Source: a virus
Length of the DNA stretch: 42,780 nt
IMG/VR virus record: IMGVR_UViG_3300012211_000002
Reading direction: 5' to 3' (one strand)
The position numbers and the translations under genes are program-made. The notes beneath the pieces are model-generated. The model did not search any database, was not told the origin of the DNA, and worked only from the letters and a program-made list of their open reading frames with translations. Shown here piece after piece: positions 1 to 42,780 of the stretch; the first letter of the stretch is position 1, and each line of letters opens with the position of its first letter.

Positions 1-182
1 TTGCCAGTCTTCTGCTTCAATGTCCTAGCAAAGGCATCTTTAGGGGATTCTCCCTTTTTGATGAAAACATGAAGGCCATTGATGGTCCTCCACTCCCCAT
101 CCCCCATATCCTTGCTAGGGGCATACATAGACTTCTTGGAGCCGGAGCCAGCGTACAATAAGATTGCAGCTTCTAAGTTCAC
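1..182 (-). CDS. Partial protein (N-terminus only) with MNLxxAIxLYAG leader and WRTINGLHVFIK motif; putative virion cargo
   Basis: Not in ORF track. Manual translation from GTG at 182 (GTGA overlap with upstream stop): MNLEAAILLYAGSGSKKSMYAPSKDMGDGEWRTINGLHVFIKKGESPKDAFARTLKQKTG, open to the window edge. Both motifs recur in other genes here. Confidence 0.8.
   Translation of the reverse strand, partial: MNLEAAILLYAGSGSKKSMYAPSKDMGDGEWRTINGLHVFIKKGESPKDAFARTLKQKTG
30..92. repeat. Dispersed repeat, copy 1 (WRTIxGLHVFIKxGESPKDAF module); copy 2 at 7773-7835
   Basis: aaaggcatctttaggggattctccctttttgatgaaaacatgaaggccattgatggtcctcca versus aaaggcatccttgggagattctccctccttgatgaaaacatgaaggccatgtatcgtcctcca. 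Confidence 0.85.
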
Positions 183-1618
183 ATCAATCCTTGTGACTGT
201 TGACCACTGTCTTGCACCGCTGGACCGAATGTTCCAACATTGCCAAGCACTTGCGTACGATCCAAAGCCCCAATATTCTTCTCAAACACTTTGATTAGTC
301 TCTGACGATGTTCCCACAACCTACGTTTACTAATCGTTGGTAAAGTCAAAACTTGTCCATCCGGATCGTCCTCCCCACCCAACTGCCAGAACTTTTCAAA
401 GCCACCATCCGGGATCGTAACGCCATATCCTTCCGGGTGATTGAAAACGTCACTCCCGGGGAACGGAGTAAATAAGCTCATTATCACTGCATCTGGCTTC
501 ACTCGCAACACCCACTCTTCCAACTCCTCAATCGTTTCTTCTGTCTCTCCAGGGAACCCGATCATCAAGTAAGCCCTCGCGATGATTCCTGAATCTTGAC
601 ACATCTTAATCCCCGCCTCATTGGCCTCCGGAGTCGTGCCTTTATTCATCGCCTTCAACATTTTAGCGGAACCATGCTCTATGCCAAAAGCTAATTCCGT
701 GCAACCTCTAGCCGCCATGTAGGCAAACAGCTTTTCATTCTTCAGGTTCACTCTCGTGCAAGCCCTCCACTTCATTCCGTACTTGTCGAGGGCGTTGGCA
801 ATCTCACGACATCTACTTTCTTTGATGGTAAAAGTATCGTCTTGAATCCGAACGGCCTGTACTCCGATTTCGGCAAGCGAAGCAACTTCTTTCTCAATTT
901 GGGCAATGGTTTCCTCACGTAATTTTGTCCTCGCGTCTGCACAGAATTTACAACCGTATGGACATCCTCTCGCGCTGTATATGCTAGCCGTACTCAAATT
1001 ATTTGCATCGAACTTTCTACCACCAACCGAAGCCGAAGACAATCCGCCTTTCTCAAATCCTCTTTCCCAAAGATCAAAAGCTGGGCCAGCTAACTTCGTA
1101 ACGTCAGGAGGCGCTAACGACGGCATATAGTGAGCGCCTAGGCCATCAAACCAAACCAGGCCAGGGATAAACTGAGATCTACTGGCCAAGACTCCAGAAT
1201 CCACTGCATCGCAAAACTTGACAAAGCTCTCTTCGCACTCTCCTATCATTAGATAGTCAAATACTGGAAAATACTTTCTCTGCTTAAACTTTTCATGGGG
1301 ACCTTCAAAAATATGACTTACATGAGAACCACCCAAAACCTTTATCCTCGCAGGCCACTCTGCCGCCATCTCCGCTCCCCAATTTACATTGGCCGTCGTG
1401 GATGAAAGCCCCAACACATCACAAGGTTCCATGAGTTCTTTATGCAAAATTAGATTCTTTCCATCCCAACCTGTCACGGCATGGCAATCCAAAACTTTCA
1501 CATCATGACCCGCTTCTCTCAAAGAGCCTGCTAAATACAAAATACCAAGGGCAAGATGCATTTTTGGATTGAATAACTTCCATGATGGACTGTCCAACAA
1601 AATAACTTTCGCCATCAC
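179..1618 (-). CDS. Cobalamin-binding radical SAM protein (class B methyltransferase-like)
   Basis: N-terminal B12-binding pattern (LGILYLAGSLREAGHDVKVLD, VLGGSH), CxxxCxxC motif (RGCPYGCKFC), DDTFT, GIEHGS and MIGFPGET motifs. Confidence 0.9.
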   Translation of the reverse strand: MMAKVILLDSPSWKLFNPKMHLALGILYLAGSLREAGHDVKVLDCHAVTGWDGKNLILHKELMEPCDVLGLSSTTANVNWGAEMAAEWPARIKVLGGSHVSHIFEGPHEKFKQRKYFPVFDYLMIGECEESFVKFCDAVDSGVLASRSQFIPGLVWFDGLGAHYMPSLAPPDVTKLAGPAFDLWERGFEKGGLSSASVGGRKFDANNLSTASIYSARGCPYGCKFCADARTKLREETIAQIEKEVASLAEIGVQAVRIQDDTFTIKESRCREIANALDKYGMKWRACTRVNLKNEKLFAYMAARGCTELAFGIEHGSAKMLKAMNKGTTPEANEAGIKMCQDSGIIARAYLMIGFPGETEETIEELEEWVLRVKPDAVIMSLFTPFPGSDVFNHPEGYGVTIPDGGFEKFWQLGGEDDPDGQVLTLPTISKRRLWEHRQRLIKVFEKNIGALDRTQVLGNVGTFGPAVQDSGQQSQGLM

Positions 1619-2118
1619 TTCTCCTCTTTCTTCTTAGCTATTTCTGCATACAAATCTATTGCCTCTTCCTTAGAAAGTGAATCGTCACCATGCCGAGGGG
1701 ACCAGTATTCTATATTCACTTTCTTAACCTCTCTCGGCAACATTGCTAACACATCCCTGAAACTACTTTTATTCCAACCTTCTAACTCTGCCGTATCTCT
1801 CCTGATAGCTATACGAACGAAGCCCCTTTCGTAAGCGCTATGCAACCATTCTTTTAGTTTCTGCATATGTTTTATAACATCACGTGCGTATACTGGTGCA
1901 CCTGGGTGAAGCTTTTCCAAAACCTCAAAATGCACTGCCATATCAATCCCTTCCCCTGCTGGAAGAGGGTAAAACTTGCCTTTGAAAAGCCAACCAGATC
2001 CAACCACTTTCGATTCTACCTGCTTAGCTTTTCTGCCTCTACCTCTCTTGTCCCAACCTTTAGACGCACCTTCACTTGTGCCACCAGCGTACAATGAAAT
2101 AGCTTCTGCTAAATTCAT
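1615..2118 (-). CDS. Leader-motif protein (MNLAEAISLYAG + GTSEGASKGWDKRGRGRK), putative virion cargo
   Basis: 167-aa ORF; leader shared with the genes starting at 182, 4158 and 4646; second motif shared with the gene starting at 10922. Confidence 0.75.
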   Translation of the reverse strand: MNLAEAISLYAGGTSEGASKGWDKRGRGRKAKQVESKVVGSGWLFKGKFYPLPAGEGIDMAVHFEVLEKLHPGAPVYARDVIKHMQKLKEWLHSAYERGFVRIAIRRDTAELEGWNKSSFRDVLAMLPREVKKVNIEYWSPRHGDDSLSKEEAIDLYAEIAKKKEEK

Positions 2119-2125
2119 AGCCTAG

Positions 2126-2305
2126 CTACTTCTCCTCTACTCTAGGCCCATAGAAATCCATAAACGAAGTCAGCGTCTTTTCGGCATCAACTTCTTCCGT
2201 CTCTCTATCCACAAAATAAAGCACTACGAGGTTCGAACCCGACAGTTTCTCCGCTACTTTCGTCAGCGCATCCACCCATTTTCGATCCGTCTCTTGAATC
2301 GTCAT
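2126..2305 (-). CDS. Small hypothetical protein (59 aa)
   Basis: Manual translation MTIQETDRKWVDALTKVAEKL...GPRVEEK; ATGA overlap with upstream stop; fills the gap between genes. Confidence 0.6.
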   Translation of the reverse strand: MTIQETDRKWVDALTKVAEKLSGSNLVVLYFVDRETEEVDAEKTLTSFMDFYGPRVEEK

Positions 2306-3648
2306 GGCGCTGCCTTTGCCAGCCCTTGTTCCAGAGGTTTCTCCTCTAGCACAAATTCTGTCTTAGTTCTCTCCGCTACTAACGAAACCACCTTCGGAAG
2401 GGGAACAGGAAGAATAAACTTTCCACCTGCCAACATCCAAGGCTTCTCCCTCTCTTGAATTGATCGCCAAAACGAATAGGGAAGAAGCAAAAAGTAATCT
2501 GCCTTCTCTCTAGCCTCCTGCTCGCTAACGATGGGCAAGTCCAATCCCGCCATCTTCTTTCCAATCTTATGAGGATCTCGCTCTGCTACTCCCATCAACA
2601 GATCCGCAGCCTTGCCTTCCCCCAACATCGTCTGCAACAAGGTGGAGCCACGCGTGGAGGCACCATAGGCATACACCACTTTCTCAGCCGCCTTCAAAGA
2701 TTCCAAAAACGCTTTGAGATGCATCATCGAAGCCCTGACTCGCTCTCCAAATTGCTTGTACGCTCTCTCTGCCGTAAAGCCCAACTCTGAAGCCAACAAC
2801 TTCTTCACTGCTCTTTTCCTGGGCCAGCGTCCCCCTTTTCTAGCCAAAATTCTCAGGCTGCCCCCATTCACATCGTTCAAGGACACTTGCACAACTCTCA
2901 ACCCGTTCTGTTCCAACAGATTCTTCATTACCGAAAAGGAATAGTAACCAAGATGCTCATGGCTGATATTATCAAACGTCATGTTCTCTAGCATCAACAT
3001 CAGGTAGTTCATCTGCACCAGAAAAAGTCCATCCTCTTCCAGGACTTCCACCACGTCTTTCACAAACTGAACTGGATCTTCAAGATCATAAAACATTGCC
3101 ACCGCCGTGCAGGCTTTATATTTCTTGCCACCAGATACTATCAAAGCTGCCTCTGCATTAAAGTAATCCGGCACTATCTTTGCATCTGGAAATCTTGCCT
3201 GGGCTTCTTCCGCTAACTGATACGCCGGCTCGAACCCGACGCGTAGACAGCTTCTTGGATAATGGAAAAGTCCCTCTCCATCGTTGACCCCTATGTCCAG
3301 AATCCCATCTCCTTCTTTCAACTGAACGTACTTCCGCACCGTAACCGCCACGTCTCTCAAAGCTAAACGCATCTGCTCATTGACACTGGAGCGATAGAAA
3401 AATCTCCTGTAGAGAGTATCGGCCTCCACAGTATGGCGAAGCTGAAGCAGAGTGCAGCTAGAACAAGCCACTAGCTGCAAGGGGGCTTTCCCCCTACCCT
3501 CTTCTCCTTCTGCCAGAAAATCCACTATCGTCTGCTTCCCCAAATCCAACACATTCTCTTTGGGAAGTTCCTGCCCACAAATCCGACAGTTCGTTCTCTC
3601 TACGCACAGCATCTTGGCAGCATCCGCAACACTGATCTCTATTCCCAA
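2302..3648 (-). CDS. NDP-hexose C-methyltransferase family protein
   Basis: N-terminal Zn motif (CRICG...CSSCTLLQL), LDIGVNDG SAM motif, FDNISHEHLGYYS, NGGSLR, YGASTRGSTLL, GGKFILPVP C-terminus. Confidence 0.9.
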   Translation of the reverse strand: MGIEISVADAAKMLCVERTNCRICGQELPKENVLDLGKQTIVDFLAEGEEGRGKAPLQLVACSSCTLLQLRHTVEADTLYRRFFYRSSVNEQMRLALRDVAVTVRKYVQLKEGDGILDIGVNDGEGLFHYPRSCLRVGFEPAYQLAEEAQARFPDAKIVPDYFNAEAALIVSGGKKYKACTAVAMFYDLEDPVQFVKDVVEVLEEDGLFLVQMNYLMLMLENMTFDNISHEHLGYYSFSVMKNLLEQNGLRVVQVSLNDVNGGSLRILARKGGRWPRKRAVKKLLASELGFTAERAYKQFGERVRASMMHLKAFLESLKAAEKVVYAYGASTRGSTLLQTMLGEGKAADLLMGVAERDPHKIGKKMAGLDLPIVSEQEAREKADYFLLLPYSFWRSIQEREKPWMLAGGKFILPVPLPKVVSLVAERTKTEFVLEEKPLEQGLAKAAP

Positions 3649-3669
3649 TCAACTTACCAAGAGTGTTCG

Positions 3670-4158
3670 TCATGCTGCCTTCTTTTGCGCCATCCAAGCT
3701 CTCATCTCTCTACCCAGTTCCCCCACCCTACTACCATGGAATGAGAACTGTTCTTTCGTAGCCGGATTGTAATACTCTACTGTTGCCCCAAACTCCCTGA
3801 ATTCCGGATGACCCGCTACCTGCAAAACCTTATCTATCGTCTCCTCATCCTTTTTCCCAAAGGTGATTCCAGGGCCACCCGCTGAAACCGTAACCAGAAT
3901 TCCACCCTGCTTCATGAACTTCTCGAAACTCTTGCCCCAGCCAGAAAAGTAACTAGCATGATTTACTACTTCCTTGGAAGCCCCATCTGATTCAATCACA
4001 TAGTGATGCATTGCTGCTTGCTCTCGCGCTGATACTGATGGAGGAGCCCTAAACACATTCGTATTTCTGACAAACGATACAGGCCTCCCACAAATAGGGC
4101 CGTGGCAACCAGAGCCGACTCCTCCTCCATACAGCGAAATGGCTACCGCTAGATTCAT
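3670..4158 (-). CDS. Leader-motif protein (MNLAVAISLYGG + GVGSGCHGPICGRP)
   Basis: Start moved to ATG 4158 (ATGA overlap); its first 28 bp differ from the 4646 gene by one base. Confidence 0.75.
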   Translation of the reverse strand: MNLAVAISLYGGGVGSGCHGPICGRPVSFVRNTNVFRAPPSVSAREQAAMHHYVIESDGASKEVVNHASYFSGWGKSFEKFMKQGGILVTVSAGGPGITFGKKDEETIDKVLQVAGHPEFREFGATVEYYNPATKEQFSFHGSRVGELGREMRAWMAQKKAA

Positions 4159-4646
4159 GCTGCTTTCTTCTTCCAAAACTCTAGCTGCTTATCAACAGCT
4201 TTCCCCAAATTCTCCCAGCCCTCTGGGATATAAAGCGATCCTGGCCTACCTACTGATTGATCCATAATTAGCTGCTTCCCGTAATAACCGCCAGCAATCA
4301 TATCATCTTCAATTTTACTAACCACTTCTGGGGTGATAGCCGCCACTTCAAAGGTATTATGATCCACTTTACGCACCCAGCCATCTCTTATCATCTGCCT
4401 CCAGTCAGTCCCTAATTTTGTAGCAACCTGAGAATGCTCTTGATCACCATTGTCAATTGCATGAGTTCTTCCAGGAGCAATCCAACTAGCTCTAGGAGAT
4501 CTTACTCCCGATCCCAATTCCTTAACCCGAAAACCTTGCCTCTCCGCTTCTCGTATAAGGTCTAATGGCTTCCTGCCACAGTTCGGACCAGTGCAACCAG
4601 AACCTGGGCCACCACCATACAACGAAATGGCTACCGCTAGATTCAT
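4155..4646 (-). CDS. Leader-motif protein (MNLAVAISLYGG + GPGSGCTGPNCGRKP)
   Basis: 163-aa ORF, TAATG overlap with the upstream gene; motif shared with the 4158 and 11729 genes. Confidence 0.75.
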   Translation of the reverse strand: MNLAVAISLYGGGPGSGCTGPNCGRKPLDLIREAERQGFRVKELGSGVRSPRASWIAPGRTHAIDNGDQEHSQVATKLGTDWRQMIRDGWVRKVDHNTFEVAAITPEVVSKIEDDMIAGGYYGKQLIMDQSVGRPGSLYIPEGWENLGKAVDKQLEFWKKKAA

Positions 4647-5131
4647 TAAGCGCCCTGCGCAAAACTCAGTTTCATCTGCGACTCTTGCTTCTGCTCCGAA
4701 GACCGCTCCAGGGAGAATCCAAAGATCTTCTCCGCTATCTTTCCCGCTCCATACAGCTCGTTCAACTCACTGATTAACTTCGCTCTAGCATCTCCCAACT
4801 TAGCTATATGCTTTGCCTGCATAGCCAACTTGGACAATTCCAAATCTGAAAGTTCTCGAATCCTGTCATAAGCTTCCCACAAAAGGGAATTCACCGCTAT
4901 TAGCCCAACTTTTTTCTGGGAGAGTTCCACCTGTACGTCTTCCCACCGGTCCATATGCATATGCTCTTCCAACAGAGAGGCTTCCCAACCTCTTAGGTAT
5001 TCTTCCAAACTCGCTTTCTCTACCTGAAAGATCACTCTGTTCATCTGCTTCTTCTCTGCCGCTGCTATCTTCAGATCCAAGATGGTCAAACGGTCCACTA
5101 CAAACCCCGGTGCTGGACTCAGTAGTTTCAT
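4646..5131 (-). CDS. Helical protein resembling DUF6165/DUF4254-type families
   Basis: VVDRLTILDLKI...VNSLLWEAYDRIR...DARAKLISELNELYG pattern; family recalled from memory. Confidence 0.55.
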   Translation of the reverse strand: MKLLSPAPGFVVDRLTILDLKIAAAEKKQMNRVIFQVEKASLEEYLRGWEASLLEEHMHMDRWEDVQVELSQKKVGLIAVNSLLWEAYDRIRELSDLELSKLAMQAKHIAKLGDARAKLISELNELYGAGKIAEKIFGFSLERSSEQKQESQMKLSFAQGA

Positions 5132-5136
5132 TTTCT

Positions 5137-5274
5137 TTAAGCCTCCCGTTTCTCAAGTTCTGTCTGCCAATACACAAACTTTTCCACTCTATACTCTATG
5201 CACTCGTCGCAGAAGCAAAACTCACCATGCTCTAGCTGCTCTTGTTCCTCCTTCTCATTTTTCTGAAGCTCCAT
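5137..5274 (-). CDS. Small Cys-containing protein (45 aa)
   Basis: Manual translation MELQKNEKEEQEQLEHGEFCFCDECIEYRVEKFVYWQTELEKREA; GAGGTG Shine-Dalgarno upstream. Confidence 0.55.
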   Translation of the reverse strand: MELQKNEKEEQEQLEHGEFCFCDECIEYRVEKFVYWQTELEKREA

Positions 5275-5288
5275 AAGTCACCTCCTAC

Positions 5289-5609
5289 TCAAGATTTGAA
5301 AGCTGCACGGTACCATACGTGCTGCAAAAGGTACGTCTGCACCACCTTCCAAATCGCCGTTACAATAGAAACCAAACCAATACCCGTGATCGTTAACGTG
5401 CCACCCGTGTAAGTCCAACTCAAACCAACAGCTGTTCCAGCTGCTGCCACTGCTGCTACGATCCTTGTCACCCAAGGTGTATCTTTCGTAATCCAAGCCA
5501 ACCAGGGATGATTTGAAGTCTTTAGAATCTGAATTACAAAAGCTACCAAACCAGGAATAGTCAACTGGTTCAAGAGGGGCCCAATATCAAGAGTCTGCGT
5601 TGCCACCAT
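5289..5609 (-). CDS. Holin-like membrane protein
   Basis: 106 aa, about three hydrophobic segments, GGAGG RBS; endolysin lies 4 kb upstream. Confidence 0.5.
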   Translation of the reverse strand: MVATQTLDIGPLLNQLTIPGLVAFVIQILKTSNHPWLAWITKDTPWVTRIVAAVAAAGTAVGLSWTYTGGTLTITGIGLVSIVTAIWKVVQTYLLQHVWYRAAFKS

Positions 5610-5610
5610 T

Positions 5611-6165
5611 TTATTTCCCTCCCAATTGCAACTGCACTAGCTCTGCTTCTTCTTTTCTGAAAGGAAGCAAAGCCCAACCAGCATCTCGACGTTCTATGCC
5701 TTTATCGTCTATCTCTGTTCCTGGACTACAACCCCATTTTTTACACATCCTCGGCTTCCTCTCATGGATTGTACAAAGAGAGGTCTCATCATCCAAGTAA
5801 ACACAAGAAGTATTTCCCTCTTTTGCCGCTAGGATGAAAACTCCATTTCGAGTGGGGTGCTTTCTGGTCTGGTAATTATCTACTTCATCCGGTTCTAATT
5901 CTACACTATAGCCAACTCTGATCCGGCAACACATGCCACGGCAGTATGGAAGCACATCTACACAGCTGGCATTAAACTGCAAAAGCCCTAGAGCACCATT
6001 CCAAACAAGATCTATGCTGCCAGAAGGGACTGTCACTAGAGTACGTTTTTCTTCCACAAACGCCTCTTTTCTGTTCGACTGCAAAGGGCCCCTTTCTACG
6101 GGGCCAGCTATGTTGAATAAGGAGCCCTCTTTGCAACGACCACAAGCCCGGGAAATCGGGTACAA
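5611..6165 (-). CDS. YkgJ/CxxCxxCC family Fe-S or zinc cluster protein (start uncertain, probably shorter)
   Basis: CVDVLPYCRGMCC...CVYLDDETSLCTIHERKPRMCKKWGC. Confidence 0.75.
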   Translation of the reverse strand: MYPISRACGRCKEGSLFNIAGPVERGPLQSNRKEAFVEEKRTLVTVPSGSIDLVWNGALGLLQFNASCVDVLPYCRGMCCRIRVGYSVELEPDEVDNYQTRKHPTRNGVFILAAKEGNTSCVYLDDETSLCTIHERKPRMCKKWGCSPGTEIDDKGIERRDAGWALLPFRKEEAELVQLQLGGK

Positions 6166-6198
6166 CCGGGTCCCTAATAGGAAGTTCCAAGTCTATTT

Positions 6199-6387
6199 TC
6201 AGGTTCCGGGAGCCGTAGTGTCCCCAGGCCCGACGGGTTTACGAACACTGCTCTTATCCGTAGCTAGAGCTTCATCTGCTGACTTCGCACCTCCTTGTTT
6301 CCAAATCTGATTCGTCGGCTCAGCTTTTTTGAGAGGCGTAGGTGTGGACGTTGGACTCTGGCGCTCTGCTTTTATCTCATTACTCAT
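6199..6387 (-). CDS. Small low-complexity hypothetical protein
   Basis: ATG 6387 (MSNEIK) preceded by AAAAGGAG. Confidence 0.6.
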   Translation of the reverse strand: MSNEIKAERQSPTSTPTPLKKAEPTNQIWKQGGAKSADEALATDKSSVRKPVGPGDTTAPGT

Positions 6388-6407
6388 TGCTGTTCTCCTT
6401 TTCTGAG

Positions 6408-6713
6408 TTAATCTGAACAAGTTCTCATATGCTTAACCATTTCTCCTGCTTTAATCACCTTGCCACAAGACTTACATTTCATACCCGCTTGCACTTTCTC
6501 GAAACCTCTCATACCCGCCGACTCTAACTCTTTCCGGTGATGAACTCCCAAATGTGCAGCAGCTGCTCTTGGGTGATCCACGTGATCCCCACACAACTTA
6601 CAGGTATGACCTCCCTTCGGATCGTCTTCAAAGTTCTCTTTCACTCCAGCAAAGATTTCTACTGTTGCTGCCAGAGTCATTTCTTCCTTCTGCAAATAGT
6701 CTCCTATTCTCAT
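6408..6713 (-). CDS. Small double zinc-finger protein with leader-like segment (MTLAATVEIFAG)
   Basis: CKLCG...HLGVHH and CKSCG...HMRTC motifs. Confidence 0.65.
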   Translation of the reverse strand: MRIGDYLQKEEMTLAATVEIFAGVKENFEDDPKGGHTCKLCGDHVDHPRAAAAHLGVHHRKELESAGMRGFEKVQAGMKCKSCGKVIKAGEMVKHMRTCSD

Positions 6714-6838
6714 AGGCGCTCCTTGTCCACCTTAACTTTCTTCTTTCCAGAAACTTTAGGCTTAATGACATTTTCCTTGGCTGGAAACAACTTAGTGAAA
6801 TCCGGGATCTTGGGATCGAACTTAATTACAGAAACCAT
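6710..6838 (-). CDS. Small basic ORF (42 aa) directly after the ADP-ribosyltransferase
   Basis: Manual translation MVSVIKFDPKIPDFTKLFPAKENVIKPKVSGKKKVKVDKERL; begins just after the ART stop and overlaps the next ATG. Confidence 0.45.
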   Translation of the reverse strand: MVSVIKFDPKIPDFTKLFPAKENVIKPKVSGKKKVKVDKERL

Positions 6839-6839
6839 C

Positions 6840-7982
6840 TTAGTACACTCCCGTCTGGCTCATCTTAATCACCATCTTCCTGCCTTGTCGTTCTACACCA
6901 GTAATCTGAAACTTCCCATAGCTTATGGCCTCTTCTTCTTTCTCTGTGCTCATCCAAGCAGCGTTCAGAGCTCTGGCTCCTTTCTCCACTTTGAACATAT
7001 AGCTGTACGGATACTTCTCATTCTTCCCTCCCATAAACTGAGTTGCTATTTCTCTCTTATAGGAGAAGGATCTCGCACCCGTAAGCTGAAACTCACTTCC
7101 TTCTTTCAAATTCTCAAACTCAGCTATAGGCGTATCCGAACCGACCCCTCTGTACATCACAGACTTAGTTGAAGGAGCTATTCTAAAAGCCGAAACAATC
7201 ATAGGCACTGTTCTATAAGTAGGAAGATTAGGATCCGCTTTAGCTTTCTCCGCCCAATTGGCCGGACCTTCCGTAACATACTGGGAAATAGCCGCTGTCC
7301 ACCTGTCGCTATTATACCGAGTGTAATCTCCTATAAAACTACGAAAGCTTGCTATCTTACCTATCAACGCATCAGATCTACTTGCACCCTTCGTTTTTAC
7401 ATAATCCCAAAGCCTTTTTCCACCAGGAGTATCTGCATTAGTAGGATCTTTGAAAGCCTCATTATCCCATGCTCTCTTAGCTGCTTGTGCTTCTGGGGTA
7501 TTCGCATCTTCTGTCTTTGGAGCAGAGGATCTTATTAAATTAGCTAAACTATCTGGAATCTTTCCGTTTGGATCATCAATAGCTCCCTGCTCCGTAGGCT
7601 GCTCTTTCTGTTTTTCTGCTGGAGCTGTTATCGCTGCTCTCGTCTGCTTCTTCTCCAAATCTTCACTCTGCTCCTTAGCTATATGCGCAGGAGCCTTTGC
7701 AGGAATCCCTTCTTTCTTACTAGGCTCTTTCAGAGGCGCATACTTCTCTTTCATAGTTCTGAAAGTCCTATCAAAGGCATCCTTGGGAGATTCTCCCTCC
7801 TTGATGAAAACATGAAGGCCATGTATCGTCCTCCATACACCAGCTTCTCCACTATTGTCTCCCACCAATCCAGTAGCAGTAATCGTAGGCACACTAGAAG
7901 CAAAAGGCCAGTAACCATAGCCATGAAACACACTGCCAACTTTCTTCCGCGCTCTGGGAATCATCTTGCTGTAGGGATTCAA
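6840..7982 (-). CDS. ADP-ribosyltransferase (R-S-E clade, VIP2/Alt-like) with N-terminal WRTIHGLHVFIK module
   Basis: C-terminal MYRGV, ARSFS and KEEEA motifs in canonical order; start placed at TTG 7982 after AGGAG (ATG 7964 is the alternative). Confidence 0.8.
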   Translation of the reverse strand: MNPYSKMIPRARKKVGSVFHGYGYWPFASSVPTITATGLVGDNSGEAGVWRTIHGLHVFIKEGESPKDAFDRTFRTMKEKYAPLKEPSKKEGIPAKAPAHIAKEQSEDLEKKQTRAAITAPAEKQKEQPTEQGAIDDPNGKIPDSLANLIRSSAPKTEDANTPEAQAAKRAWDNEAFKDPTNADTPGGKRLWDYVKTKGASRSDALIGKIASFRSFIGDYTRYNSDRWTAAISQYVTEGPANWAEKAKADPNLPTYRTVPMIVSAFRIAPSTKSVMYRGVGSDTPIAEFENLKEGSEFQLTGARSFSYKREIATQFMGGKNEKYPYSYMFKVEKGARALNAAWMSTEKEEEAISYGKFQITGVERQGRKMVIKMSQTGVY

Positions 7983-7992
7983 CTCTCTTCTC

Positions 7993-8754
7993 CTAGAATC
8001 CACCCGGTCTCTGAGGCCTCGTTCCCGCCATTCCCCTTGTCCCAACTTTAGGTCTTTGCTGTTGCTGCAACTGAGACTGCTGCTGCTTCATCTGTTGCTG
8101 CTGTAGCTTCATTCTTTGCATCTGAGGATCTTGCTGCTCCATCTGTTCATTGCCCAAAAAGTCCCGCAACTTCCCTGCTCCTCTACCCATACCTACAGAA
8201 GAGCCCCATCTGCCATCTTTGCCAACTGTAACCGTCTTACCTGTCTGAGGATGTTTGTAATAACTGTTACCCTGATCGTCCTTGTGAATCTTCTGATATC
8301 CGGCCTGCCTCAAGGCGGAATGATGATTCGTATCATCTCCCTGCTGCAACGTATTTCTAACCAGGTTCTCACCCAAGGACTTCACATCTGGCCCCTGCGC
8401 CCTCTGTGCTCCTGGACCAAATCTAGTCCAACTCCCATCCGATTTTACAAGGATCATATCCCCATCCTGCCCCTGAAATGACTGCCCGATGGGTTGCCCT
8501 TGCGCATCTTCATCAGCACCTTGGAATTCATAACCAAGCTTCGTCAGAAGCTTGACATAAGGGGCCGCCGTTAAGGCAGGGTCTTGCTGAGGCTGTTGCT
8601 GCTGCATACCCGGCTGTCCCATCTGCTGCTGCCTTGCTGGGGACGGGCCACCAGGCACTCCCTGATTCCCAGCACCAGGAGGCATCTGCTGTTGCCCAAA
8701 TCCACCAGCACATCTCAATACTTCTGTTGCAAAGAATTCTGCTATTCTTGGCAT
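7993..8754 (-). CDS. Gln/Gly-rich protein with two small duplicated domains
   Basis: Poly-Q ends; LTKLGY...ILVKSDGSW and LRQAGY...VTVGKDGRW repeats; GAGGAG RBS. Confidence 0.7.
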   Translation of the reverse strand: MPRIAEFFATEVLRCAGGFGQQQMPPGAGNQGVPGGPSPARQQQMGQPGMQQQQPQQDPALTAAPYVKLLTKLGYEFQGADEDAQGQPIGQSFQGQDGDMILVKSDGSWTRFGPGAQRAQGPDVKSLGENLVRNTLQQGDDTNHHSALRQAGYQKIHKDDQGNSYYKHPQTGKTVTVGKDGRWGSSVGMGRGAGKLRDFLGNEQMEQQDPQMQRMKLQQQQMKQQQSQLQQQQRPKVGTRGMAGTRPQRPGGF

Positions 8755-8789
8755 GTTAGACTCCTCAATGTCTGACTAATATTCAATTT

Positions 8790-9548
8790 CTACTTTCCTT
8801 TCGACTTCGCACAAGTACCATGTTTTTGGTAATGCGCCCATGCTATTTTGAAAGCACTCGATTCATCACTCGCCGTACGTTTTAATGCCTTGACCATCTC
8901 TTCACAATTTTCCCCTGGAGGCGCTACAGAATAAAGCTTATCTACATTTAACTGCTTGATCTTCTTCCCCTCTGCTACTAACTTCGCACCCGACGAAGGT
9001 GTCGTTCTTTCTGGCGCTGGACCACCACCTCCACCACTGCCACTACCAAGAGCCTGTATGCCTCCCCTACAACCACAATCCACTTTCATGCCCATCGCCT
9101 GCATTTCTTGAATCGCCACCTCTCCCACCCACGCTGCTATATGAGAATCTCCTCTCATCGTGGCCGCCGCAAAACGATGCTTCCCGTCAATTACAACAAT
9201 CGGTGGAACGAATCCATGCAGAGCTTTCCCAACCTGATTCGAATTGTACTCAACCACAATTGGGCTCTCTTCCCGAGCATGAATCTTTTTCAGTGTCAAA
9301 TTCTCACTCCTAGGTTGACAAGGGAGTGCTATAGTATTTAACGGAATCCTCATGAGAGTGAACTTTCGAGAGGGCATCCACCTCTTCACCCACTTCTCCG
9401 GCGTCAGATGCAAGAAAGGCCGTTGCCTTTCTTCTGCTTCCGCAAAGATTTCTCTCGCCAACTGCAACGCAGTCTTGGTCTTATCTCTAACTGGGCGCTC
9501 CACGAAAATTGTCAACTCTGCAAACTTTGACGCCTCTGCTATCTTCAT
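8790..9548 (-). CDS. ParB/Srx-like domain protein
   Basis: SPIVV...VVIDGKHRFAAATMRGDSHIAAWV motif; GGAG RBS before ATG 9548. Confidence 0.75.
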   Translation of the reverse strand: MKIAEASKFAELTIFVERPVRDKTKTALQLAREIFAEAEERQRPFLHLTPEKWVKRWMPSRKFTLMRIPLNTIALPCQPRSENLTLKKIHAREESPIVVEYNSNQVGKALHGFVPPIVVIDGKHRFAAATMRGDSHIAAWVGEVAIQEMQAMGMKVDCGCRGGIQALGSGSGGGGGPAPERTTPSSGAKLVAEGKKIKQLNVDKLYSVAPPGENCEEMVKALKRTASDESSAFKIAWAHYQKHGTCAKSKGK

Positions 9549-9656
9549 AAGGATCTCCAAATCACTTCGTTTCGTCTTTTACTAAGGTGTGCTCTATCCC
9601 TGTCGAACCCTTCTAGTATAAGCCTGCCTTCAAAGCAAGAACTTTTCCGTCTCATG

Positions 9657-10193
9657 TTAAGCAGTACGAATAGTCTCTATCTCTGCCGCTGCCCACACTG
9701 CATGAATCCCTTCTGTATCCAACAGTAACTTTGCTTCTACTGGAGGCTTATCCACCGGCCACTTCCCCATTATCTGAAAATGAGGATCGTCCTTCCAAGA
9801 AACTCCAGACGTAAGACCCAATGCGTTCCCTTTTGCTATCATGTCTTTCCAGATCGGATGCGCTGAATTCCAGTCCAAGGCCCCTGTATCCTGGTCGGCT
9901 GGTACTACATCCACTGCAAGCCCAAATTGATGATACGATTGCCCAGGCTTTGCATGAGTCACTACTTCCAGATTCGCTATCGAACTCAAAGGAGCCCAAC
10001 CCACTTTCAGTCTCAATTCATTTACCGAAGCCAGGCTTAACCTGCCCTGCGCCCACAGAGCTCCTTGTTCATCACTTGTGCGCAGCCCTTGCACGACAGC
10101 AATCGTCCTTCCCAAGTCCTTCTCCAATTGCAAAATCTTCTTCATCAATATCGGATGCACTTGTTGAAGCCTGTCCTGACTTATCGGCCCCAT
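9657..10193 (-). CDS. Endolysin, peptidase M15 family (L-Ala-D-Glu peptidase-like)
   Basis: QGLRTSDEQGALWAQGR, SYHQFGLAVD and DDPHFQ motifs. Confidence 0.9.
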   Translation of the reverse strand: MGPISQDRLQQVHPILMKKILQLEKDLGRTIAVVQGLRTSDEQGALWAQGRLSLASVNELRLKVGWAPLSSIANLEVVTHAKPGQSYHQFGLAVDVVPADQDTGALDWNSAHPIWKDMIAKGNALGLTSGVSWKDDPHFQIMGKWPVDKPPVEAKLLLDTEGIHAVWAAAEIETIRTA

Positions 10194-10255
10194 CGTCTTC
10201 TTTCTCCTTTAGCAATTTTTTCTGATAAGGCAAATTCCTGAGTTTCATCACCTCC

Positions 10256-10480
10256 TTATGAATCCTCCGTACCCTTTCCTCTGAATCTTGAGGCACTGTC
10301 CACCTCCACTGTCCGCCGGACATTAGTGGCTGGATATCTGATCTCAACCTCTTTCTTGTCTCCTAGCACCCTGATATTCTCCACGACAAAGGGATTCCCG
10401 TCGGAACCGGAGTATGCTTCGACCAGCAAATCTTCTAGCTCTTGTGGTCTCAATAATTTGGCAACTGCCGTGAAGTCCAT
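10256..10480 (-). CDS. Hypothetical protein
   Basis: 74-aa ORF starting immediately after the upstream stop; AAGGGGG RBS. Confidence 0.55.
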   Translation of the reverse strand: MDFTAVAKLLRPQELEDLLVEAYSGSDGNPFVVENIRVLGDKKEVEIRYPATNVRRTVEVDSASRFRGKGTEDS

Positions 10481-10481
10481 T

Positions 10482-10922
10482 CTAGTCCCCCTTCAATTCA
10501 TTCCTTAATTCTGGATGCTCTAAGCGAATGGAATGATCGTTGTAGTCTTTCGTAGGGCCAAACGACTGATCCGTGTGCAACTTCCAACCACTTGGGTGTG
10601 TAAACACATTTCCCCTGCCAATATAATTCCCATCTGGACTGTTATAGGGAGTCATGTCCCGCTTAAAACCCAAACTCTCTGCTTTCTCATGGATATCAGC
10701 CATCTTGCGGAAGTAACCTCCACGTTTCCTCCAAGTATAAGCACCTGTAACAGAATTATGTTCAACACCTTTTCCACCAGGGAGTCCTAGATGCTTCGTC
10801 AGCTGCCTAAGCTGATCCTTTCTTCCTCTACCCCTACTATCCCAACCTTTACCAGCACCTTCACTAGTACCTGCCGCTTGAATACCTAGCTCAAAAACTA
10901 CTAACGTCTCTCTGATATTCAT
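10482..10922 (-). CDS. Leader-motif protein (IQAA + GTSEGAGKGWDSRGRGRK)
   Basis: Motif matches the 2118 gene at 16 of 18 residues. Confidence 0.75.
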   Translation of the reverse strand: MNIRETLVVFELGIQAAGTSEGAGKGWDSRGRGRKDQLRQLTKHLGLPGGKGVEHNSVTGAYTWRKRGGYFRKMADIHEKAESLGFKRDMTPYNSPDGNYIGRGNVFTHPSGWKLHTDQSFGPTKDYNDHSIRLEHPELRNELKGD

Positions 10923-10931
10923 TATCTGCTC

Positions 10932-11729
10932 CTACGAAAGCCTAAATCGTATGCCGTATCTCTTACTCAAAAACCCATATGCCCTGCCGATATTATTAAA
11001 CGTTGCCTGTCTGGATCTAGCCATAGCGTCGTACTGTTGCAAATCAATTTCTGTAACTGATACTGCCTTCTCTCCGAAGTTTCTTAACACTTGCACCGCT
11101 ACTGCCCGATCTTTCTGATAATCTCTGGCTGTAAAGAAAGCTACTTTTGCATTTGCCCGGAATGCCGCGTGTGCCGGAACATCGAAGTTCTGTCGAAATT
11201 GCCCTTTGTAGGGACTTTCCCTAATCAGCCACGTCTGCCCCGTCTTCTCCTTCTGTCCGGGAGGCTTGATCACAGTTAACTTGGTCCCATCCGCCAAGGT
11301 CTGCTGTTGCTTCACTTGCCTCTTGGAAACTGGAGCTATATGTAACCTTTCCACCCCTTTATACTTCGTAATGCCAGGAGGCAGTGCTTTCCCCACTTTA
11401 GGCGCATGCTTCTCTAACCACTTCTGCTGCTTCTTCGTCAAATCTGGTTGCTTCACCTGCACCGGATACTTCAGCCCTTGCTGTCTAAAGTATTCGCTTC
11501 GCCACCAATTCTGAACTGCTTTCGTGGGCACTTGCCCATGCTTCTGAATCTGCTCCCCCACCCACTTCTTTATATTCTCTTCTCTTTCCTGCTTCTTAAG
11601 CCCTCTAAACTGCTTGTGGAGAAATGCCGCCCGTTCTGCCGCTGTTCTCGGTCTTCCACAGTTGGGCCCGTGACAGCCCGATCCAGGGCCGCCCGAATAA
11701 AGCTGAATGATATCTACCAAAGTGATCAT
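10932..11729 (-). CDS. Basic leader-motif protein (MITLVDIIQLYSG + GPGSGCHGPNCGRP)
   Basis: Start moved to ATG 11729 (ATGA overlap); motif shared with the 4158 and 4646 genes. Confidence 0.75.
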   Translation of the reverse strand: MITLVDIIQLYSGGPGSGCHGPNCGRPRTAAERAAFLHKQFRGLKKQEREENIKKWVGEQIQKHGQVPTKAVQNWWRSEYFRQQGLKYPVQVKQPDLTKKQQKWLEKHAPKVGKALPPGITKYKGVERLHIAPVSKRQVKQQQTLADGTKLTVIKPPGQKEKTGQTWLIRESPYKGQFRQNFDVPAHAAFRANAKVAFFTARDYQKDRAVAVQVLRNFGEKAVSVTEIDLQQYDAMARSRQATFNNIGRAYGFLSKRYGIRFRLS

Positions 11730-14700
11730 GACGTCCTCGCTACTACTTGACAAGGAATTTCCCACAGTGCGTCTGTTAGCGCATCTACTCCCGCTCCACC
11801 TGGCACAGAGGCCTTAACTTGCAACGTATAGCCAGTGCCCAAGGGTGCATTAAATGTCTGCTCTATCAATCCACGATACTTTCCATTACTGCCTCCCACA
11901 TAACTCATCGGTATATCTGAGAAGCCAGGGACTGCATCACCCGATTGGTCTACAAGCGTTGCCGTCACTGTCGCACTACTATAGTAAGCTTGGGTGACTG
12001 CATCTTGCAAGCCATCAATTTCTATGATCTGATCGTTCAAACGAACTGGAATTAACTTTATTGGAAGGGGCATTACATTGTCTCCCACCGTAACTGACGC
12101 GATACCAAGAAGCGGAGTTACATTCGCATCTGCTACTATCAGCAATGGATACAAATTCATAGCCGAAACTAAAAGTGCCGGTGAAATATCTACGTCTGCC
12201 GCCAACAGGGCCGAATACAGATAGGTCGAGAAAGCTACCAACGATGCAAACAGTTTCGCATTCGCCAACTTCAACGCGTAGCTACGAGCTATTGCCTGCA
12301 TCAAAGTCGGCGCCGAAAAAGGTTCCGCTCTTGCAAACGTCAACGGCTGAGCATTCTGCGCTAAATACTGCAACCAGTGATTCAACGTAATGAAAGAAGG
12401 AGGCAACTCCTTCTCAGGAACTGTCTCCTGCCCCAAACTATATCTCAACACTACTGCATTGTCTGCCAGATACTGCAGCCAATGACTCAACGTAACTGGA
12501 GCAGGCTCTTTCACTTTGTCTGGTGCTGTATACCTATCTCCCGCTGCATAATCCAATACCACTGCGTTATCCGCTAGGTACTGCAACCAGTGACTCAACG
12601 TAATGGGAGCCGAAGGCAAAGTTTTCGCTGGACCTGCTTCTGCTTCCGCCTGTAAGAATACAGAAGGTAGCGCCTCTCTAATCAACAGCTCCTGAAACGC
12701 TGCCAAGGAAACTGCCGGAGTTATCCTATCCGGTGCAACCAAACTCGGTCCTCTCAAATACTGTAACGTCAAGGCCCTCTGCTCTAACATCTGCTGGAAA
12801 ACTGTTATCAAGGCTGCTTGCACGATCTCTGGCCTTGTGAAATCCGGACTCTGCCCATAATGCAAAATCGTTGCTGCTTGAGCTACCAAATTCTGAAAAG
12901 CCGCTAGCGAGGGAACTAGAAATACTTTTTCCGGCTCTGTCAAACTAGGAGGCTGCCCATAGGTAACTGCTGCTGGTCTATCCACTGCATTTGACAACCA
13001 GCTTGCCAAGGTAATCACAGGCTGTGGGAGAACCCCACCAGGGGCTACATAAGAATCCGCTACGGCGAATCCAAATTTCTTAGCTACGGCAGCGGCTTCT
13101 TCCAGCCACGCAGCCAAGGAAACTTGGGCCACGGAAAAACCTTTTTCTTCATTCACTGCTCGCAGGAATCGCAACAATAAAGCATTCGAAGCCACATTCG
13201 ACAGCCAGTGATTCAGAGTAATCGCCGCTGGAGGCAAGGTTTTTGCTGGAGCCGTATGCAGATCTCCCATCGCATGGGGCAACTTCACAGCATTGTCTGC
13301 CAAGTATTCTAGCCAACTATCTAAGGAAAGAGTCGTAACCGTAGGCAATATCCTCACTGGAGCCGTATGCGTATCTCCCACTGCATACTTCTGTGGTAAG
13401 TCATTCTGCGCCAAATACTGCAGCCAGTGACCCAGAGTAATCGCAGCTGGGGGCAACGTTCTCGTGGGAGCCGTATGTATATCTCCCACTGTATACTTCT
13501 TCGGTAAACTGTTCTGCCCTAGATACTGCAGCCAATGATTCAACGTAATCGCCGCTGGTGGAATAATCTTATCCGGAGCTGTCTGTAAATCTCCTTCTGA
13601 ATAGTTCAATACTACCCCATTCTGTGCCAAGTACTGTAGCCAGTGATTCAGAGTAATAGCTGCTGGTGGAATGATTCTTGTCAACGCCGCTGTCTCTGTC
13701 TGCACGTACATTGCTCGCATCTTTGGATCTACCATATTCGCTTGCCAACCCGCTACCGTAAACGGAGAAATTACTCTACTAAAGGGTAGATCCAAAGTTC
13801 GTACGTAGAAAGGTGGCATTCCCGGAATCGGTTGCACCAAGGACCAACCAATCAAAGAGGGTGGCGCCAAGATAGGTTGAATCGGAGCTCTCTGATCCGT
13901 AATCTCTTTCCAAGTTCTCTGCAATTTTAATGACTCTGCCACTGCTGCAAACCAAGAGGGCAACGTAATCGTCGGTAGATGACCAATCGGAGCTGTCGTG
14001 ATTGCCGGAGCAAACGTTAACGCCCTAAATCTAGCCGATAGATCTGTACTCCATCCAAAACTTGGCACCAGGATCTGTGCCGTAGGAGCCTGCGTCACAT
14101 CACTCGCAGCATAAACCAACTCCACTGCCAATTGCCCCTGCGTTGCCCTCCATGCTGGTTCTGTAAATTGATAGGGAGGCAAAGCCCTCACAGGGAGTGC
14201 CGTATCTCCTTTGGAGAAAATGTTTATCACTGCCGTAGCTGGTCTCAAAGACTCCCAAGCTGAAACTGTAAACTGATAAGGGGGCAAAGCTTTCTCCGGA
14301 AAAGCCTGCACCGCTCTTGTGTAAGCCAACCACAGTGCTTCTGCTACAACATCTTCCGCCCAAGAACTTATCACTGGAGTGGACGCTGCCACTGTAGCTT
14401 TATCCGGCTGCACCAAATTGCTAGCCGCATAATCCTGAGGCTGAGCATTCGGTGGAATCATCTCTCTCCACGAAGGCTCTGTAAACTGATAAGGAGGCAA
14501 GGCCTTTTCTGGAAAGGCTGAAACACTTCTTGCGTAAGACAGCCACAGTGCTTCTGCAGGTGCATCCTCTGCCCAAGAACTTAATCTAGGAGTAACTACT
14601 GCTGCCGCTGGTGTCTTATCTGGTTGAGCAAAGTTACTAGTTGCGTAATCTTGAGGCTGAGCATTCGGTGGAATAGCTTCCAACCAGTTCTGTACCCAAA

Positions 14701-15418
14701 TAAGCGCTGGTGGTAAAAATGGAGGCGCTGAGAATCTATCTCCTAATCCATACCAGTCATCCTTACTCAGGAAAGTCTGTGGCTCCCATACAGGAACAGA
14801 TGTTTGCAACTCTCCCGAAGCCGCAGCCCAAGCTGCACTTACTGAATTTGTCGTACTCGTCGTAATGGAAGTCCCCACTGTTCCCGTATTGTCTACTATC
14901 GCTACACCCGGAGTCGTCGTCCCAGCCCCTCCCACCTGCACTCTCAAATTGCCCGTATTAGGAGCACCAAACGTTCCCGTACCAACATGAGCAAATCCCG
15001 TTACGATAAACGACGCAGAATTCTTCTGGGTCGTTCCCAAGGATAAAGCCGTACCAGAGCCTGTCGTACTGCTACCAGGACCAGGAGTAGAGGCGCCCGT
15101 ATAGCAAGCTACGCAACACGACAATCTAGAAGATGTACAATGCATCGTTACTACTGTAGCTGCCTTCGCATTCACGCACATCCACAACTGAATCGAATCC
15201 GTATTTGTGATCCTAGAGGTGATTGCCTCATACACATTGCTACCACCCGAAGCATCATCCGTCGGAGCCGTGATTGCTGTATTCACCGTCGCACAAGCTA
15301 CTATGACCGTATCTCCTGCTAAAATTTGACCAGTCACCGTCACAGCTATGCTCGTGGCCGCTGTCGAACTAGAGGCTGATCCCGTTCTAAGAGGACTCGA
15401 AATTGCTACTGTGGACAT
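11726..15418 (-). CDS. Large repeat-containing putative structural protein (1230 aa)
   Basis: S/T/G-rich beta-like N-terminal domain, ~38-40 aa Pro/Trp repeats (PPAAITLNHWLQYLAQN), C-terminal beta domain. Confidence 0.7.
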   Translation of the reverse strand: MSTVAISSPLRTGSASSSTAATSIAVTVTGQILAGDTVIVACATVNTAITAPTDDASGGSNVYEAITSRITNTDSIQLWMCVNAKAATVVTMHCTSSRLSCCVACYTGASTPGPGSSTTGSGTALSLGTTQKNSASFIVTGFAHVGTGTFGAPNTGNLRVQVGGAGTTTPGVAIVDNTGTVGTSITTSTTNSVSAAWAAASGELQTSVPVWEPQTFLSKDDWYGLGDRFSAPPFLPPALIWVQNWLEAIPPNAQPQDYATSNFAQPDKTPAAAVVTPRLSSWAEDAPAEALWLSYARSVSAFPEKALPPYQFTEPSWREMIPPNAQPQDYAASNLVQPDKATVAASTPVISSWAEDVVAEALWLAYTRAVQAFPEKALPPYQFTVSAWESLRPATAVINIFSKGDTALPVRALPPYQFTEPAWRATQGQLAVELVYAASDVTQAPTAQILVPSFGWSTDLSARFRALTFAPAITTAPIGHLPTITLPSWFAAVAESLKLQRTWKEITDQRAPIQPILAPPSLIGWSLVQPIPGMPPFYVRTLDLPFSRVISPFTVAGWQANMVDPKMRAMYVQTETAALTRIIPPAAITLNHWLQYLAQNGVVLNYSEGDLQTAPDKIIPPAAITLNHWLQYLGQNSLPKKYTVGDIHTAPTRTLPPAAITLGHWLQYLAQNDLPQKYAVGDTHTAPVRILPTVTTLSLDSWLEYLADNAVKLPHAMGDLHTAPAKTLPPAAITLNHWLSNVASNALLLRFLRAVNEEKGFSVAQVSLAAWLEEAAAVAKKFGFAVADSYVAPGGVLPQPVITLASWLSNAVDRPAAVTYGQPPSLTEPEKVFLVPSLAAFQNLVAQAATILHYGQSPDFTRPEIVQAALITVFQQMLEQRALTLQYLRGPSLVAPDRITPAVSLAAFQELLIREALPSVFLQAEAEAGPAKTLPSAPITLSHWLQYLADNAVVLDYAAGDRYTAPDKVKEPAPVTLSHWLQYLADNAVVLRYSLGQETVPEKELPPSFITLNHWLQYLAQNAQPLTFARAEPFSAPTLMQAIARSYALKLANAKLFASLVAFSTYLYSALLAADVDISPALLVSAMNLYPLLIVADANVTPLLGIASVTVGDNVMPLPIKLIPVRLNDQIIEIDGLQDAVTQAYYSSATVTATLVDQSGDAVPGFSDIPMSYVGGSNGKYRGLIEQTFNAPLGTGYTLQVKASVPGGAGVDALTDALWEIPCQVVARTS

Positions 15419-15419
15419 A

Positions 15420-16055
15420 TCAATAAACCAAACTCGTATTTCTACGATTGATCTGCGGAACTTGCTCTTGCACTCCCAAAGGGCCAGTGGGGCCCACGTA
15501 AGGATCTATACTTCCACCAAACCAGTTGTCAAACACAGGAAGATCCGTCGCCCCACCTACGGCCAACAATCCCGGATATCCTACGGAAAAGTCAGTGTCT
15601 GTCGCTGTCAGAATGCCGATGCCATTCACGTAAAGAGATAGCTTATTTCCTTCGACTGCTAATTTAACAACATCGCTTACAGCTAGAAGCTGCGAACTAA
15701 GGGCAAGCCGGGTAGGATTTGAACCATTGAATTTACAAATGGAATATTGAACAGTGGGAGTATCAGCACCATTCCAACCTGCGTAATAGCCATCAGATGA
15801 AATACTACCACTAGTCCTAACACCAACAAGAAGATAATTCGTAAGACTGATTGAAAGAATAGTAGCTTGTGAATATTGGTTAGCAATCGAACCACTAGGT
15901 GACCACTGAGCATCAATCTGGCCATTTGAGGCCAAAGCGCACTTATTACTAAAAATATCACCATCCGCTGCCCCTCCAGAAGGCCCAATTTTCTGCCAGT
16001 TCGATCCCAAGGTCGTGGCATTCGCTCTGTCAAAGTAATCTGAATACTGCGCCAT
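15420..16055 (-). CDS. Putative structural protein with lectin/concanavalin-like beta-sandwich
   Basis: SDYFDRANATTLGSNW...KLAVEGNKLSLYVNG...FDNWFGG; paralogous to a module in the 1595-aa protein. Confidence 0.6.
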   Translation of the reverse strand: MAQYSDYFDRANATTLGSNWQKIGPSGGAADGDIFSNKCALASNGQIDAQWSPSGSIANQYSQATILSISLTNYLLVGVRTSGSISSDGYYAGWNGADTPTVQYSICKFNGSNPTRLALSSQLLAVSDVVKLAVEGNKLSLYVNGIGILTATDTDFSVGYPGLLAVGGATDLPVFDNWFGGSIDPYVGPTGPLGVQEQVPQINRRNTSLVY

Positions 16056-16084
16056 AAAATAACTCCGACCCCTAGCCTTGCCTT

Positions 16085-17281
16085 CTACACCAATCTCCTA
16101 AGTTCCTCTGCCACCTTCTCTACTGCTTGATCGTAACCCCTCTCCCGATTCCTAAACAATCGCATCGTCGGATACCAAACACAAGCTTCTCCCTCTCTCA
16201 AGAACCGCCAACAGCTGTTCGACAGCAAAGTCCACACTGGCTTCCCGATTGCTCCTGCCAGGTGCATAACACCCGTGTCTACCGAAATCACCAGATCCAA
16301 AGCATCTATTTCTTCTGCTGTCGTCTCCCACGTTTCTAGGTTCAACTGCTCCATACCCGAGGGAGTGGGCCAATCTTTCTGTAAGCTATACCATTTGACG
16401 TTCTCTCGAATTAGAATATTTGTCAAAAGCATATCCAGATTCTTTTCCGAAAGGGTTCTGTGGGGCCTGTTCTCATCCCATTCTCCCGCCATCCAACATA
16501 AGCCCACTTTCAGCTTGTTACCGACGATTCTCTTTACATCTACTTCTCCCTTGAGGTAAGCACCCGGCCAAGGCACTCGATCTGGTGTGTGAGCAAAGAT
16601 CGGTGTCAAACTGAAACTCGAGACGTAGCAGTCATAATCTGACAAGAGAATCTTCACTCCGTCTGCCTCTATCAAGTTATCGACCCACGGATGGTTCTCA
16701 AAAACACAATGCAGTTGCTTATCTACCGCAAATGTGATTTTATCCGGAGCCATCTCTCTCAGATTCTTAAAAAACCGGAAGGCCATAAACACATCTCCAC
16801 TTCCACCTTCCTGCAAAACCAAAATCCTGGCTCCCTGCAAAGATCCTCCCGTATATTTCGGCAACGGACAATCTGGGATAGAGAATCTACACCGCTCATA
16901 CAAATCCCAACCCATCGCCCACTGTCCATTCCTCAGCAAGAATTCTGCGTAAACTGAGGCTGCATATCTATCTGTCGGATCCAACCTGTTTGCTTTCTCT
17001 ACATATCCATAAGCCTCATCGAACTTTACATGATCCGCTAGTGCTATCCCCAAATTGCAACAAATTGCTGCATTGTCTGGAGCTAACAAATGAGCTTCTC
17101 GAAACAGCTCGATTGCTCTTTCCGTTTCTCCCGTCGTGTAATAGCTGTTGCCTAGATTGCACAACAAGGCTGCATTCTTAGCATCCGCCTCTAACTGCTT
17201 CGTCAACGCTGGAATCAACTGCTTCGCTTCCCACTCACTATTCACAAAGTGGGTCGTCGCCGAGGGCTTATATCCAGACAT
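16085..17281 (-). CDS. TPR-repeat glycosyltransferase (GT9/heptosyltransferase-like C-terminus)
   Basis: TPR repeats (CNLGNSY, CNLGIAL), QEGGSGD, KVGLCW and LDLVISVDTGVMHLAGAIGKPVWTLL. Confidence 0.85.
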   Translation of the reverse strand: MSGYKPSATTHFVNSEWEAKQLIPALTKQLEADAKNAALLCNLGNSYYTTGETERAIELFREAHLLAPDNAAICCNLGIALADHVKFDEAYGYVEKANRLDPTDRYAASVYAEFLLRNGQWAMGWDLYERCRFSIPDCPLPKYTGGSLQGARILVLQEGGSGDVFMAFRFFKNLREMAPDKITFAVDKQLHCVFENHPWVDNLIEADGVKILLSDYDCYVSSFSLTPIFAHTPDRVPWPGAYLKGEVDVKRIVGNKLKVGLCWMAGEWDENRPHRTLSEKNLDMLLTNILIRENVKWYSLQKDWPTPSGMEQLNLETWETTAEEIDALDLVISVDTGVMHLAGAIGKPVWTLLSNSCWRFLREGEACVWYPTMRLFRNRERGYDQAVEKVAEELRRLV

Positions 17282-17285
17282 ATTT

Positions 17286-17600
17286 TTACTCCAATCCTAC
17301 CTGCCTTGCAAATCTGTCCCTATCTTCTATCTGCTGCAATCTAAGCTCCAGAGGCTTGCATATTCCAATTCTGTGGCAGTCTGCACAAACTAGAGACCAG
17401 CAAATATGGCAGACTGCTGGAGGCTCTTGCTTGAAGCCAATCGAAGGGGACAGAGGATTCGTCCCATCTGTCCCCGCCTGTACATACACGATTCTGTCGC
17501 AATGTGCACACGTTGCTGTCTTCAGCTCCTGCACTTCTCCATAGGGCAACGTGATTGTTGCTATTCCTTCTGCTTTCTTTGCGTAACTCATCTCAGCCAT
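17286..17600 (-). CDS. Zinc-finger protein
   Basis: CAHCD, CHIC, CADC and C motifs; start placed at MAEMSY. Confidence 0.65.
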   Translation of the reverse strand: MAEMSYAKKAEGIATITLPYGEVQELKTATCAHCDRIVYVQAGTDGTNPLSPSIGFKQEPPAVCHICWSLVCADCHRIGICKPLELRLQQIEDRDRFARQVGLE

Positions 17601-17850
17601 AAGCTGCCCCAGCCTTCTCATCCAATGATTTCTTATCATTCGGATGCTCATCCGCCTGTGGTCCGTCTGCTACCAAAATGTACCCATCTTTTTCGTAATG
17701 CCGCAAGGCTGGAAGCCCCTTCGACCCACGAACGAGATTATCTCCCGCGATAGAATTGATAATCACTTCTTTTTCGAACTCACTGCTTGCTCTATACCAT
17801 TTCCCATTAAAACCAGCCGACATCAATTCTTCTGCACTTTTGAAAGCCAT
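17593..17850 (-). CDS. Hypothetical protein
   Basis: 85-aa ORF with AAAGGAG RBS. Confidence 0.6.
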   Translation of the reverse strand: MAFKSAEELMSAGFNGKWYRASSEFEKEVIINSIAGDNLVRGSKGLPALRHYEKDGYILVADGPQADEHPNDKKSLDEKAGAAYG

Positions 17851-17886
17851 TGTCTTTTCTCCTTTTTGAATTTCTACTTCTACTAC

Positions 17887-18900
17887 TCAATTCATGAGCG
17901 GCGGCATTTTATTTGTGTTCGCCACCGCCTGGGTGTAAGTGACTACGATCAGGCCAGCCGCCCCCGCTCCTCCTGTCGGTCCCGTGCAACCAGAATAGCA
18001 GGAGCCCCCTCCACCCCCACCATAAAGACCACCAGCCCCACCAGGACCTCCAACAGAGTCAGAACCACCCCCACCACCACCTGAACCATGGGAAGCATCG
18101 AATTCAATCCCGTTGCCGCCCGTGCCTCCCTGACCGCTTGCCGCTCCGCTTCCACCACCGCCAGACGTTCCGTTGTTTCCATTGCCGGAAGTCGAAGTCG
18201 CTCCTCCGCCAGTGCTAGAACTGTTGTTACCACCGGCCCCGCCGTTGCCCGTGGAAGGGACACCCGAAGCTGCCCCATTTGATCCCCCGCCATTCCCACC
18301 ACCACCACTACCACCACCCTGATTACTCCCTGCCGAGCCACCGTTGGCACCCGCTCCGTTCGGCCCTGCCGCCCCTCCACCACCAGAAGCGCCTGCCGGT
18401 GCACCACCTAAATTCGCTCCCCCGTTGCCACCAGAATTCTTTACGCAACCGCCGCCAGTACAAACGCCACTGCCAGAAGCTCCACCCGTTCCCGGTACCC
18501 CATCACTTGAGACAACCGTAGCCGAAGTACCTCCTTTTGCTCCAGCAACAACGGCTGATCCAGCAATCGAGCCACAATTGCTCGTGGAATTGCAAAAGTA
18601 AGTGTCTCCCGCGACGCCGCCAACGGCTATGCCCACAGTCGCACTAGGAGTCAAAGTCACATTGATTGATTTTGAATAGGCTCCACCACCCCCGCCAGCG
18701 CCAATGCGAAAGAAGCTCGTTGGGCCAACACCATTTCCTCCGCCACCGATGACTTCGATTGTATTGTTAGCTGAATTCCAGTCCGCTGGTACGGACCACG
18801 TAGTACCGGAAGTCAGAAAAATAACTGTCTGCGCCTTTGCCATGGGCGCACACAACAAACACAAAATAATAATCAGTTTTTTTATCAGTGTTTCACCCAT
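17887..18900 (-). CDS. Glycine-rich fibre/adhesin-like protein with signal-peptide-like N-terminus
   Basis: TSGTTWSVPA...IEVIGGGG...GAAGLIVVTY glycine-rich domain typical of phage fibres; N-terminus KKLIIILCLLCAPMAKA. Confidence 0.7.
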   Translation of the reverse strand: MGETLIKKLIIILCLLCAPMAKAQTVIFLTSGTTWSVPADWNSANNTIEVIGGGGNGVGPTSFFRIGAGGGGGAYSKSINVTLTPSATVGIAVGGVAGDTYFCNSTSNCGSIAGSAVVAGAKGGTSATVVSSDGVPGTGGASGSGVCTGGGCVKNSGGNGGANLGGAPAGASGGGGAAGPNGAGANGGSAGSNQGGGSGGGGNGGGSNGAASGVPSTGNGGAGGNNSSSTGGGATSTSGNGNNGTSGGGGSGAASGQGGTGGNGIEFDASHGSGGGGGGSDSVGGPGGAGGLYGGGGGGSCYSGCTGPTGGAGAAGLIVVTYTQAVANTNKMPPLMN

Positions 18901-20036
18901 GTTCCGCTCTGAATATAAAGAAACCAGTGCGTGGAATCCACGCCCACCACACAGGCTCCATCTGCTGCCGCGCCACCTGAAATCACGTAGCCTCCTGACG
19001 CTGAAAGAGTACCATCCGTAAAGATAATATACTGCCCACTAGCACTCGTTAGAATTTCTAACGTTCCCGTATTTGCCGCGCTGCCGTTGTAGGCATTCGC
19101 TACGCAATACTGCAATCCCGCTGCAGCGGTAGGCAACGTGTAGGTGATAGCTGCGCCAGCCGTGGCATCCTCATTAAACGTATAGCCGTGCTTGTAAGCC
19201 GTAGCATTGCACCCAGAAGTCGTACCGAGGGTGCAGGAAGCTGAAGTCGTAACTGTCACAGGTGCTGTTCCATCCATAATTCCAGTAACCAGCAACGATG
19301 TACCAGTTGCCGCTCCTATATTCGGTGTGGTCATTACACAGGACGTAACCAAACAAAAGTTTCCGCTTCCACTCGTATTGCCCGTAGCGTCCGACGGAGT
19401 TACTGCACTACTGGTAACCGTTTGAGTAGAACCGGCAAAATGAGCTACTCCTGCACCCGGAGAAGTCGCCGCAACACACGTCGTACACGTCAAAGTGCCC
19501 GTCGTGGTAATCGGACCCCCACCCAACGGAGTTGTCGTAGCCACATTCGTAACCGAGCCGCTGCCCGTACCTGTTGGAGCGCAACCCGTGCACGTTCCCG
19601 ACACTACTAAATTAGTAATGAAAGCCGAACCAATCGCCACCGTCCCCTGTGGGACAATGACAGGAAGGATCGTACCGATATCTATCGTCGAACCCGTGAT
19701 GATCCAATTCTGAGAAAAGAGTCGATTATTCTGTCCGTCATAGACTGCCACCGTATAATACGTCTGCGCTGGAGCTATGCAATCATTTCCAACTACCGCC
19801 GCCCCACCTTGAATCGAACCCGCTGTAATGGAAAAGATCACTGCCGTCGTCGGCACCAACACCGCCGGACCTCCACAGCTACCCGTCGTGAGCTGAGCTC
19901 CCTGCTGACTCAACGTAAAAAAGATTCTACCCGTTAAGGCCGTCGAGTTCGGATAGTTGATCGTTCCCGTCAAAGTGGTCGCTCGAATCGGGAGCGAGAA
20001 GGTCATAAGGAATAAGAACCAAAGCCATTTTCTCAT
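18885..20036 (-). CDS. Thr/Gly-rich fibre-like protein with signal peptide
   Basis: MRKWLWFLFLMTFSLPIRA N-terminus; GSGSVTNVAT repeats; TYTLPTAAAGLQYC C-terminal module; TAATG overlap. Confidence 0.65.
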   Translation of the reverse strand: MRKWLWFLFLMTFSLPIRATTLTGTINYPNSTALTGRIFFTLSQQGAQLTTGSCGGPAVLVPTTAVIFSITAGSIQGGAAVVGNDCIAPAQTYYTVAVYDGQNNRLFSQNWIITGSTIDIGTILPVIVPQGTVAIGSAFITNLVVSGTCTGCAPTGTGSGSVTNVATTTPLGGGPITTTGTLTCTTCVAATSPGAGVAHFAGSTQTVTSSAVTPSDATGNTSGSGNFCLVTSCVMTTPNIGAATGTSLLVTGIMDGTAPVTVTTSASCTLGTTSGCNATAYKHGYTFNEDATAGAAITYTLPTAAAGLQYCVANAYNGSAANTGTLEILTSASGQYIIFTDGTLSASGGYVISGGAAADGACVVGVDSTHWFLYIQSGTWVKH

Positions 20037-21442
20037 TACGGCTCCCTCCCCCTGCACGTTACCGTACCCGATAACGTTCCGCTAGAGTTATTCGTAACCG
20101 ATACTGACACGTTTTCCATCGTCTCCGTGTCCACGGAAGATACTGACATGTTGGACCCCGCCGGAGCACTCGAAGCCAGCACATCACAAAACACCGTATA
20201 AAGCGTATCCTGAAACGGTTTCGGCCAGGTTACTGTCACGGATTTATACCCAAGTCCAGAGATACTCCCAGTCGAAATCTTAGCTGTCTGGTAGCCACCC
20301 GGCCAATTTACTAACAGGGACAATGGGGAATTGATCGTCTGCCCTGCCGTACTCCCCGTGATACTCGCCAGTCCCGTAGGAGAAGCTATAAATGAACCCA
20401 CTCCAGGAGACAATGCAACTCCTCCACCCGGTGCTATAAACCAATGGCTCCTAAACAACGGAATGTTCTTAGCGTCTCTCAACTCCACCAAGTAGGGCTG
20501 AAACTGACTCAAGCAGTCTGTCGGAATAGGGCTCAAATTACTCTGCAAGGCACCGTTCACTATCTGCACAATTACATTAGCCGTCGAAGCTACCTGTGTC
20601 GATGTCGTGCACGTATTCACTAACCCACTTCTTTCTAGCTTGAGCAGCAGCCTACCATTCACAAAACTTCCGTTCGGATACTGAATCGTAGGTCCGTTCG
20701 GACCCGGCAAAGCCGATGGACCCGCCAATACCGGTGTCGTCACAATCGGAGGAGGTGCGCTAGCCCTAAAAGCCGCTAACACAATGCCCGGAAACACACC
20801 CGATGCCGTGGCTGTGTAAGTGCCGATCGATGTTTCCCCCACATCCGCTAGCACTAGCCGATGCTGCCCCACCCCATCATCCACGAAAGCTCTCGTGGTA
20901 AATGGACTGGCTACTCCCGCGCCAGCCGGGGTACCATTATCCGAAGCACCCACTACCAGATCCGTTACGGCAGCCGTGGTCGTAACCGAGGCAACATTAT
21001 TCGAAGGAGCGTTTACAGCATCCAACACATTGAGTGTATACTCCGCGCAAACCGAGCTAAGGTGAGTACCGATGGTCGAAGCAATCGTTACCGTAATCGA
21101 CTCACTCCCCGAAGAGGTAGCTGTCCCATGCCAATAAGCAAGGCCCAAGCCGACTTTATCCGAAATCCAATGGTTCACCCTCGTACTGGAGATTCCCGTA
21201 TAGGTCACTATATTTCCCCACGCGACCATCACTTCCAAATCTCCTACCGTCACTCCGCTGTTATTAGGAACACAGGAAGTAGACAGAGCTGAGGCTGAGC
21301 TGGCACTGCCCGCCGACACAAAGTTCCCGTAAGCCCGTTTCGGTGTGCACAGTATCATTAGAAAAAGCAGAAGAGGGAGCCATCCCTTCCAAGATAACTC
21401 CCTCTTTCCATGAGGATAAGGCTTTTCTACTTTCATAGTCAC
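20036..21442 (-). CDS. Beta-rich fibre/adhesin-like protein with hydrophobic N-terminal segment
   Basis: WLPLLLFLMILCTPKRAYG; C-terminal VTVTWPKPFQDTLYTV (H-type lectin/gp53-like); central module resembles the N-terminus of the downstream protein. Confidence 0.6.
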   Translation of the reverse strand: MTMKVEKPYPHGKRELSWKGWLPLLLFLMILCTPKRAYGNFVSAGSASSASALSTSCVPNNSGVTVGDLEVMVAWGNIVTYTGISSTRVNHWISDKVGLGLAYWHGTATSSGSESITVTIASTIGTHLSSVCAEYTLNVLDAVNAPSNNVASVTTTAAVTDLVVGASDNGTPAGAGVASPFTTRAFVDDGVGQHRLVLADVGETSIGTYTATASGVFPGIVLAAFRASAPPPIVTTPVLAGPSALPGPNGPTIQYPNGSFVNGRLLLKLERSGLVNTCTTSTQVASTANVIVQIVNGALQSNLSPIPTDCLSQFQPYLVELRDAKNIPLFRSHWFIAPGGGVALSPGVGSFIASPTGLASITGSTAGQTINSPLSLLVNWPGGYQTAKISTGSISGLGYKSVTVTWPKPFQDTLYTVFCDVLASSAPAGSNMSVSSVDTETMENVSVSVTNNSSGTLSGTVTCRGREP

Positions 21443-21450
21443 CCCCAGCC

Positions 21451-21924
21451 TTACTCCTCAAAGTGAATATGTGCGTTCGACTGCCCCGAATACGCCGGCG
21501 CTACTGAGGACAACACAGCAATGCCGATGCCATTGTTAGCTGACGTAGCACAAACCAGCTGCGCTCCCTCTGTCCACGCGTTCCACGTATAGGTTGCCCT
21601 CTGGTTAATGCCTTGGTCGAACAACGAGCTGTTCGACGTGTAGGAGGGCTCCGACGTAGCGTTGGAGCCAGCCGTAGCTGCAGCCGTACTCGGATCCGTC
21701 GAGTCCAGGTTTCTAGGAGTCACTGACGTCGTCGTGCCAACGGTCGTGGACCTCTGGATGATCCATTCCAAAACACCGTCCGCCGCCGCTCCCAACGTAG
21801 ACAAAACAAAGTGAAACACCTTGGGCCGCGTCGTGGCCGAGGCTATTAGAACCAACGCCGTCTTGAAAGAAGACGTTGTCGTTGCTTGGTTTCCGGGAAT
21901 TGCAAAACGTCGCGCCATATACAT
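21451..21924 (-). CDS. Putative structural protein (S/T/A-rich)
   Basis: 157-aa ORF with GGGGAG RBS, located among fibre genes. Confidence 0.6.
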   Translation of the reverse strand: MYMARRFAIPGNQATTTSSFKTALVLIASATTRPKVFHFVLSTLGAAADGVLEWIIQRSTTVGTTTSVTPRNLDSTDPSTAAATAGSNATSEPSYTSNSSLFDQGINQRATYTWNAWTEGAQLVCATSANNGIGIAVLSSVAPAYSGQSNAHIHFEE

Positions 21925-21951
21925 TCTCCCCTAGTCCGTTACTGAAAAACT

Positions 21952-22116
21952 TTACGTCGTCCCATTAGCTTCATCTTTATGATCTGTTCTAACGTCAATC
22001 TCTTTCTTCAAGGTTGCTATCTGCAACTGCAGCTTCACTATCTCTTCCATCAGCAGAACGTTTTCTATGTGTAACCGTCCGTGCATCTCAAATAACTTTT
22101 CCTCCGATAGCTTCAT
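21952..22116 (-). CDS. Small coiled-coil protein (54 aa)
   Basis: Manual translation MKLSEEKLFEMHGRLHIENVLLMEEIVKLQLQIATLKKEIDV... Confidence 0.5.
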   Translation of the reverse strand: MKLSEEKLFEMHGRLHIENVLLMEEIVKLQLQIATLKKEIDVRTDHKDEANGTT

Positions 22117-22132
22117 ATTCTTCTACCATCTC

Positions 22133-22324
22133 TTAGGTTGTACTATCCATGCGAACTTGTTTCATCGGCACAATCTTTCCGCAATCCACACAGATATCAA
22201 AATCGAAAATCTCCTCATTTTCTCCCGAACCCAAATGAACTTCTAGGAACGAGAATCTCGCTGGCAAGGTTACGCCTTTCTCTCGTGCGAGATCAGATGC
22301 CCACCGATGCGTACAATCACTCAT
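22133..22324 (-). CDS. Small Cys/His-containing protein
   Basis: 63-aa ORF; CTH...CVDCGK. Confidence 0.55.
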   Translation of the reverse strand: MSDCTHRWASDLAREKGVTLPARFSFLEVHLGSGENEEIFDFDICVDCGKIVPMKQVRMDSTT

Positions 22325-22494
22325 ATTGTGCTGTCCGTGCTCTTGACAAATCCAAGCAGTTTCTTGAATGCCTCCAAGTCGATTTCGACATGGGCATTTT
22401 CACATTCGAAACGTATGATCTTGCTAAAATCGAGCATGTACGGCTCGATTCTGGACAAGTCGATGACGGCTAGATATTTTTTATCTTCACTCAT
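22321..22494 (-). CDS. Small hypothetical protein (57 aa)
   Basis: Manual translation MSEDKKYLAVIDLSRIEPYMLDF...; TAATG and ATGA overlaps at the two ends. Confidence 0.55.
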   Translation of the reverse strand: MSEDKKYLAVIDLSRIEPYMLDFSKIIRFECENAHVEIDLEAFKKLLGFVKSTDSTI

Positions 22495-23507
22495 TAGGTT
22501 GTGCTATCCGTAATCAAACCATAAGCCGCAAGAGCAGTCAGCAAGCTCGCTATCACCGCATCAGCAGGAAGTTTTGCTCCTGCAACTGTTTGCTTTGCTG
22601 CTGGCGTCGCGGCGAAGAAACCAAGATTCCCATGCACTTCCAGAGGACCTCCTAATTCCACAAGACCCAGACCCGTCTTGATGGCCCAAGGTGTTCCCGT
22701 CACTTGATCTTCTATTTTTAATCCATAGGTTCCTGTTGACGTACCAGGTCCCAGGATTAAACTTTGATCCATAATCTGCATTCCAATTACGTTTCCGCCC
22801 ACAACCACAAAATTAAAAGGCGTGGCAGCCTTAATAGTCACCACATCTCCACTAACAGTCCCGCTGTCCAACTCTATGCCAGCCTCCATTCCTACAACAG
22901 TATCAATAACTCCACCGCCCTGCTGCCAAACAAAACAATTTATCCCAACCAGTTGAGAACTGTTTATATTACCAGTTATGTCAGCGTCGATTTGCAATGC
23001 AACAAGGCCAGCAGGGTTTCCAGATGCGCGTGAATCCAAAACCATAATATTAGCGCCAGCAAAATTGGCGTTAACAGGAAGAGTTGGCGCTGAATCATTA
23101 AGCTCCCCTAGAGAGATAAATGGAGCCAAACTAGTGGCCGTAGAACTAAAACTGAATTGCGAACCAGGAGAAATTGCAGAAAGAACATGAGCCGCTGGAT
23201 CATTTAGACCTGAAACTACAGCCCCTTGGAACACCAAAGAATAAGTCGTTAAATCAAACGTCTTGTCCGCTGTGGGATCTAGCACCTGATCGAGACGCGG
23301 CGTGCTTCCACCACCACCAGCTGCAATCGAAACCCCACCATTCGAATCTGGTGTAAGCGTAACGTTGGAACCACTTTTGAGATTCAATAGGGATTGCTTC
23401 ACATTCAAAACCCCATCTGTCTCTAACACAGCTCCACCAGAACTTCCCAGAGCCTCCAACACCTGCTCTACAACACTGTCTATAAAATAGCCTTTACTTG
23501 TAAACAT
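22494..23507 (-). CDS. Tail fibre/spike-like protein
   Basis: Beta-helix-like middle; C-terminal NLGFFAATPAAKQTV...LLTALAAYGLITDST motif seen in phage tail proteins; GGAGGAG RBS. Confidence 0.6.
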   Translation of the reverse strand: MFTSKGYFIDSVVEQVLEALGSSGGAVLETDGVLNVKQSLLNLKSGSNVTLTPDSNGGVSIAAGGGGSTPRLDQVLDPTADKTFDLTTYSLVFQGAVVSGLNDPAAHVLSAISPGSQFSFSSTATSLAPFISLGELNDSAPTLPVNANFAGANIMVLDSRASGNPAGLVALQIDADITGNINSSQLVGINCFVWQQGGGVIDTVVGMEAGIELDSGTVSGDVVTIKAATPFNFVVVGGNVIGMQIMDQSLILGPGTSTGTYGLKIEDQVTGTPWAIKTGLGLVELGGPLEVHGNLGFFAATPAAKQTVAGAKLPADAVIASLLTALAAYGLITDSTT

Positions 23508-23519
23508 CAACTCCTCCAA

Positions 23520-23843
23520 CTAAAAACGAACCAACGTCGGAGAATCCAAAGGATCACACTGTACATCATAATGCCCATCCGGGTAAGTTCTCACCGTAGT
23601 CCTTCTCTCTGGGGCGGTCGTTAACCCATGATAAATCCGTGTCACAATAGATGGCGGCTGTCCCTCCAACCTAGCTTTCTCAGTCAGCTTAATGATATCT
23701 TCGTCATTCTTAATCTCCTTCACAGCTGCCGCTACATGCTTATAGTGCAAACGCAGCAACTTAAGATCTGGTCGAGCTTCATTTGAAGCTTTGAGGTCCC
23801 CTAGGCGCTGTAGCTCCATTGCTGCCTTTATATCCATAGGCAC
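23520..23843 (-). CDS. Hypothetical protein
   Basis: 107-aa ORF within the operon. Confidence 0.55.
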   Translation of the reverse strand: MPMDIKAAMELQRLGDLKASNEARPDLKLLRLHYKHVAAAVKEIKNDEDIIKLTEKARLEGQPPSIVTRIYHGLTTAPERRTTVRTYPDGHYDVQCDPLDSPTLVRF

Positions 23844-23850
23844 CTCTCTG

Positions 23851-24126
23851 CTAGTTTAGCCACTTGTATGTCTTCTTCTCTTCCACTCTCATACTCTTAA
23901 CAAACTTTTCCGCCTCTTCCTTCGTAGAAAACATCCAACGAACTATTTTCTTAGGCCAAAAAGAACTCTGATCTGAAGCCAACACTACCCAAGTTTCTCT
24001 CAACTGAGCCATCGAAACCCCCGCCAACCACAACTCCGCACTCAGTCTATTACTGAATACACAAAGCAACTTCTGCTTAGCTGCTTTCAAATCTCTCACT
24101 ACGACACAATAGATCATATCTTCCAC
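23851..24126 (-). CDS. Hypothetical protein
   Basis: 91-aa ORF within the operon. Confidence 0.55.
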   Translation of the reverse strand: MEDMIYCVVVRDLKAAKQKLLCVFSNRLSAELWLAGVSMAQLRETWVVLASDQSSFWPKKIVRWMFSTKEEAEKFVKSMRVEEKKTYKWLN

Positions 24127-24129
24127 CAG

Positions 24130-24912
24130 CTACCTTATCTTCGTCTTCCTCTCCATCGCCAGACAACAAAAACCATAGCCATTAGGACCCGAATCTTGTG
24201 AAGGAATTAATCTACAACCTTCATCAAAACTCCAGTCTGCCTTTCCACCGACTAAATCCAAACCCTCTTCCATCCCCCAACTCAGCAATCGTGCGTACAC
24301 CGCCTGATTAAACATCCTCCCGGCTCTCACATTATTCGCGATGTAATGGTCTTGCTCATGCTCCGCAAAATCCGACGTTATGAAAAGCATTCCATAGCTA
24401 GCTACACTTCTACACAAATCCCGGAACGCTGCCTCGTACTCTGCTATATGCTCCAACGTCGAAATACAGAAAACTACGTCCATGTTCCGATCTTCCTCTA
24501 TCAGGCCAGGCAAACCACTGTGAAGCATTCTATAAGATCCCGCAAACTGCTTCGTGGCGTTCATCTTCTCCATCTGCCGCAACGCTAAAGCCTCCTGGTT
24601 TCCCCAAGCCCAAATCTCATACATCGTTACATCGCAGCCCAACCAATACATCATAGGAGAAAGCAAGCCCGTGCAGCATCCATGATCCGCTACTTTCGTA
24701 GCCCCAAAATCCCCCACCGACGTTACTGCCGTGGGCTTCTCCGACCAATAGCGATAGGCCTTCAACGCCATCGCATATTCCCATCTCCTCAAGGGATGCT
24801 GAGCCTTGTCTCCCCCTTCCAGGATTGCCAACACTCTATCGACAAACGTCAACTCTGTCTTCAACTCCTCAAAATCCGACAACCGCATACTTTTACTGAA
24901 AGGGATTGGCAT
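24130..24912 (-). CDS. Class I SAM-dependent methyltransferase
   Basis: RRWEY, VADHGCCTG, DVVFCISTLEHI, GMLFITSDF. Confidence 0.8.
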   Translation of the reverse strand: MPIPFSKSMRLSDFEELKTELTFVDRVLAILEGGDKAQHPLRRWEYAMALKAYRYWSEKPTAVTSVGDFGATKVADHGCCTGLLSPMMYWLGCDVTMYEIWAWGNQEALALRQMEKMNATKQFAGSYRMLHSGLPGLIEEDRNMDVVFCISTLEHIAEYEAAFRDLCRSVASYGMLFITSDFAEHEQDHYIANNVRAGRMFNQAVYARLLSWGMEEGLDLVGGKADWSFDEGCRLIPSQDSGPNGYGFCCLAMERKTKIR

Positions 24913-24913
24913 T

Positions 24914-25879
24914 TTAAGCCCCCTTGGCCTTCTTATGCCAGAGCTCTTCTACAAGATCTACGTACATCTTCCCCGTCGCCTTCCAACTTAAATCTTTTAG
25001 CATTCTATAAGGAACTTTAACTTCTCTATCTGCTTTCACATCTTTCCAAATCTGAGCCGCTGACTGCATCACCTCATCTTCCGAATTTACAAAATAAAGC
25101 TCATCTTCATACTGAAGAAGCGTTCTGGTCTTTGGGCAATGCCGAAGGATCAGAGGCCTTCTTGCCGCCGCCATCATTCTGCTTGAGCCGCTCTGTCCAG
25201 GGGCCTCCGGCTCTATGGCAAAGTAGATCGTCGCCGTGCACCCTGCCAACATCTTTACGACTTGCTGTTGGGCCAAAAACCTGGTCTCCAAAGTAAGATT
25301 ACTTCCTCCCAAACTGTTCCATTCTTGATACATAGCATGAGCATCGTAAGCCGGGTGCTGGGGAGCTATCACCAAAGCTTTTCCCTGCGTAGCTAAGGCC
25401 GCTTTGATCGTTACTTCCATATGCTTATTCGGAAACGCAAACCCAGCTGTTCCGAACACTGGCTTGTCTCCCGCTACATACGGTTTTACTTCTACCTCCG
25501 GCAGCCCATGTGGAACGTAGTGGAAAGGCACCTTCTTTCCTGCGTAATGAGTAATTTCCATAGGCTCGTGAGCCGTAACTGCATCGACTATATCCATCGC
25601 ATCCTGTGGCCCTGCTACGTGATGCTGCCCATGAGACTCTTGCACCATCAGAGCCACTTTGGCTCCATGACTTTGCATTCTCCTTACATCATCCGGCGTA
25701 AAACTTACCACTGCCGGATGGTAATTGATGAACACCACATCATGCTGATCTCCGAGTGGGCAAGTCCGTATCACATCTACTGCGTAGTTTGCTTCTTGCA
25801 GCTGCTCAAACATGTTCTTGGAATACTCCGCCATCCCACAAACTTCTCCGTAGTTGCTTACGATAGCTATCCTCTTCAT
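24914..25879 (-). CDS. Glycosyltransferase (GT-B, GT4-like)
   Basis: MKRIAIVSNYGEVCGMAEYS, VPHG, GFAFPNK, QSGS, SWKATGKMY; start at ATG 25879 (ATGA overlap). Confidence 0.8.
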   Translation of the reverse strand: MKRIAIVSNYGEVCGMAEYSKNMFEQLQEANYAVDVIRTCPLGDQHDVVFINYHPAVVSFTPDDVRRMQSHGAKVALMVQESHGQHHVAGPQDAMDIVDAVTAHEPMEITHYAGKKVPFHYVPHGLPEVEVKPYVAGDKPVFGTAGFAFPNKHMEVTIKAALATQGKALVIAPQHPAYDAHAMYQEWNSLGGSNLTLETRFLAQQQVVKMLAGCTATIYFAIEPEAPGQSGSSRMMAAARRPLILRHCPKTRTLLQYEDELYFVNSEDEVMQSAAQIWKDVKADREVKVPYRMLKDLSWKATGKMYVDLVEELWHKKAKGA

Positions 25880-26061
25880 GCCTTCTCCCTCTTTATCTCT
25901 CTCTGCCGATCTAGGATTCTCACTTCTTCTGCTATAATCTTCAGAATTTCTGGAGTAATCTTTGCTATTGTCCATTCCGCCATCCTTTCCCGCTCTAAAG
26001 ATAGACCCTCTCGCTGGATTACGGCAATCAATCTTTTCTTGGTCTGTATAGCAAAGCTCAT
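25876..26061 (-). CDS. Small hypothetical protein (61 aa)
   Basis: MSFAIQTKKRL...; ATGA overlaps at both ends. Confidence 0.55.
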   Translation of the reverse strand: MSFAIQTKKRLIAVIQREGLSLERERMAEWTIAKITPEILKIIAEEVRILDRQREIKREKA

Positions 26062-27062
26062 ACTGAGACTCCCACTGCTGACTTGGGCACAAGACTTCTG
26101 TACATCTCTGCATACTTCTTTGCCGAATTCTTCCATGTCAATTCTTCCAATATTTTCTTCGGTCTCTTGCCATTTTCTATCACTCTCAAAACTCCATCCG
26201 CTATTGTTCTTGGCGTAGGGTTCTGTTCTATCCACTCGATCTCATTTCTATAACCTTCATTCTCCCACAAATCTGCAAACATTAACGATTTCGTAAGCAC
26301 CATGTGACTTCCCGTAGCAATCCCCATTCTCACGCAGGACGAAATTCCACTCTTGCCATCTGCCATCGGATAGACGTTCACTAAATTCGTTGCTAGAATC
26401 TTAGACACTTCTTTCTGAGGCAACCAACTCGTAATGTAGTTCGCACTGGGAAATGCTTGTTTGACTAGGTGGCCAATATAATGTGTGTTCACATGCTGGC
26501 TCTCTGGGCAAACCATAGCCACACCTTTGATCCGCTCCGTTTCTTTAACCAAAATAGCTGCTGCTTGTGCTACTTCTAAAGTCCGCTTCTGAGCCAAAGG
26601 AAAACCACCTAATCCGATACTAGTATTCTTCTCACTCCATGTCGAGTCCTCTAATACATCAATTCCGATTGGCACGAACTCGAAACCGTCTGGAGTCTGC
26701 TGATGAACTATTACTCGATCAAACTCCGCTGTGAAAGAGAACAGCTGTCTGTTGTTCTGAGCGTGGTGGTCACACAACGTCAGTGTGATCTTAGCTCCGC
26801 CTGCTCGAAACTTTGTTGCCACTCCTGAGCCAAAGATACCTACGTAACCCGAATCGTACTGGAAGTGAATTACATCAAACTGCCCTGCCATCACTCTCGG
26901 ATACAGATTCTGAAAATCATAAGGCCCGAAGATAGGAGTCATTTCTATATCCGGAGCTACCACTGCCATGTTCTCTATCAACATCCTCGTGTACTCTGCG
27001 ACGCCGCATCTGTGCTGAGTCCAACTGGTTGTGACGATACCAACTCTCATTATTTTATCCAC
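26058..27062 (-). CDS. Glycosyltransferase (GT-B, GT4-like), paralog of the downstream one
   Basis: MRVGIVTT...CGVAEYT, DVIHFQY, VPIG, GISS, TWKNSAKKYAEMY. Confidence 0.8.
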   Translation of the reverse strand: MDKIMRVGIVTTSWTQHRCGVAEYTRMLIENMAVVAPDIEMTPIFGPYDFQNLYPRVMAGQFDVIHFQYDSGYVGIFGSGVATKFRAGGAKITLTLCDHHAQNNRQLFSFTAEFDRVIVHQQTPDGFEFVPIGIDVLEDSTWSEKNTSIGLGGFPLAQKRTLEVAQAAAILVKETERIKGVAMVCPESQHVNTHYIGHLVKQAFPSANYITSWLPQKEVSKILATNLVNVYPMADGKSGISSCVRMGIATGSHMVLTKSLMFADLWENEGYRNEIEWIEQNPTPRTIADGVLRVIENGKRPKKILEELTWKNSAKKYAEMYRSLVPKSAVGVSV

Positions 27063-27334
27063 TGTATATTTTCTCTAACTGTCTCTTTCCAACTCGCTTC
27101 ATCTGCCACTCTCTGCCTGTGAGTGTCTAACGTATGCTGTAACGCTTCTTTCGTAGGTGGGTGAGCACGAGCCCCATCCACCGAACCGATTGTCACCCTA
27201 CTCACTTCCAACATCTGCCCACAATGTGCCCTTATTTCTATCACATGCAAATTGTCTCTCGTCAAACTAATTGAATGTCTCACTGAAACTTCTTTCCCAT
27301 GCTGTGACATCAAATTCTTACTTCCATTTACCAT
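27050..27334 (-). CDS. Hypothetical protein
   Basis: 94-aa ORF with GGGAG RBS. Confidence 0.55.
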   Translation of the reverse strand: MVNGSKNLMSQHGKEVSVRHSISLTRDNLHVIEIRAHCGQMLEVSRVTIGSVDGARAHPPTKEALQHTLDTHRQRVADEASWKETVRENIQWIK

Positions 27335-27349
27335 TTTGATTCTCCCAAT

Positions 27350-30300
27350 CTACTCCACCGCTTCCAACCACATTTCATATATTCTTAACTCTGCACTACC
27401 AGAGGTATTTGTGGCGTTGAGAAATATCGTCGTCAGTTCTATGGAAGCTGGGCTAACACTGGGGTTCGGAATATCTACTTCTGAGATGGTCAAAGGATAC
27501 GTCGTACCCACTGCAAACGTTGCTAGCGTATAGGTAAAAGAGGGAGGAGTACCTCCCACGAACAATGTAAAGCCACCACAGACTGTGCCGCCGGCAACCG
27601 TGTTGGACGGCATAGACCAAAGAACCCGTACTTTCAAACTACTATATCTTCTAGTCAGCCCGCTAGGACCAATGCCGTTAAAATTGGCCACACTAGTGCC
27701 GCCATCTCCTGTTCCAGTTATTTTTGCAAAGGTAGTGTTATCTCCATCAAAAGCGTTACTTTTATCTGTAATCACACAAGTGCCACTTGCCCCCGTATCA
27801 GGAGTCGGAGTCATCCAAAGGATATTTAGCATACCGTTTTGCACTCCACTACCACCATCATTATTTCCAACCGTAGAAATCCCACCAGAAATCGGAGTTA
27901 AAATTGAGCCAACGAAATACCTGCTCTCTCCAAACAAGGCCAATTCTTTTGTCGCCGTAGCATTGTACGTAACCGTGCCACCAACGAAAGCTGGATCATC
28001 ATAATAGACATAAAAAGTGCTGGCATAGGCTAAAGATGTTATCGTTCCACTGTTCAAAACCACATCTGTATTCCCAGCTCTCATCGTAAAGGAAGCTATA
28101 TCAATTTCCGTACTAGAACCATCATCCTTTGCTGTCAGAGGATTTGACAGAGGTCTGTAACTGGCGTGCGAACTCCTTATTGCTTTAAACACAAACGCAT
28201 CGTCAAATCTAGCATCCATGTAATTCGTCCCACCGGTACTGAATGTGGAACCACCCGCTGTTACTGATGCTCGGCATTCATACTGCATGTAAGCTGCTGT
28301 CGTAGGCACATTCGTAGATATATCTAACAGCTGATATGCACCATTGGCTACTGACAATGCCGATGAGTTCACAGAGGATACAAACGCGCCCGTCGTGTCA
28401 TAGAACAGCACTCTGAAATACACACTCCCGGTCACACCCGCCGGCAGAGCTGTACCGTCCCATCTTGCATAGCCGCCGAAGTAGTAGTAATCGTCTCCTC
28501 TCACTGGAAAACACTTCTTCCCGTCTGTAAGAAAAGGGGAGGCTATCACTGCTGATGCCGTTTGGGTCGTCGCTATCGAAGCTCCGGTGATCAGCTGAAT
28601 ATGCGCATTTCTCTGACCCGTTCTTGGAGTGCCGTTCGTTTCCACTTCCAACTTGAACTGTGTGCTCCCCGAAGCTGCTAACGTATAACTACCCGACACC
28701 GCCCAAGCATCTGCTACCAACTGCCCCGTTCCAAATGCTAAGCCCGTTGCATAGGCTAACGATTCTACTTCAAAGCTGGGATTGACTAATAGATTCGGAC
28801 CCGCTTGCTCAATGCCACTCAGAGGATTGCCAATGTTGAACGTAATAACCAACGGGGGCGAGTACTCCCACATCAGATTGAAAAAGTAGGCATAGAGGAC
28901 TATGGTCGTCAACCCAAACTGATTGTTGTACGTAAAGTTCAAATCTGCCGGTGAGATAACCGTACTCTGCTTCAGCACCGTGACGTTGTCAAAATCCCGG
29001 ATCTCAATCCCACGGATGTTTCCTATGTCTCCCGAGAAAGCCAACTCAATAATCGGATTTGTAGAATCTGACTCATCCACTGCTGAAAGTCCAGGGGCTG
29101 TCGGTACCAAAGGATACTGCACTCTCAACGCTCTAGTGAATCTAGAAGTCTTTATCGTCTGGGAGAGATTCCCACCGGCCCAATCATCCAAAATCCCATC
29201 GAAGGAAAAAGCATTTTCCAAAATAACTACACCTGCACTACCCCAAGTATAAGTAGCATCCGCTACCGTGCCAACTACCACTCCATTCACGAGTGCTGTC
29301 AACTTTGAGCCCGCTACTTCCAAACGAAGCGTATCTCCCGAGTTTATAGTAGCCGAAAATGAAGCTAGCAGAGTACCAACAAAATCCCCTATCCTCCAAA
29401 TCTCTACCGATGCAGAAGCTCCGAACGGCCCATTTGCTAACGCCGCATAACCAGCATGTGTCGCACTGGCCCTCACAACCGGACCCGCCATATCAAATAC
29501 ACCGCCGATATTCTCTATGTTGATTATCTTCACCTGGGAGTACTGATCATTTTGAAACGTATCGTGGTTCCAGAAGGCCGCATTCCACTCCCCTAGCAAC
29601 GTCCCCTTGATCTGATTGGAAACAATCCGAAGATCATGGCAAGCTGCTATCGTGGTCCAGTTTCCACCCATCGGATTGGCATCTGCCCGATCGAAACTAT
29701 CCGTTAGATTTAGAGGACTGTCCACCTGCCGCATGTACCAAATCTGATCCCGCGCACCTCTCGTCAGTGAAAACGTCTGCGCCGTGAAAACGCCGATCAA
29801 GTTCGTATCCTGCACCCCCCAACCCCAATCCGCTTTTCTGACTTCACACGTGGGTGCCGGGGTTACACCCAAATCTACCGCAACTGACGAACCCGTGATA
29901 TTCGTTAGCTTGGCATCGACAAAATCCGGCAGATACTTCAGCCCCACTTCATTGATATGCTGCAACGTTGGCTGCTTGGCCGAGTCGTTGGGCTCCAACA
30001 CGTTTTCTGGTGCCGGTGTGAACCTCCTCAGCAACTTCTCTAAAAACAGGTCCTGCCCAAACTGAACTTCAAACGACAGAATCTCCTGAAACATTTCTAT
30101 GACTCTCGTAGTCACCTGTCTGACAAAGAAGTTCTGCTGCAAGATATTCCTCTGTGGGGAATGCACCCGTAGATATCTACCCGAACTCGGATAATCTTGC
30201 GCTGAGTCCCAGAAGTAATCAAACACCGAGTATGAGCCATCATACTGCGTGTAGCTCTTGTCTGCTATCTGTGCTACCGCCGCCCACTCTGCTTCTTCCG

Positions 30301-32137
30301 AGATTCTGGGGATCGGCTTCAAATCTGAGAAGATTGCCGTTCTGACTCCATCGTCTCCCGCTATCACCGCCTGCTGAGCTATCTTCACCGGATCTTGCAC
30401 CCTCACTACCGCTTTCCCCGGCTGCCAACTCGTCAGCCCGATTCTCGCTCCAACTCCCGGAATGTCATTGGTATAGGGAATATAACCCGAGTAGAAGACC
30501 AATGAGTCGGAGTCTCCCTGTGAGTTTACGGTTGTCGTTGCCGTAGCCAAGGACATGCCGAATCCCATCTGGTAATAATAGTCTGGACCCAACGTGCCGG
30601 GCAAGGGAGGCAACTGTGCTCCCGTCGGACCGAACAGATTCGACACATGCAGCAATGCCTGCGGAGGCCTGGACAAGAGTGTGTAATTCAGTGCCAGATT
30701 TGCTTCTGCCATATCCAACAGCACATACTGCCCGAAGGACGGCAGAGTCACACCCGTCACTGTTACGGAAGTGACGACAGGAGGATTCCACGGGAAGGTC
30801 TGATCGTAATCCGAGATGCGGAACGTTATATCTCCCAGACTCGGCAGATAGACATTGCCCAAAACCGTATCCAACGTTCTGTAAATCTGATTATATCTCG
30901 TGAATCTTTTCGCATCTATCTGCGTTGTCAATAGATACTGATGGTTGGTTTTGGTCTTAGCCAGGATGGGAGTTGCCACCTGCCCCAGCACAATCCCTTG
31001 CAAACTCAAATTGGTAGCTCCACTAGGGCTAGCTACCAACGTATCTCCCGACGCTAACAGGGGCTGAAAGGCTGCTATACAATTTCCACTGACACTGAGA
31101 TCAAACGGCTGTCCACCAAAAACTGCTCCTATCAGTCCCGTATTCAAATCCGTAAACGTGAAATATCCGTGCTGTAAACTCAAATGCCCACCGAGTTCCA
31201 AGCCATTGTTGAGTAGCACATAACTACTGCCCAACGTTCCCGTCACACCGAAAGCATTGAGGCCCCCCTGCAATGTGAACAACCCCGTCGGATCTTCCAC
31301 TGTCCAACTGGAACTGAAACTTGTTTCTGTCCAATCATCTTGCAGCAACAGATTCGTCGAACCATTGAAAATCTGATGCCTTAACACAAAGTTCGTTGTG
31401 AATCCGTCCCCTATAAAATAGTCATCCCACATCGTCTGCGGTTCTGTATCTCCTATAACTATAGCATCATTGACCGGCGGAACCGTTAGCACTTGCGTCT
31501 TGAGGGCGCTGGGATCGAACTTGGAGTCTGGCTGGGTATCATCATAAACAATACCCAGTGGAGCATCTCCATAGGGTGCAAACTGAATCTGCCGGTTGAT
31601 TACTTTGTATCTGTATCTCGCCGCATCTCCAAACTCTTTGGCCAGATCCGACCACTTCTTCAAGGGGTCATACTGGAAATACGGAACTATGTCTCCATCT
31701 TGCACCAGGCTGGTATCGAAAAATCCAGGGGCTAACGTATCCGCCAACTGACTCAGAATCTGCCCCATCGTTCTGTTGACGAAAGCTGGGATGAAGGGCA
31801 CACTCTTTACGTTGAGCAACCATTCATCGGAGGTCGCCTGCAAATTGAATTCCATGTGCTGAAACTGACTCTGTGAAACTCTTTGGGATAAACCAAGGAA
31901 GGATTTCTCAGTCTCATTCGTAACGAAACCGGTGAAGAGTGGTCTGTCGTACTTCGTGCTATACAAAGTCACATAACCGCTCTGCTTGGGAGGTACGAAA
32001 TTATTATCCGTATTAGTAAGCTTAAGCGTTAGCAAACTCGGAACGTTTATGCTATCTGCAATCTGAATAGAACTCCCATCTGCATAGTTCGAGTAATCCG
32101 CATCCCCCGTTCCGTTATTTATTGTCAGCAAGAGCAT
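27350..32137 (-). CDS. Large tail/baseplate-hub host-specificity protein (1595 aa) with carbohydrate-binding-like modules
   Basis: Hub-like N-terminus (LFTGFV...GQILSQLAD), GDGFTTNFVL, lectin-like insert, NLLVNPSFE...FDDAFV CBM-like module. Confidence 0.7.
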   Translation of the reverse strand: MLLLTINNGTGDADYSNYADGSSIQIADSINVPSLLTLKLTNTDNNFVPPKQSGYVTLYSTKYDRPLFTGFVTNETEKSFLGLSQRVSQSQFQHMEFNLQATSDEWLLNVKSVPFIPAFVNRTMGQILSQLADTLAPGFFDTSLVQDGDIVPYFQYDPLKKWSDLAKEFGDAARYRYKVINRQIQFAPYGDAPLGIVYDDTQPDSKFDPSALKTQVLTVPPVNDAIVIGDTEPQTMWDDYFIGDGFTTNFVLRHQIFNGSTNLLLQDDWTETSFSSSWTVEDPTGLFTLQGGLNAFGVTGTLGSSYVLLNNGLELGGHLSLQHGYFTFTDLNTGLIGAVFGGQPFDLSVSGNCIAAFQPLLASGDTLVASPSGATNLSLQGIVLGQVATPILAKTKTNHQYLLTTQIDAKRFTRYNQIYRTLDTVLGNVYLPSLGDITFRISDYDQTFPWNPPVVTSVTVTGVTLPSFGQYVLLDMAEANLALNYTLLSRPPQALLHVSNLFGPTGAQLPPLPGTLGPDYYYQMGFGMSLATATTTVNSQGDSDSLVFYSGYIPYTNDIPGVGARIGLTSWQPGKAVVRVQDPVKIAQQAVIAGDDGVRTAIFSDLKPIPRISEEAEWAAVAQIADKSYTQYDGSYSVFDYFWDSAQDYPSSGRYLRVHSPQRNILQQNFFVRQVTTRVIEMFQEILSFEVQFGQDLFLEKLLRRFTPAPENVLEPNDSAKQPTLQHINEVGLKYLPDFVDAKLTNITGSSVAVDLGVTPAPTCEVRKADWGWGVQDTNLIGVFTAQTFSLTRGARDQIWYMRQVDSPLNLTDSFDRADANPMGGNWTTIAACHDLRIVSNQIKGTLLGEWNAAFWNHDTFQNDQYSQVKIINIENIGGVFDMAGPVVRASATHAGYAALANGPFGASASVEIWRIGDFVGTLLASFSATINSGDTLRLEVAGSKLTALVNGVVVGTVADATYTWGSAGVVILENAFSFDGILDDWAGGNLSQTIKTSRFTRALRVQYPLVPTAPGLSAVDESDSTNPIIELAFSGDIGNIRGIEIRDFDNVTVLKQSTVISPADLNFTYNNQFGLTTIVLYAYFFNLMWEYSPPLVITFNIGNPLSGIEQAGPNLLVNPSFEVESLAYATGLAFGTGQLVADAWAVSGSYTLAASGSTQFKLEVETNGTPRTGQRNAHIQLITGASIATTQTASAVIASPFLTDGKKCFPVRGDDYYYFGGYARWDGTALPAGVTGSVYFRVLFYDTTGAFVSSVNSSALSVANGAYQLLDISTNVPTTAAYMQYECRASVTAGGSTFSTGGTNYMDARFDDAFVFKAIRSSHASYRPLSNPLTAKDDGSSTEIDIASFTMRAGNTDVVLNSGTITSLAYASTFYVYYDDPAFVGGTVTYNATATKELALFGESRYFVGSILTPISGGISTVGNNDGGSGVQNGMLNILWMTPTPDTGASGTCVITDKSNAFDGDNTTFAKITGTGDGGTSVANFNGIGPSGLTRRYSSLKVRVLWSMPSNTVAGGTVCGGFTLFVGGTPPSFTYTLATFAVGTTYPLTISEVDIPNPSVSPASIELTTIFLNATNTSGSAELRIYEMWLEAVE

Positions 32138-32147
32138 CTAATTCGTC

Positions 32148-32399
32148 TTACTCTTCCACTTCTCTATGTGGCGATAGCGGATGCGTCTCCGTTAGCAAGA
32201 GCTTAATCGCTTCAATCGTGGCATAGGTGATAATGCCATACTTAGAGATCGTAAGCGCATGCAAGATATCACGCGTATCCTGCAAATCTTTCTTCAGGGA
32301 CTCCGGATTGTGACTCTTGCGCAATGCGGAAACTACCAGAGCCAACATTTCGATAGCCGGTTCTCCTAAGACAAGTGGTGCTTTGGTCTCAGTGCTCAT
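32148..32399 (-). CDS. Hypothetical protein
   Basis: 83-aa ORF within the operon. Confidence 0.55.
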   Translation of the reverse strand: MSTETKAPLVLGEPAIEMLALVVSALRKSHNPESLKKDLQDTRDILHALTISKYGIITYATIEAIKLLLTETHPLSPHREVEE

Positions 32400-32412
32400 A
32401 GAAGTCCCAGGC

Positions 32413-32943
32413 CTACTTTAACTCCCTGATTTCCAAACTTCTCCCATAAGCTTCCGCCTCTTGGAGAGTAGCAAACACAGGTGCCCAGAGCCTTATTCGC
32501 TCCCTCGGATAGCCCCGCCAAGTCAGAAAAACGTACTTGTTCGTTTCTTTGTCCCTACCAATTTTCAATTCTTCGATAAATTTCTCTGCTGACCACTTAT
32601 TGTAAAACGTATAGTAATACTGCCCAAGCAAACCCCTATTCAGAGAAGTGAAACTCGAAGGTGGTCCCACTGCCCAAGTTTCCCCCACCACTCCCAAATC
32701 CATTCTACCGTGATCCAGAAGATCATTCTTAAGAGACATTCTCGTCACTGGATCCAATCCTTTTCTAGCCAAGATTTCATCCACTTCTCCCACTGTCAAC
32801 TTCTCCTTCACCATAATCTCTTTGATCACTGGAACTATTGGCACCACTGCTTCTGCTTTCGGCTCTTCTGCTTTACCAGTCACTGCTGCTACTGCTGCAC
32901 CACTTAGCAACGTCTTCAACCAACTTCTTCTATTGATCTCCAT
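32413..32943 (-). CDS. Protein with twin-arginine (Tat)-like signal
   Basis: MEINRRSWLKTLLSGAAVAAV; AAAGGAG RBS. Confidence 0.6.
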   Translation of the reverse strand: MEINRRSWLKTLLSGAAVAAVTGKAEEPKAEAVVPIVPVIKEIMVKEKLTVGEVDEILARKGLDPVTRMSLKNDLLDHGRMDLGVVGETWAVGPPSSFTSLNRGLLGQYYYTFYNKWSAEKFIEELKIGRDKETNKYVFLTWRGYPRERIRLWAPVFATLQEAEAYGRSLEIRELK

Positions 32944-32958
32944 TCTAGTCTCCTTTGT

Positions 32959-33210
32959 CTAGCCGTCATTTGCTTTATGTCCAAAAAGCCTTTCCCACAA
33001 CGACATTCCAAAAGGAACCGACTTCTTCTCATTTAACATCGCCAACTGTAGGGCAACTTCGCTGATCCAAAAGGATATCTGCAGCTGTGTCAAGAGCCTC
33101 TGCCACTGCATTCTCGAACTGCTTTCTTTCTCCTTTTCTAACGCCGCTGCACACTCTCGCAGCTTTCTCGCCTGCTGCCTCTGCAAACCCAGAACATCTT
33201 CTGCCTTCAT
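32959..33210 (-). CDS. Hypothetical protein
   Basis: 83-aa ORF. Confidence 0.55.
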   Translation of the reverse strand: MKAEDVLGLQRQQARKLRECAAALEKEKESSSRMQWQRLLTQLQISFWISEVALQLAMLNEKKSVPFGMSLWERLFGHKANDG

Positions 33211-33240
33211 ATTCCCACCACCACTCTGTAAATCTTCATC

Positions 33241-33687
33241 TTATTCTAACTTATGGAGCTCTTGCACTCCCAACTCTTCCATCAACTGCCTCTGTGCCTC
33301 TGCTTCTGCCGCTTCTTTCTTCTGCAGCTGCTCCACCTCCTCTTTGCCCGTAAATCTTGTATCTCCCGAGATTCCAGGCTTGAATCTAATCAAGACTGAA
33401 TTCGCTCTCTTGAATAGGTAAGTATCCGGGGTGTCTTCTAACAGCTTCTCTATCTGCCCTCTCTGGACCATCTGAAACGAAGGCAAATAAGGGATCGTCA
33501 GAAGCCCGTTATGCAGTCCTAACACATCTGGAATTGGCGCCCCTTCCTCTGCATGGACAACGAACAAACCTGCATCCGCATCATTCCACCAGCAAGCCGA
33601 CTTCTTACACTCACACCACCGAATCTTCCTGTTCCTGGCATCTGGCACCACCAAAGTAGCACAGCATAATGACCACATCAGTTTCAT
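33241..33687 (-). CDS. Hypothetical Cys-motif protein
   Basis: 148-aa ORF; LCC...WCECKKS; ATGA overlap. Confidence 0.6.
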   Translation of the reverse strand: MKLMWSLCCATLVVPDARNRKIRWCECKKSACWWNDADAGLFVVHAEEGAPIPDVLGLHNGLLTIPYLPSFQMVQRGQIEKLLEDTPDTYLFKRANSVLIRFKPGISGDTRFTGKEEVEQLQKKEAAEAEAQRQLMEELGVQELHKLE

Positions 33688-34448
33688 GTTGTCTTCCTCT
33701 TCAACAGCGCCTTCAACTGCTGCAAAACCTTCTCTGGATTCTTAACTACTTCTTCACTACTAATTCTAATAACTTTATAGCCAGCTTTCTCGAACGCTCT
33801 ATCTTTTCTTCTATCTCTCCTACGAACGCTTAGTTTAGAATGCCAATAAATTCCATCGCACTCAATCACTACTTTCAACTTCGGCAAGAGAAAATCTGGA
33901 AAGTAGCCAAACATACTCTGTTGAAATCTATAATTCAATTTCAGCTTCCTAAGAATCTTCATCATCGACTTCTCTGCTGCATTTGGACTTTCTTTTAATC
34001 TTCTGCCATGCCTTTCTGCAAAGTCTTTATTCAAAAACAACTTTCTTCTACTACGAGAGAGTTTTCTTCGTCTACCCGGGTGATCTTGGTAATGCTTTCT
34101 TACGTCAACTTTTCTTTTAGCGCATCTTTCTGAAGTCCAAGCTGCCTTTAACGCCTTTCGCATTCTAGCCGCCCAAGTTCTATTTGCCCATAACCTCTTA
34201 AATCTGAGAGAACGCCTCTTCCTTTCAGCTGGATCATTTCCGATAACTGTATTCTTTTCTTTAACAATGGCAACAATTTCTGGCGTAAGAGAAGCTATAA
34301 TCTTCTTGCGCTGTTCCTCAGCCCACTCAGGATCTGACCACCACTTCTTTGTAATTCTGCGACGCTTAGCCTTATAGCTAGACGACTTTTCTCTCCGCTT
34401 AGCTGCCACTGAAAGTTTTTTTCTATGTTCCTGTGAGAAAATTCTCAT
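33684..34448 (-). CDS. DUF559/Vsr-like endonuclease with NUMOD-like basic helical repeats (putative free-standing homing endonuclease)
   Basis: SQEHRKKLS-type N-terminal repeats; C-terminal PDFLLP...VIECDGIYWH...RDRRKD...GYKVIRI; TGATG overlap. Confidence 0.8.
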   Translation of the reverse strand: MRIFSQEHRKKLSVAAKRREKSSSYKAKRRRITKKWWSDPEWAEEQRKKIIASLTPEIVAIVKEKNTVIGNDPAERKRRSLRFKRLWANRTWAARMRKALKAAWTSERCAKRKVDVRKHYQDHPGRRRKLSRSRRKLFLNKDFAERHGRRLKESPNAAEKSMMKILRKLKLNYRFQQSMFGYFPDFLLPKLKVVIECDGIYWHSKLSVRRRDRRKDRAFEKAGYKVIRISSEEVVKNPEKVLQQLKALLKRKTT

Positions 34449-35455
34449 CAGAACCACCACCACTTATTCTGAGAATACCAAGTCACCGCTTTTTCTATTC
34501 CCTCGTCTAACGGCACTTGCACTTCCCAGCCCAATGCCTTCAACTTCTCACACTCTAATGCGTAACGCCTATCGTGGCCAGGTCGCAAACTAGACTCATC
34601 TATAAACTGAATATGCTCTTTCCAATCTCCCAACACAAAACCGTTACTGGAAACTCTGCTCAGCGCTTTGAGGATTTTCTCCGCCAGCTCTATGTTCTTC
34701 AGCTCTTGATTGCCCGCTATGTGAAAAATCTGCGCTGGTTCGTAATCTTTACTGAGCAACAGTAGCAACGCTCTCACTTTGTCTTCCACCCAAATCCACT
34801 GTCTCACATGTTGCCCATCGCCATAAACTGGAAGAAACTCTCCATTCAGAGCTTTTCTAACAAAGGTCGGAAACACTTTCTCTGCTCCCTGAAACGGACC
34901 GAAGATATTCTCACATCTCGTAATGGTCGTATGCAGCCCAAATGTGTGAGCATAGCAGATCGCCAACGCATCTCCCCCTGCTTTGCTAGCGCTGTAGGGA
35001 TTCGTAGGATTGATACGACTATCTTCCCTATATCTGTCTACACTTGTAGGAGTCGCCCCGTAGACTTCGTCTGTACTTATCTGAATATATCTCTTCACCT
35101 TATCTTTTCTGGCTTCTTCCAGCAGATTACCAGTGCCCACTACGTTGGACTGAATAAACTGCACCGGGGACTTCACACTCCTGTCGACAAAGGTTTTCGC
35201 ACCGAAATTTATCACTACATCGATCCCTTCACAGATTCCACTGATATCGCCACACAGATCTCCATACACCAAACGTAATCTTCCGGTCTCCAAAGCCTTC
35301 TTCACCACATCTGCCGTGGTCAATCTCAGGAGATTTCTTTGGTCACTGTTTCTCACTAACCCAACCAAGGAAAAATCTTCTCTCTCTGCCAACACTTGTC
35401 TGATGAAAGCACTACCGACGAATCCACTCGCACCGGTAATCAACAGTTTCTGCAT
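34448..35455 (-). CDS. rfbB: dTDP-glucose 4,6-dehydratase
   Basis: TGASGFVGS, TFVDRS, ISTDEVYG, YSASKA, YGDGQHVRQWIWVED, RPGHDRRY. Confidence 0.92.
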   Translation of the reverse strand: MQKLLITGASGFVGSAFIRQVLAEREDFSLVGLVRNSDQRNLLRLTTADVVKKALETGRLRLVYGDLCGDISGICEGIDVVINFGAKTFVDRSVKSPVQFIQSNVVGTGNLLEEARKDKVKRYIQISTDEVYGATPTSVDRYREDSRINPTNPYSASKAGGDALAICYAHTFGLHTTITRCENIFGPFQGAEKVFPTFVRKALNGEFLPVYGDGQHVRQWIWVEDKVRALLLLLSKDYEPAQIFHIAGNQELKNIELAEKILKALSRVSSNGFVLGDWKEHIQFIDESSLRPGHDRRYALECEKLKALGWEVQVPLDEGIEKAVTWYSQNKWWWF

Positions 35456-35636
35456 TCTAATCTCTCCTCTTCTATTTCGATAGTTCTTCTCTGAGACATC
35501 ATTTTCTCTGTTCCAAGCCTTTTTAATGACCCATTTCCCGCGTCAGGAACGTTCCTACAGCGATTTTCTTAAAAGAGATGGGGAATTTTAGGTACCTAGC
35601 TCCTTCCAACGCTATAAAACGATCTATCATTTCTAT

Positions 35637-36398
35637 TCACACCGCAAAAAGGCTCTGCTTCTTCTCTAACACGCTCCACTGCTCCACTTGCTTACTCACC
35701 TCTAGCCAACCCGCAATGGACGAGCCTGCATCGCCCCAAAAACCACTCACACTGTAAAGCTCGAATTTCTTCTCCTGCAAATAAAAATTGTTCACATCGC
35801 TGATCTCCAACTCCCCTCTAGGAGAAACCTTACACTGCCTGATCTTCTCAAATACTGTCGAGTCATACAGATACACGCCAATGACTATTGGAGTGCTGGA
35901 ATTTACCAAAATTCTATCTGGCTTCTCCACTATTCTGGCTGTTGCCCCATCATAAAGGACACAGCCGTAATTCTGAGGATCTCGCACTCTGGTCAAAAAC
36001 AAGCCTGCTCCCTCCCTACTCTGCCTCTCAAAATCTTGTACCGCCGGGTAGATCGACTCCCTTAGAATATTGTCTCCCAAGATTACGCACATCTGGCTCC
36101 CATCTACAAACTCCTCCGCTAACGATAAAGCTGCCGCTATTCCACCCTCCCCCTCCTGATATACATAATACAATCTGTTGAAACCAAACTCCCTCCCATC
36201 TTTCAACAGCTTCATAATTTCTTCCGTGCTCTGACCGCCTACCACTACCAAAACATCTTTGATTCCAGCTTCCGCCAAGGTATGAAGAGGAAAAAAGATC
36301 ATCGGCTGATTATACACAGGCAAAATGTGCTTGTTGACGCACGAGGTCAATGGGCGAAGTCTGGTACCTAATCCACCGGCTAGTAAAACACCTTTCAT
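35637..36398 (-). CDS. rfbA: Glucose-1-phosphate thymidylyltransferase (short RmlA/SpsI type)
   Basis: MKGVLLAGGLGTRLRPLT, NKHILPVYNQPMI, ILGDNI, IVEKP, SPRGELEISDVN. Confidence 0.92.
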   Translation of the reverse strand: MKGVLLAGGLGTRLRPLTSCVNKHILPVYNQPMIFFPLHTLAEAGIKDVLVVVGGQSTEEIMKLLKDGREFGFNRLYYVYQEGEGGIAAALSLAEEFVDGSQMCVILGDNILRESIYPAVQDFERQSREGAGLFLTRVRDPQNYGCVLYDGATARIVEKPDRILVNSSTPIVIGVYLYDSTVFEKIRQCKVSPRGELEISDVNNFYLQEKKFELYSVSGFWGDAGSSIAGWLEVSKQVEQWSVLEKKQSLFAV

Positions 36399-36637
36399 AA
36401 TTCCACTCTTCCTCTGGTTCTTTTAGCTTCGTTCCGAGCTGCTAATGCTGCTACTGCCGCAGAGACTGTTCTACAACTTTCACAAGCATATCCAAAACCA
36501 ATTTGAGTCTTAAACCGCCCCACTGGAATCCAACCACCTTTTTTATTCACCCACGTCAAAGGCCGGGAGCACCTCCTTCTGGCGCATCTAATAATTGGAG
36601 GATTCGTTGCCGCTGGACTAATTTTACCCCTGCCCAT
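36395..36637 (-). CDS. Small basic zinc-ribbon-like protein
   Basis: CARRRC...CESC; ATGA overlap with rfbA. Confidence 0.55.
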   Translation of the reverse strand: MGRGKISPAATNPPIIRCARRRCSRPLTWVNKKGGWIPVGRFKTQIGFGYACESCRTVSAAVAALAARNEAKRTRGRVEL

Positions 36638-36649
36638 GATTCACCTTTC

Positions 36650-37168
36650 TTATAGGTCATGTTTTAATGTCTCAGCAATCTTTGCTTCTGCTTTTACCAG
36701 TTCGCTCGCTAGCTGCCTCCGCCTCACCGCATTCTGCGCCCGATCTGCCTCTTTGAGTTTGGTCAGCAAGCGCTCCTTTTCAATAAATGGATTCAGCAGC
36801 TGCTCCAAACCAGCATCACTGCCAGAAACGTAGTTAGGCGAAAGAACAAATGCCCGGAAAAAAGCCACAAGTCGTCCCACTGGTGTCTGCACATCCGTAG
36901 AACTTCCAAGCTTTTTGCTGTTCACAATTGCTTTTACTAGAACCAGCTTAGCTTCCAATTCTTGAACCCGTTCCAAATTGTGCTCTTCTGTCGCCTCTTC
37001 TATATCCGCAATAACAAGTTCTTTTTCCAAGAATGGATCAACTCTCTCTTCAATATCACCATAATCTGGAGTAGGGGGAATCGGTCGAACTCTCTGAATA
37101 ATAATAGATCGAAAGAGGGCCGCAAATCTTCCTGCCGGTGTGGGTGCCGAAGTGATTCTTCCATCCAC
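36650..37168 (-). CDS. Hypothetical protein made of two tandem homologous halves
   Basis: TPAGRFAALFRS...PFLEKE versus TPVGRLVAFFRA...PFIEKE. Confidence 0.65.
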   Translation of the reverse strand: MDGRITSAPTPAGRFAALFRSIIIQRVRPIPPTPDYGDIEERVDPFLEKELVIADIEEATEEHNLERVQELEAKLVLVKAIVNSKKLGSSTDVQTPVGRLVAFFRAFVLSPNYVSGSDAGLEQLLNPFIEKERLLTKLKEADRAQNAVRRRQLASELVKAEAKIAETLKHDL

Positions 37169-37221
37169 GATGCCACTCCTTGGGGGACTGGAAAAGTATT
37201 TCTCATTCTCGTATCTCCGTG

Positions 37222-37764
37222 CTACTTTTTCACCTTCTTCTCTTCTAGGTCCAAAGTGAATTCAGGAGCCAATTCTGGAATTGGCTGCTCATACACCAAA
37301 GTCCTCTCATACGCTACCCGAGCTAACTTCGCCATCCAGCCCATCACTGCCTCTTCTTTCTTCTTCTCTACACTGATTTCTGCCCCATCATCTGCTCTCT
37401 TCAACTCCAACTGAATGGGCAACTTCTTCTGCTCTGGGAAAGCTCCCAATCTCTCCAGGAACTTCAACGACAACCAACCATCATCCACCAGATTCCTATC
37501 TACTCCCTTAACTGCTTTCTGTGCCAAACCAAAGATCTGCTCCCTTATAAACTCCAAATATTCTGTCTGATCTGCCTCATGGACAATACCTGCCACCGTA
37601 TTTCTATTGAGGCCCTCCGCTTTAGCAATCTTCCCTGTCCTCTGACCGGCAATGTACCTCATCAAAATCCTCTGCTGCTGGGGCAAAGGGGTGTGCCTCC
37701 TCTTCTTTTTAAACGGAGCTGCTGTAGCTCCCACCTTCCCACTTCTTCTTCCACCCTTTTTCAT
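37222..37764 (-). CDS. HTH protein, putative terminase small subunit
   Basis: HTH (GQRTGKIAKAEGLNRNTVAGIV) followed by helical SLKFLERLG; lies at the head of the long operon. Confidence 0.5.
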   Translation of the reverse strand: MKKGGRRSGKVGATAAPFKKKRRHTPLPQQQRILMRYIAGQRTGKIAKAEGLNRNTVAGIVHEADQTEYLEFIREQIFGLAQKAVKGVDRNLVDDGWLSLKFLERLGAFPEQKKLPIQLELKRADDGAEISVEKKKEEAVMGWMAKLARVAYERTLVYEQPIPELAPEFTLDLEEKKVKK

Positions 37765-37807
37765 GGTCGCTCGTCCTCTTCTGTCTCTGCCCGTCCAACC
37801 CCTTATT

Positions 37808-38128
37808 TTAGTCCTCCTTAAGTTGCCCAGCAATTCTGAACCTCTTCTCCTCCTCTTTCTCCACTGCCACCAGCATGAGACACATATTGAAGTGCCTTCT
37901 CAAGGCCGCCCTCTCTTCATCCCTCTGCTTTGCTCCCAGTCTATTGATGTCCGACTTGGTCTGCAACAACTCCGTAATAGAGGCTTTTTCTTCATGGAGG
38001 CGATTGATCTCCAACTTCGACTGTGACAATTCTCTTCTAGTACTGTAAACTATGCCACCCGCTGTAAAGATCACACCCATCACAAAGATGAAGGCCCCCA
38101 CCCAACTGGACCACATGATCACAACCAA
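37808..38128 (-). CDS. Membrane-anchored coiled-coil protein
   Basis: N-terminal hydrophobic helix then heptad region; AAAAAGGAG RBS. Confidence 0.6.
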   Translation of the reverse strand: MVVIMWSSWVGAFIFVMGVIFTAGGIVYSTRRELSQSKLEINRLHEEKASITELLQTKSDINRLGAKQRDEERAALRRHFNMCLMLVAVEKEEEKRFRIAGQLKED

Positions 38129-38137
38129 ACTCCTTTT

Positions 38138-38305
38138 TTACTTTTTTCTCAACTTTCTAATTGCACGGAAGTATTGTCTTCCGTATCTCACCAACGTCGC
38201 CTGCCCACCCTTCTGAGCCCTCTCTTCACAAAAAGCCTGCCCATACATCTCTGCTACTTTTTTCCCACCCTTGATCCCCGCCTCTCTGCTTCTGCTGTGT
38301 AGCAT
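38138..38305 (-). CDS. Small KGG-motif protein (GsiB/YciG-like, 55 aa)
   Basis: Manual translation MLHSRSREAGIKGGKKVAEMYGQAFCEERAQKGGQATLVRYGRQYFRAIRKLRKK; GGGAG RBS. Confidence 0.65.
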   Translation of the reverse strand: MLHSRSREAGIKGGKKVAEMYGQAFCEERAQKGGQATLVRYGRQYFRAIRKLRKK

Positions 38306-38639
38306 TCTAGCTCCCGATTCTTAAAAAATTGTATATTCCAAGTCAGCGTGCCAACAAGCAGAGTGTTAGGGAGTGTCCAACTTTGGGTTCACTGAATTTT
38401 TCCTCGGGTCTTTACTTAAGGCTTCCTGGGGGGTAGTACTGGACGTTTTCCCAAATTCTGTCCACGACTGCTTCGCTGGTCCATCAATGACTTTTGCAGG
38501 GGACGAGGGACGAGGAGTCGTATCCGGTAAGTCGCACATCGCATGCCGCCTTCTTCCGACAACGTGTAAACCGAATCGACGTTCTTGAAAAAAGGCGTAC
38601 TTTTGTCTTACTCCTTGCTTGCTAACGTTCTACCCATAC

Positions 38640-38678
38640 AAAAAACTGGGATCGAAAAAGCCTCTCTCGATCCCAGTT
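38640..38678 (-). terminator. Rho-independent terminator
   Basis: Perfect 12-bp inverted repeat AACTGGGATCGA (38644-38655) / TCGATCCCAGTT (38667-38678), ending in a T6 run on the minus strand. Confidence 0.8.
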
Positions 38679-38714
38679 GCTTTGGAGGAAGTTCCATGCT
38701 CTGTTCGACTTTAC
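38640..38714 (-). ncRNA. Candidate ~75-nt small RNA
   Basis: Bounded by a near-consensus sigma70 promoter and the terminator; no credible ORF; 5' end is estimated. Confidence 0.45.
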
Positions 38715-38720
38715 GAGGGA

Positions 38721-38749
38721 AGTATGGTAGCCAAGCGTTCGTCTGTCAA
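38721..38749 (-). promoter_or_regulatory. Sigma70-type promoter
   Basis: TTGACA (38749-38744), 17-bp spacer, CATACT (38726-38721). Confidence 0.7.
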
Positions 38750-38833
38750 GGATTTTCTGCCACTTGTTGTTTCTTTTGAAAACGCTACCTCGCTCCCTAT
38801 TCCAACCAATGCCATTCTACTTTCTCCTTCTCT

Positions 38834-39805
38834 TGATTCATTCTGCCTCTTTGAAACTATCTTTCGTATTGATTCACTCTTCCAGTCTGCTACCATCTCC
38901 TCTTTTGGCTCATTCAATCTGTCTGAAACTCTCAGCGTCTCTGATTCACTCAAGGACCTTGAGACTCTCTTCTTTCTTAATTCATTCCATTTTCTTGAAA
39001 CCCTCATTGCCCATGATTCATTCATATTCCTTGCTACTATCCCTAAAAATAATTCGATCCCGAGGGTGACACTCTCAGTGCCTTTGGCTCGCTCCTATTC
39101 TGTGCTACTCTCAGCGTTAATGGCTCATTCCGTACCAGTAAAACTTTCTTCGTGCTTGATTCATTCTCGTATTCTGAAGCTATCTGGTTATCTGATTCAC
39201 TCAGACATCTTGAAACTTTCCGTTAATGTTATTCATTCATATACCTTGAGACTCTCACACCTGATGATTCGCTCCGGATTCTTGACTCTCTCCTCGCACT
39301 TGGCTCGCTCCCCGTATTTGGAACTCTCCTTCTGCTTGACTCGCTCGCTCATTGTGATGCTTTCATGTATCACTGGCTCACTCTCACTCCTTGCTACTAT
39401 CAGATGAAATAATTCACTCCGCTTCTTTGAAACTACCATACTCCTTGGTTCATTCTGTCCGACTGAAACTTTCTGACACCTGGATTCATTCTGACGTCAT
39501 GCTGCTATCTGCCCGATTGATTCACTCCACCGTTTTGAAACTCTCTTACTCCTTGGCTCAATCTGTGATCGTGAAACTCTCCACGCCAATGGTTCATTCT
39601 GACGCCGTGCTGCTATCTGTCTGGTTGGTTCACTCATAGGTCATGTCACTCTCATACGCTTTGATTCACCCACAACCACTAAAACTATCCGTCACATTGG
39701 TTCACTCCCAACCTATGAAACTATCCGCTACCATGATTCATTCAACAGCTTTGAAACCCTCGCCTGAATTGATTCACTCCCACACTATGAAACTATCGGC
39801 TGTCA
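38834..39805 (-). repeat. TIGR-like dual-repeat array 1: 27 units of 36 nt
   Basis: Plus strand alternates 10-nt repeat A (e.g. TGATTCACTC, TGGCTCATTC), 8-nt variable, 10-nt repeat B (e.g. TGAAACTCTC, TGCTACTATC), 8-nt variable. Repeat A runs from 38834 to 39770, exactly 26 x 36 nt. Strand inferred from the adjacent gene. Confidence 0.9.
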
Positions 39806-39808
39806 TGG

Positions 39809-40960
39809 TTATTCACACGGCCAATTCGGTGGTGCTATATAACCTGTATGTCCCGGCAGATGGTCAAACACATAAGGCTTTACCGGAGGCTGTCCAAACT
39901 CCGACTCCCATGCCACGTGGTGCCAATGCGCCAAAAATATCTTCGTCGCATATCGGCAGGAACGCTGCAAAATATGCGCTGGAGGCAATTTCCCGATGGA
40001 GTAAGCTTTGTAGGCGTCTGTGCTCTTGCCGATATTAAACTTCTGCAACTTAGCTACCGCCTGATCTTTAAACAGCAACTGCTCATTTCTCTGCTTCTCC
40101 AATTCCCATCTCTCTTTTAGCAGCCGCCCGTAGTAGCACTCTTCCTGCCCGGAGAATTTAAGAAACGACTGCCCGATCTTCCAAAACAGCACCTTCAAGT
40201 CTGCATTGAAAGGCCGCTTAGAAATCACCTGTGAAATTGCTTTCCAATCCAATTCGACTTCAGGAAGCAAAGTCGCATAAACATGTGCCTTCGGTAAACC
40301 AGAGGCCTCTACAATATTGTCTTCGTAGAGCATAGTTGTATCTGCCGTACCACCCAAAGCCACTACCGTCTCCAAAACCATATCCCGGTCCGGGACCGAA
40401 AGAGTAATTCCAGCCTGCTGTAGAACACGAAATGGTTTCTTGTTGTTTGCCGTACAAGTCATGAGGAAAGCATCCCACGGAGAATACTCTTTTCTGAAAA
40501 CAGCTATCTGTTCCCTCGTCTTGTCCCTACCCTGCCAGATTTCATCTCCTGCAATGCCGCCAAACCTCCAAACTGCCCCCGCTGTCCTCGCTTTCCTGAT
40601 ATCCACATGCGCCGACAATCCAGCCGCTATGACCGGACCGATGCCGTAAATGCTCATCGCCCAACGACCTTCCCTGTGATTGCTAGCATAATTCTCCAAC
40701 GCCTTCTTAATCTGTGTTTCTGTACTAAGTGTCTGTTCCTGCAACCAGACGATGACTTCCACTGGCTCTCTTTCCTTTTCTGGCTTTGCCTCTGCTGCTT
40801 TCTCGATCGAAGCAATTTGATTCGTGGTAGCCTTTCTGATTTCCTGTAGCTGATAATAACTGTCTACAAGAAACCGCGCTTCGTCTTTCGACAACACCTT
40901 TGCTGCCTTGGCCAAATCCTTGCTAAGCTTAACGATCGGAGATAGAATTGTAGTACTCAT
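39809..40960 (-). CDS. TasA-like Nop-domain protein (IS110-related RNA-binding fold, no RuvC/HNH nuclease evident), 383 aa
   Basis: Coiled-coil N-terminus (FLVDSYYQLQEIRKATTNQI), SIYGIGPVIAAGL, VWRFGG, KRPFNADLK, AHILQRSCRYATKIFL; ATG 40960 after AAAAAGGAG; flanked by 36-nt arrays. Confidence 0.8.
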   Translation of the reverse strand: MSTTILSPIVKLSKDLAKAAKVLSKDEARFLVDSYYQLQEIRKATTNQIASIEKAAEAKPEKEREPVEVIVWLQEQTLSTETQIKKALENYASNHREGRWAMSIYGIGPVIAAGLSAHVDIRKARTAGAVWRFGGIAGDEIWQGRDKTREQIAVFRKEYSPWDAFLMTCTANNKKPFRVLQQAGITLSVPDRDMVLETVVALGGTADTTMLYEDNIVEASGLPKAHVYATLLPEVELDWKAISQVISKRPFNADLKVLFWKIGQSFLKFSGQEECYYGRLLKERWELEKQRNEQLLFKDQAVAKLQKFNIGKSTDAYKAYSIGKLPPAHILQRSCRYATKIFLAHWHHVAWESEFGQPPVKPYVFDHLPGHTGYIAPPNWPCE

Positions 40961-41006
40961 TTGGCGCTCCTTTTTGAAATCTGCCAACGAAACGATACGC
41001 AAAATA

Positions 41007-41035
41007 AGTATAAGGGTTTCCCCATATTTAGTCAA
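41007..41035 (-). promoter_or_regulatory. Sigma70-type promoter for the Tas-like gene and array 1
   Basis: TTGACT (41035-41030), 17-bp spacer, TATACT (41012-41007), 46 bp upstream of the ATG. Confidence 0.8.
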
Positions 41036-41043
41036 GGAAAAAA

Positions 41044-41620
41044 TGATTCACTCAACGGTCGCGTTACTATCGAGGTCAATGATTCACTCCCGGATCTTGT
41101 CACTCTCCTTCATGATAGTTCACTCTTACTGCTTGTTACTCTCAGTTGCAGTGGCTCACTCGTGGTGGATGAAACTCTCATATTCATTGTCTCGTTCTTC
41201 GATTTTGATACTTTCGCCCATGCTGACTCGCTCATGTAACGTGAAACTCTCTTCTTCCGTGGCTCACTCGCGATATTTGAAACTCTCTTCTTTCTTAGCT
41301 CGCTCATTGAAGGTGAAACCCTCTTCTTCCTTGGCTCACTCATGCTTCATGATGCACTCTTCGATAATGGTTCGATCACTTCATTTGACACTCGCTCAAT
41401 GCCTGGCTCATTCAGTGTGCATGTGCCAATCTTCCTTTTTGATTCGTTCCCTGGAATTGCTACTAACTTATGGTTTGACTCAATCAACTATCATACTACT
41501 ATCTAGGGGCAATAGTTCATTCTGTAGTATTGAAACTTTCTGCTGATGTGATTCGTTCACAACCAATGAAACTATCGCGTCCTCTGACTCACTCTCTGCT
41601 GTTGACACTCTCATATGTCT
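41044..41620 (-). repeat. TIGR-like dual-repeat array 2: 16 units of 36 nt
   Basis: Same repeat A and B as array 1; repeat A at 41044, 41080, 41116 ... 41476, 41513, 41549, 41585; degenerate terminal repeat at 41621. Confidence 0.9.
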
Positions 41621-41659
41621 TGGTTTTACTCAAAGTTCAACTCTTCTAATAATCCAAAG

Positions 41660-41881
41660 TCAATCTGGAATTTTCCGAGCAGGCCATTGCTGCATTTCAT
41701 CTGCGACTTTTCTAGCTTCCGACAAAAGCTCTTGCCTTACACCAGCCCTCTGAGCCAAATCCGCCCAATAGCGAACCACCAGATCTGCCAATTGATCTTG
41801 CGCTCGAAGGACGAAGAGTGGCTCATTTTCCCCTGCTTTGTCATAACAAGAAACGCCTCTACTTTTCGTACTCATCATCAC
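41660..41881 (-). CDS. Small phage-type hypothetical protein
   Basis: EPLFVLRAQDQLADLVVRYWA motif; AAGGAG RBS. Confidence 0.65.
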   Translation of the reverse strand: MMMSTKSRGVSCYDKAGENEPLFVLRAQDQLADLVVRYWADLAQRAGVRQELLSEARKVADEMQQWPARKIPD

Positions 41882-42426
41882 TCCTTTTCTTTGTCTTCAA
41901 ACAACGCTCTCTCCTTGTCCTGTGCATCCAACCTCTCCAACAGCCAGAAAATCATTTTACCACGGTCAGGCCATTCCATATCCCGCCCAGTTGCTTGCCG
42001 CCACATCTTGATTCCGCGCATGTCCGCTTGACGAAACAACTCAAATGTAGTTTCCAAATCTGCACATTGCTGACGCACCATGGCAATCTCAGCTTGAAGG
42101 ATCACCTTCTCACATTCTACATCTTGCACTGCTTCCTCCAAAACGCGCTCTCTTATCTTCGCGTCATGGACGATCAAATCTTCTCGCCCGCAGGTGGCAC
42201 ACTCTCGACCTTCTTCATGGAAACGCGCACATCCTTTTGAGAATTGCTCTTTTATCTCCGCATCATGCCGGGCCAGCACACCTTTATAAGTTGCAAGTCC
42301 CTGATACAAGAAGAGATCAAGCTCTGAGTTCTCTTTTTTAACATCAGCAACACAAGCTCTATAGCCAGCTTCCTCCGCTGCCGCCACTAGGGCATCCACC
42401 TCAGACTGCTCGTAGACACGACTCAT
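41878..42426 (-). CDS. Coiled-coil hypothetical protein
   Basis: 182-aa ORF; ATGA overlap; internal duplicated HDA[EK]I[KR]E segment. Confidence 0.65.
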   Translation of the reverse strand: MSRVYEQSEVDALVAAAEEAGYRACVADVKKENSELDLFLYQGLATYKGVLARHDAEIKEQFSKGCARFHEEGRECATCGREDLIVHDAKIRERVLEEAVQDVECEKVILQAEIAMVRQQCADLETTFELFRQADMRGIKMWRQATGRDMEWPDRGKMIFWLLERLDAQDKERALFEDKEKE

Positions 42427-42662
42427 GCTAATTTCTCCAATTTTAATCTTTTGATAGACTTCAGTGGATAACAGGCAATCCCAGACCCAGCCTCACCATT
42501 CAGAGCTAACGCCACGCCATTTCTGGCGGCAACGTACCCATATCTTTTTGCCTGATCTATGATCTCTTTTCCACCCCAATGGAAAAAACCAACCTGATCC
42601 GAACACTCGTCAACTTCCAACACCAGAGACTCTCCATTCAAAAATGTAATATGTAGCTTCAT
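42423..42662 (-). CDS. Hypothetical protein
   Basis: 79-aa ORF with overlapping start and stop. Confidence 0.6.
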   Translation of the reverse strand: MKLHITFLNGESLVLEVDECSDQVGFFHWGGKEIIDQAKRYGYVAARNGVALALNGEAGSGIACYPLKSIKRLKLEKLA

Positions 42663-42780
42663 TTCATCTTCTCCAGTTCCGCACGGGCTTGGGCGAGAAA
42701 TTCTTGGGCATTTCTTATCTCATGCTGCCAAAAATAGACAGGATCAAGAGGAATCTCACTCTTGATTCGCATAAGCAAAT
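42659..42780 (-). CDS. C-terminus of a gene entering from beyond the window
   Basis: Open frame ...MRIKSEIPLDPVYFWQHEIRNAQEFLAQARAELEKMK-stop, ATGA overlap with the next gene. Confidence 0.45.
   Translation of the reverse strand, partial: LLMRIKSEIPLDPVYFWQHEIRNAQEFLAQARAELEKMK

Follow-up and report, generated by a model that had tools for sequence, protein, structure and literature searches.

A predicted helical domain in the wedge loop of a nuclease-free TasA protein from a viral dual-repeat TIGR system

The window analysed here is the whole 42,780-nucleotide stretch of viral DNA of IMG/VR record IMGVR_UViG_3300012211_000002. Its minus strand carries the tasA gene at positions 39809-40960 (stop included), a stop-free reading frame of 383 amino acids that starts at an ATG (40958-40960) with an AGGAG 6 nt upstream. 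Two dual-repeat TIGR arrays lie on the tasA strand, one on each side of the gene. The upstream array (41044-41612) comprises about 16 units of 36 nt and was delineated from its 36-nt rows, its repeat motifs and a TRF period of 36/72; the downstream array (38834-39797) comprises about 27 units of 36 nt, recognised from the 36-nt rows and repeat motifs, and shows a few one-base phase slips. Each unit consists of a 10-nt repeat, 8 nt, a 10-nt repeat and a further 8 nt. The motifs GARTGARYCA (55 observed, 22 expected) and GAKAGTTTCA (31 observed, 7 expected) are clustered in the two arrays. Between the upstream array and tasA, a promoter-like site TTGACT-17-TATACT (41007-41035, minus strand) agrees with the consensus at 10 of 12 positions; it amounts to no more than a match to the consensus, 6 such sites occurring in the region for 4.4 expected. 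A terminator-like 16-pair hairpin with a T run after it is found at 38644-38678 on the same strand, about 150 nt past the downstream array. TIGR arrays are described as typically finishing with a predicted rho-independent terminator (PMC12045711). Self-targets of 33 spacer pairs were searched within the window in four arrangements, with gaps of 0-3 nt and at most 1 mismatch. One 1-mismatch match was obtained, at position 21739, which is estimated to be near chance level.

The product of the gene, described as Tas-like in the initial annotation, is indeed a Tas protein. It passes the NCBIfam model NF052498 TIGR_Tas_endo with 146 bits for a cutoff of 100 (E 1.5e-42), and phmmer/hmmsearch searches of the PDB with the family profile matched TaTasR (9mty, E 2.9e-25) and TasH (E 5.4e-16). 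The ten best Foldseek matches of its structural model are all TasH or TasR chains, with a probability of 1.00. We rejected its identification as an IS110-family bridge recombinase: the NCBIfam IS110 model scores 21.4 bits for a cutoff of 140, and there is no N-terminal RuvC. As to nuclease domains of the HNH or RuvC kind, all that Pfam returned was below threshold (HNH_3, E 0.54, aa 346-368; Transposase_20, E 0.12). The window's protein is a nuclease-free Tas protein of the TasA type, belonging to a dual-repeat TIGR system. Among the RNA-guided DNA binders of the TIGR-Tas family, TasA is the nuclease-free one; tigRNA-guided DNA binding is the putative activity of the window's protein. A tblastn search with it against named phage records gave no match.

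The model of TasA lacks an N-terminal globular domain and opens with coiled-coil helices over aa 14-93. The predicted coiled coil proper, aa 25-93 (40682-40888, minus strand), is formed by AF2 helices H25-56 and H68-93. Since the coiled coil is presented as a dimerisation scaffold in the TasR and TasH papers (PMC12045711; 10.64898/2026.09.09.750476), this segment is a putative dimerisation scaffold of the window's TasA. Close to the C-terminus, a Y363...H371 pair (39848-39874, minus strand) occupies the position of the tigRNA-processing dyad described for dual-repeat Tas proteins (10.64898/2026.09.09.750476). Residues P362, Y363, G370 and H371 are invariant across 11 proteins with a long insert like the one considered below (the long class), and the region aligns with PLY...GH of TasH and PWI...GH of TaTasR. 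The Tyr/His pair is retained, with a putative role in tigRNA processing.

The distinctive feature of this TasA is a long segment, GRDKTREQIAVF...DWKAISQVI (aa 144-246, window 40223-40531), which separates WRFGGIAG (aa 131-138, window 40547-40570) from KRPFNADLK (aa 248-256). The initial annotation had singled out this segment of about 100 residues and placed it correctly, with coordinates (40222-40530) one base off from those computed here. It had also put the usual distance between the two motifs at a dozen or so residues, which is right for the majority form. Measured by a regular expression in the 118 scorable proteins out of 121, the gap between W.F.G and RP.N..LK is 12 aa in 79, with LDPTVEWKKGEK as the typical loop; it is 13-24 aa in 3, 63-79 in 21, 92-93 in 2, 111-128 in 12 (two of these being the window's own protein) and 152 in 1. 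The gap of the window's TasA, 113 aa, exceeds the usual loop by about 101 residues. The same excess appears when the protein is aligned with family profiles, aa 10-382 covering 268 positions of PHROG 4285 and aa 28-350 covering 214 positions of NF052498.

Gap counts and alignments delimit the inserted domain proper to aa 143-247 (40220-40534, minus strand), between the invariant W142 and K248-RPFN. The insert replaces just four tip residues of the 12-residue loop (LDPT..W-KKGE-K), and the stem of the loop, including W142 and K248-RPFN, is kept around it. Profile-to-9mty and phmmer alignments make the whole segment G135-N252 (40205-40558, minus strand) equivalent to G210-K230 of TaTasR, which is defined as the wedge in the Methods of 10.64898/2026.09.09.750476. 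The family profile (..faGldptv) also aligns with residues 234-240 of IS621, whose S241 lies in the loop joining Tnp helices a3 and a4 (PMC11208158). On these alignments, the insert sits inside the published Tas wedge loop, the equivalent of the IS621 S241 loop, and the correspondence with the IS110 catalytic-serine loop proposed in the initial annotation is borne out.

Structure prediction gives a folded segment rather than a disordered one. The AF2 model of full-length TasA has a pLDDT of 94.6 and a pTM of 0.89, with values of 92-98 for the blocks of the insert, in which seven helices are seen (H144-158, 161-171, 176-182, 192-201, 213-219, 224-231 and 239-246). When the insert was modelled alone, the seven helices were unchanged (pLDDT 87.7, pTM 0.77). 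In both settings the model shows, with high confidence, a compact globule made of helices only, and the insert is predicted to fold autonomously. It is acidic, with a net charge of -5 and a pI of 4.8, whereas the core is basic (net +11, pI 9.4). The 11 long-class inserts can be aligned, with W, A, P and D residues invariant; D214 is invariant and Y228 nearly so.

Intragenic tigRNAs are reported in the part of BlTasA coding for the wedge loop (10.64898/2026.09.09.750476). The extra length might be due to a guide RNA lying within the coding sequence, to an intein or to an artefact of frame or assembly; this reading is largely refuted here and we give it hardly any credence. Neither repeat motif is present within 39809-40960 at up to 1 mismatch, the reading frame is uninterrupted and is conserved to either side of the insert, a search of Pfam and NCBIfam, intein families among them, gave no match to the insert, and the insert recurs on independent contigs (P0003, P0004/L081).

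Taken as aa 136-248, the insert has no match in Pfam or NCBIfam, and the fold search suggested in the initial annotation gave none that was clear. A phmmer search with aa 139-247 against 1.84 billion representatives revealed no free-standing homolog; its four matches at E<=1e-3 were the protein's own cluster, the long-class Tas protein P0124, an immunoglobulin-repeat protein and an ankyrin-repeat protein, and the last two were rejected as repeat artefacts. An insert profile found nothing at E<=10 among 1917 candidate proteins of 61-224 aa, a region-restricted word search returned 2 matches (the window's protein and P0004), and the best score in a protein atlas, 0.83, was under the lead threshold of that atlas. 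With the fold as query, the best Foldseek E values were 3.7 in the PDB and 2.5 in BFVD, and the best VIA-align Z score was 4.9, under the level given as noise for helical bundles. Kinship with the acyl carrier protein, to which this Z score corresponds (54 residues aligned), was not accepted. The surface of the insert showed no conserved motif hinting at a specific activity.

Wedge inserts of 60-152 aa are found in about a third of close homologs. The proportion ranges from a third to a half of scored relatives across three samples, and may be inflated, as these samples were ranked by likeness to the window's insert-bearing protein. The long form (111-128 aa) was encountered in 2 of 71 scored metagenome loci and in 0 of 75 scored IMG/VR loci. 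Comparison of the long-class and short-class insert alignments with hhalign gave a probability of 96.6% and an E value of 5e-10 over the first ~50 columns only, a score to which the shared LDPT..W stem contributes. As judged from this alignment, the insert is akin over its first ~50 residues to the 60-80-aa wedge inserts, which are much commoner, and the remainder is specific to the long class. The insert can accordingly be described as an N-terminal three-helix part (aa 144-182, 40415-40531) and a C-terminal, long-class-specific four-helix part (aa 192-246, 40223-40387), both on the minus strand.

On the core tree, the bearers of the long insert are polyphyletic (AU p 0.0003), and presence or absence of an insert changes 24 times over 116 rows. 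Because its bearers are scattered in this way, the long module has been lost or exchanged repeatedly. The wedge site is a hot spot for add-ons, at which the window's insert is not unique. The initial annotation had suggested that the insert might define a new Tas subtype. By its presence alone it does not: about a third of close homologs bear inserts, scattered on the core tree, and 'wedge insertion' is already a tracked variable in 10.64898/2026.09.09.750476. Neither is the segment standard in homologs, the majority lacking it and a minority carrying wedge inserts. The window's TasA is a variant of a known TIGR-Tas system, and the function of its insert is inferred.

These data bear on whether the insertion is a neutral decoration, tolerated in a permissive surface loop and dispensable. 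Over 55 long-class pairs, mean pairwise identity is lower in the insert (0.30) than in the core (0.51). Such divergence, the frequent flips in presence and absence and the fact that a 12-residue loop suffices for most relatives would fit an insert devoid of a role of its own. However, the fold was confidently predicted from 11 sequences only, the long-class inserts, at 16-30% identity to that of the window, retain helices that can be aligned as well as invariant core residues, and in the close pair P0001/P0003 the insert is nearly as conserved as the core (64% against 68% identity). We therefore regard a purely neutral insertion as unlikely.

Another reading is that the insert grips an extended or unusual feature of the guide RNA. 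The insertions of the stem-loop Tas proteins CsTasR and PateTasR are reported to touch extended tigRNA stems; the wedge loop is reported to contact box C of the tigRNA (10.64898/2026.09.09.750476). The arrays of the window are, however, made of ordinary 36-nt dual-repeat units. The same 10+8+10+8 format, with a near-identical repeat consensus, adjoins both compact and insert-bearing tasA genes, and a lag-36 array was detected at equal rates whether the locus was compact (36 of 70) or had an insert of 60-82 aa (23 of 47). As array format is equal with and without inserts, we consider co-adaptation to the guide RNA very unlikely.

Published structures of TasR, TasH and PlTasA suggest that the wedge loop would keep the RNA-DNA duplex and the displaced strand apart, and this role of the loop is discussed in PMC12045711, PMC13421893, 10.64898/2026.08.11.744272 and 10.64898/2026.09.09.750476. 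In TasH, the wedge loop and a beta-hairpin are described as the docking site of the nuclease domain, closing the substrate groove (PMC13421893). By analogy, we find it somewhat more probable than not that the insert, an extra domain of predicted helices placed at the wedge tip, sits where the DNA is unwound in the complex of TasA, tigRNA and DNA. Its effect there would be to cap or clamp the strand that is displaced and to add bulk, the guide RNA being unaltered. Its orientation relative to RNA and DNA would follow that seen in published structures of other Tas proteins. In the nuclease-free TasA, a wedge-tip domain would fill the junction or the space in which a nuclease docks. It would thereby stabilise or sterically extend an R-loop roadblock, or present a surface for protein docking. 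Direct binding of the insert to the DNA backbone is unlikely because it is acidic and lacks conserved basic residues.

Several features count against a role at the junction, one being the lack of a conserved surface motif noted above. The insert evolves faster than the core and is repeatedly lost or swapped, a pattern that a dispensable module or one shaped by an arms race would explain as readily as a mechanical module; and an acidic surface beside DNA is no obvious stabiliser of an R-loop.

The initial annotation also proposed an effector or partner-recruiting module. The insert would then be an interaction surface through which TasA, as a programmable recruitment platform, brings a factor of the phage or the host to DNA sites specified by the tigRNA. 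An acidic, autonomous globule without a conserved basic patch at an exposed loop tip would suit such a function, as would the participation of the TasH wedge loop in a docking interface for another domain (PMC13421893). Different module types at one site, with a mosaic distribution, are expected of interchangeable adaptors, and TasA loci are reported to be sometimes operonic with ParB-like partners (PMC12045711). No candidate partner emerged from the neighbourhood, however: Pfam assigns no family to the neighbours at 41660-42662 and 36650-38128, no ParB-like gene lies beside tasA among the scanned ORFs of the window, and long-class neighbourhoods amount to three loci only (the window, L081 with 2.2 kb and L083 with 8 kb). 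We consider recruitment conceivable rather than probable. A broader proposal, which we hold to be improbable, is that the wedge tip acts as a plug-in socket for unrelated folded modules, be they helical (short or long) or beta-rich, which phage tas genes would exchange through recombination at the conserved flanks. Every module, the acidic seven-helix insert of the window among them, would recruit or evade a different partner at tigRNA-chosen DNA sites, and an arms race would have shaped the resulting natural family of programmable recruitment platforms.

TIGR-Tas proteins are under development as programmable DNA binders and nucleases of very small size. Should the wedge tip accept whole folded domains, and repeatedly acquire them in nature, without any change of the guide, it would be a natural insertion site for TasA cargo. 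It would also be a clue to the role of nuclease-free TasA in phages. The long helical domain has no recognisable relative, which makes its function a testable question. The frequency of wedge inserts, although perhaps inflated by sampling, qualifies the published statement of a compact Nop core in dual-repeat Tas proteins.

Among the closest known counterparts of the window's system are the dual-repeat TIGR-TasA systems exemplified by FpTasA of Flavonifractor plautii (Faure et al. 2025, PMC12045711). As described there, both are nuclease-free, with a solo Nop/Tnp-like domain preceded by a coiled coil; they also share edge/loop repeat arrays of 36-nt units on either side of tasA and on its strand, a terminator-like hairpin about 150 nt past the downstream array and the Tyr/His pair. 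Compared with that description, the window's TasA differs in bearing a helical wedge-tip domain of about 101 residues. The helical wedge inserts of 60-82 aa that are common in phage TasA relatives share its insertion point and LDPT..W stem, whereas the long class has about 45-60 extra residues, forming four extra helices, and is far rarer.

The wedge loops of TaTasR (9MTY, G210-K230) and SpTasH (9W04 and others) occupy the same position in the fold, with flanks homologous to those of the window's TasA: in all three proteins the loop runs from the end of the W.[FY].G helix to the (R)PWN..LK helix. Its length is 21 residues in TaTasR and 12 in compact TasA relatives, compared with 113 between the motifs in the window's TasA. 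TasR and TasH carry RuvC or HNH domains near the wedge region, whereas the window's TasA has neither. The insertions of PateTasR, CsTasR and CPR TasR (Xu et al. 2026, 10.64898/2026.09.09.750476) are likewise lineage-specific modules on a Nop core; in these stem-loop Tas proteins they are described as co-varying with extended tigRNA stems and loops, whereas the guide format of the window is constant. In the IS621/IS110 bridge recombinases, the S241 loop is topologically equivalent, following the conserved G-L-x-P turn of Tnp/Nop (PMC11208158). Unlike IS110, the window's TasA has no DEDD RuvC domain, the alignment of long-class loops contains no invariant serine, and the Tas loop is a strand wedge rather than a catalytic loop.

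The tasA open frame of the window runs from 40960 to 39809 on the minus strand, starts with an ATG preceded at 6 nt by AGGAG, and encodes a protein of 383 aa (P0001). The public gene call for the same protein (P0002, 317 aa) starts at V67 of this reading and would drop residues 1-66, comprising the N-terminal stretch and the whole first coiled-coil helix H25-56; the 383-aa start is the better one, since homologs align from residues 1-10 on and the AGGAG site is present. P0001 scores 146 bits against the NCBIfam model NF052498 (TIGR-Tas system RNA-guided endonuclease, cutoff 100), and only 21 bits against the IS110 model (cutoff 140). Searching the PDB with P0001 alone retrieved TaTasR (9mty, E 2.6e-9) and TasH (E 1.1e-6). 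A profile of 116 homologs found the same two (E 2.9e-25 and 5.4e-16), followed by IS621 (1e-5) and ISCro4 (1e-4). The ten best Foldseek matches of the P0001 AF2 model (pLDDT 94.6, pTM 0.89) are all TasH or TasR chains. Pfam detected no nuclease domain, and coiled-coil helices stand at the very start of the model; P0001 is thus of the nuclease-free TasA type. In the alignment, Y363 and H371 stand where dual-repeat Tas proteins have their Tyr/His processing dyad, and both are invariant among the long-insert relatives. P0001 is the TasA of a dual-repeat TIGR system.

The motifs WRFGGIAG (aa 131-138) and KRPFNADLK (aa 248-256) of P0001 are separated by a long segment, GRDKTREQIAVF...DWKAISQVI, which covers aa 144-246, or positions 40223-40531 on the minus strand, within one base of where the initial annotation had placed it. 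The gap between the two motifs was measured by regular expression in 118 of 121 homologous proteins. The segment is a real insertion relative to most of these proteins, as had been proposed: 79 of them have a gap of 12 aa (typical loop LDPTVEWKKGEK). Gaps of 13-24 aa occur in 3 proteins, 63-79 aa in 21, 92-93 aa in 2, 111-128 aa in 12 (two of these entries being the window's own protein) and 152 aa in 1. Whole-protein alignments to PHROG 4285 and NF052498 leave about 105-109 residues of P0001 over. In the profile alignment to 9mty, the insertion site falls exactly within TaTasR G210-K230, which the Methods of Xu et al. 2026 (bioRxiv 10.64898/2026.09.09.750476) define as the 'wedge'. The profile residues G-L-D-P-T-V align to residues 235-240 of IS621, whose catalytic S241 belongs to the loop just after (PMC11208158), so the site does correspond to the catalytic-serine loop of IS110, as had been suggested. 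The wedge of P0001 begins with IAG and not with the usual LDPT.

Structure prediction indicates that the insert folds into a domain. In the full AF2 model it consists of seven helices (144-158, 161-171, 176-182, 192-201, 213-219, 224-231 and 239-246) with a block pLDDT of 92-98, and the same seven helices were predicted when it was modelled alone from 11 aligned inserts (pLDDT 87.7, pTM 0.77); the disorder considered in the initial annotation is therefore not seen in either model. The fold search proposed there gave no recognisable relative: Foldseek of the isolated insert against PDB and BFVD returned nothing below E 2.5, and VIA-align against 48,161 chains reached a top Z of 4.9 with acyl carrier proteins (54 of 113 residues aligned), under the level that VIA-align terms common for helical bundles. 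Pfam and NCBIfam searches of the insert had zero matches, and its profile found none among proteins of 61-224 aa. Against 1.84 billion representatives, phmmer retrieved only the insert's own cluster, the Tas protein P0124 with the same insert, and two repeat proteins, which were rejected as relatives. The insert is acidic (net charge -5, pI 4.8 vs +11, pI 9.4 for the remaining protein), and 10 of 11 long-class inserts are net negative. Its coding DNA holds a GC-rich palindrome, GTCCCGGACCGGGA, with a T-rich stretch (40382-40401, minus strand), which has a terminator-like score and encodes the conserved VPDRD turn; terminator-like sites in the region are at chance level (4 vs 2.6 expected).

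Inserts at the wedge are frequent among relatives. Among the 75 of 80 IMG/VR loci that could be scored, 46 have the 12-aa loop, 26 an insert of 60-82 aa, 3 one of 92-98 aa and none one of 111-128 aa; the corresponding counts for 71 of 80 metagenome loci are 35, 30, 4 and 2 (L081 and L083), and the insert-bearing share may be inflated because these two samples, like the proteins, were ranked by likeness to the insert-bearing P0001. The earlier interpretation, an extra domain that could define a new Tas subtype, is supported in part: the location at the loop equivalent to that of the IS110 serine stands, but the insert is not unique to P0001 and the wedge site is an insertion hot spot. The 92-98-aa inserts of the three IMG/VR loci are of a different, non-helical-looking type. 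Wedge segments of 93-98 aa starting IAGP... (L015, L020, L022, L104, L109, L111) form an unrelated-looking second type, rich in aromatic and beta-type residues, with a normal W.KGEK tip at the end.

The long class comprises the window protein, P0003, P0004, P0011, P0016, P0025, P0036, P0049, P0119, P0017, P0021 and P0124. Its inserts can be aligned throughout, with W142, A164, P176 and D214 invariant and Y228 nearly so. When profiles are compared, the first ~50 columns of the long class prove related to the common short helical inserts (probability 96.6%, E 5e-10, a score to which the shared stem motif adds), and the long form thus looks like the short module extended by four helices. The insert changes more rapidly than the core does, with a mean pairwise identity over 55 pairs of 0.30 vs 0.51 (0.64 vs 0.68 for the closest pair). 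The nearest core relatives of P0001, namely P0006, P0008-P0010, P0012-P0014 and P0018 (347-377 aa), exceed other compact TasA by 70-100 residues in spite of a compact 12-aa wedge, and so must hold extra sequence outside the wedge.

We placed the inserts on a tree built, without the wedge columns, from the cores of 116 of the 121 proteins (quick IQ-TREE, SH-aLRT only), leaving out P0002 and four proteins with 12-aa loops (P0081, P0089, P0103, P0121). The six length classes require 24 changes on this tree, the minimum possible being 5; compact vs rest requires 22, at least 8 of them forced by well-supported branches, and the long class 5, at least 4 of them forced. P0005 and P0007, whose cores are closest to that of the window protein, are both compact. 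Constraining the 11 long-class rows together, a group set by insert length and tested after the tree was seen, cost 177 log-likelihood units (p-AU 0.0003). Homologous inserts thus stand in non-sister cores, beside compact relatives. Either many losses of the module each restored the same 12-residue loop, or recombination at the conserved flanks carried the module from one tas gene to another.

Both flanks of tasA carry arrays on the strand of the gene, with about 16 units of 36 nt upstream (41612-41044, minus) and about 27 downstream (39797-38834, minus). Each unit consists of a 10-nt GAGUGAAUCA-like repeat, 8 variable nt, a 10-nt GAGAGUUUCA-like repeat and 8 variable nt. A 16-pair hairpin followed by a T run lies ~150 nt past the last downstream unit; Faure et al. 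(PMC12045711) describe predicted terminators at TIGR array ends. At 39347-39383, 39059-39095 and about 41491-41527 the arrays slip in phase by one base and include a few degenerate units. In some units the second repeat reads GATAGCAGCA or GATAGTAGCA, which suggests two loop-repeat variants inside one array. Open frames of up to 262 aa span the arrays on both strands (38619-39407, 40908-41546 and 39643-40038, all plus, and others across 38600-39800 and 41040-41620). They are almost certainly not genes, as their repetitive translations (..LIHS..LKLS..) stem from a 36-nt periodicity that is a multiple of 3. The spacer pairs have a single match in the 42.8-kb window, at 21739 (plus) with one mismatch (unit at 41089, arrangement rcB+A); about 0.5 such matches are estimated by chance, so it is no evidence of self-targeting. 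The rest of the window is phage-like, with endolysin and virion protein matches and all genes on one strand, and the longest contig listed for the protein cluster of P0001 is 129.6 kb. Downstream of the TIGR locus by a few kb is a row of nucleotide-sugar genes (33684-36398, minus), encoding a DUF559/Vsr-like endonuclease domain protein, an NAD-dependent sugar epimerase/dehydratase (GDP-mannose 4,6-dehydratase family) and a nucleotidyl transferase.

Co-adaptation to the guide, the explanation given for insertions in stem-loop Tas proteins, is argued against by the arrays of relatives: those beside compact and insert-bearing genes share an identical 10+8+10+8 layout and very similar repeats. A lag-36 array (identity of at least 0.55 over 180 nt; background in the window's phage at most 0.41; duplicate genes removed) accompanies 36 of 70 compact genes, 23 of 47 with 60-82-aa inserts, 1 of 6 with 92-98-aa inserts and 1 of 2 of the long class, whose other locus, L083, has repeats spaced at mixed 36/37 nt. 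An embedded guide as in BlTasA was also rejected, the tasA gene containing no repeat motif.

The stem of the wedge loop is conserved and the guide format unchanged; the four-residue tip of the loop is replaced by the acidic helical domain, folded according to the models. In a TasA dimer on tigRNA and DNA, this domain would stand at each unwinding junction, in the room taken in TasH by the docked nuclease domain. We infer that it could there cap the displaced strand, enlarge the clamp and the roadblock, or offer a docking surface for another protein; direct binding to the DNA backbone is unlikely because the domain is acidic and has no conserved basic residues. A mechanical role as cap or clamp is a tentative proposal and partner docking, of comparable weight, a slightly more tentative one. 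Taken jointly, the TasA identity, the placement and the idea of a junction module appear somewhat probable.

A literature search of full texts returned no account of a dual-repeat TasA with a folded domain at the wedge, and in that sense we call it undescribed; wedge lengths for the clade of P0001 may already be plotted in Extended Data Fig. 1a of Xu et al. The wedge loop itself is documented in solved relatives. In TaTasR it parts the non-complementary strand from the RNA-DNA duplex (PMC12045711), and in PateTasR it splits the figure-eight tigRNA and sandwiches flipped box C bases (10.64898/2026.09.09.750476). In SpTasH the wedge loop and a beta-hairpin form the docking interface of the HNH domain, and through them both Nop domains close the substrate groove (PMC13421893); the counterparts of this hairpin and loop in PlTasA form a cap over the displaced strand (10.64898/2026.08.11.744272). 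Within this known system, wedge-tip add-ons are a common class, of which the long helical insert represents a rare, long version.
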